Shown in pieces: positions 1 through 64,000 of a stretch of 64,000 nt of DNA. Source of the DNA: Lingula anatina (Eukaryota; Animalia; Brachiopoda); contig CM120640.1 of assembly GCA_051362555.1 (NCBI GenBank), positions 35,173,967-35,237,966 of the forward strand, in the 5' to 3' direction. How positions within the stretch are numbered: position 1 is the stretch's first letter; every line of letters starts with the position of its first letter. The notes under the pieces are model-generated. The model was not told where the DNA came from, did not search any database, and saw only the letters and a program-made list of their open reading frames with translations. Both the position numbers and the translations under genes were made by a program.

Positions 1-271
1 CATATCAGACTGTACATATATATTAAATGGATTACAAACAGGGACATAAATGAAAAGATACATAACATCCAACTTGCAAACTATAACTGAAAGTAGAGAT
101 TGATTTTGTACGATTGTACAATGTAAAGACTGTCAGGTGAAGAACTGACAACTATTTTAAACTCATTTTTTTCAAGTGCGATGACACATGGGTAAAACAG
201 TAACTGTACCTATTCGGTAATGTGCAAATTCTTAAAAAAAGTGATAAAATATTAATTTTTATCTTCCTTGC

Positions 272-2584
272 CTTATCATCAATATCTGTGATATTCATGC
301 AGTAAAAGACATCATAATTGAAATAGTCCTTGATAACTCTCCTCATGATGTCAAATGAAATATAGGACCTAGGAGAGAGAAAAAACATTGCCAAATTTCG
401 AATTATTGCATGAAGTCAATGTAAGACTGACACCAACATTATTAATCCAAGATAAAAAAAGAAATAAGTTTTATAAATGCAGATGTATTCAAGACGACAT
501 GATTTATTTCATCATTTGAATAACAAATAAATGCAGACTGCTCCTTCCAATTCAACATTTCACTTGTAAAAAGAAAGAAATTCACTTTTGCAGTGATTTA
601 TAAAATGCTGTTGCAAATAAGGAAAGATATAACAATATTCTGCCAAAGAATGTTAATAAAATGGGGAAACGGTGTTTTAAGCTATGTGTATCTTTAATCA
701 AGGTTTTTAAATCTTTAACTGATTTAACATATAGTTTGAATAAATTGTATGTCCAGTAACAGATTTTAAAAACTTGAGATGTGTAAAATATGACTGGAAA
801 ACTGATCTACATGATAAATTGCATAGCTTGTTGCATCCAAAACTTTATTAGTTTGCAATTTCAGATTTAAATTGATATTTTACCTTGCGTGCCCCATATG
901 CGAGGCATCATACACGGTGGGACCACAGCTGTACCATGTGACCTGGCTGCCATTCTGAGGCACAAATAATTCCTGCCATAGAAATTAGAATCAACTGAAA
1001 TATCTTTAAATTTATGGTCTTAAAATAAACCAAGAAACAATTTAACACACATAAATATTTCACTTAACATTGTTATTCATGATCACTCCAATACTAGACT
1101 TTTTGTGCCTCAGTAAAGTTCTTATCTAAAGCTTTTAATTTCTATTTTAACAGGTGGGCTACACTTTGATAACTCAAAGTAAAAATAAACACCATAACAC
1201 CATGATAAATATAACAAGGGATTCTTTCTACCTACCTTTTGCCTGGTAAGACTGTTATATAACTTCAGCTGAGCAACTCCAGTAGCAGCTGGAGGACTCC
1301 ACTTTGGCTGGACTCTTTTTGTTTTTCCTAAAAGCAAAATCAATGCATTATACAATGGACTGTATCAGCCATATATTCTTCCTTATCTTAGCTAAATTGG
1401 CAATACATTTCAACTTCCAATCTGTGCCAAAAACGTTTTTTGATTCCATGTAAATGTACTAGCCCTTTGGGCACTCAAGGTCTAAAAGTGAGCTACAGGT
1501 AGTGAGATGTAAAATTTCAAGTTTTTTTTTTAACTAGTCCATTGTCTCTTTACACTTTCAATTGCCTCTGGCTAATGTTTAATGAACAGAGTGAACTTAC
1601 ACTTGTTTTCCAAATTGAAATAACAACCAGGGGAAATTAAACAGATTAAAGTCTGTCAATTGTAACTTTTAGAAAAAGATGAACTAGTACAGGTTTTTGG
1701 GAGCCTAAAATGGAAAACTGTTTGCTGCATAAGGCTTTATCAATATGATGGCATTTCAAACCAATTTCTAATCAACAACCTACTCAATAAGCCATTATCA
1801 ACTGGATACTTTATTTATAAGCTGAAAGATTTATTTGGATAAATGAACAAACAGAAAAATGTTTTGGACAGAAAACTTTGTCACCATAGCCGGAAAATAT
1901 TACTGGTTGACTGGAGATGACCTGTATCAAACAGGTGTTATTTTTCAGTGCCTGAAGCTCCGTCTTTGAAATGTGTTTGAGTATAAGGCATGACCATGCA
2001 GTATCATATTCCCAGTGCTTAAAGCATGTATTCTTTTCTGACTCCCTCTATAGGCTGAAGTTGACAAAGAACTTTGGAACAGTATCACTTTTTTTTTTTC
2101 ATTTTTATGTGCTTGACACTACAGCAGTAGTTCTCCTCCCTTTAGTTGGGTGTGGGATATGGAATGTGAAATGTGACAATGCAGATGTAAATTGCAATCT
2201 TCATTCTTAACCGATCACCACTGTTCTGTCTGATCTGATCTGATCTGATCTGCACACTCCTCACAAATACTGCTACGGGCCTTTAAATTATGCCCTAAAT
2301 ATAGTCCCATAATTCAGTATCAAATTGTCAGTTAACTAAAGGCGGGGAACAACATATTATATATCTATTATTCACATTTCGCACGAGCTTCAAATCTCCA
2401 CTCGAGTGATGTGCATATGTACACTGCTAACATAACAATTCTGGAATGATTGGACTCATTAAGTGCTTTATAAAATCAAATCAACCTTCACACGAAATAA
2501 TGTGTTAGAAAAATCTTGCAATAGAGTTTAGTTCAATATTAAACAGGAAATATTTCATATAAACATACCTTGACTGTCTGCCAT
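272..2584 (-). CDS. CARS1: Cysteinyl-tRNA synthetase, cytoplasmic; 5' exons only, gene continues past the window start
   Basis: Exons 2569-2584, 1236-1327, 884-972 and 272-368 splice in frame to [18 protein letters not shown]...[73 protein letters not shown]. This has the CGPTVY motif, the HIGH-type motif HMGH and NITDIDDK of class I CysRS. Confidence 0.96.
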
Positions 2585-2679
2585 GCTGTCACACTGATGA
2601 AACCGGAAATAAAAATGCGACCGTGAACCGGAAGATGATAAATCTCGTTCTGGATTTCCCGCATGGTGGAAGGTTCACG
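2585..2679. promoter_or_regulatory. Compact bidirectional promoter region between CARS1 and EIF3M
   Basis: Only 95 bp separate the two divergent ATGs. Two ETS/GABP-like ACCGGAA motifs lie at ~2601-2610 and ~2627-2634, and CpGs are locally retained. Confidence 0.7.
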
Positions 2680-5600
2680 ATGAGTGTACCGGCTTTTATC
2701 GATATTGCCGAGGCTGACCAGGTATTGTGACTCGGAATGTCAACATTTATATTGCAGAAAACGTCATTTATATGTACACTTTATAAAAGTCCGCATGGTC
2801 ACCGTGTTTCCTGTCTGATTTACCTCAAATATCTTCGGAAGTAGAGGAGTCTGTGTACATGTATTGTAACGTGTGTGGCAGTGTGGCATGGCGTTTTCAG
2901 CCCATTTAATAGCTTAAATTAATATGCTCAAAGGTCTTCAAATCTTGGTCTTTGTCATGTGTGTATCAGTACATGTTTGTTTAAATTTTAAAGGGTTTGT
3001 TTATAGGTAAGTGTATTATTGATATTCATACCTCTAGCCTGGGTGGAATTTATCTGTAAATGCTGTCCAGTTATGGGCAAGATATGGGGGGGGGGGGGGG
3101 GGGGGGGGTCTGCTCTAGCTTCTGGGCCAGTGAAATAAAAAGAACACGAACAAGAGGCTTACCAACAAGAAAAGTTTATGCACTTTGTTACTTTATAATA
3201 GTACAAATGTAAAGTTTTATTGGAAGATATTGATACTACTAAATGGTTTGTTATGCACATAACTCCCTCAATTCATGCCTTATTTTATATATATTTCAGA
3301 CAACTGAGCTTAGACAGTATTTGAAGTCATTTGGAGCTGAAATTTCTGAAGAAAATTCTGATGGTGGTTTATTGAATGATCTGCGCCAAATTATAGAAGC
3401 ATGTGAAGTGTGCTTAAAAGAGGCAAATAATGAAGCAGGTAATAAGCTAATGGCATGCCAAGATTACTATGATTTAGCTGTCATGATTCAAGTTTCTAGT
3501 ATTCTTTTCAAAATTTCAATTTTGATATTACCTTGTCACTATTTTTGGTAAACTTGGTAACCTTAACACCTCAAATCCTGATAACACAGGTTGTTTTTAA
3601 TTGCAGCCTTTGGTTCTTGTTGCTTTTAATTGACCTGCATTTTAAAATGTTGAATGATAAGTCTTCTGTTATTACGTATTTTGATTAACAGTCATAGAAT
3701 TGTCTTGTTTGTATCATAACAGAGAGTATTGATGATAAAATGTGTTAAATTGTCATATAACTTCAATGATCTCATTTTGTTAGAATATAACTTAACTATC
3801 ATTATTTATATTTCAGAGTTGGAGAGTGTCCTAAACAGTATCATGTCACTGATCTTATTAATCCCAGTAGACAAATCAGAAGGACTTGTTCTGGCACTTT
3901 GTGAAAAATTGGTCAAATATCCAGCTGGGGACAAACATGCAGGAGCAAGGATACGAGTGTGAGTGTCAGTCTGTGTGCATAAAAACATTTAACAAACATA
4001 TAATAAGTATTTGGCCAGATAAGATTGCATTTGTTTGTGAAAATCCCAAATGAGATTCATCTGATTTTACTTTATCTAATTGCCCATGAAATCAATTTTC
4101 TATTCTGTGCAATTAGATTCCATAATCTTCTGTAATCTTGTTTTTTGCATCAAAGTTTTTTTTTGTGCAAAACCCTCAAAATTGATTATCCAGACTTAGA
4201 TTTTAGACTGACTAAATTTGAAACTGTCTTTAAATACAAACTCGATATATTGCCAGAATCTAATGCATTTTTAAACTCACACCAGACTCCCTATTATGCC
4301 ATTATCAATTTTAAAAAAATATCCTCAATTTCATTTCAGACTGTCCAATTTATTCCATGGTCTTGGTGAGAGGTCTAACTACAGGTATCATGTATATACC
4401 AGCATGATCAAACTGGCCACTGCCTGTGATCTGCTGAGTGCTATACCTACTGATTTGGACCAGGTAAGTGTACACATGTATTCATGATAGAGCGAAGAGG
4501 TTGGCAGAACTGAAGGAATCGAGATTACTTTTTAGTTAGCTCATATTAAAATATGAGTGCATTGGTGATATAACCTAAGGTTATTTATATTTAGTGTTTA
4601 TTTAGCTGCTGTACATGTTCCATGCATTGACTGGTGCTCTGTTAATTCAAAAAAGTTGTGATTATGTAAAAAGAAAGTCACAGTCCTTGCAGTAGTTTTA
4701 TCATAAACTGTGCCAATTTGCATTATGATGAAAATATTTCGTTTTGCAGTTTACATATATTGCTTTTATTTTTTTACATATTTGTTTGTTAGATCAAAGA
4801 ATGGGTGGCCCAATGGGACATTCCCACACAGAAAGTCCAGAACATTCTCAGACTCCTCTATGAGGCATTTGTAGCAGCAAAACAGAGGTAATGTAATGTT
4901 AACTTGTCAGTTTTATTCAATCGGTTCTTTTAAACTGCATGATAATGAGTGATCTGTCCATGTGTGGTCCATTTTGAATTGAAAAATGGTCCCATATTTT
5001 TATGTCACATAAGACTTGTATTTTGTCATGCACATCAACTTCTCAGTGTTGTTGTAAATATACTAAAATGTTAAATGCTATATTGTATGATCTATTGACA
5101 GCCGTATTTTTGCCTTTGTCCTTGTGAGCAAACATCTCAGTGCTTGAGATTACAGTTAGTTTTGTATCCTAACCAAACAGGAAAAAGACTACCTACTTAT
5201 ACTGTTAATAGGATGTTATGATTGTGTATTACAACTTGTAATATAAAATGAATTTGTTCTTTTATTTTTCTAGTGAACAAGCCACAAAGACTATGATAGA
5301 ACTGCTGGGGACATATACAAAAGAAAATGCATCTCAGGCCAGGGATGATGCTCAGAAGTAAGCAATTTTTTCAGATTTTAAGAATTCTGTCATAATTTTA
5401 TGCTAGCAGTTATAACACTTACAAAATTTAATGGTTACAAATCAGGCATTTCAGCAGGGATGTATTTGACTTTCCTAGCTTTTATATATCAAATATTTGA
5501 AAGTTTGTTTTTGGAAAGCTATCAGTAAAATGTACAGAATAAACTACTTTACAAAATAAACACTTGGCACTGTTGTATTGATATGGAACTAAAAGAAAAG

Positions 5601-8454
5601 AAAAGTATTTAATGAATTTTCATAATTTTAGGTGCATAGTAACCTGTCTAGCAGACCCTGGTACATATTTGTTGGATCATTTTTTGACACTCAAGCCAGT
5701 TAAATTCCTGGAAGGGGAACCTATTCACAATGTAGGTTTTGATATTGTGTAGTCCACTTGAAAATGCAAATGTTTGGGTCCTTTTTTTAAGTGTCAATTT
5801 CAGTGGGCTACTATTATTTATCCTGGATCAAACTGATCCACCATCTTTGGTCTTGAAGTTAACACCATCTTTGAAATAGAGTTATTTCATCAGACAAATC
5901 CCATAAATAACCTAGGCCAGAAAAAAAAATTCAATGGGGCCTTTGACTTCATCATTTTGGTTGTCTGGGTATGTGATTTGGCAGGCTTATCTCGTGTGAA
6001 TGTGTTAAAATGGGTCTTTTTGTATGATCTTATATATTGTGAAATAGATATATTGATATTTGCAAAATGCACAATGCAGTTAGTTGACATCTTTCAAAGA
6101 ACAAGTGTGCACTTCACAAACATTACAGATAAAAATAATCTTTCATTGGACATGAAATCATGATTTTAATAATTAATTTAAAATAAAAAGAGATAATGTA
6201 GTTACTGATCATGGATTGTATTACACTATTATTTTAACTCCATTTTGTATTATTTCAGCTTTTGACCATATTTGTATCAGGCAAACTATCACATTACCTC
6301 GACTTTTACCAGAAACACAAGGATTTTGTCAATTCACTTGGTAGGTAAATTGTGCAACAAAATTTTTCTGTCTGTTAAACTTTTTTTTCATGATTAATTC
6401 CCATTTGAGTAAGGAAAAGTCACCCTGAGCTTCAGAGCTGACTTGACACTAACCTTTTCACTGTAGCCTATCTCCATCGTGTCAAGTAACCTCTGACCAG
6501 ATTCGAGTGCCCCCGCCGCCCGCCAATCAAATTTAAAGCCCGCACTCAATGACTCATTGAACGATCTAGCCAATGAACGCGAACGAGTCAAAGCGCGCTT
6601 TGTTCAAATCCGGACCAATCAAAGATAAGGCTGAATATCAGGGACTTGCCGTAACCTGTGGGCAGCACACAAAATACATCATCCCTCAGTAGATAATGAT
6701 GCAGGGCATCATACTGCTCTGGTTTCAATTCCGATATACTCCATGCTTTCTTTGTGTACGGTTATGCACTCGGAACCACTCGGAACTACTCGGATGTCTC
6801 CGCACTCGACAATAACTATGTTGTTAGTATGGAGCTTGCGGAATCAGCCGAGGATTGCCGATTGACGATCAACCAATCAGCGTTTTCACCAAACTTTGGT
6901 GAAAAATTTTGAAACATGGATTCGATTGGCTTATATAAAATAGGTCAAACTATTTTCGTCAGAGGTTACTTGACACGATGGAGATAGGCTACAGTGAAAA
7001 GGTTAGTGTCAAGTTAGCTCTGAAGCTCAGGGTGGGAAAAGTCAACAGGCCATGTATAATTTTTTTAGTTTAGTTTCAAGTCTCAGTCTCTGCTAATGCG
7101 ATGTGTTTTAAGCATAAATGGGATTTTTCACAGGCGTTGTAAATTAAGTCATAGCTAACTGTCCCTATGAATAGTGTTAAGAACATTGATATTGTGCATG
7201 TATTTCTGCCTTTGAACATTTTCACTTCAATAATTATCTCTCTCTGTTTTTGCGATGAAACTGACCCAGATTTTCAATTCCACCAGGTTTATCACATGAA
7301 GAAAATCTACTCAAGATGAGAATTCTGACATTCATGCAGATGGCAGAGGGAAAGAAAGAGATTGATCTTGATACTATCCAGCAAGAGATGCAGATAGGGG
7401 AGGAGGAGGTTGAGCCTTTCATTATAGATGGTATGTCTGGTAGAGGAGGTATACGTCTGAAATTATTGTGAAAGAAGTTTTTCTTTGTCTGTAGATAATA
7501 TTCAGGGATGAGATTTTTCTGACTATTGGTGGATTTCCAACTTATGAGGAGCCAAAAAAAAATCAGTGGCCTTGGCAACCCCCTGGACCCCATGCTATAT
7601 TTTTTCACTAAATGGCTCATACCTGAATATGAAAGCTTTTCTTGATTTAGAGACTAAATGACAATTTCCTTGGTGTCACACTCAAGCACAAAATCACCAT
7701 TCCTGTGATCAAGGTCCATTGATGGCAGATGGAAATGCATTTCATGGCTCATTATTTAGCCTCTTAAGTCAAAAAAAATTTTTTAATGCTCTTTCTGAAA
7801 GACACAGTGGTACTGATATGAGCTGAACCTACAATATTGTTTTAATGATACTGCTGTATAGGTCTCCTTTGCTGCATTTAAAATGTGGGAAACATCAGAA
7901 TAAGATGTTCAAGAAGTTCAGTGTTGAGGGGGGAAAACAATTTTGATATGTTGATAATGACATAAATTTGTTCATTCTAAGCAATGCTAGTTAAGCCTAG
8001 TGGTTTATACACCAAAGATTTTTTTTATCTCATTTTACATAATCAAGTGCCTTTCATCTTACAGACAAACTGTTCTCACTGACATTCTTGATTTAATGAT
8101 AATCAGAGTGTCATGAAAAATACAGTGTGTATTTAATTTTTGGTAGTAGAAACACCATTAAAACAACGATACACATTTAAATGAATGAAGTGGATATTTG
8201 ATTTCGATAATTAATAAAACTTTTTGCATTCTTCAGTTGTACGAACCAAGGCTGTCCGCGTCAAGATTGACCAAATCCAAAGAAAAGTTTTGATCAGCAC
8301 AACAACCCATCGTACATTTGGCAAACAGCAATGGCAACAGCTGAGAGAAGAGCTGGAATACTGGCAGAGCAGCATCAGCCGTGTTCGAAACAGTTTGCAT
8401 TCACTGAGCACATTAGCTTCACAGCAGGCCCAGCAGCCATCCCAACAGGCTTAG
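2680..8454 (+). CDS. EIF3M: Eukaryotic translation initiation factor 3 subunit M (PCI domain), 10 coding exons
   Basis: GT-AG exons 2680-2721, 3300-3438, 3817-3958, 4340-4463, 4793-4887, 5274-5357, 5632-5731, 6259-6340, 7287-7430 and 8237-8454. Starts [32 protein letters not shown]; contains [15 protein letters not shown] and [33 protein letters not shown] at ~8772-8781. Confidence 0.97.
6421..7034. mobile_element. Non-autonomous DNA transposon (MITE) with ~77-bp TIRs and 8-bp TSD, in EIF3M intron 8
   Basis: CACCCTGAGCTTCAGAGCTGACTTGACAC...CCTCTGAC at 6421-6497 and its near-perfect reverse complement at 6958-7034. GGAAAAGT is duplicated at 6413-6420 and 7035-7042. Confidence 0.93.
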
Positions 8455-8888
8455 GGAAATTTCTTTGGCGTGTTCATAGTACATGAAAGAATATTGGGTA
8501 GAGAGTATCTATTTATTGTTGAAAGGGTTAGAAAAATGAGTCATTTGTCATATCTTGGGAAGAACAGCTTGCCTCTTATGTGCTTCCTTGAGACAGTTGT
8601 ACGATGAGAATTGATTGGATTTTTACTATAAACTATGTAATACAGTTGCTACAGACTACATACTTGTGTAGCCAGGCAGGTAAATATTACCATGGATTCA
8701 AGATATGAAATTGAAAGAAAGAACATTGTCATATTTATCAAACCATGCAAGGAACTTAAATGATTTTGGTAAATAAATAAGATTACACATATGATTTAAA
8801 TTAGTTGGTTTTATTTGAAACTGTACCATGAATACAACTTTTTATTGAAAAAATATCATACAGTTATTTTAAAATGGTCTATCTTTTT

Positions 8889-8954
8889 ATTTATGTCCAA
8901 ATTTGCTGAGGCCAAAGGAATTAGGAAACCAGCCGAAAACACTACATGCTCCAT
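8889..8954 (-). pseudogene. Truncated third cathepsin L-like copy (signal-peptide fragment only)
   Basis: ATG at 8952-8954 reads [22 protein letters not shown], matching the start of the 12507 copy ([22 protein letters not shown]), after which homology ends. Upstream flank 8955-10060 is paralogous to 12508-13350. Confidence 0.85.
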
Positions 8955-9187
8955 TCTGATCTATATTCAAAATGATAAGGTAGCAGATTGAGCTCTGCAT
9001 ATCACGTGAATGTTTAGTTGCAATTGATTATCACAGGATGTGTTCATAATTAGATAAAAACCATACAGGTACAACATGATAATTGATACACTTTAATTTT
9101 TCATATCACATAAGGTTGCCTTTGAAAAGTTTTAAAAACCCTTGGATAGTTTTGTATGTTTGTTAAAAATTATGTAAAGGTTGTTAA

Positions 9188-9524
9188 AGGGATAATAACT
9201 CTTCGTATGAGATCTATATTTCACAATAAAAACATTGTGAATTACTCATAGAAATATAATGTATTCTGTTTTACCACAAGAACAGCAGTTATAGCTATTA
9301 TTCTGATATCTGAGCTCGTCTTTAGACCACGTGACCTCCATTGATGGCTATACTCTGTTAAAATCTCTTAAGAGATTTTAACAAAAAACTAAACTTTTTA
9401 GAAAAAAAAACAGGGACTAACTTTGAATATAAAAATGGATTCATTAACCATTGGTAAGTATGGGAAATTTGTTGTTTACTCCAGGAAAATTAATTTTTGG
9501 CAGAAACGAAGAGTTATTATCCCT
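9188..9524. mobile_element. TTAA-target MITE (Kolobok/T2-like termini), copy 1
   Basis: TIR AGGGATAATAACTCTTCGT...ACGAAGAGTTATTATCCCT with TTAA on both sides (9184-9187, 9525-9528). A second copy lies at 26142-26483. Confidence 0.93.
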
Positions 9525-10069
9525 TTAACTTTTCCTGTATCCCAGTTTGACCCTGACACAAATTTTAAAGCCTTTTTTTTTCTTTATCATTAAGTATCAA
9601 CTTTACTCAAATAATCATTAAAAACACTTCAAAAGTTTTTTTTTACCATCTGAATGTACATACATATCTTAAGTATATTAAAACAATGTCCAATCAATAG
9701 CTTACTGTAACAATGGGTAAGGTTTTTTAAACCAATTTGCATAAGTATTGAAGTTTTTGAGCTTGACAAAGACTGACAAACTTTAACAGACAACAACTCT
9801 GAGTTGGACAATTTATCAAATAAGGCTGCTGAAAAGATGTGCTAACAATAATTGTAGTCATATTTTGAAGAACAGCAATATATCTAAAAAGGCCATTGTC
9901 AGTAAAACCAGTGTAAGATAATAAAGGCTTGCTAGTTGCATAACTAAAATTGAAGTAACATGGCTGCAATATTCATTGTGAAGCGCTACTCAGTTGGCTA
10001 AGATTCAAAGCAGGTTTTCTGAAGATGGTTTCTATTTTTAATGTTAAAACATTCTGAAACGGGACTCTG

Positions 10070-12507
10070 CTACTGCCTGTAAATAGGCAGACTGGCTGCT
10101 GTGGCTATCCCACACAAGTTGCCTACATTTCTGGCTATCAAGATATAACCGCCCATTCCCCAAGTTGTTCCTAGTGATAAGCAAATTGATATTATATGGT
10201 ACAATACACATTTAGAAACAGTTAACTGTCAAAGGAAATGTTCTTATTCAACAACATAGTGAGACAAACACGAAAAATATTAAAAAATTGCAATATTTAA
10301 TCAATGCAATATGAAAATTTACATCCACTTTAGATAAATTAACCAAATGCATTTTAGAATGGTGTCACTTATTTAACACAATTAACTGTGCGAGATATTT
10401 ACACATAATATATGCCATTGGGACATTTTCGAACATGGCACCAAATTGATATAAAGTTATTATACAGTCCAATAATTTTACAAATGTTATTTCCGATCCT
10501 GAAATATTGAATAAATTAAATGTCTCTCACCCCAGTTGTTCTTACAGATCCAGTAATCCTTCCCAGACATACTCCCATACCCAACCAACAGGAGAGCATG
10601 GTCCAATCGTATACGACTGCATGCTGGCTCTACATACACCCCACTCCTGTAAAGCATGAATGAAGCATGGTTAGCATCAACCATCACCACCACAGGATTT
10701 TGAAGAACAGCAAGTTGAAGGTCTATCTCATTGCCTCGCATAACAGTTCGGGATCCTTTGATCTGAACAGAAAATAAAATCATGTTTGTGAAGATGTTAT
10801 ATTACAACAATTTTACGTTTCTTGCGCTGTTATAATTTTCTTTAAAAAAAAATTTGTGTAATGAAATATAACAAGATGTACCCATTGCTTTACCTGTTTG
10901 CGTGTATCAAGTGTTTACAGATACAAGTTGAATAATTATCTCTTTTTTGACATTTCAATTCAATGAATTGGAAACAGAAAATTGGATGTGTTATAACGGA
11001 CGGGGTCTTATTCATCTGTAACTTTACATTCACAAGAACTCCCCACATGCTTCTTTCAGATAACGCTTTTTATTAATGACATCACTCTTAAGGTGGTAAT
11101 TTGGTCAAGACGCAACCAATTAGATATAACATTATGTTAGAGGAATATGCCTTGTATCAGTTGTATGAAAAAAATATCCATGAATATCAACATTTTCTCA
11201 GGTTGCTTTAGGTTTCTCACCTGTGCAGCAGGGTGGCAAGAAGCACTGTGACATACTCCACTAGAAGCATTATGAGGATAGTCTGCCTCTGAGCACAGTC
11301 CACCCAGCTTCTTAATGCAAGCAAAGGGATTCCCCGTTGGGTGTCCTCTTGTGCAACAGTCAGAAGTCTCTTGTACACTAAGGGCAAACGCATGGCCAGT
11401 ATTGATTTTGAAGTAACCATATAAGCTGTCTGAAAAAAATACATGAATGGAGTAGCTTTGAAGATCATCACATAATGTAATAAATTACAGCATGTGGATA
11501 TTTTCTTTTTGATGCATTAGTTTTCCTTCAGATATCATATTTTCAATAATTTAAAATGACAAAATTCACTTCATTTTTCATATCAAAATTTTAACTATAT
11601 CAATCTTGAAGTAAAAAATTATCTTTTTCATTTTAAAATAAAACTATTATTATTATTATTTTAACATGGTTTTATCAAATTTAACAATAAAACTATCACC
11701 TATAACTGCATATGCAGTAGCATCCCTGCCTTGATTTGTAACTGGTGGAACTGCTCCCCTTTTTCTCCAGTCAAAGGAGGCAGGCACACCTTGTAGTTTT
11801 TGATTCATGTATTTCACTTCTTCTGTCTTTTGTCGTTTAACCACAGCTGTTTCACTCACCATTTCCTACAGAATTTTACAGCATGGTATTTTCGGTAATA
11901 TCCTTTTATATACACTGTTTATGTGCACGAAGTTCATCTAGACAAAAACTTTCAAATTAATGACACAATAAAATGAAAATATCACCGTGTAACTCAGCAA
12001 GTGCAATGTGGAAACATTCCATTGCTATTGTAATGTATTTGAAGAGACCGTGTTAATATTTTTATTTTATTTTTTATTTATTTATTTTTTTTATTTTTTA
12101 AAGAAAATGCAATAAATGTTTCCCTATGTTTATAAAACCAGGAAGTGTCACTTGGTGTCAGGATGTCATTTTTTTACAAAGTTCTTGAGGAGTTAAAAGT
12201 ATACATAGATCAATACATATGCTTACTTGTGATAACCGGTTGTCAAATATTAATTTCATTGACTCACCTTCAGTGTTCTGTCAGCAAATTCATTAAGTTC
12301 CACCGTGAACGAAGAATACTTTGAGTTGTGGTCCAGCACAAAGGCTAAATTTCTGGCCCATGTATGTCTTCTAAATTCTTCCTCAGCAGCACTTTCATAT
12401 TTTTTGTGATGCTGTTTCTTCCATATTTGCCAGTGAGTTTCATTTATATTCAAACTGGCTGAAGCCAAAGGTATTAGGAAACAAGCTAAAAACACTACAT
12501 GCTCCAT
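10070..12507 (-). CDS. Cathepsin L-like C1A protein, copy B; predicted catalytically inactive
   Basis: Five exons (~12268-12507, 11700-11865, 11221-11430, 10531-10762, 10070-10170). Signal peptide, I29 prodomain with ERFNIN-like pattern and LNEFAD, mature [41 protein letters not shown]. The catalytic Cys region reads [10 protein letters not shown]. Confidence 0.9.
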
Positions 12508-13356
12508 TCTGTTCTTTATTCCAAATGATTAGATAGCAGATTGATGTCTGGATATTATGTGAATGTTTGGTTGCAAGTAATTATCATAGGGTGTGTTCAT
12601 TGGTTCATAATTAGATAAAAACCATAAAGGTACAACATGATAACTGATACACTTTAATTTCTCATATCACATAAGGTTGCCTTTGAAAAGTTTAAACAAC
12701 CCTTGGATCGTGTTTGTAAAAAAACATATGTAAAGGTTGTTAACTTTTCCAGAATCCCAGCATGACCCTGACAAATTTTTAAGCCATTTTATTTATTTAT
12801 TTATTTTTTCTTTATCATTTAAGCACCAACTAAACTAAAATAATTTTAAAAAACTTTTTTAAAAAGTTTTTATCATCAGAATGTAAGACAACTTTATTCT
12901 GCTGCTATAGCAGTGCCAAAGGGGCTTTTTAGGATATCATATAAATCTCTGTAAGTACATTACTTAAGTATATTAAAACAATGTCGAATCAATAGCTTAC
13001 TGTAACAATGGGTGAGATGTTGACACTATTTTGCATAGGTGTTTAAGTTTTTGAGCTTGACTGACAAACTTCAACAGTCAACAACACATTAAAATATAAT
13101 ATAATTACTCAAACAGGGCTGCTGGAAAGATGTGCCAACAATAACTGCATGTAGTCAATATATTTAGAAAGGCAACTGTGAGTAAAACTAGTGTAAATTA
13201 AGATAAAAAAGGTTTGCTAGTTATATAACTAAAAATGAAGTCATGTGCCTGAAATTTCATTGTGAAGCACAACTCAGTTGGCTAAAATTCTAAGCAGGCT
13301 TTCTGAAAATTGTTTCTATTTAAAATTCTATGTGAAACAGGACTTGGCTACTGTCT

Positions 13357-15646
13357 TTAAATAGGCAGACTGGCTGCTGTGGCTATCCCACACATGTTGT
13401 GGTCATTCCTGGCTATTAAGATGTAACCTTGCATTCCCCAATTTGTTCCTGGTGATGATAAAATTGATATTTTATGATATGATATTAAATATGAAAGAAA
13501 ATGTTCTTCTTCAATAACATTGTGAAACATACATGAAGAAAAATTGCAATATTAATGCACTGTGGAAATTTACCTTCTGTAGAGGGAAGTTAACCAAGAG
13601 CTTTACATTTTTGACAGTTTTTTGTTTGTTTGTTTGTTTGTTTGTTTTTCACTTATGTATCAAAATTAACTGTGCAAAATGTTTACACATTAAAATAAAC
13701 CTTTTGACATTTTCAAACTTATACATGATACCAAATTGACTCTAAGTTTTTATACACTATAATAATTTTTCTAATGCTATTTCTGATCAAATATTAAATA
13801 AATCAGATGAAAGATTTAATATATTCAATGGCTCTCACCCCAGCTGTTTTTACAGATCCAGTAATCCTTTCCAGACATGCTACCGTACCCCACCAACAGG
13901 AGAGCATGGTCCAATCTTTTATCACTACATGTCTTGTCTGCATACACCCCACTCCTGTACAACTGGAATGAACTATGGCTAGCATCAACCAACACCACCA
14001 CTGGATTTTGAAGAACAGCAAGTTGAAGGTCTGTCTCATTACCTTGCATAACAGGTCGGGATCCTTTAATCTAAATGGAAAATAGAATGATGTTCTGGTT
14101 ACAAAATTTGTAACATCTCTTGCAATACAGCATGATTTATTTTTTCTATCAAAAGATTTATATATTTTTGTGCAATGAAATATGACATGTCATATGCATT
14201 GCTTTAGCTGTTTACATCCATCAGGTGTTTGCAAATACACATTGGCTGATTATCTCTATCTTGATATTTCAATTTCATGAATTGGTAGCAGAAGATTGTA
14301 CATTAGAGGAAAATAACATAAAAAATCTCCATGGATATCGATATTTCCTCATGTTGCTTTAGGTTTCTCACCTGTGCAGCAGGGTGGCAAGAAGTACTGT
14401 GACATACTCCACTAGAAGCACTATGAGGATAGTCTGCCTCTGAGCACAGTCCACCCAGCTTCTTAATGCAAACAAAGGGATTCCCCATTAGGTGTCCTCT
14501 TGTGCAACAGTCGGAAGTCTCTTGGACACTCAGGGCAACCAGCTGACCAGTGTTGATTTTGTGGTAGCTATCTATGCTGTCTGAAAAAACACATGAATGG
14601 AATAGCTTTGAAGATTATCACATGCAATAAACTACAACATGTGGATGATTTTCTTTTCTTTTTTTTTTTTTACAATTCAATATTCCTTCAATTATAATTT
14701 CAGTAATTTGTGATGATAAATTTCACTTCATTTTCAAATAAAACTACCGTTTCCAGCCAAAGCTAGCACTTTGACAAAAGGTTAAAATAATTCATTTTAC
14801 ATGTGTCTAGAGTTCATATACACATATTATTTTAACATATATCAGATTGTACAATAAAACCATCACCTGTAACTGCAAATGCAACAGCATCCCCTGAACT
14901 GCCTTGATTATGAACTGGTGGGACCACTCCCCTTTTTCTCCAGTCAAAGGAAGCAGGAGTACCTTGTAGTTTTTGATATATGTATTTCACCTCTTCTGTC
15001 TTCTGTCTTTTAACCACAGCTGTTTCCCTCACCATTTCCTGTACAATTGAACAGCATGATATGTTCTGTAAAATCCTTTTCATGCACTGTTTATATGTAC
15101 AAAATTCATATAGACAAAAACTTTCAAATAAATGGCACAAGTAAATGACAATATGATTGCAACTCAGCAAGTGCAGGAAGGAAACATTCCACTGCTATTG
15201 TTATGTATCTGAAGAGACTGTGTCAATAAAATATTTTTATAATAGAATACTAGAAAATGTCTTTCCAATATTCATAAAACCAGGAAATGCATGCCACTTG
15301 CTGTCAGGATGTTTTTTCACAAAGTCCTTGAAGACTTAAAAAGTATACATCAATGCACCTGTTTACTTGTGATAAAAATTATCAAATATTAATTTTATTG
15401 ACTCACCTTCAGTGTTCTGTCAGCAAATTTATTAAGTTCCACTGTGAATGAAGGATACTTTGAGTTGTGGTCCAGCACAAAGGCTAAATTTCTCGTCCAT
15501 GTATGTTTTCTAAATTCTTCCTCAGCAGCACTTTCATATTTTTTGTGATGCTGTTTCTTCCATATTTGCCAGTGAGTTTCATTGGCAGGAAAACTGGCCG
15601 TGGTCAGAGAAAATAAGAGACAAACCAAAAAAGCAACATGTACCAT
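13357..15646 (-). CDS. Cathepsin L-like C1A protein, copy A; predicted catalytically inactive
   Basis: Five exons (15407-15646, 14867-15038, ~14371-14580, ~13838-14070, 13357-13449), same architecture as copy B. The catalytic region reads [12 protein letters not shown] instead of NQGxCGSCWAFS. His (LDHA) and Asn (KNSWG) are retained. A splice acceptor sits immediately before the ATG. Confidence 0.92.
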
Positions 15647-15847
15647 TCTGAAACAGAATTTAAAATGTGCAGCATTGGTAGGTCAGTTTATCAGTAAGTT
15701 TACTTATCAGTTGTTATCTAAATCCTGATTACATAGTGGGCAAACAATACAATAAAGCCAGCTAGAATATTGTTTCCTAGTTTTTCTATTTCATACTGAA
15801 AACATTACCATAGTTATTACATAGGTGCAGTATGCCCCTCCGCCTCG

Positions 15848-15891
<44 letters not shown>

Positions 15892-16496
15892 CCTTGATAA
15901 ATAAAACTTCCCCATGATTTTTTTTTCAACTAAATCCAGTTATGCATTGTCTTGATAACTGATCAATGTTTGTGTTAAACAAATAAATAAGTTTCAAAAT
16001 CTACTCTATTGTTTTTAAGATTATACAAGAAAGTTCATTCAAATGTAGGCATACTGAAAGCTTTTAACTTAAAAGTAAAACAACGAATATCAAGGAATAC
16101 ATATTGTATTTTAATATATAAATTTTTGTAAAATCGAGAGAGAGAGAGAGAACTGATGTAAAGAAACTTATCAAAGACAAAACTTATCACACACCTCAAA
16201 GCATTAATTATTTTTCACTTTTGAGTTGCCGCAGTAATGTTTACATGGTCCACCATCTTGTCTGTCATGTGACCGTGGGAATTTAATCATATGACTTACA
16301 TTTGGACGAGTTCAAGTTATAAACTTGGTTAGAAGTGGTCATTTCATTCTTCAAAATCAGCACCGTTTGTAAAAATGATGAAAATGAAGCTAAACAGAAG
16401 AAACAATACCAAATGATAAAGAACTGAATCTTTTTTTCATCAACTTTGTAGCTCGCTGGTCGGACGATTTCATTTTGCTGCGACCGCAATGTCAAA

Positions 16497-25773
<9,277 letters not shown>

Positions 25774-26141
25774 ATGGTGCTGTCAAATAATTGGTGCTTA
25801 TTCACGTGTGCAACTCGGGGCTAGATATGATATGCATGTGTAGCAGAGAAGCTCTTCGTCAAAGGAATGCTGGTTAGAAAGCCTGGCTGACCAGCGAGCA
25901 CAAAAAGGAACTCGGAAAACCTGGGAGCTGGTTGTATATCTATTGAGTGAACTTGGTGTGTTATTATTTGGAGGTGGTAATAGGAAAAAATGGGAGCATA
26001 TTATTCAAGGTTAGTTTAAATGAAAGGGACAGTTACTGGGCATGAAATATTTGACTGCAGGATAGATTCAGTTGCTGGGGAGGTAACTGTAAAAAATTGT
26101 TAGAAAAGACTAGAAGGAAACCTATTTAAAATTTATTTTAA

Positions 26142-26483
26142 AGGGATAATAACTCTTCGTATGAGGTCTATATTTCACAATGAAAACATTATGAATAAGT
26201 CATAGAAATATAATATATTATGTTTTACGTCAAAAACAGCAGTTATAGCTATTATTCTGATATCTGAGCTTGTCTTCAGACTACGTGACCTCCATTGATG
26301 GCTATACTCTGTTATAATCTCTTAAGAGATTTTAACAAAAAAAAAAACAAACTTTTTAGAAAAAACACAAGGGACTAACTTTGAATGTAAAAATGGATTC
26401 ATTAACCATTGGTAAGTATGGAAAAATTGATGTTTACTCCAGGAAAATTCAGTTTTTGGCCAAAACGAAGAGTTATTATCCCT
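26142..26483. mobile_element. TTAA-target MITE (Kolobok/T2-like termini), copy 2, in the probable KIAA0930 3' UTR
   Basis: Same TIRs and TTAA TSD (26138-26141, 26484-26487). Internal sequence is highly similar to 9188-9524. Confidence 0.93.
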
Positions 26484-28205
26484 TTAATCTGTCAAAAGAA
26501 AACCAAATCTAACCAGTAAAAAGATACCTAAAGAGCTGCTTCATGGTTTACTGAATTATATGAAATAGGACTGGCAGGATTCTGGAAGTTTTACCAGATA
26601 ATGGTGACTTATTGCACTGTGTAACTGCTTTGATGAAGCGAAAAGTTGTAAATGAAGATGCGCATTCCTTGATGTTTGAGCACCGAATTTAATCATTCCA
26701 CAAAGAAAACTTTGTTTTCATTTAATTATTGAAAATTCCACATCGTTTACAGAATTTGGTTACCAATATTGGTATAATTTTTAAATATTGCCAAGTGCAT
26801 TCAAGTGAAATTATTTATTTTTTAAGATATTTGATGTGGCACCTCAATTTGTAGGGTGGATTTTAAGATGGATGGATGAAGACTTAATGTGGTAGGCCTA
26901 TGTTTATTGTCCTTGCAATTATTATTCTGTTGTGAAAAGTGGCTGTTTGTATTCTGTATTGCCATTATTTGAGAAGGGGGGGGGAATTAAAGTTTGTGAC
27001 CATGATAAAATATTATTGTTATTCAGTTATTTAGGTCAGGTATTGAAAATCTATTGCTCATGACAACCAATCTGCTGAGCTGTTCTTTCAAGTGTTCTAC
27101 GGTTGATCTCGATCTTGATAATCATTGTGATTAAGCAATCATTGGTCCTTAAAATCAAGTTTATGAAGTTGAAAATTTTAATATATTCTGCATGATAGTT
27201 CAGTTTCATAAAATCATGTCTTTGCTTATTATATTTTACAATTTGATAATTTTCATATTCAATTACCTAAAATGGATTGGAAGGTGACCAAAAGTATAAA
27301 AAAAAAATGTTAGATAACACAATCATAATGATAAAATAAGTGTTGCTTAAGATTGGGTTATAAAATATTTCAATAATTTGTATGACAAAAGAGAACTAGG
27401 ATTTTTGTGCAATTGAACAAAGTGACACCTATGTTGCCCGCTTCTGAAGATATTCACGTTTTATATACATATATATGAGTGTATTTTTTTTACTGGATAT
27501 TGATTTACTATTTTTCCTTTTATGTATTATATAATAAATTTGTATATTTATTTAATTCTAACACAGTACATCAATAAAGCCAGTATTCCAAGTTTCGATT
27601 GCTTCATGTTTCTTTTTAGAAAAATGTGACCTGTTCCCAGCAGGCAAAGGCAAATCTTCAACCTTGAAAAGCAGATGAAGGTCAGACTTGTTTCAAATGT
27701 GTTTTACTTGGCCTTTTCGGAAATTTGTCATAAAAGTAATTTCCAAAGCTCTCACACCAAAAACTATTTCAAACTTAAATTGGCAAAATCACATTCTAAA
27801 GTGTCAAGCACATATGATTGTCCATTAACATGAAATATTTTATTGCAAAACATCAACATTTAACAAGTGAAATGCATGTTCAAGTATGAAAAAGATCAAC
27901 TGACAAACCAGTCTCCATTTAGTTTATCGTAACACCAAGCACATAATTTACCAAGTCAAAGTTCTCGGGAAATCTTATACATTGTTCTCTTTTTTTACCA
28001 CAGTAAACTTGCTGTAACTAATTCTCTTTTTAGATAAGATTGGAAATGGCCAATGCATTTAATAAAGACCCAACTAGTAATGATGCCTTTCAACTCTTAT
28101 GAAATTTGGCAATTTTATATGAATGATAAAGCTACTGCTTTACAACTTTTCAATTTCAGAAATCCTACATAAAAATTACCATAATTAAATAAAACTATTT
28201 ACTGA

Positions 28206-28241
28206 GTAAAGCCATAGAAGTCTCTACTTCTATGGTAAAGC
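28206..28241. mobile_element. 22-bp hairpin with 7-bp direct flanks; probable transposon footprint or minimal MITE
   Basis: GTAAAGC | CATAGAAGT-CTCT-ACTTCTATG | GTAAAGC. Confidence 0.6.
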
Positions 28242-29771
28242 GTACCTGGGCCTACAATCCCAAATGTATCCATAATTATTACAAAAAATTCTTATTGGCA
28301 AATGGAAAGAAATTACTGCTTCATTTTGTCATGGCAACAATTAAGTGAGTAGGTCCTCTTTCTACAGCACATTGCCCCTATGCTCTGTCACAAGAAAAAA
28401 AAATCAATCCACTTTTGAAAAAAATGAAATAAGAATCTTACAAAGTTTTTGAGCACTGAAGACCAGTGTCTGAATTCACTGTTTAGGCACAGATAAAATT
28501 TCTAACCTCCATGACACTTCTACGACATTTCCCCAATGTTGAGAGAGAGAATGCTGGATTTGTTAGTACCTGTATTGACTAGTTTTTTTTTTTAATCTTT
28601 TTTATCCAATTCAATAAAATTCAATTCAATAAAAAGTGAACAATTCAAACAATAACAATTACAAATGTCAATCTTTTTTTAAACCTTTGTAACAAGGAAA
28701 ATATATACAAAAAAGTAATGTTTTACAGCACTGCACTACAACTGCTTGCTGTAATCTACTCAAAAATGTAAAAGTTAATATTCTTAAAGTGTAAAAAGAT
28801 TATATTTTTGTTTATTTTTTAAGGAACAATATGTCCTTGGCAACAAACATTCAGAACCAAATCTTAAAAAAAAAAAAAAAAAACAGCATAAATAATGTGA
28901 TTAAGTAGATTATCTTTCTGTAAAATCACAGCTTCTGAAAAGATACTTATTAGCTTTATGATAGTCAATGTATATAGATGAACAAATTAATTTTAATCAC
29001 ACATGGTTTGGCACATTATTATCTAATTTTAATCCGATTACCCTTCCTAGAAATGTACAGATTTCTGGGAAAAATATTAATTACGTTAATACATATAGCA
29101 TGTCAGGTAATGATATCTAATTTGAAAAAGTGACAAAATGATTTAAATATTGTAAATAAACTCTTTCACAACAAATAGTGGTTAAAAATCTACTACACAT
29201 GGCCAATATATTAGATCCTTTTCTCCGACCTACCATTTCTTATGGCAGTATAAAGTTGGGCGACCTATTACTTTCAATTAACATGGCTTATACCCCAGCT
29301 TTCTTTAATACTGATCAAATATTCTGAAACCAAAAATTCCTAGTTTAAAACTGCCTAAACTTTCACAAAATCAAATGTTATTTTTAATACATTTAGTTAT
29401 GTTTTGCTGAGTTTTTATCAATATCTAATATTTGAACATCTATATTTAGACATCTAGTTATATGTATCCATCGAATTTTGATCAATATCTAAATATTCCT
29501 TAAACAAACTTTCCTTGTTTATAAATGCCTCAGCCTGGAAAGGACCAATGTTCTTAAGCGTCTTGTCATTCATATCTAATGCCATCTAATATTTATTAGC
29601 AAACCGCAATTTCCTTTTAACATTTACAAACTAATTAATGAAAAACTCCACCTTCAAATTCTTTCCATCAACTGACCAAATTAAAATGGTAAATTAATTG
29701 ATAATGCACAAAAACTAACTCTGTTAAGTGTCAATGCAAAACACTCCACACTGGTGAACAGGGAAAGACCT

Positions 29772-30350
29772 TTAGAAGTACACTGAATCATCAGAGAAAT
29801 CAAGGATTCCAAAATCTTCAGGGACCTAATGAAAAAGAATGCTCAGTATGAAACAACTTTTTCAAATAATCAACTGTTCATCGGCATTTTAAAGTTTAAA
29901 GTTCAAGTTTAAATAGATCTGATGTATCAAGCATATTAAAGGTCGTTGTGCTATGAAATTAATTTTTTTCCAAAAATGATATCTGATATCTCGAAAGAAA
30001 ATAATAATCATATGAGAGCAACTTCTTTAAGAAAATATATACCTCATGAAGTTCTTTATGTGAAGGAGATCTTATGACCTTTTCACCAGGAACCATAGCA
30101 AACTCATTTGATTCAGGAATCAAACCATCTGACATCTAACAACAAAGCAAAGTCTTTTTTAAATATATAAGATTCTTAAAACATACAATAAAAAATGTGC
30201 CAATTTTTATTTGTCATATTTCTGGTAATCTTAAATTTGTGTGGTAATAGTAACAGACAAGGTAGAAACAATCAAAAATACAAATAAGGCCACACCTTTT
30301 TAATTTTATGGATGACATCCTGCGCGCGCACCGATTTTCGTCCGTTCTCC

Positions 30351-30382
<32 letters not shown>

Positions 30383-33300
30383 CCCCCCCCAAACCGCCCC
30401 CCCCCCCCCCCCCCCCCAAAGGAAGTCGGTTGTCGCAAACATCGTTATTGAATTTGCCGGAAAATGCAATCGGCAATTCTCTGCTAATTCCGCAAGCTCC
30501 ATACTGTCATTGTCGACTGCGGAGACATCCGAGTAGTTCCGAGTGTGGAAAATGAGCTTTCTGCGCATGCGTATTATCACCACATGGAAATATGGCCGTT
30601 TTGCCATCAACTTCATCTCTAGCATTAATTTCAAAATACACGACAATTAAAGTCATAAAGAGAACGGGGGCCGTCGTTTTGGATTGGTTTGCCATTGATA
30701 TTGGACATGGAGATATCACCCTTTTACAATTTTACGAAAGGCTGGCCGCGGCCAGCAATCATCGCCCGGAAAATTTCAGTGACATTCTGTCCAAAGCAGC
30801 ACATACCAGTTTCTTTTTGGAGCGAAAAAAGGGTCGACAAGAGCGTCGCGGTATTTGGTGGACTGAAGGTCGGACAGGCCACCCGATAGTTGGCTGCTAG
30901 CGTGTGAGTCGAAGTAGACAAAATGGCATCGACCGAAATTACCTTAGTAGTAGGAAGCATAGGCCTATCTTTGCTTAATTTTTTTAACAATTCTGTGAAG
31001 TGTTTACAATGCTTTAATTTTCTGAGAGTACAAATAAAGACACGCTATTTATTTGATATTTGTTTTATTGGTTTCTATACCAACAGAATGCATGAAATAA
31101 CCTTAAATAGATTTGGTAATATGCAGCATATATATTCATGACTTTTTACCTTTCTACGAAGTAGGCCCTATTCACAATGCTTTAATATTTTGAGAGCATG
31201 GATAAAGACATGTTGTTAGTTTGATACGTGTTTCTGTGGTAAATTAGTGTTTCCAGCTGTGTACTGAAAACATAACTTTTCTTAAGCAGTTTTTTTTTTT
31301 TTTTTTTTTTGGACTGTTTTTTTTTTTTTTCGCCCGCTCGCACCGACTTTGGGGTCCCCAGAGGATGTCATCCATAAAAATAAAAAAGTGTGGCCTAACT
31401 TGAAAAAACTTACTGAAATGATACATGTATTCAAACAGGTGAAATATCTATGTTAATCTCTTATTCTGTTCACTTACCAACTGCAGAGGGGACTTGTTTC
31501 CAACCATCTCATACAAACATTCATCTGTAGCATTGAAATCTATGTCAAAGTCGAGTTCTTGGCCAAAGTTGAGTGTGCTGCTGTCATTATCCTGGCTAAC
31601 ATAAATGTCCCCAGGAGGTTCATCACTGGAGTCTGGACCTGTGGATTTTTCCTCCAATTCCTGAGGATCTTTGGCTTCCAGTGTTTTCTCTTGTTTCTCA
31701 AGAAAATCATCTATGACTTCCACGGGATATGTCATTATCTTTTCTGCAATCCCCCCAAAATTGAAATTACAAGTGCTTAGGGTATCTGCTAGCTAGGCTT
31801 ATGTTAAATATAATTTTGTATAATTTTATATATAATTTTTTATATAACTGAATCTAGCACATAAAACAAACATTTACCAACATAAAACAAACATTTACCA
31901 TACAAAATGACTAAACATTATTGACATTTTAAGCCTTCTCACCAAAATAAGGGAACACAAGGGTCAAATGAATTACTTTGTTCAGAATAAACATAAATGA
32001 AGTCAGTCAAAATGAAATATAATATGCACCTTCTTCAGTGAATAGAGAACTTGTAACTTCCTTCAGATCATCACTAAGATCACTACTCTGGGAGTCGTCA
32101 CTAGAGTTCTCCACCATTGCCATGGTAACCATAGTTTCACGGAAATCTTCCGGGAGTTTCTGCCACATGTCTGCAATAGTGCTGGACAGACATTCTGGCT
32201 TGACGTCCAATTCTTTAGCCGTCTCCTTGTAAAACTTCAAGTAGCTATATATGAATGAGGAAATGTTCAGAATCATGTAACTTGTATATCACTTACAACC
32301 GAAAATGGAAATTGGAAAGAAAATATTATGGAGATATGATAGAAACCATTAAAATTAATGTGCAATGTGGTATATGCCAAGATTTATATGTGATGCAATT
32401 GAACTTTTGCAAGTTTTGACCATTTTTCAAAAAAAAAATAAATAAATAAATGAATATTGTTGGTCTGACACACATATGCACCTACCCATCAAAGTCCTGA
32501 CAGTTAGGTGTGGGGGTAGAAGCAGGTTCAAGTGCCTGAAGAGCTACTGTGGCAGGTTTTGAATTGGGTGCTGGGCTACACGTAGATGGTTTTTCAGATT
32601 TCTTACGGCCAAACCTGAAAAAAAAGTTCATTCCATGTAAAACAGACTGACATATTATAAAATCAGCAACTTTGGCTGAAGAATGCAAAATATTACGTTG
32701 ACTTGAAAAAAAAAAGATCAACAGCTATTTTGATATATGATCTGATGCCTGAATGTCAATGTCCTAATTAATTCATATAAAATACCTACTTGACCAATTT
32801 GGTTTGTGTTATCTGTGAATCATCTGATTTCAGCTCAGTACTGTCCTCAGCCACTACCTTGAACCTACTCTTACTGCGCCTCTGATACATCCTAAAGATA
32901 GAGAAAAATTTAGCTACATTAAGTTATGACTGATAAGAATTAAGCAAACAATACCTAGTAAAACTGAGGGTAAAATTTTTGAGTGTAAAACTCAAAGTGG
33001 ACTTAAGCTGTATGTCTTTACAATATTGCATTGAATACTCTCAAACATCAGACTGAGAGTTCCCAAGTAAATCTATTGCTTTTGTCAACAGAATTGTGGA
33101 ATATATTCGTACTTCAAAAAGTTGACCCACTGCAGATTATGCTGATAAAACAAAAGATGGGGTAAATTTTAGACGTTTTCCAACACATTTTAAATTGCTA
33201 ATGGTTGACAAAAGAAACTACATACTTGGTCTTGAACACATATACCCCATTCACACTACGCTCAGTTATCCGGATAAATTGCGAATGAGGTCACAATTCA

Positions 33301-36300
33301 AATAAATGCAGTAGTGTGAACGCAAGAGGATTTTTGTAATGCGCATTTTCAAAATCCTGCAAGCGAGGTGGATTTCTAAGCGCGATCCGGATAACTTACC
33401 GGAATCAACACCTGTACAGATCTTACTGCGCATGTGTGCAGATAAGTGCGGGTATCTATGAACGCTTGTTTATTACTTTAGCGATTGCACCAAACGTATT
33501 TGGAGGTCACCACTCACTACAACATGAGGAAACAAACTTATTTTGCCACCTTATACTTCTCAAGAATGCTGGAATGTCTTTTGAGTTGCATTTGTCGTCA
33601 CAAATTTTTGTTGGTATTTTAAGATTTCCAGTGCGGCGCATGCACGAGTGTTCAAAACAGGAAGTTAAACCTGAAATTTTCAACGTGTAATTTGGTTTCG
33701 CTTAGCGTGTGTGAACACAATACCGAATCGAATTCCTCACAAAAAATTCGGATTATAGAAATGCGCATTTTTGCAACTGTAGTGTGAATGGGGTAATAGT
33801 AAATGTAACTCAACAGTAGAATATCCAAGAATTAAATCACCTCTGTAAATGTAACATTTTAGAAATATGACATACAGAAAAATAATTTTATCACAACACC
33901 ATGACTTACATCACGTAAAAAATAATGCAGTATGCATAATACTTATGGAATTATATATAAGAAGCTGGGCTCTGTAACTCGAAATCATCACAAATTGCAA
34001 CCGAGCGCAAGCACCTCTATTCCATAACTCGGGATTGACTTGCCCCATATAATAGCCTCGAAAGAAAAGGTGATATCGCTATTCACAATTCATGATGCTT
34101 TTGAGTTACAGAGCCCTGGTTAATATTATATGATATTACATTACATTATACAATCAAATGGTTAAAATTTCATATACCCCTCAAGCTTCCTTCTACACTT
34201 TGGGTTTGCACTCACAACTGCCTCTCCAGGCTTTCTTTTGGTTGGTGTTGGGCTGTCCTCACTTTGACTGAAAAAAAATATAAATATATATTTGTTTGCT
34301 TTTAAAATTCTTCCCCCTGAAAGCATCATGCAACAGGTATTTTTTATCAAAACGCATTACAGGGCTAACAATATACAATGACAATCAATGTGTCTATTCA
34401 GTTACATGTATATGTCCCAAGCATAGAACCAGATCAGCAGGTCACCGTTTATAACTTGCCAAGAATCACTTAATTATTTCCTCTCTGATTCTTTACGTTT
34501 GGATCATTTAAATTGGCATGATTGCAATTTTTAAGCAAGTTCTGAACATGCTTAAATCTGGCTAAGCAAATGTAAAATAATTTTAATTCGTTATTTATCA
34601 ACTTTTCATTTTGACTTGTAGCCTCTAAGATCCACTAATCCATGTGACAAGTGAGGTAAAATAAGTACAGAATGATGCACCAATGGTAATCATTGGAGAC
34701 AGCCTAACTGTTTGCACTGTGTGACCTCATATGAGACAAGAAAATGTGAAAAAATGTGAAAAAACACTACACTCTCTAGCCTACCATTATTTCTGACACG
34801 ACTCCACTTCAAATCCCTTGAAATCTCCTTTGATTTTACACTAAGTCATAAAGTTTTTGGCTTTTACAGATGATTCCCATCCCATTAATGTTAAAAAAGA
34901 TTTTAAACATGCTAATGTATAAAGATCATTTAATAGATTTCAAAAATATTATAAAAGCACCACAACTTACCTTTGACTAAAATAAAGCCCGTTATTCAGT
35001 TGGTGTTGGTTCTTGCTGTCCCTTGGAGAATTCCACTCAGAAGCTTCATCAGAAAAACTGAATAACAAAATGAAAAAAAAAATTATGAAGAACAATTTTT
35101 TTACCACAAATAATTAACTGGGTTTTTGTGTCAATGTTAAACCATGCTTAATTACAGTATGTTGTCATTTAAAGTTAGTTTTTTCTACTGTTGCTTTTAT
35201 TTCTTAATTGATCAATCTCAAGTTATGGGAAGAAAGCCACTCAACATTAGATAAAGAAGATTGATTATTAAGCTACATAGTTTATAATTCAGTCTTTGAA
35301 AACTGTACATTCTTATAGTTTTAACTAAACCAGAAATAAAAATCAGACCCTGTACAAATATATTACAAATTAAATGACCCTTTATTTACCCATCAATTTC
35401 ATCCTCAAGATTAATGGCCTCCATAGTTTCATGACACAGCAAACTTTCATCATCTAGGTCCTGAATGTAATATAAATTTTACAATGTGTTTTTTGCTACA
35501 AGCACTGGTTTATCACAATAGAAATATCATATAATTTTAGTGGTCTGGGATCAGGATGTCTGTTTAAACTGGTGGCAATGCAAAAGTTATACAAAAGTAT
35601 GAACACTTGTAATGGAAAGAATATGCAATCTAGGTACTTAATAATATAGTCCATATTAAACATCAAATATAAGAAACTTGACATCGGATTTCATAAAGAA
35701 AAAGCAAATCAAACTAATACTGAACCTCTGAATTCCGAGCGTCTGTCTGTGCATCCTCTTTCCAGTTGTCAGGAAGTTTGATAGGAGTGAACCCAGGACT
35801 GTATTTCTGGTGAAATATCTGGAAAAAAAATCAGCAGAAATATTTTGATGCGTAATATCACCAAGTTCTCCTATACTAGTTGCTACCAGTAGAACGCTCT
35901 GGAACATTGTGCCCAATTTACTTGATCCTACTCCCCATCATAAACAAAAATGGTTCCTTTACATCATGGAAATGTGAGATAGTCATTTAATTCTGTCTTT
36001 GATCTAGAGATCCACACATACCAGTATATACATCCAAATCAATCATTATTTTCAATTAATACATCATATTAAATATGACAAGTAAATCAAGCAAGATTGA
36101 GCTAACTGTGGCTTATCCCGAGGAGCAGCATTAGTGCAGGGTGCACATTGTTAGCTTTTTCGAAGACGTAATTTCAAGACAATTTATCCCACAACTTACT
36201 ACCACATGATCCTTCTTGCTTGGTGTTCCAAGGCTCCAAGTCCCCTCCAAGTATGGTGCTGTTTCTGAGACCACATTCTCTATTCTCAAGGACAGTACAG

Positions 36301-38036
36301 ATGTTAAGTCTTCCATACCATCCCCAGGGACCAATTGGGCCATGTCTAAAGGCCTGGACTTGCTGAGCTGTCCATTTGGTTTGGTGCCAGGAGCTGCTGG
36401 TACTATTTGCTCAGACTTGTTCTCTTGTCTCTCTGAAGGTTCTTGTTTCTGGGGCAGTTTCTTGTTGATTTTTCCTTTGGTTTTCTTTTTGGACTGTATC
36501 TTCTCAATTGGTGGCATGCCAAATGCTTGTGGTTGGTTCTTTGTGGCATTCAACATCTGCCTTGTTAAGGTTTCGGGTATTGGTGGCTGCTTAGAAATTG
36601 CTGCTGCTGGATAAAATTCCAAAATTTCCAAATAAAAATTGAGGTTATTTTACAAAAATGTGATTTCTTGTACTAATCAAAGCCTTTTTTTATCACAGAT
36701 AGATATTCACAGACAGTGAAAAAAGAGCTTCTTTGATCAAACTTTACAAATCATTACGTATTTATTATACCCTGTTTCAGTTGTGGTTTCACTAAAGTTG
36801 GGCGTGGCAACAGCTGCTTTGGACCCAACACTGGACTATGACATCTTTCCAAACAAGCCAAGGAACCCGGGTGAACTGTCTCCAGTTTATCAAATACTTG
36901 ACCCTGGGCATCACTTGGCACAACTTGATAGTCAAATGAGTCCCACAGATACTGCAGTTGACTTTTTATAGGGTTTCTGTTGACTTTGACAGCTCTTTCT
37001 TTAGCTTTACTAAAAGGAACATATATAAAAGTCACATATAGTTATTGATTGATTGTCATATATTCCTTGCAGCAGTTAGATTTTTTATCTGCTTATTTAA
37101 TATTTTTTTATCAATTATTATTATTCACGAAACTTTTTTATGTATTATCCAGTTATAAATTTTTGCATAGCAAAAATAGAGTTAACTATTCCACTTCAAA
37201 AAAGCAATAAAAAACAAACAAAAAAGTTTAAAATTTTGTTTTAAAGAAAACTGCTTACCTGCTTTTTGTTTGGAGTTTTGCCTGGTGCTCAATAAACTGC
37301 TGCTTTACTTTTTCCATGCTCAAGTCTTCACTGTTACCAACCAGTTTAGCTGGAAAAAGCAAAATATGAAATTGTTCAACAACAACAACAATCCACATTA
37401 TTTTGCCCATCATCATAGTCACTTTCATCAATTGCATTAACATTACTATTTTCCAAAATATTAAATATCTATGTGATTTACCTCAGCAATAAATAAATTA
37501 ATAAAACAGTAAATGTTTTCTCTTTCATTCTCAAAGCATGGAAATATGCGATGTCCTACCTTTTTCGTTCAAAAGCGTTTGCAGTAACCCTTCAAGAAAT
37601 ACCATATGCTTGGATGCTTCTTTCAAAATCATCGCCTAAAGTTAAAACCGCATGGTATCATATCATCCTAACTTCATTACAATATTATTACTGATTTCAA
37701 AATAGTCAATTCTAATCTTTAAAATAATAAGAAGGTATGTTACTTAAATACTTGGGTTTAAAGGTTATATGAATTTCAAAGAAAATTCTAAACAGCATCT
37801 TCAGATATGTGAGCCTGTGGTCACTACATTTTATGCACTGTAAAATTGTAATTGTAAAAAAAAAAAAAAGAAGAAGAAGAAGACAGGGGGAGGATGCACA
37901 CCTTAGTAATTTTCATACGTCTTCCTTCCTTCCCATTGTTGTCAATTAAAACTATCTGTTTCAGGGTTTCATAACAGCCTGCAATGCTGGCCCGCCATTT
38001 AGCATCTGACCGACGACGACGTTGCTTTACAGACAT
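29772..38036 (-). CDS. STRA8: STRA8-like protein (N-terminal bHLH, HMG-like box, acidic tail), ~15 coding exons, roughly 700 aa
   Basis: Exons ~37902-38036, 37560-37635, 37259-37349, 36771-37010, 36199-36607, 35726-35819, 35390-35461, 34971-35057, 34180-34267, 32787-32891, 32486-32614, 32029-32244, 31477-31743, 30043-30135 and 29772-29825. N-terminus RRRRSDAKWRASIAGCYETLKQIV...TKAMILKEASKHMVFLEGLLQTLLNEKAKL..SMEKVKQQF. A later spliced block reads DFDGYLKFYKETAKEL...LSSTIADMWQKLPEDFR. Both resemble the two conserved blocks of vertebrate STRA8 as I recall them. Middle exon boundaries are less certain. Confidence 0.75.
30288..31395. mobile_element. Non-autonomous PIF/Harbinger-like element (~1.1 kb) in a STRA8-like intron
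   Basis: TIR GGCCACACCTTTTTAATTTTATGGATGACATCCT with an imperfect reverse complement ending at 31395. TAA TSD at 30285-30287 and 31396-31398. CpG-rich interior. Confidence 0.88.
33243..33795. mobile_element. MITE with 17-bp TIRs and 3-bp TSD in a STRA8-like intron
   Basis: TACCCCATTCACACTAC...GTAGTGTGAATGGGGTA; ATA is duplicated at 33240-33242 and 33796-33798. Confidence 0.85.
33965..34118. mobile_element. Small MITE-like inverted repeat
   Basis: GGGCTCTGTAACTCGAAATCATCA...TGATGCTTTTGAGTTACAGAGCCC, ~30-bp imperfect arms; no clear TSD. Confidence 0.7.
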
Positions 38037-39526
38037 CTTTCCTTTTCACATCAGGGCCTGAGAAGTAAATAAAGTATTAAAAAAATTCTGGGTACTTAAA
38101 AATGTACCCTCTACTATTCAAACAATTTAAAAGTATCAAAAAATTATTCACTCTGAAATTACCAAAATAATTCATTTAAAGAGCACAGGCATTAATTAAA
38201 GTCACCACATAAATTAATTTAGAAAAATATTCAAAATCAAAGTCTTATACATGCACTGACAAAAGTTTTTGGACATGTCCTAGGGGCAAGCATGTACTTT
38301 CCCAAAATTAATACTTGCTGTGAAAAATGTCTGTACATGCTCAAAAGTAGAATCACTCAAATATTTAAATACTCCCCCCCTCAACACTTCCCTCTCTATG
38401 CTTACATAGACTTTTACACTTTAAAAAATGTAAGTCACTCAGGTGAGAAAAACACCGAACAACTATGCTCAGAAAAACCATTAATTTGCTCCTTTGCACT
38501 AATTTTTACTTGTCTGACAACTCCAATGACTCTCCAATCACTTGCGGCCCTGGATGTACTTGCAAGCCTTATTGTCAACACTTGTTACTAGTATGGGGTG
38601 GGGATTACTGCAAAAGAAATTCATTTTTCAAACAGTAATTCAAGCCAGGTTAGTTGCAAATAAAGGCCAACTTGAAGTTACATGGTCTTTAACTGAAGAA
38701 AATAGAAAACCTATTTGATTAATAATATATTTTAATAGAGAACCTAACAATTAACTTCATACATTTCACCTACTCTATATTCAAACAGACTGTAATAAAA
38801 CATGGTTGACACTAAGAGGTGTCATATATTTCTACATGCAACTTCAAGGTTAGAATACAGATACCATACAAGTAATACATATGCCTAGGGAAATATATAT
38901 GTGTTTACAGTAGTTCTGTTATCTATTATTTTGTAACATCTCCAGATCGCCAGTCCAAGTCACGATTAACGCAATAAATTAGTGAATAATAATATATATA
39001 ATAATAATTGAGAATGCACACTATACAAAAAAGTTAATGTAATCTTCATGATAATCATAATTGCCGTTGCGAATAACTGCAGATCATGATGCAGCTTTGT
39101 TGTTGATGATTGACACAACAATTTCATCATTGAATGTTTGCGGTGTTATTCAAATCTAAGCCTGACCTTTTAATTTCTGTATATTTATCTCTTCAACGCA
39201 ACAATGACAGAAATCAAATTTAGCACTAAAACTACGTCAAACAAACCATACTTGCCTTTGAAACGCTGAAGTCAGTGAAGAGCACTTGTTGCCCGCACAT
39301 TCGCAGGTCAAAAAAATCCCACGCTAAGGTGTATTTTAAAAACATTCGAGTACAACCGTTTCCCACGCTCAGTGTCAGTTGCCAAGGCGACAGTATTATT
39401 AAAGAAACAATGTTAAGAGATACCCTGGATGAAAAGAAACAACGTGTTACTTTTTTAAAACTTCGCGCAGCACTCATATAAAATTTCGCGCCTTTCACCG
39501 CATGAAAATTCACGCCACCTATCGGT

Positions 39527-42500
39527 ATGTTGAAAAACATGGCTAGGTGTTGCAGACGTCTCACCGCTGATATTGCGGGGGAGTTTCTTGCATCTGTGGA
39601 CACCTTTCTATTCGATTGTGATGGTCAGTCAGTGATATACTAAACAAGGAGTTAAATGGGTTCCTTGGCCAGGTCAAATGCATGCTATGTGGCGTAGTAT
39701 GAATGTATTGTAAAGGGACGTGGAGGGGGGGGGGGCGTAAGAGGAAGGCACAATGCTAGCACGAATTTCTATTTTCATGCGTAGCCCTCCAAGTTACGGT
39801 TGCTGATATGTACTGGATGGCAGTGGATATCCATGAGTACTGACTGTACTGGGTCTGTGAGCAGAATTTCATAAAGTTTGCGCGTCACTTTTCCATTACA
39901 CGTTTTAGGTTTTACCAGTATTTACTTCCCCCTCCCCATACATATGGTACTACTGTAGTACATATGTACAGTATAACAAAAAAGTATATGAACATCAACA
40001 AAAATCATTTGACAAAATGTTTGTATTTGTGGAATATTTGTTATATATACATGTAGTTCAAATTTAAAGGGCTCTGCATGATGTTTAAAAGACTTTAATA
40101 CTGAATTCATAGATTTATGTACTAATGATGACTGGCGTGATTTGTGTTATAATTATCTAAATTAAGTCATGGAGTTGCAAGCAACTTTTTGATGAATGAA
40201 AAATAATTGCAATTTTCATGGTTGAATAGCATTCTTGGGTAAAATGACTTAAAATTGTATAATTACACAAGTAATTATTTCTTGAAGTCTGGGTAACTAA
40301 CAAATTAACCAGAAGCCTAACCTGAAGCAATTGCAGCATAATGCATACCAGTTATAAAAAGCCACTTTTATCAAATGATGTATTTTTATTTCTGATTCAG
40401 GTGTCTTATGGAATCACCAAGATGCCACTCCTGGTGCTGTGGAAACTTTAGATAAGCTTAGAAATCTGGTAAGTTGATTGAGTATATTACAGAAAACAGA
40501 GTATTCAGTCCTCAGCCAACTCAAAATGAAAATAGTAAAGAAATAAACTTTTTGAATTCTAAAAATCTGTTGAAATCTTAATCACTTCCTTTTCCCTCCT
40601 GAATAACTGCATATCAGTCTACCATGAAATTTTCATCAAAATTTGTGAAAAACTGTGTGCATGCAGCAAAACAACTGCTATAATCAGCAATTTTACACAA
40701 GGCTGCTTACACAATGAAAGTATTCTAGTACTAATAGTCTATGGTTGTTCAAGCAAACGCTGCAGGAACTCATGCTGAACCAATCAGATTAATATATAAG
40801 CACCTTTCCTCTTGTTTCCAACATATTCGTATAATCACCAATTTTCTGTATTCTACTACACACCAGGAGGAGCCACATTAATCTTTGAAATCTGACTGCA
40901 TTCAGCGAGAGTCCACACAGAGTTGGTCCAAACTACCTACTCAGTAGCTTCATTGTGAACACACCCTAAAATAAAACAATGTGTTGTCACCTCTGTGACA
41001 GCTAGCTATTAAGATGCTTTCTTTCATTATTGCTTTATTTCAACACTGAGTATAGCCTATGTGAAATGATCAAACTGTAATTTAAATGTTTGCCTTTGAC
41101 TATTTCAGAACAAAAAGGTATTCTTTGTAACCAATAACAGCACCAAAAGCAGAGCTGACTATGTGAAGAAGTGTTTACAGCTAGGATTTCATGCTGAAGA
41201 GGTACAATATAAGTTTATTCTGAACCTCGGGAGTGTAAGTACATGTATAAGTTTATAATAACACTCACTAGTTAGTAGTATTGAGTGCCGTGTCAGAACA
41301 ATGTGATGATGAACTAAAAAGTATAAATCAGTGATTCTGCATATTACAGGATGAAATCATATGCACAGCATTTGTAGCAGCACAGTATTTGAAGTCTATC
41401 CTGCCAGCCAACAGTAAGGTCTATGTGATGGGTATGCCAGGGATGCTACAGGAGCTTGACAAGGCTGGTATCAGACATATAGGTAGTGGGGTAAGTAGAG
41501 AATAGTGGTGATGTATTATTGGAGTGAATTATAATTTCTCTCTTATGATTTTTAGGCTTTACTTGAATGAGGTCACGTGGCCTAAGCCTCATCCTTCTCT
41601 CCTCCTCTCTCTTTTGCTCTCACTAAGCCAGGGAAGACTCGTGCAATAAAGCTTTAATTCTATTTTTTAATTTTAATTCCCCAGTAGGGGACAAGAAAAG
41701 TAGCTGTCCACATCTCTGATTTATGTACAGGATTTTGGATAAAAGGCTTATAAACTTAGGAGCTTCTTTTAAATTGTGTTGAATATTTTAAGTAACACAG
41801 AATGAAATTTATTGCAGCCTGATGTTATTCACGGTACAATCACAGAATGGGTGCAGACAGAACTGGACCCAGAGGTGAGTGGCTGAAAGTGCATTCAACA
41901 GGCTGACAATAAGTCACACCTAGCACACTATTAATGGAACTACACCTAACACACTGCAATGGGTCACACCTAACACATTGCCATGGGTCACACCTAACAC
42001 TGACAAACTATGAGCACATTCGGAGCAGATGATCCACCAATCAAATATGGCTGACACCACTTAAAAAGCAATGCCACTTATGCCCTGGTGGTCTCCCTGC
42101 CTCCACAAATGCCATTAAACGGATTAAATCTCATCTCCGAGGTTTAATTGCTAGACCCCTGCAGCGATGGCACACGTTGAGGTGGGGAAACCAACAGTGG
42201 AATTAGAAGCGCCACTTTTTGAGTGGGGTCAGCCATATTTTGTCTGCGGATCACTTAGTCCACAAATCATGTGTTCTGAACGTGCTCTATACTTATTATT
42301 ATACATTGACAACACTGCACTTTAATTTATGCTCTTTCTGTCAACAACACTCATTAAACTGTTTGCAAAAGTTGTAAAGAATGAATTTGGGTAAAATTTC
42401 TTTAGCATGTTACTAAAATAATGAATTTTATAGAAAAAGAATATATTAAAATAAATGAGTTATTCTAATGTTATCATTAGCTTTTATTGAATGTAATAAT

Positions 42501-43793
42501 TATTAAATTTCACATCAGTTCACACCATAAATGGTTCTTTAAATATTCATACTTTCTTGCTAGAATGCGCCTCAGCGATCAATTCTGATTTTTATGCTAT
42601 AATTTTCCCTCTATTTTTAAAAAGGTGAACTGTGTGTTATTGGGCTTTGATGAAAACATCAGTTATCTTAAAGTTATGAAGGCAGCATCTTATGCACGTC
42701 GCAAGGGTGCATTCTTTGTGGCCACAAATGAGGACAATGAACTTCCAATGGATGGGCCAATAGTTATACCAGGTTGGTACTTCCAGAAAATTTATTTTCC
42801 TCTGATTTACTGCAATTTCTTTTCATTGTTTATTTTTGTTAAATATCCTTATGGTCAGTGTTTTCCAAATTCAAATTAAGGATAAGGCAAGTGACAAAAA
42901 TGTACTTTTTATTATCTGAAAACCAATTGCCAAGTTCTTTTTATCTTTTATGCAATCTAGAAATTTTTTGTTTGTTTGTTTATTTGTTTTATTTGATAAT
43001 TTTAATCATACTTATTTTATATTTTCATTTTCAGTCACATTTAATTGAGCTTATTTTATTTTAATACAGTACAAGAAGTAAATTTGTGACTCTTCTGTTT
43101 TTCACAGGTACTGGAGTTGTAGTGGCCGCAGTGAAGACAGCAGCTGCTCGAGATCCAATTGTAGTAGGCAAACCCCATCACCCTATGTTTGATATGATAG
43201 CCAAGTCATTCAGTGTAGATCCAGACAGGACAGTCATGGTGGGAGACAGGTAAGGACACTGTTTTACATCAGAAAAAAGTCACACTGGTGCTGTGGGTAT
43301 GTTTGGTATCCTATTAGCCAGCGATTTCCTTTTCTGAAAAAGCAGACCTTTTTACCCCCACCCACTCACTCATGTATGGGCCTGCAATGTTTGGGATAAT
43401 TTTATTCTCTTGAAAATTCAGTTTAACCATATGTCAATTCCAGTTTCTGTCTGACTAATGATCCACAGTGTCCATCTGTCATTTAGATATATGCGTATGC
43501 ATCACATATTATTCACCTGGCTCATTATTCTCACTCATTGTCATGAACTTGATTTATTTTTATATATCACTTCATTTCCTGTATGTCATCCAGTCTTATG
43601 TTTATATTCTAGGTTAAACACAGACATCATGTGGGCAAATAATTGTGGACTTCATTCTATAATGGTCTTGACGGGAATAGCAACTTTAGAAGAGGCTCAA
43701 CACCTAATGACCAGCAATTCTATAGAACACCAAAAGCAAATACCAGAATTTTATTTAGACAAGATAGGAGACTTGGAGGAGTTCTTGAATTGA
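39527..43793 (+). CDS. PGP: HAD-IIA phosphatase (phosphoglycolate/glycerol-3-phosphate phosphatase-like), 8 coding exons
   Basis: Exons ~39527-39623, 40401-40468, 41109-41201, 41351-41491, 41818-41874, 42626-42773, 43108-43249 and 43613-43793. Motifs FLFDCDGVLW, FFVTNNSTKSR, FVATNED..PGTG, VVGKP, MVGDRLNTDI. The start could be 39527 or 39539. Confidence 0.92.
42009..42291. mobile_element. Degenerate MITE-like inverted repeat in a PGP intron, preceded by a short ~23-bp tandem repeat (41913-42000)
   Basis: GAGCACATTC..AAATATGGCTGACACCACTTAAAAAG compared with the reverse complement of CTTTTTGAGTGGGGTCAGCCATATTT..GAACGTGCTC. Confidence 0.6.
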
Positions 43794-43979
43794 TAATAAA
43801 GGACACATAGTTACATAAATCAAGAGATGAAAATGTCCTAATTAAATGTTATTGATGTGCACTTGGTTACCGTATTATCCATGTCATCATGATTGAAATT
43901 TCCAATTCAGTTTAATCTTATCCATTTCATCATGATTAAAATTTCTAATTCAGCTTAATCTTGTGAGCTAAATGATTTG

Positions 43980-44010
<31 letters not shown>

Positions 44011-44039
44011 CATATACATATACATATATATATACCCCA

Positions 44040-45399
44040 AACTTTAGGTTCAAAAGATGTGCAGACAGCAAACGGCTCTCCTGGTCTGCCCTTTCTGACT
44101 TCCAGCAGCATCAACAGGTCCGCACAATCCTATCCAATGATCAGATGTGCTTTATTTACATCTGGAATCTCTGTGATATTAAGGTTGTTGAGATGCAGCC
44201 AACGCTTCAATTCTACCTCATGAACTTGGCCTGAGATGTCAATGTTAAGCTCCTATCTTACAGTGACCTCATGTATCTTTAGAGGTGTCTTGTTGTCCTG
44301 TATACTGCTAACCAAGGAACATTGCCACTATTGTTTCTATCTGGAGCCTTTCTTGTGATATAGTCGTGAATTCTTAGTGGCATTTGTGTCCCATTTGCTC
44401 CCAGTCTTTTGAAGAGTTCTTCTGTGCAAGGTGGCATTTGTCCCAATATATAACATGGAAAAGGTGTTTAGTTGGAGTCTGGGCATCTAATTCTGGCTGG
44501 AACAATTGGGAGCGCTTATTTTCCTTCTGAGCTGTTTACAAGGTTGTTCATCTGCAGTTTAGGTGCTGGTGTGCCCTGGTTGTTGGACTGGCATAGTGTG
44601 GTTGCCCTGTGATGGATTGTGTGTAGGAAAATGTAAAAATATCCATCCATCCACCCTGCATCAGATGGTGCTTTGACATTTTCTTGAGTCATGCCCGATG
44701 CAGTAATTCATCAGGCAAGTAAGATTTATTCCAGGATCTGCTGACTTGTTGTCCACTGTGTTTTTAAATGCTCTAAAGCATGGCCAAAATTGGAGTGGGT
44801 TTCCACCAAACATCTGCAGCTCATTTCTTGGTAACTGCAAGGTGTCAACAACAGTCTGCTGTTGAATCCTGGATTCTCTAGAACTTGGGGCACTGGTGTT
44901 ACAGTCTTCAGGGGAAATAATACACCATGGCTCCCACAATATCCAGGGGGTTTTAGATGGGCTTGAGGAATGCTCTGGCTGATATTTCCTGTCTCTGGTA
45001 CCTCTTACTGTGCATCTGGTACCTCTTCCTCTGCATTTATTCTTCTTTCATTATCACAGTTAATCATTAATTAATTAATTAATTAATTAATTAATTAATT
45101 AATTATTCTACTGTCTAAATTGTGGTTTCACCAGATGAGTTGTCAACCATGGCTAATACAGAATGATGGCAATTATATAATTATAATTGATATTATTTAG
45201 GTATATTTTACTGATACAATTCTAACCTATACAAAACATCTAGTCATTGCATAGCATCAATAATTATCTATTTATGTATTATTTGTTATTGTATTAATTT
45301 CCAATATATATGTATAACAGGTCAATTCTTGTAGCTCAGCCTCCAAGGCATGTTTTTTTTTCCTTCAGTCACAGCTGCTGATGCTGTCTCTCTATTTCC

Positions 45400-45447
<48 letters not shown>

Positions 45448-45650
45448 CCATCAGCAGTTGCTGTTTCCTTATCTGCAACTCTTGCTGCTGTGAAATGGCA
45501 TCAAATTCTATGTGTGGGTCAGGTTGTGTTTTTAGGACCACTTCGTCCTTTTCCTTTAGGGTATCCATATCTTTCAGGAATATTGAACTGTAGGAACTTT
45601 AAATTCTGGGTATAACAGAGGAGTATTAAATCATGCAGTCCATCAGAAAT
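44040..45650 (-). mobile_element. Decayed BEL/Pao LTR-retrotransposon gag remnant
   Basis: LQLPRNELQMFGGNPLQFWPCFRAFKNTVD..LMNYC resembles the BEL/Pao gag (DUF1759) start. It is preceded by coiled-coil fragments and interrupted by stops, (TAAT)n and poly-T. No LTRs or pol were seen. Confidence 0.7.
45061..45105. repeat. (TAAT)n microsatellite
   Basis: Tandem TAAT/TTAA units. Confidence 0.9.
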
Positions 45651-48600
45651 ATCAAAGTCAGGGATTTTTATCTCCAGAAAGTTTAAACTATAAGATGCGT
45701 AGTGTTAGGAAGGGGGTAAAAGGACTTGCTATATAATATATTATTTATTGTTTCTTCTGTCTTAACCAAGTATTGTACACTCATCATTGACGGTTTAAAC
45801 TGAAATAAAACACTTAAGTCCTTTAATACAATAGATATGGAACCTAAATTACCACTAAAATATTCAAAATTGTTATGATTGAGCGGCCAAAAACTAATTA
45901 CATCATCAGCTTTGCCAAGCTTTCTTCTTATTGGAGCCGCATGTTGAAGCATTGCTTCTCTGGCGTTCTATGGCGGCTTCCTCCCTTCTCTTAAGTTCCT
46001 CTGCATCTTTCTTCATTGCAGAAGGTGGTCTACCTAGTCTGAAGTTGACATGCATGGCCAACGCCCTCTTGCAATCCTAAGAGCATTTGTCAACAGATTT
46101 GTAAGAGGTTCAAAACACGACATTTCGAATTCTTGAATTGAGATTTACGCAAATGTAAATCGAATACAGAAAAAGTGTTGCCGCATCGCAACTCGATCCC
46201 GTACCTACCTATCTATTGTCTTCTGCGCATGTGACGTCTCCATGGGATATGAAAAGTTGTAAAGAGATTTTGATTATGACGCCTTGTTGCAAATAAAAAC
46301 TTTGTTGTTGTGAAAAATCCTTTGTTGGTTTCATAAGTATCCTCTTAGATAATGACAAAATATTTAACCGTGGACATTACTTTTAGAATATCGAAACCTT
46401 TAAAATGGCAGAAAAGCCCCAATTCTGAAAAGTATATCGAGCGAAATCTCGCCACAAATTGCTCCACTAAGATTGATTTCCATTGCATTTTCGATACTGC
46501 TTCCCGTATTGCCCCCTACTGCAAATGGCACCATTTTTTAAATTTTATTTCGGAACGGAATTAATCACTATCTCTCGCTAAGCTTCATTGAAGGAAATTA
46601 AACTGAAGAAGCCACTCGTTTATGTCCAAGTGGGTAGCCTAATGATTGCCACCGAAATCGAATTTCCAATAAGACCCGTGAAAGCCACTATTTATTTCCC
46701 GACATGTGTGAAACATTTATATTTTATTTAAATAAAGCGTGATCCGTGAACAGGGGCGGATCCAGGATTATTTGAAGGGAGGGTCCGCGGATGCGAAGCC
46801 GACCCCCCCCCCCTCCTTTGGCGTGGGGTTTGGGGCCAGCTGAAGGGCCCCTACATTTTTTGGTATTTTAGAGGGCGAACGGTGCCATTTGGCACTGTAT
46901 AGAACTATGATGCAGCTAGTCAAAATTCTAATTACAAGAGGGGACCAGAAATCTATGATTTATTTTTAAATGGATGAATACTAAATGGTAAATAAAAACT
47001 TGAAACTATTTTTTTACACAACGTGTTGTAGATTTACTGAATGAAATTCGCTCAGTTAGTTACATACAGTTACTATGCATGGTTACTAAAAGTGATTTAA
47101 TGAAACAAAGCGCCAACAGTTTCTTTCATAGTTTTCAAAACAAGAGGAACTTAATTTAATACAAACATATACCAATTCTTTAAATCATTTTGCTCAGTTT
47201 TAATATTATTTGTGTTTTATTCGTGCATACACATTAATTCTCTAGAGTTTACTTTTGGAAAATTACCTCTAGATGTAACATACAAGAAAATCCAATAAAC
47301 TTGTGGAAACAAATCTTTTCCTTAAAAAGTGTCCATCTATGTTTTAAGAAGTATAAAGAAAGAAAAGAGAAGTATCAATAACCTTATTACGGTTACGCTG
47401 TACCGTAAGATTGAATGAAAATCTCGCCTTTTTATCACAATCCCGCCCCAGTTCGTTCATTCGACCTATGAAAGCTGATTTATATGCACAGTCACGCATT
47501 GTCAGTGATTGACTTTCGCATTGACTTTGAAATTACGTTTTTAATTTTATGCATTTTTGTTGTGTGTGCGTGTGTGTCATGATGACTTTATCAAACCCTA
47601 ATCCTTTTTTCAAGATGGGGTTTATTGTGCCTTCTCATGAAAAAGTTTACCGAAGCATCCGCAGGGAAAGTAGGTGACCTCTTCATTATTATGTAAATCA
47701 GGTGACCGTCTTGGTGAGAGGTGCTCAGATAGGACCAAGGTCAGTAGAAGATGGAGAAGAAAGGTGTTCCATGCCATATTACTGCTACTGCCACACGTAG
47801 GCCCAAAAGATGGCACGCAAACCGGCAGAATATCTCGTAAGTTCCGTACAGATGATAGAAAATGTATTGTAGCATCTCTTAGTTTTGCAATGACGATATT
47901 TTCCCCGAAATGGTGCACTCGACGCTGCCATGACCATGGGGACATATAATTGACGTGAAGAATACTTTCTCTTAGCTTTCCCTCAATGTCTTTTGGGCAC
48001 CCTTTTGTTTCTGATACCATTAGCTTTCCATGAGGTTTCAATATTATTAATACTAGTACATATACATGTATAATTTGAAATTTTAAGTGCGATTTGTTAA
48101 ACATAACGTAAAGGACACTGACACGAATTACTGTAATGAACATGTACTGCTTTATCAGATTTTTAGACATTGTTTCATGAATGTGAATTTACTCCTTTAA
48201 TTCCAGTGACTCTAAGTACCGTTTACGAAGATACCAGAAGCGTCCTACTCAGAGACACGGTTCATGTTCGACACATACAGCCCCACACCCATGCCAAGAT
48301 TGCCTCCTATGTCGACGTTTGTCTTCTCGTCAATTTGCAGGGACGACATTTAGTACGGAATGTTATGTTTGCTTTTGGTTGTAACAGTCTGCTCCAAAAC
48401 GTATATCAAATTAAAAGTCGAATAAAATTAGCTTTTTGATTCATCAAATTTCTCATAGAAATTGAATCCATACTAAACGTCCACCCTGCATGTTACTGGT
48501 TTGCTTCTTTTGCTAATTGTATGTTACAATGCCGTAGTACAGTCCTCTATCTGATCATGGTGTTATGAGGGTAATTTATGTATACTTTAGGGTCGGGGTT

Positions 48601-51354
48601 GATACCCTTCCCTTTTCGAACCTGAAACGTTAGCTTTGAAATTATCATTTAACACAAATAATGTCTGTATAAAAATGATAAAGTGGTTGTTTTAAATTTA
48701 TCATATATTAATTTCTAAAAAGAGATGTTTTTATTCGTCACTGAAAATATAAATCTATAAATCTAGGCAAATCTGTAACATGACACCTCGCTGTGAACTT
48801 GGAGATGTACTCTTATTCATTCTAAATGGTGTTGACTCCTGGAAGGTAAGACATTGCAACCCTATTATGTAAATTCCATATAGGAAACTTTTAATTACAT
48901 TTATCGTGTGATCAGTCACAAAAGAGGAAGAGATGTAAATCTTTACAAGGCACTGTTGATATAATGTATAATGCCTAGGCTTAGAAATCTCAACATTATG
49001 TAATGGGCAAAATGTCCACACGTTACTGCAGTATTGTCCACATGTACTATAACGATCTTTTAACAATTATGAATATGGCACTGTGGCTTTGAATAAACTT
49101 CCTCTGGTTTTCGGTGTTTTCAGTGCTGGACGGGATCAAATATTTGTTTTCTGAAACAAAGTTAAACCATGGGATAGGGTAAAGATTTACCATCCGAAAA
49201 AAGATTAATTTAATATTGTAGTAGTAGAATGGAGATCTTTGTTGCGTATATGATAAGAAAACTATAGTTTCCCAGGATTGGGAGCATTTATATGCCATTT
49301 AGGACTTAAATTTACAAAACAAAAGTGTCGCAAAACAAAAACGGGAAATCTCGTTTGTCCATTAGAATGTTTCTGTAGAACTGATATTAATCATAGCCAT
49401 TCCATATTTTCAAAATCACTTGAGCTGTCGCAAAGCCCAATTTTCGGGAAGTAAAGAGTATTCTGAAAGGATTCAATGATTTTTTTTGACTGTCAACTTT
49501 CGTCTATTTCATCAATGCTCAAAAGGAGTGAACAATTTTAACTTTATTTTAAAAGAATTCTTAAACGAAATCTATAGGTTTTTAAAAATTGGATTATAGG
49601 AGATTTATTATTTCATCTGTTACATTAAAGTCCATTCTGACAATTTGGTCAGTTATTTATTTAAGAATTTTTTACGGAATTATTATCTAAAATGTTATTT
49701 CAAAGTTTTTTGTTCCTCTAAACGGTAATTTTAATATTCTTCCAAAGTGTATGTAAACCTAAATACTTCGTTTGGTTTGAATTTTTAAAATGAAAAATAT
49801 TCCTAAAATGTGCAGAGGAGCGGTCTACAGTAATTAAAATTGTTCTGTATTCTTTTACATTTAAATTTTTTTCCGGAGCAAGGGTGATTGATAAAGACGG
49901 GCTTGGTTAGATATCAGTCCAGCATCCCTATCTTGTGTTATTTGAGGTTAGTGTCATCACTAAACACCGAGAACCAGAGTTAAAGTGAATGTGAAAAGTC
50001 GCTTCAAGTACTTGAGCAACTTTTTCAGTTTGGTTTGTATACTGACAGTCAATGAAAACGCATCATTTATTTATCAAATAATATTTTCGTTCCTTTGGTA
50101 CATTAAGAAAATAACAGTTTACGTGTGAAATATGACCCATTTTTCAGTTACACAAGGTGAAATAAAGGTCAGAAAAGATCATTAAAATGCAAGGTCACGT
50201 TATCAAATCTCTTTGATTCCGCCCATCCTCCAACATCCCCAGGGCCCGCAGTCACTCTTTCAGTGTCAGACGTGGCATCACTGAACTTTTTTGTCATGTG
50301 TCGCGGAAATTCTAAACATCCGAGTGGTCAGCCCACTCTCTTATGACCAAACAAGTGCATTTGTACTCGTTTTAATGGTTGGAATCGATTCTCGGTAAAA
50401 AAAAATACAAGAAAGTTTTCTGATGGGTTTTCATTGACTGCCAGTATATATTATTCTAAAAAGGCTAAGACTTAGGCTAATCTTGTAAACCTTCCGTCTT
50501 TATGTCGCTCCTGATTCCCATGCTTCGCAAATGTAAATTATGCCATATATCTATTTTCGGATTTAGTGCAAAGAAACCGATTTCAAAAATATCGATTGTC
50601 AAAACTACCAGGAATCTTACAAACATGAAGAAATTTTGGCTACTGTTCGATTTAGTGTGCAAACGTCAACGAGACGACATAGGACAAGGTGTGCTTACAT
50701 GCTCTTGTGCGGTAGTGCATAGATGACGCTTACAGCAGATTACATGCATTTGAAAAATTGTAACAACCTTTAAATTGGGACGGAAATATTTTGATGAAAT
50801 TCGATGTAGACAAGGCACTAATGTCAATTTTGAAAAGAGTTGCCAAGTCCAATTTGTTTTAAAATAAATCTAATTTGTCTATTATCAGTTCTTGTCAAAG
50901 TCTTTCAGATGTTATGTACTTGGAACCTTTTTTTCATAAATCAAAGGATTCCGTCGTATAGTAACAATGTTCAAAATGCATAAAAGCTTCGACTTGTTTT
51001 ATTTACAGATATAAAGCGTCTTTTTTTTTTTTTGGTTTGTTTGTTTGTTAAATTTTAATGTATATTAATTTGAGCACAAAATGTTCCATTTATAATTTTT
51101 GTATACATTTTAATGCTGTACATAATTCATTTTGACAAAAATAAACTTACAAAAGCTTTACTTCGTTCAAAACTTGCAAAAGTTATTGAGTTTTCCTATC
51201 TCATCTCGAACCTTCTACTTCATGCTTACTGTCCTGCCGTCTTACCGACTGAGCCACTGCCTCAACTTATTTTTTGTTCGATCATAGGACCCTCTTATCG
51301 CAGTTTAAATTACTCATTTGGATTTTTTTTGTAAAAGGTAATTTGCTGGGACCT

Positions 51355-51425
51355 AGAAGCGCCAGGTTTCGAACCCAGGTCTTGCTGGGTCCGAGTCGCG
51401 CGTGCTATCCACTCTCCTAAGTGTT
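51355..51425 (-). pseudogene. tRNA-derived fragment (SINE head or tRNA pseudogene)
   Basis: Minus strand has an A-box-like AGGAGAGTGGATAGC and a T-arm CTGGGTTCGAAACCTGG. The acceptor and anticodon stems do not pair well. Confidence 0.45.
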
Positions 51426-54400
51426 CCCGCCCACCCACCCCTGGTAGACTTTTCTTTTATAGTAAGCAAGGGAAATTTTTAAAAGCCCTTCTGGTAAAGA
51501 ATTTAATGTGTTCCTAGTACCCGAATCGAATCCCCACCCTTAGAGTCCCGCCGAGCCAATGAAAACGCTAAGCCATTGTACATATAATTGTAAAGTATTT
51601 TATTCGGAGTAAAATAATGTATTCTCATATTTTCAAACATCTACTTGTTAAAGATTAAAATTTTTTTTTTTAATATTTTAATCACAAGATGTTTTGAATA
51701 TTCAGATATTTAAAACAAAAATATTGATATGCGCATTAAGACTTGCTCAAGTATGATTTGATAAATAAACTAACTAATGAACTACTTGGCTAATGTTTGA
51801 TCTTGTTATATATTTAACAAATTATTTCAGATAAAATGACAGTCAGATTTTTTTAAATTTCATTTTTAACAAAAACAACGGCAGATGTCGAAGCTCTCTC
51901 ACCCCACACCACCGCAGGAAAAAGCGAAAGAGACTCACTCTGATATCACATAATTTTAAAGGTTACAAAAATACTCCAATTTGCCAAGAATTTCAAAATA
52001 GGACCCCCTTTCAAAATACCATGTACCGGTATCTGCCATTGTTTTGGATAATTTTAAACATAAGGTGCTGTGAAATTTATTTCAGGATATGGCTTTTTCT
52101 ACATTTAATACAACATAAAATTCCGACAGTTATTGCTTGGAAAAAACGCATTTTTACTATGTTTTGCAAAAAATTGTCACAAGCCGTTTCTGAAATAAAT
52201 TTCAATATTTTACAGCAACCGATACGTTCAAATACACTACAAGAGATACACTTTAATGAGAATGTGAAAAAAATCCCCTAGAGACATTGATTCTTGAAAA
52301 AAAAGCATTCTAGCAATTTCAACGTGTAACTATCAAACCTAGGCAAAATGGAGGGTATTACTAGTGGTATTACTTATACTACCTATACTACTACCTTGCA
52401 TTTATATTCAAAAATTTGTAACAAATGGTTTGTAACTTTCTGAACATAAATCATGTGAGAACATAAACATCAATTCTGCACCTGCTGCTTGATATACTGA
52501 AGATGCTGCTGAGATAGAATTGTTAAAAAGCAGAAGTTTTGAAAATGGGTTATAACTTAAGATCACATGACTTTTCCCTTCATCTTTATGCAAAAGTAAG
52601 ATCTTTTCAACAAATTAATGCCACAAATGCAAGTCATAATTAACAAATAATAACAAAAATATTGCACATACTATTCACCCGAACTTTAGAAAAATCGTTA
52701 ACATTAAGATTACAATCCAGATGAGTTAAATAACAAAAATTGTTTAATATAACCATGTTCTTTTTATACACAGTTTAACAGGTAGACTTAGATTAGCCAA
52801 ATCAGTTTACAACTACATGTGATTTTCGTAAATTTTGTCTTAAATGTGTTTATATACTTTATATACTCCATTACTCAAACAAAATGATCGATTGTGGTCC
52901 TTAAAAAATGGCACTTTTCACTCAACAAGACAGCAAGTTTTCAAGCTTTAAAAGATTATACAATTACGCTCTTTAAGTTACTAGTTTTTTAGTCAACCTC
53001 GCTATGGAGATAGAAACTTGTGAATTTCACACAAGGCGATAAAAGTGTAGAAATTTGGAACCCCAAACAGGGTTTTCAGATCGAAACAGTTTTTCGATAA
53101 AGTAAACTTAAAGAATTAAATTGCTGAAATTTCCAGATTTTTTTTTTTATTTAAGGTCTAATTTAGGAGTTCGAAAGGAGTGAAAATATTGTAAATGCTA
53201 AGTTACGAAAAATATGAAAAAATTTGTCTTTTCATAGAATTTTGTCAAGTAAGCATTAAACAATTTTAAAAGTGGATTGAACTCATTATGTATTATTTAC
53301 AGGATCAATAACTTAAGACTGCTTCAGTATGATTTATTCAAAGCACTTTAAAAAACGTGAAAAAAGTAACATTTATCACCAAACGTGCAAAATTACGTGA
53401 ACAGAGCTTTCAAGGTAACTTATTCGTCTTTTGAAGAAAAGGTCAAACTGAGCTTTATTTGCAAGTTTTCCTGGAGTAGGAAAATAGGTTTCTCTGTATT
53501 TTTGAGCATTATATTTGCATTGAAATAAACGTCAAGTCACACCTTGCTGCCTTGCTGAAGAATACTGCAAATACTAGTAGTTTTACAAAAGAGGTAAACA
53601 CAGACTTATAATTACAGTAAGACATGTTTAAAGGCATAAGGGGCGGTTCTATTCCTTGGAGAAATAAACCAAGTTTTGATACTAATGACTACGCAGTGTT
53701 AAATATGCTGTATTTTGATTTGTTTTTTCTTACAAGAGGCTTTAAAGTTTAGAGGTAAAAATCGTGGTAAATTGCTTTGAACAGAGCGTTTTGATTAGAC
53801 GTGATATTTACATTAGCCAGTAATGAGAAATATCAAAATTACGTTCAAGCACTGCTTGCAAACTGGCGCTAGGAATTCTCTCCCCTATGCCTTGAAAATG
53901 GCTGCTTTCATAATCAGTTACGCATAAAGCAGTGTAACTATTAACTAGGTCACATACTTCAATGGATTATTTGTGAAATCATACCAAAATCAGAAATGGA
54001 AGAATATCACTAAACCTTTATCCAGTTCTTTAAATTTCAATAGTGACTATTTTGCCGTACTGTTATTATGATACATGGTTTTATTATTACCAACTCACTA
54101 AATTTCAACAGCCAAAATTTTAAAGGAACCATTCAACAGAATTTTCCCCATCTTGACACATTCGCATGTAAAACTTTACTGCTACTACTAATTCAACCGA
54201 TGTAGTTTAAAATTTAGTGTAGTTAACGTGAAGCACAACTGCAATTTTCACTGTTGAGGTACGTGATGAAATAAAGGAGACATGGAGGACACAAAATATC
54301 AGGAGGGGAAAATATTGGTGAATGGTAAAACCCAGTGTTTGACAAATACAGGCGTCAAACCCATTTTTAAATTCATCAAATATAAGTTTTCGACAAATAC

Positions 54401-57133
54401 CTAAATCCATTGTCTTAGAACGTTTCGTTGAATCGGTTAAAACTGAAATATCCATAGACTTAGTATCCTGATCGCCTTGCATCCACACCCTGGTCACTCA
54501 GAACTGAAAAAGTGACATCTCTTCCAAGGGTTCAGGTTTCAAATGGTCCATCGGGGTAGGAGGCAGAAAGGGCTGGGTAACCACCCTTTCTATTTTTCAA
54601 TAAACATTATTTGAAAGACAGAATTTGATTAACAATGCACTAAAATAGCAATGCACAGGTAGCTTTTGTTTCCTGCATATTTCAAAATGCTATAGATTAA
54701 AGTAATTAATTAAACTTCAGACCCTTACACCCCCCTATGTAAAACGGCATTATATAGGTCACTGGCTATCCTTATATGGTCTGCTGCATGCTGCAATCTG
54801 AGTAGTTTTTACCAGGTTTGACAAACCAAACCGTCATGTAGCGCCATCTGGAAAAGAACAGAAATGATCTTCTCTGCTGCAATCAGTAGCTTAGCAGATT
54901 GTTTTAGTGCGTGTGTGTGTGTGCACGAGCTTGCGCGTGTTTAATCTTCAGCAACACAGAAATGGCGATAATAATGCAATTCGAACTGGTATACATATAC
55001 AAATAAAGTAATAATCGTTTATGATAATAACTGTACGGACATCATCTCTGCTCACGGTCAGCTGTCATTTTTGATCTGTTAGTTATATTAATCCAAAAAC
55101 CATGTAAAACGACCTTAAAATACTACACCAGTCTACCGTAATATAAAAATGCACTGATAGAATGAATAAACCTACTAGATCTATTAGAATAGATTTGAAT
55201 AGATGGAAAGACAATAGATAAACTATCAAAGTCGGTCAAGTATTAGCATTTTAACCGAAATGAAAAGAAAAGAAAAAAATGCATGCACTGCACTGATATA
55301 TTTCTTTACGTCAGATAATGAAACAAAACTCCGACTAGGCTATGCAAGAAAGCTCTGAGCTGAGAAAGCCTCTGTCGATAGAGTAGCACCGCCGACTACT
55401 TCTGCAGTGGACTAGGATCTAAGAGCGGTTTTGGGCACAACAATAGAATCACGTGGATTTCGCCGATCAGGTAAGATTCAACCTATACCATCGACATAAT
55501 CAAATTTAAATTCGAACACTTCCTGAAAAGACCTAGAACGAACCGTGTGACTTTCTTAAAGTGAATTAAAAAGCAATGGGAGCATTTGCGGTTGGGGCGG
55601 AACTAACCCTTTGTAAGATGTTACCTATATTTCAAGAAGTTTGTAGAATACGCGCCTAAACACATTGTTTTGACACCTTCATAATAGAAAAAAACACATG
55701 CATAAACAAAGTTTTGATGTATTTGAGGTATAAATTTATAAATTGTCAATTATCACTTTGATGCGTAAAACAGAAATTAAACGCCTTTGTCGAAATCCAC
55801 AGTTTAAAGGGATTAAAATTTTAATTGACACATTCGATGCTTAATCATTCTATATCTATATATAAAACAGGAAAAATATTACCATGAAGTTGTCTAACCT
55901 GTCATATTGCTAAGTGATTCGTAGGAAATAAACACAAGGACGGTTAACCTAATGCAATTAAAACTACAGAACAAAAACGCACCATTAACAAACATACTAC
56001 AATTAAAAGAACGTTAATGCACGTATTTTGAGAAACCCGTAGAAAATATCCACCAAAACTACTTCCCCACTGATAAATGCTAGTAGCTTCTATATGCAGA
56101 AACAGTTATCAAATTGTAAAGGTTCGGAAAAAATAAAATGCTGTAATACTGTATCCCCCGTTTTTTACATGTTTTTACAGAGTAACATTTTTCCATTGAT
56201 CCTACCATTGACCAGACCCATTGTTTTGCTGGGTGGGAGAGAGGGGGCGGGGCAAGCATACATACTAGTATGTATATACGTGTATGTATACTACTTCCTT
56301 CGGCAAATACAGTAAAACCGTAAAACCACCTATGTTATTTAGGGAGTGGAGGGGGAGGGAGAAGGAGGTGGGAGTATCGCCGAATTAATGGGAAGGTTAA
56401 GTGTCCACTGTGTTCTTCTGTGGACCGACATTGCCGAAGTTGACACTATTTACCCCTATTATGATGCGATGTGAGAGATGTCACTCCTAAAAACAGTGAT
56501 CATAAAGAACTCTTAGGGCATATCTTGAAAACACCCCCATTATCTAAAATGACCTATAAAAAGTGTGTAAAATAAAAGTTTTTCGAAACTCCCTACGTAT
56601 AACCCTTGGCAGGAATACCGGAATGTTTAGAAGTATTTTTGCAAACACTGAGGACCTACATAGAAGGGGATGCATTTACATAAATAAAATATTAGCAGTC
56701 TTCTATTTCCAGTAGCCTGACCCATGCTTTTTGTACTATCAAACCGTCTGCCGCAAACCTTGCCTTGGGTTTCCAGCCCAGTAAATGGAGATTTGACGAG
56801 TCGAAGACGAAGTCGTCATTACGGACGGTCCTTCTTGTGTTCAATATTGAGCATTTTTTAACACTCTGAACGATTGATTAATTTTGATTCTATGATCCAT
56901 TAATAAATTGAACGTCATGAGAATGACGTTTACACAATGAAAGCGTACTAGTAAGCGTAAAATTATGACGCCATAGGACTGTGACGTTTACATTGGACTG
57001 TGACGTTTGTTCATAATGACGTCATAAGACTGGTTACCTCGCCAGCAGCTTTCCATCAGTCATGTCGTAACCATTCTGCGGCTCCAAAAATTATCTGGGT
57101 TTCTTGCCCAGATAATCTAGCTTCAAGACCAAC

Positions 57134-60100
57134 ATGGAGCAAGATATCAAAATGGAGACCCTTACGCCTGAGGAAGAAAGTACTTACGATATTATTTCTT
57201 TAGATACAAGGCCAACAGGGGAGGCTGTTAATCAACCTGAGAATAACGCGCAAAATGAAGAAGCTGCAGAGACTGAGATTGACATCACGATCCAGCCCAC
57301 ACCAGAAAAGGATGGAACGAGGGCGTGGCTGGTGTGCTTTGGCGGCTTTTTGATACAAGTTCTAATTGTTGGTTTCCTTCACGTATATGGCATATTCTTT
57401 GTCAAGTTCCTAGAAGAGTTCAAATCTTCTAAGGCGACCACAGGTAAAAAGTTTGTCTCAAGACTGAAGTGTATATATTTCTCATTTCTCTTTCGTAACT
57501 GTTTTCTCTTCTGATACAACGCGATCAAACTAAACATATTTCACAAAAATAGAAATAATTACGTACCTACCCTTCCACGATTATTTATCTTTTAAGCTTG
57601 GGTTGGAGCTCTGGCATACGGCGTAGCCATGGCCCTCGGTCCGCTGTCCAGCGCAGTCATCAACCGCTATGGCAACAGGATAAGTGCAATGATAGGGAGT
57701 ATCATCTGTTCCATCGCTCTTCTGATCTCGTCATTCATGCCCGACGTCACCTGGCTCTTCGTCACCCTTTCGTTCCTCTACGGATGCGGGTGTTGTTTCG
57801 CCTACACCCCAACTATGTGCATCTCTGGCGACTACTTTGAGAAATACGTCGCACTGGCCACGGGGATCATGACGGCGGGGAGCAGCGTAGGGACCCTCAT
57901 TCTGTCACCATTTACCCAACTTCTGGTAGATAGTATCGGCTGGAGGGGCGCCTTTAGGGTGTTTTCGGGGGTCGTGTTAATTCCACTGTGGAGCTCCTAT
58001 CTCTTCAAACCATTGGAAGGTTCCCACAAGACCCCCAGTCAGCGGATCAAGACTTCATTGGCACGCCGGGTGATCGCCGACTTGGCCCTGTGGAAGAACA
58101 GAGTATTCATTGTGTGGATTGCGGGGATTTTTCTTGTCATGTTTGGATACTATATTCCATACGTCCATTTGGTAAGTTTTAATTTGTTTCAAACATTCTA
58201 ATTAAATTACTTAAAAGAAAAAAAAACAAGATAAGACCTCAGTAGCTTGCTGTTTTTTAAAGTGAATGTTCAATCATTTCTATTAAGAAACCAGGAAATA
58301 ATTTACTAATTATTATTATTCAAATAATTTTCAATGAGTAAATTTGAGCTAAATTTTTGTACAACCAAGGTCTCCTATGCAATGGATGTCGGGATCCCAC
58401 CAACACAGGCCTCACTTCTTATGATGGTAATGGGTGGCGCTACGGCAACGGGGCGAGTTCTCTTCGGCAAGATTGTAGAATATGGCTTCCTGAACCGCCT
58501 CCATATGCATCAATTATCTATGGTCGTCACGGGCACGGGGTGCATGCTTCTCCCCCTTATTCGGTCCTTCTCAGGGCTGGTTGCCTACGTCATCTTTATC
58601 GGCCTAGTCGACGGATGTTATGTGGTGTTACTGCCAACCTTGACGGCTAGTTTTGTAGGACAAGACCGAGCCGTTGTGGCTTGGGGATTTCTGGTCGGTG
58701 TAACGTCTATAACTTACACGCTGGGACCACCAATCGCAGGTAATAAATTCTTCAATTAGTATTTTTAGTGAGACTTTTACAAAGACATAGCAAAACTTTT
58801 TTTAAATTCAGGCTTAATTTAATTTAATTTTCATTTAATCCAAGTTGAAGTTTAATTTAGCTGTATTTGACGATTTTCTTACAGTTAGTTGCATGGGTGA
58901 AAAAAGAAAAATTAAAAGTGTTGAAAAAAAAAAACGTAGCTTGCATTGCATTTAACCCATTCGAAAAGGAAACGTTCAAAATGAAAACCGATTTTCCTGA
59001 AATCAGACATAATCCTGAAAACTTTCACCCATGGATTTGCTCTTATTTAATTCCATTTCAGGACTAATATACGACAGCACCGGGTCTTATAACCTGGCCT
59101 TCCACTTGGCGGGAATTCCTCTCATCCTCGGAGCCCTCATTTTATTCCTCGTCCCCTGGGCACAGCGGACTGCCAAGACAACCAACGTGATGGTTGCCGC
59201 CAGGAAAACATACGAACAGTTCCCAGAATCCGAGACAGACAGAGCAGACGACAATTGGTTGACCAAGGAGGAGGAGGAGGAGGATACAGGGGATTTCTTG
59301 GTCTTTGAAAATTGTAATAACCATATATGTATATCTGAAAATTATTTTTTTTAATCAATCTTCCTTTACCTTACAGTGAAAATAGAGCTTGTTTTCTTAT
59401 TCTGATAAGGAATAGTTGAAATACGTATGATTACGGTTTCAGAAGGGAAATATTCTCCCTAGAAAATACATTTTAGGGCATAAAATAATTTTTAAAAAAA
59501 AATTAAAAAATTAAAAAAATGAAATACTAAATATGGGATATTTCTATTTAAAGTTGATGACAAAAATGAACACCGAGAGGAAGGAATCGATATCCCGACC
59601 AAGAATTCCGCAAGCAGGGATACCCTTGTCCCCAGCAGTGTCAGCAAAGCCATTGACATCCTGAGGAAAACATCTCGCACTTTGTTCAGAACCAACTCAG
59701 ACCCTGAGAGACAATCACTGGTTTCTGGGCTTCAGGTTATCTGTATTCATCAAATATTTAGACTCCGAATTAAACTGTCCGATATTCATTGGCTAAATAT
59801 AATTTCGTTTTGCCCTTTGAAATCTATCAAATTCATATAATAGCATTTTGTTAATTCATCCATTCATTATATTATATTATATTATTAATTATTATTAATA
59901 TTATATTATTACCTCCGCCAAGGAGGTTATGTTTTCACCCCTGTTTGTCTGTCTGTCTGTTTGTCATCAACATAACTCAAAAAGTTATGGACCGATATTT
60001 ATGAAATTTTTTAGGTAGGTCAGAAATGGGTTTACTTAGAAGTGATTAGTTTTTGGTGGTGATCCGGATCAATAATCAATCATATTATATTATATTATAT

Positions 60101-60480
60101 TATATTATATTATATTATATTATATGTTCATCTAATCATTCTAGGAATGCGAGCTGGAGGCTATCCGTGTTCTATTCGAACCATCATCGCAGGACGACGC
60201 ACAGCAAGATGACAGAATCGAAATAGAAAATATCGACTTCTCTCAAGCCTCGCAGCACCAAAAAGTCCACGCCGCCAGTTTGAGCCCCCAGATGCTGTAT
60301 CACCGCAATCTCACTCCCGTGCCTGAAGAGGGCGCAGCTGGGCGGCGACAAACCGCGCTATCGGGCACCGCACTGGGACCACGCCCCTCGGAGGATTCCC
60401 ACGACAAAAACAGCCTTCAGTTTGCACTGGATGACAACATTTCTCAGAGCAGCCACTCCCCCATGGCAAGCCCACGCTGA
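57134..60480 (+). CDS. Monocarboxylate transporter family (SLC16/MCT, MFS) protein, 6 coding exons
   Basis: Exons ~57134-57443, 57597-58171, 58370-58739, 59062-59313, 59554-59735 and 60145-60480. Motifs PEKDGTRAWLVCFG, GPLSSAVINRYGNR, YFEKYVALATGI..AGSSVG, GWRGAFR, GYYIPYVHLV, LGPPIAGLIYDSTGSY. A probable 5' UTR exon ends at the donor CAG|GTAAGA at ~55470. Confidence 0.93.
59905..60070 (+). mobile_element. Truncated Helentron/HINE-like non-autonomous element, followed by (TATTA)n
   Basis: TTATTACCTCCGCCAAGGAGGTTATGTTTTCACC, a (TGTC)n microsatellite, and CATAACTCAAAAAGTTATG..GATCCGGATC. This is the layout of DINE-1/HINE-type elements. Confidence 0.6.
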
Positions 60481-60812
60481 ATTGTCACTAATCCGCCTTG
60501 AAGGACTTTTGAAATCACACGTAGAGAATGTCCATTTTGTTATTAAGTGAAAGCATCTATTTTAATCGTTTCGACTATGTGGTTAATTTGATTCTATTGC
60601 AGATGTTAGAGAAGAGTCGCTATAAACAACCGCACAGTGGTCTTTTTACAAAATATATTCTAAATTGTTGAAACGAAATACAAAATACGCACTAGAAAGA
60701 TGATCAATCAAAAAAACCTGAATTGAATAAATCCGTACATGAATAACTAATTCCTGTCCTTTTTTCTGTAATGTCTCATCCCTGAGAGTGGATTAAAGTT
60801 GTGCAGTTCTGT

Positions 60813-61685
60813 TCAGTATTCTTGACTCTGGCTTCCGGGTCCTCCCTTTCCTTTGCTGGATTTCTTTGGTAACAGGGCTTGTTGAATATTAGGCAGCACT
60901 CCGCCCTGTGAGATGGTTACTCCGGACAGAAGTTTGTTCAATTCGTCATCATTTCTGAAATTAAAAAAATTGACTGTGAATAAGTATTGATCGTACATTT
61001 CATGCATATGTCAATACAGTCCACATCTACAAAATATGCTAAAAGTTTGTAGAAAATAATCAAAAAAGCTTTAATTAACATAAATCATTCTGCGTCATTG
61101 TAAGTGATAAACTAATATATTAAAGGCGTTTTTCGGTAGGAAAAACAGTTAATATTGATAGTTATGCGTCTACCTTACGGCCAGTTGCACGTGTCTAGGT
61201 ACTATACGAGACTTCTTGTTGTCCCTGGCCGCATTCCCTGCCAACTCCAGAATCTCGGCCACCAAATATTCGAGGACAGCAGCCAAGTAGACAGGGGCAC
61301 CCGAGCCAACACGCTCAGCGTAGTGACCTTTTGTTGGAGCGAAATGTTGTCGTTGTATTATAAGTGATTTTATAATAATTCAAGAAATTGAACGTGTCCA
61401 GCAACGAAGGCAGTCTTTTATACATTGGTTTTCACATTGAGATCTGCAAAATCCTTACTTCAGAGGTCCAGAAACCTCGTTTCAAAATCCAGGTGTGGTT
61501 AATATAATGTATCTGAATAGAATAGAAAATCAAACTCGGTCAGTTTAAGATACACTGCTTAGGCTAACTTTACCTTTACGCAGAAACCTCTGTATTCTGC
61601 CAACGGGGAATTGTAGACCGGCCCTCGCAGATCGGGTTTGTTTCGCCCCTTTCTTACTGGGAGCACCTTTCCCTCTCCCACTCAT
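60813..61685 (-). CDS. H2AX: Histone H2A.X variant with two introns
   Basis: Exons 61574-61685, 61174-61327 and 60813-60954 give MSGRGKG...[100 protein letters not shown]...SQSQEY. The C-terminal SQEY motif is diagnostic of H2A.X. Confidence 0.94.
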
Positions 61686-64000
61686 GTTGTCAAATTTCCC
61701 TCCGAGATGACTCTGCCCACGTGGGTGTTACAAGTGGTTTGTAAAAGCGGAGGGAAAGTCCATTCAAGTGACCAGGGGGCAAGTCTCAAATCACTATTGC
61801 CGCACTGGATCTAGTTTATTATTTTTTTACCGTAGAAATCAACACTAAGTACTCCTTGTGTTTCTTAAAACACAACTTAATCAACTTTACTGACGCATTA
61901 TTATTGCAGAAGGAAGCCAAATTTGTGTGAACGTGTGTTTGTAGGAGGGGGGGAAGAGAATAAGTAAAACTATGCGTAATTGAAGCCTGCCGGGTCTAAG
62001 TCCACCGATGTAACTGACATTGCCAATATTAATATTTGTGTGACTGACCGAATTTCATTTCTTTGTGACACTGGTGAATGTAAGTAGAAAAAAAATCGGT
62101 GTTAAAAACTGAAAATAAACTGATTTTACTTTGCCCACAAATCGACTTCCAACGACATTTAAAATCATTTTTAGTTTTGCTGTTAAAGATTGAATCTTTA
62201 AATAAAAAATTAGTATATCAAATCAAGCAATTACGTCTTTGAATAGATCATTAATTCCTAATGATTGATTTTGAGGCGATGTTATCCGATCCTCTCTTGA
62301 AATATCCCTAAATGCTCTCGCGAAAAAATGGAAAATTGAGGGGGCTATCCGTCCTCAGAGTTGTAAGCTTGGTGTCTTGGTCTAGTATAAACTATGCCAA
62401 TCCATCAGTAGCTTTCCTCGCTCTCATAGTTATAAAAATAGTAAAGGTTATGCTCTTCTGATATAATAATACAACAGACTAAGACAGTGTAAAATCTTTT
62501 TTATTGTTTCTTTCTTAAAACGTGTATTTTTTGCACATGAACCTCACTCACTGTACACACCATTATGTGGTTTAAACCAAGATTAAAACACAGTAAGTAT
62601 AAAGGAAGACTCACAACTGATAAAACCAAAACAGTGAAATAATATTAGTATATAAACGCAGAAATTCTTAAAGACAACATCTGAGTATTCCCACTTTTGG
62701 ACAGACTAGACAAGTTCACAAAACACAGGTGCACTAAATGCTTGTCAAACAAAATGTGTCTTATAACTGTTCTACTTTTTTAAAATAATTTTGACAGTAT
62801 CTGATATGTACAATAAAACATCCTCACACCATGGCCTAGACAGATAAAGAGGTGAAATGTAATGAAACATGGACAGGAGTTATGACTAAATATTTTGACC
62901 AAAAATAAAACTGCAAATCCACTTAATTTTGTCGTTCATAGCATACTTCTTTATACCAGATGATACCAAGCAATGAATCTAATAAAAACCAAGGAACAAC
63001 CTCATGTAGATAAAGTAGCTTGTCATAACAGAGAAATGACATATTGAGACATCTCTTTTGTGCAATATGACTGTGCTTCTCATGAAATTGACACAGACAG
63101 ATACATTTGATTTAATACAAAAAATACTATAAGTAAATAAATAAAATAAAACAAAACAAATAATAATTAAACAAGCAGAGGCATAGTTTTCCTGTTAAAT
63201 TCCTTGGGTTTGATTTTCATTTCTCAAAGATCAGTGATAAACAATAAATAAAAACACCGTTTGCCAAGCATTAATTTTGCAACTTCTGAATACAGAGTAT
63301 AATTTCAACACAGAACAACACTCATCATTTCTGATACATATCTGCAAGCCTGGTATGTTCCAGTTTTAAACTGTATTTGGCAATTCAATCTTAATGTTTT
63401 GAATTTTACTAATACTACTACCTAATATCTATGCTAACCTAATTCATACGGAAGAATATTCTTGTTTTATAAATTCATTCCTCAATAAAATGTCAATCAT
63501 ATATCCCAAGTATGCATTTCTTTGACATAAAAAAAAAGTTCAATGTTTAGTATGCAAAATGATTGAAAAAGGTGATATACTGAACATATTAAAGCACCAC
63601 CCCTATCAAAGAAACAAATCACATTACTATTATGGCTCTAATGTCTGTGCACTGTATGTAGGTAATTCAAATATCAATTTTTGACAATATGGCATGGTCT
63701 GTTTGGAACTAAAGAAAAAATGCTTCTGCACGTATCAGCAGGAACAAATTTTCATTTCAAACTGAGATCAAAGAGTTTCTGACAGCTATGGAGATATACT
63801 GCGACATAGGACTCATTTCCATTGTTCTATGTAATATCAGTATTAACTACACTAAGATATAGGAAAATTAAAGGAAGGACATTTGACAAAAAAATTACAT
63901 CTCTTGTCTAAAATGCGCAGTGAATCTTAAAGTAAACAAATAAAATTCAAACAAAACAAATGAGTAGTTCATATGAATGGCAGCTGTTTGTGATACAAAT

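Follow-up and report, generated by a model that had tools for sequence, protein, structure and literature searches.

A brachiopod LHLH2 gene with the domain plan of STRA8: a probable protostome branch of the STRA8 lineage

A 64-kb window of the Lingula anatina genome (the whole stretch of DNA analysed here) carries on its minus strand an intact 15-exon gene, running from the ATG at 38036 to the TAA at 29772, which very probably belongs to the STRA8 lineage. The gene is LaLHLH2, a listed member of the LHLH2 (LmorHLH) family, and in our reading, to which we attach a probability of roughly 60%, this family is the protostome branch of STRA8 and probably encodes a germ-cell transcription factor acting at meiotic entry, the role being proposed by analogy with the mouse protein. 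The protein contains both conserved STRA8 domains together with a motif of the RB-binding type, which makes descent of one and the same gene from the common ancestor of molluscs, worms and vertebrates likely. The original prediction, that the STRA8/MEIOSIN switch may predate vertebrates, gains a protostome family for its STRA8 half and was in part known already: a 2013 paper describes a stra8 orthologue in amphioxus (PMC3769385), so that what is new here is the protostome range and the identification of LHLH2 with STRA8.

Results

Gene structure and transcription

The gene had been proposed on the basis of small exons spliced together, and the complete model (Table 1) bears this out: all 14 introns are of the GT-AG type, and the exons join in phase to give a single 2148-nt reading frame of 715 amino acids whose sole stop is terminal. 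The N-terminal bHLH-like block is indeed present, spread across exons 1-3. The spliced protein is 98% identical (16 of 715 residues differ) to XP_013401415.1, isoform X1 of RefSeq Lingula anatina LOC106167240, labelled 'uncharacterized', and the species name on this record agrees with the earlier view that the host genome is that of an invertebrate. Word-index protein searches gave no new relatives, two of them returning the RefSeq protein only and a third a pair of sequences already known. The phase-0 intron 1 comes after Lys45, an invariant lysine which may be the same as Lys86 of human STRA8, and introns at such a position are frequent among bHLH genes. In the human gene, exon 2 ends at Lys86, in phase 0 (PMC9941050).

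Transcription was followed in four RNA runs selected by species label, in which joints were sought for 11 introns (4-14). Run X1 contains spliced joints for eight of these (introns 4, 6, 7, 8, 9, 10, 11 and 12), and for introns 5, 13 and 14 there was no joint among those listed from the reads. In particular, the phase-2 junction 32486/32244, which the second predicted block was said to cross, is spanned by six spliced reads in X1 and one in X7. At intron 4 both NAGNAG acceptors are used (8 and 3 reads), the choice between them giving 715- and 714-residue isoforms. The spliced reads are almost limited to one of the four runs, whose tissue is not stated. As introns 1-3 lie outside the read-tested stretch, the bHLH exons are joined to the rest by the phases, the RefSeq model and the full-length relatives that contain both domains.

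Table 1. Exons, protein features and upstream region of the Lingula gene (positions in the 64-kb window).
Feature	Positions	Strand	Content and support
Exon 1, coding part	37902..38036	-	ATG, basic region, helix 1 and loop of bHLH; aa 1-45
Exon 2, 76 nt	37560..37635	-	bHLH helix 2; aa 46-70
Exon 3	37259..37349	-	Last part of helix 2, first part of the extra helix common to STRA8; aa 71-100
Exon 4	36771..37009	-	Linker, aa 101-180; exon 4/5 joint in reads
Exon 5	36200..36606	-	Linker, aa 181-316; NAGNAG acceptor 36606/36603
Exon 6	35726..35818	-	Conserved GFTPIKLP motif at 35794-35771
Exon 7	35390..35460	-	LxCxE motif LLCHE, aa 354-358, 35442-35428; acidic tail; joints on both sides in reads
Exon 8	34971..35057	-	Linker; joints in reads
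Exon 9	34178..34267	-	Conserved KCRRKL motif at 34200-34183; joints in reads
Exon 10	32790..32891	-	Basic linker; joints in reads
Exon 11	32486..32614	-	3' end encodes first residues of HMG-like box; joints in reads
Exon 12	32030..32244	-	Main part of three-helix HMG-like box; joints in reads
Whole HMG-like box	32493-32091	-	aa 505-558; exons 11-12
Exon 13	31478..31743	-	Acidic tail; joint to exon 12 in reads
Exon 14	30043..30135	-	Acidic tail; agrees with RefSeq protein
Exon 15	29772..29825	-	Final coding exon and stop; agrees with RefSeq protein
CpG-rich stretch	39250..39540	.	Likely promoter shared with HAD-phosphatase gene

Identity with LHLH2 and relationship to STRA8

A phmmer search with the Lingula protein against 1.84 billion protein representatives (E <=0.001) yielded 36 relatives, among them proteins of annelids, molluscs, nemerteans, a horseshoe crab and amphioxus, together with a single vertebrate STRA8, that of a newt (QIS93418.1; E 2e-4, two stretches). 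Of the 36, 20 were looked up, and in this set newt STRA8 alone bears a functional name. The family was published in what we take to be the work of Bao, Xu and Shimeld (2017). There, LHLH2 is a novel, lophotrochozoan-only bHLH family, defined from the bHLH alone (PMC5381572). Its LaLHLH2 entry in the supplement is the exon 1 stretch of our window, read on into the intron, and its Lottia, Capitella, Helobdella and oyster accessions match relatives found by phmmer. The text mentions neither STRA8 nor HMG, the supplement is also without STRA8, and the horseshoe-crab member breaks the lophotrochozoan-only range. In the accessible part of the literature we found nothing that connects STRA8 with LHLH2 or with any gene of a protostome, though PANTHER/InterPro labels and subscription journals may already use the name STRA8 for some invertebrate members; the available parts of PMC11879061, PMC12824366, PMC7804246, PMC7743902, PMC13012086, PMC11829761 and PMC8589329 concern STRA8 in vertebrates only, in references, or other genes. 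Nor did these partial texts contain a passage for the premise of the original prediction that STRA8 is commonly described as vertebrate-specific, the matching passages being about other genes.

The reading of the gene as a STRA8-family member was upheld pairwise, both domains matching newt STRA8 in the same order: the bHLH with 31% identity over 86 columns (E 7e-8) and the HMG-like box with 28% identity (E 2e-8), the extra helix after the bHLH aligning as well. With protostome-only profiles of both domains, the scores for bHLH and HMG are 28.1 and 28.3 bits for newt and 48.2 and 35.6 bits for amphioxus (maximum over 1000 shuffles each, 7.8 bits; newt bHLH shuffles <=4.0). On a protostome profile of the bHLH alone, the amphioxus protein reaches 49.4 bits. 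The full profile gives newt STRA8 47.0 bits versus 19.4 for the best PDB chain, the HMG part contributing 25.4 bits versus 19.2 for the best PDB HMG. In the reciprocal direction, the newt STRA8 query finds LHLH2 proteins, scoring the Lingula protein at 37.7 bits, and hits neither bHLH nor HMG chains of the PDB at E <=10, which supports the proposed kinship, it being noted that newt STRA8's top rank in this comparison is biased because it was found by the Lingula query. In an unrooted tree built from 161 columns of 17 members of the family (long branches, no outgroup), newt and amphioxus group together (91/88), as do the molluscs (98.6/88).

Could this likeness be generic, i.e. could LHLH2 be an independent protostome bHLH family whose HMG box and LxCxE motif are convergent? 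The bHLH scores by themselves would allow it: on a bHLH-only profile STRA8 reaches 25.3 bits versus 23.8 for TAL1, and on the bHLH part of the full profile 18.7 bits versus 17.8 for ID1, so that the bHLH alone is not discriminating. The published lophotrochozoan-only range (set, as said, without reference to STRA8) and the inconstant position of LxCxE point the same way. What is more, the Lingula protein, at 14.9 bits, misses the 25-bit cut-off of the Pfam model bHLH_STRA8 (PF23175) and scores higher, 19.4 bits, with the generic HLH model. The Pfam STRA8 model nevertheless matches 30 of the 36 relatives at E <=0.1, and its cut-off is passed by four of the 36, two of them protostomes (Lottia, 27.3 bits; horseshoe crab, 26.6 bits), the others being amphioxus (39.4 bits) and newt. 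Against an independent origin stand the shared order of the two domains, together with the extra helix; the scores of the amphioxus protein, which bridge the two sides on the protostome bHLH profile and on the Pfam model; the reciprocal search; and the horseshoe-crab member. We therefore regard independence as very improbable.

The basic region is atypical in LHLH2 proteins and STRA8 alike, that of amphioxus being intermediate, and a pattern describing it fits 33 of 37 sequences, having been composed after sight of them. The glutamate with which the TAL1 basic region reads the E-box is replaced, in the ungapped register, by Asp in Lingula and amphioxus and by Gln in newt. As to structure, the AlphaFold bHLH helices of the Lingula protein fit bHLH folds (best Z 6.7, rmsd 2.8, 64 aligned), and its HMG-like box, predicted as three helices at pLDDT 86-96, fits the HMG fold (Z 6.7, rmsd 2.2, 57 aligned); these being models with Z-scores <8, they indicate common folds only. 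A Foldseek search gave no match at E <=0.001, its top ranks nonetheless being filled by HMG and bHLH chains, and phmmer of the Lingula protein versus the PDB gave no match at E <=5. The ESM Atlas leads are all <0.9 (HLH 0.75, NUT 0.88, HMG_box 0.84), and for newt STRA8 a model predicted from the single sequence gave no information (pLDDT 33.9). In the oyster orthologue the HMG-like box is eroded (10.3 bits).

The linker, LxCxE and the comparison with MEIOSIN

The Lingula protein is about twice as long as newt STRA8 (715 versus 343 residues), mostly on account of a bHLH-to-HMG linker of about 400 residues as compared to about 50 in newt. The linker had been described as long and of low complexity. 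Its length stands and it is predicted to be disordered (pLDDT mostly <50); that said, it contains three conserved short motifs and is thus more than low-complexity filler. Two of these, GFTP(V/I)KLP and KCRRxL, are missing in newt and amphioxus. The third, LxCxE, is, judging from sequence, a third STRA8 feature, which the original prediction had overlooked. Mouse STRA8 binds RB through this motif (PMC10600341), and the Lingula LLCHE is accordingly a predicted ligand of the RB pocket. LxCxE is found in 26 of 30 family proteins of 300-1200 residues, as against a mean of 2.2 and a maximum of 6 in shuffles. A second LxCxE-like match at residues 151-155 was discarded, the relatives being without it at the same place. 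The motif, accompanied in Lingula and newt by an acidic tail, precedes the HMG box in protostomes and is C-terminal in amphioxus and newt, and because of this difference it may have arisen twice. The amphioxus protein XP_078586822.1, which we infer to be the stra8 of the 2013 report, resembles Lingula in both domains and in having LxCxE, and differs in its linker of about 140 residues and in the vertebrate-like position of the motif.

In length and layout the Lingula protein also resembles MEIOSIN (BHMG1), which has an N-terminal bHLH, an HMG near the C-terminus and a long disordered middle (PMC13637641); the Lingula HMG lies near residues 500-560, and Arg579 of human MEIOSIN sits in its HMG. 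LHLH2 might accordingly be the MEIOSIN orthologue, or descend from a single ancestor of STRA8 and MEIOSIN that duplicated later. We consider this improbable: STRA8 and no protein named MEIOSIN was present among the 20 of 36 relatives looked up, STRA8 can be aligned with the protein over both the post-bHLH helix and the HMG-like block, and LxCxE is listed for STRA8 and absent from the listing for MEIOSIN, a comparison made by description only (PMC13637641).

Expression and upstream region

Expression data exist for the oyster orthologue (PMC5381572, Table S10): 9.06 FPKM in male gonad, 1.17 in digestive gland, 0.71 in female gonad and <=0.10 in the other six organs, i.e. about 13-fold more in male than in female gonad. 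In egg and early embryo it stands at 2-3 FPKM (egg 2.2, morula 3.2), and the authors describe expression in varied tissues and stages (PMC5381572).

Upstream, a HAD-phosphatase gene lies head-to-head with the Lingula gene (ATG 39541, + strand), and the CpG-rich stretch between them is likely a shared promoter. It contains one E2F-like TTTCGCGC at 39484 (0.1 expected), a weak signal that may serve the neighbour. Motif scans of 37640-41000 revealed no DR1/2/5 retinoic-acid element and no CNCCTCAG site.

These data bear on a further explanation, namely that LHLH2 is orthologous to STRA8 and has a non-meiotic role in protostomes, as an RB-binding cell-cycle factor in gonial proliferation, later spermatogenesis or cleavage embryos, chordates alone having recruited it for meiosis. 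The transcripts from egg to gastrula, the male bias, the varied expression and the missing retinoic-acid element are all in line with this, as is the onset of meiosis without STRA8 in zebrafish and hagfish (PMC13637641). Conversely, the gonad is by far the top adult organ, the embryonic signal drops steadily after gastrulation in a manner that resembles a maternal store, and LHLH2 has retained all parts of STRA8 together. We therefore hold a purely non-meiotic role to be unlikely, if the least so of the alternatives considered here, and favor a protostome STRA8 acting at meiotic entry.

Discussion

By analogy with mouse STRA8, the HLH of the LHLH2 protein would dimerise with that of another HLH protein, which in mouse is MEIOSIN, and through its atypical basic region and HMG-like box the protein would occupy promoters at non-E-box sites, raising the expression of meiotic genes. 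At the same time, LxCxE would dock into the RB pocket, release E2F and in this way time pre-meiotic S phase. The T-P-x-K of GFTPIKLP looks like a CDK site and, together with KCRRxL, might link LHLH2 to cyclin-CDK control, which is the weakest of these proposals. Extending the argument, we tentatively suggest, at somewhat less than even odds, that the mammal-type module of STRA8, HLH partner and RB motif was present in the bilaterian ancestor, that LHLH2 is the meiosis trigger in annelids, molluscs, brachiopods, nemerteans and chelicerates, and that chordates added retinoic-acid control later.

We know of no identified trigger of meiosis in animals beyond a few model species. A 2026 paper on MEIOSIN-STRA8 evolution covers vertebrates only and leaves undecided whether hagfish Stra8 was lost or never present (PMC13637641); if STRA8 does occur in protostomes, its lack in hagfish would be a loss. 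In that case, a bHLH family held to be lineage-specific would become an ancestral bilaterian one, and the coupling of meiotic entry to RB through LxCxE would be predicted to be ancient. What is more, knockout work in Capitella or oysters would have one named gene to aim at, and shellfish farming a candidate sterility target.

Results

Gene model and transcription

Joined by their coordinates, 15 minus-strand coding exons (see table) form a single frame of 715 amino acids, and all 14 introns are of the GT-AG type. Used as a protein query, exon 12 (70 amino acids) has one match, at 100% identity, namely Lingula anatina LOC106167240, an "uncharacterized" protein whose cluster contains isoforms of 714 and 715 amino acids, the longer of which differs from our model at 16 of 715 residues. 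Four RNA read runs were mapped to 29500-37150, with 6 to 30% of each run being read. Of the 11 introns that fall in this stretch, 8 are seen spliced in reads of run X1, including the one at the 32486/32244 junction, where the HMG-like block had been predicted to cross an intron; a single read of run X7 also spans this junction. Both NAGNAG acceptors of exon 5 are used in X1 reads, while run X9 covers exons 4-5 sparsely and run X4 contains no joint of this gene in the mapped stretch. As introns 1-3 lie outside that stretch, the link between the bHLH exons and those downstream is supported by the intron phases, by the RefSeq model and by relatives of full length. The STRA8-like gene is a real gene.

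Introns 13 and 9 attract many diverged reads with loose ends, on both strands and in all four runs, a pattern expected of repeat copies that are transcribed at other loci. The CpG-rich stretch common to this gene and the neighbouring phosphatase gene is a probable promoter; a motif scan finds one E2F-like site in it, and a scan for DR1/2/5 retinoic-acid elements upstream (37640-41000) finds none.

Features of the window
Feature	Position	Strand	Remark
Cysteinyl-tRNA synthetase exon	within 152-25000	-	
eIF3M	within 152-25000	+	
Two tandem papain-family proteases	within 152-25000	-	
DUF2045 gene	within 152-25000	+	
STRA8-like gene	38036-29772	-	ATG to TAA
Diverged reads, intron 13	30268-31547	both	
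Diverged reads, intron 9	33084-34107	both	
Possible untranslated first exon	about 39250-39330	-	upstream of the ATG exon
HAD-family phosphatase gene (Hydrolase_6 + Hydrolase_like)	39541-43793	+	presumably PGP-like; head-to-head with the STRA8-like gene over the CpG-rich stretch
MFS transporter	57596-58198	+	

Relatives and homology to STRA8

A phmmer search with the Lingula protein, run over 1.84 billion representatives, yielded the query itself and 36 others within an E limit of 0.001; 20 of the 36 were looked up. The 16 that carry names come from annelids (Owenia, Capitella, Helobdella), molluscs (Lottia, Batillaria, Aplysia, Gigantopelta, Solemya, Sinanodonta, Dreissena, oyster), the nemertean Tubulanus, the horseshoe crab Tachypleus, amphioxus and a second Lingula copy, and they include newt STRA8 (E 2e-4); an echinoderm, a cnidarian or MEIOSIN is not among these 16. 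The second Lingula copy is diverged (49% identity in the linker, 63% in the HMG box and tail), lies outside the window and is apparently split over two consecutively numbered models, P0003 and P0041 (LOC106179231 and LOC106179230); it keeps LxCxE, the bHLH is in neither model, and either a paralogue that lacks this domain or a gap in the annotation could account for it. The 62-residue relative P0036 stops a few residues past the loop lysine, which looks like read-through into the intron placed as Lingula intron 1.

The original prediction, a STRA8-family homologue with a bHLH and an HMG-like box, is supported by two blocks that align with newt STRA8 in conserved order: one spans the bHLH with its next helix (86 columns, 31% identity), the other the HMG-like box (71 columns, 28%). 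On profiles built from 19 protostome proteins, with newt and amphioxus excluded, newt STRA8 scores 28.1 and 28.3 bits and the amphioxus protein 48.2 and 35.6, as against at most 7.8 for 1000 shuffles each. On the full profile newt STRA8 reaches 47.0 bits, and the best PDB chains 19.4 (HMGB3) and 17.8 (ID1). The proposed reciprocal search points the same way: newt STRA8 as query scores Lingula at 37.7 bits and passes 11 of the 37 family proteins, itself counted, a rank that is biased since newt STRA8 came from the Lingula search. Neither newt STRA8 nor the amphioxus protein, searched against the PDB, retrieves a bHLH or HMG chain.

Among the 36 relatives, 30 have a match to Pfam bHLH_STRA8 within an E limit of 0.1 and 4 pass its cut-off; the Lingula protein stays below it (14.9 of 25 bits) and scores higher, 19.4 bits, on the generic HLH model. 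What is more, on a bHLH-only profile newt STRA8 (25.3 bits) hardly exceeds TAL1 (23.8; amphioxus 49.4), so that the bHLH alone cannot assign the family. The assignment draws on the two domains in combination, on the additional helix and LxCxE, and on the amphioxus protein as a bridge. A tree of 17 two-domain proteins (the other 20 of the 37 being fragmentary, redundant or limited to one domain), with long branches and no outgroup, groups newt with amphioxus at 91/88 and places the horseshoe crab, with weak support, beside Capitella. Overall, we put the probability that the Lingula protein is a member of the STRA8 lineage at roughly 0.83.

Domain anatomy and linker motifs

AlphaFold2, run on a 19-sequence alignment, predicts helices at 3-28, 45-74 and 82-109 and a three-helix box at 504-557 (pLDDT 86-96), the remainder being disordered; the predicted parts fit bHLH and HMG folds with Z up to 6.7, which indicates fold type only. 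Canonical bHLH proteins read E-boxes via a basic-region glutamate. Here this residue is absent, being Asp in Lingula and amphioxus and Gln in newt. Mouse STRA8 is tied, according to PMC6392498, to CNCCTCAG, not CANNTG.

The long low-complexity linker that had been predicted is modelled as disordered, but it contains three conserved motifs, counted in 30 proteins of 300-1200 residues (7 of 37 dropped by length) and in 500 shuffles. Strict LxCxE occurs in 26 of the 30, newt and amphioxus included, as opposed to 2.2 in shuffles; GFTP(V/I)KLP-type and KCRRxL-type motifs, both patterns written after the alignment was seen, occur in 19 of 30 each (shuffles 0 and 0.04). LxCxE is internal in protostomes, whereas in amphioxus and newt it is C-terminal. 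The oyster orthologue (P0014/P0044) retains the bHLH and LxCxE but has an eroded HMG-like box, which scores 10.3 bits compared with 55-82 in other profile members.

Discussion

A supplement search identifies the family of the Lingula gene with LHLH2 (LmorHLH), tabled as novel and lophotrochozoan-only in PMC5381572, where the LaLHLH2 entry is exon 1 of our gene. LHLH2 is most likely protostome STRA8 under another name. The word "Stra8" is absent from the text and supplement of that paper, the only one in which a whole-word literature search found the LHLH2 and LmorHLH names. As an amphioxus stra8 was published in 2013 by reciprocal BLAST (PMC3769385), an origin of STRA8 before the vertebrates, one part of the suggestion that the STRA8/MEIOSIN switch may predate them, was already known. 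A 2026 paper on MEIOSIN-STRA8 evolution covers vertebrates only and states that more distant species are not included (PMC13637641). Our literature search, with subscription journals and PANTHER/InterPro labels outside it, found no paper that connects STRA8 with LHLH2 or with any gene of a protostome.

By analogy, the Lingula protein most likely works like mouse STRA8, and a role in entry into meiosis is moderately probable. Namely, the HLH would pair with a partner protein, as STRA8-MEIOSIN binding runs through the bHLH domains (PMC13637641), and the dimer would raise meiotic genes at non-E-box promoters. LxCxE may in turn pull RB off E2F; in mouse STRA8, a motif of this type mediates binding to RB1 and p107 and sets the timing of pre-meiotic S phase in females (PMC10600341). 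Among adult oyster organs, the orthologue is highest in male gonad (9.06 FPKM), followed by digestive gland (1.17) and female gonad (0.71), while six further organs have 0.10 or less; in development, 2-3 FPKM between egg and blastula give way to less than 0.5 in larvae, and juveniles have 1.7 (PMC5381572, Table S10). The authors of that paper summarize this as expression across varied tissues and stages. These values are compatible with a germ-line gene that has a maternal store, pre-meiotic timing being beyond their reach. If the STRA8 assignment holds, the known range of a key regulator of meiosis would extend across bilaterians, with a single gene and a single motif singled out for testing.
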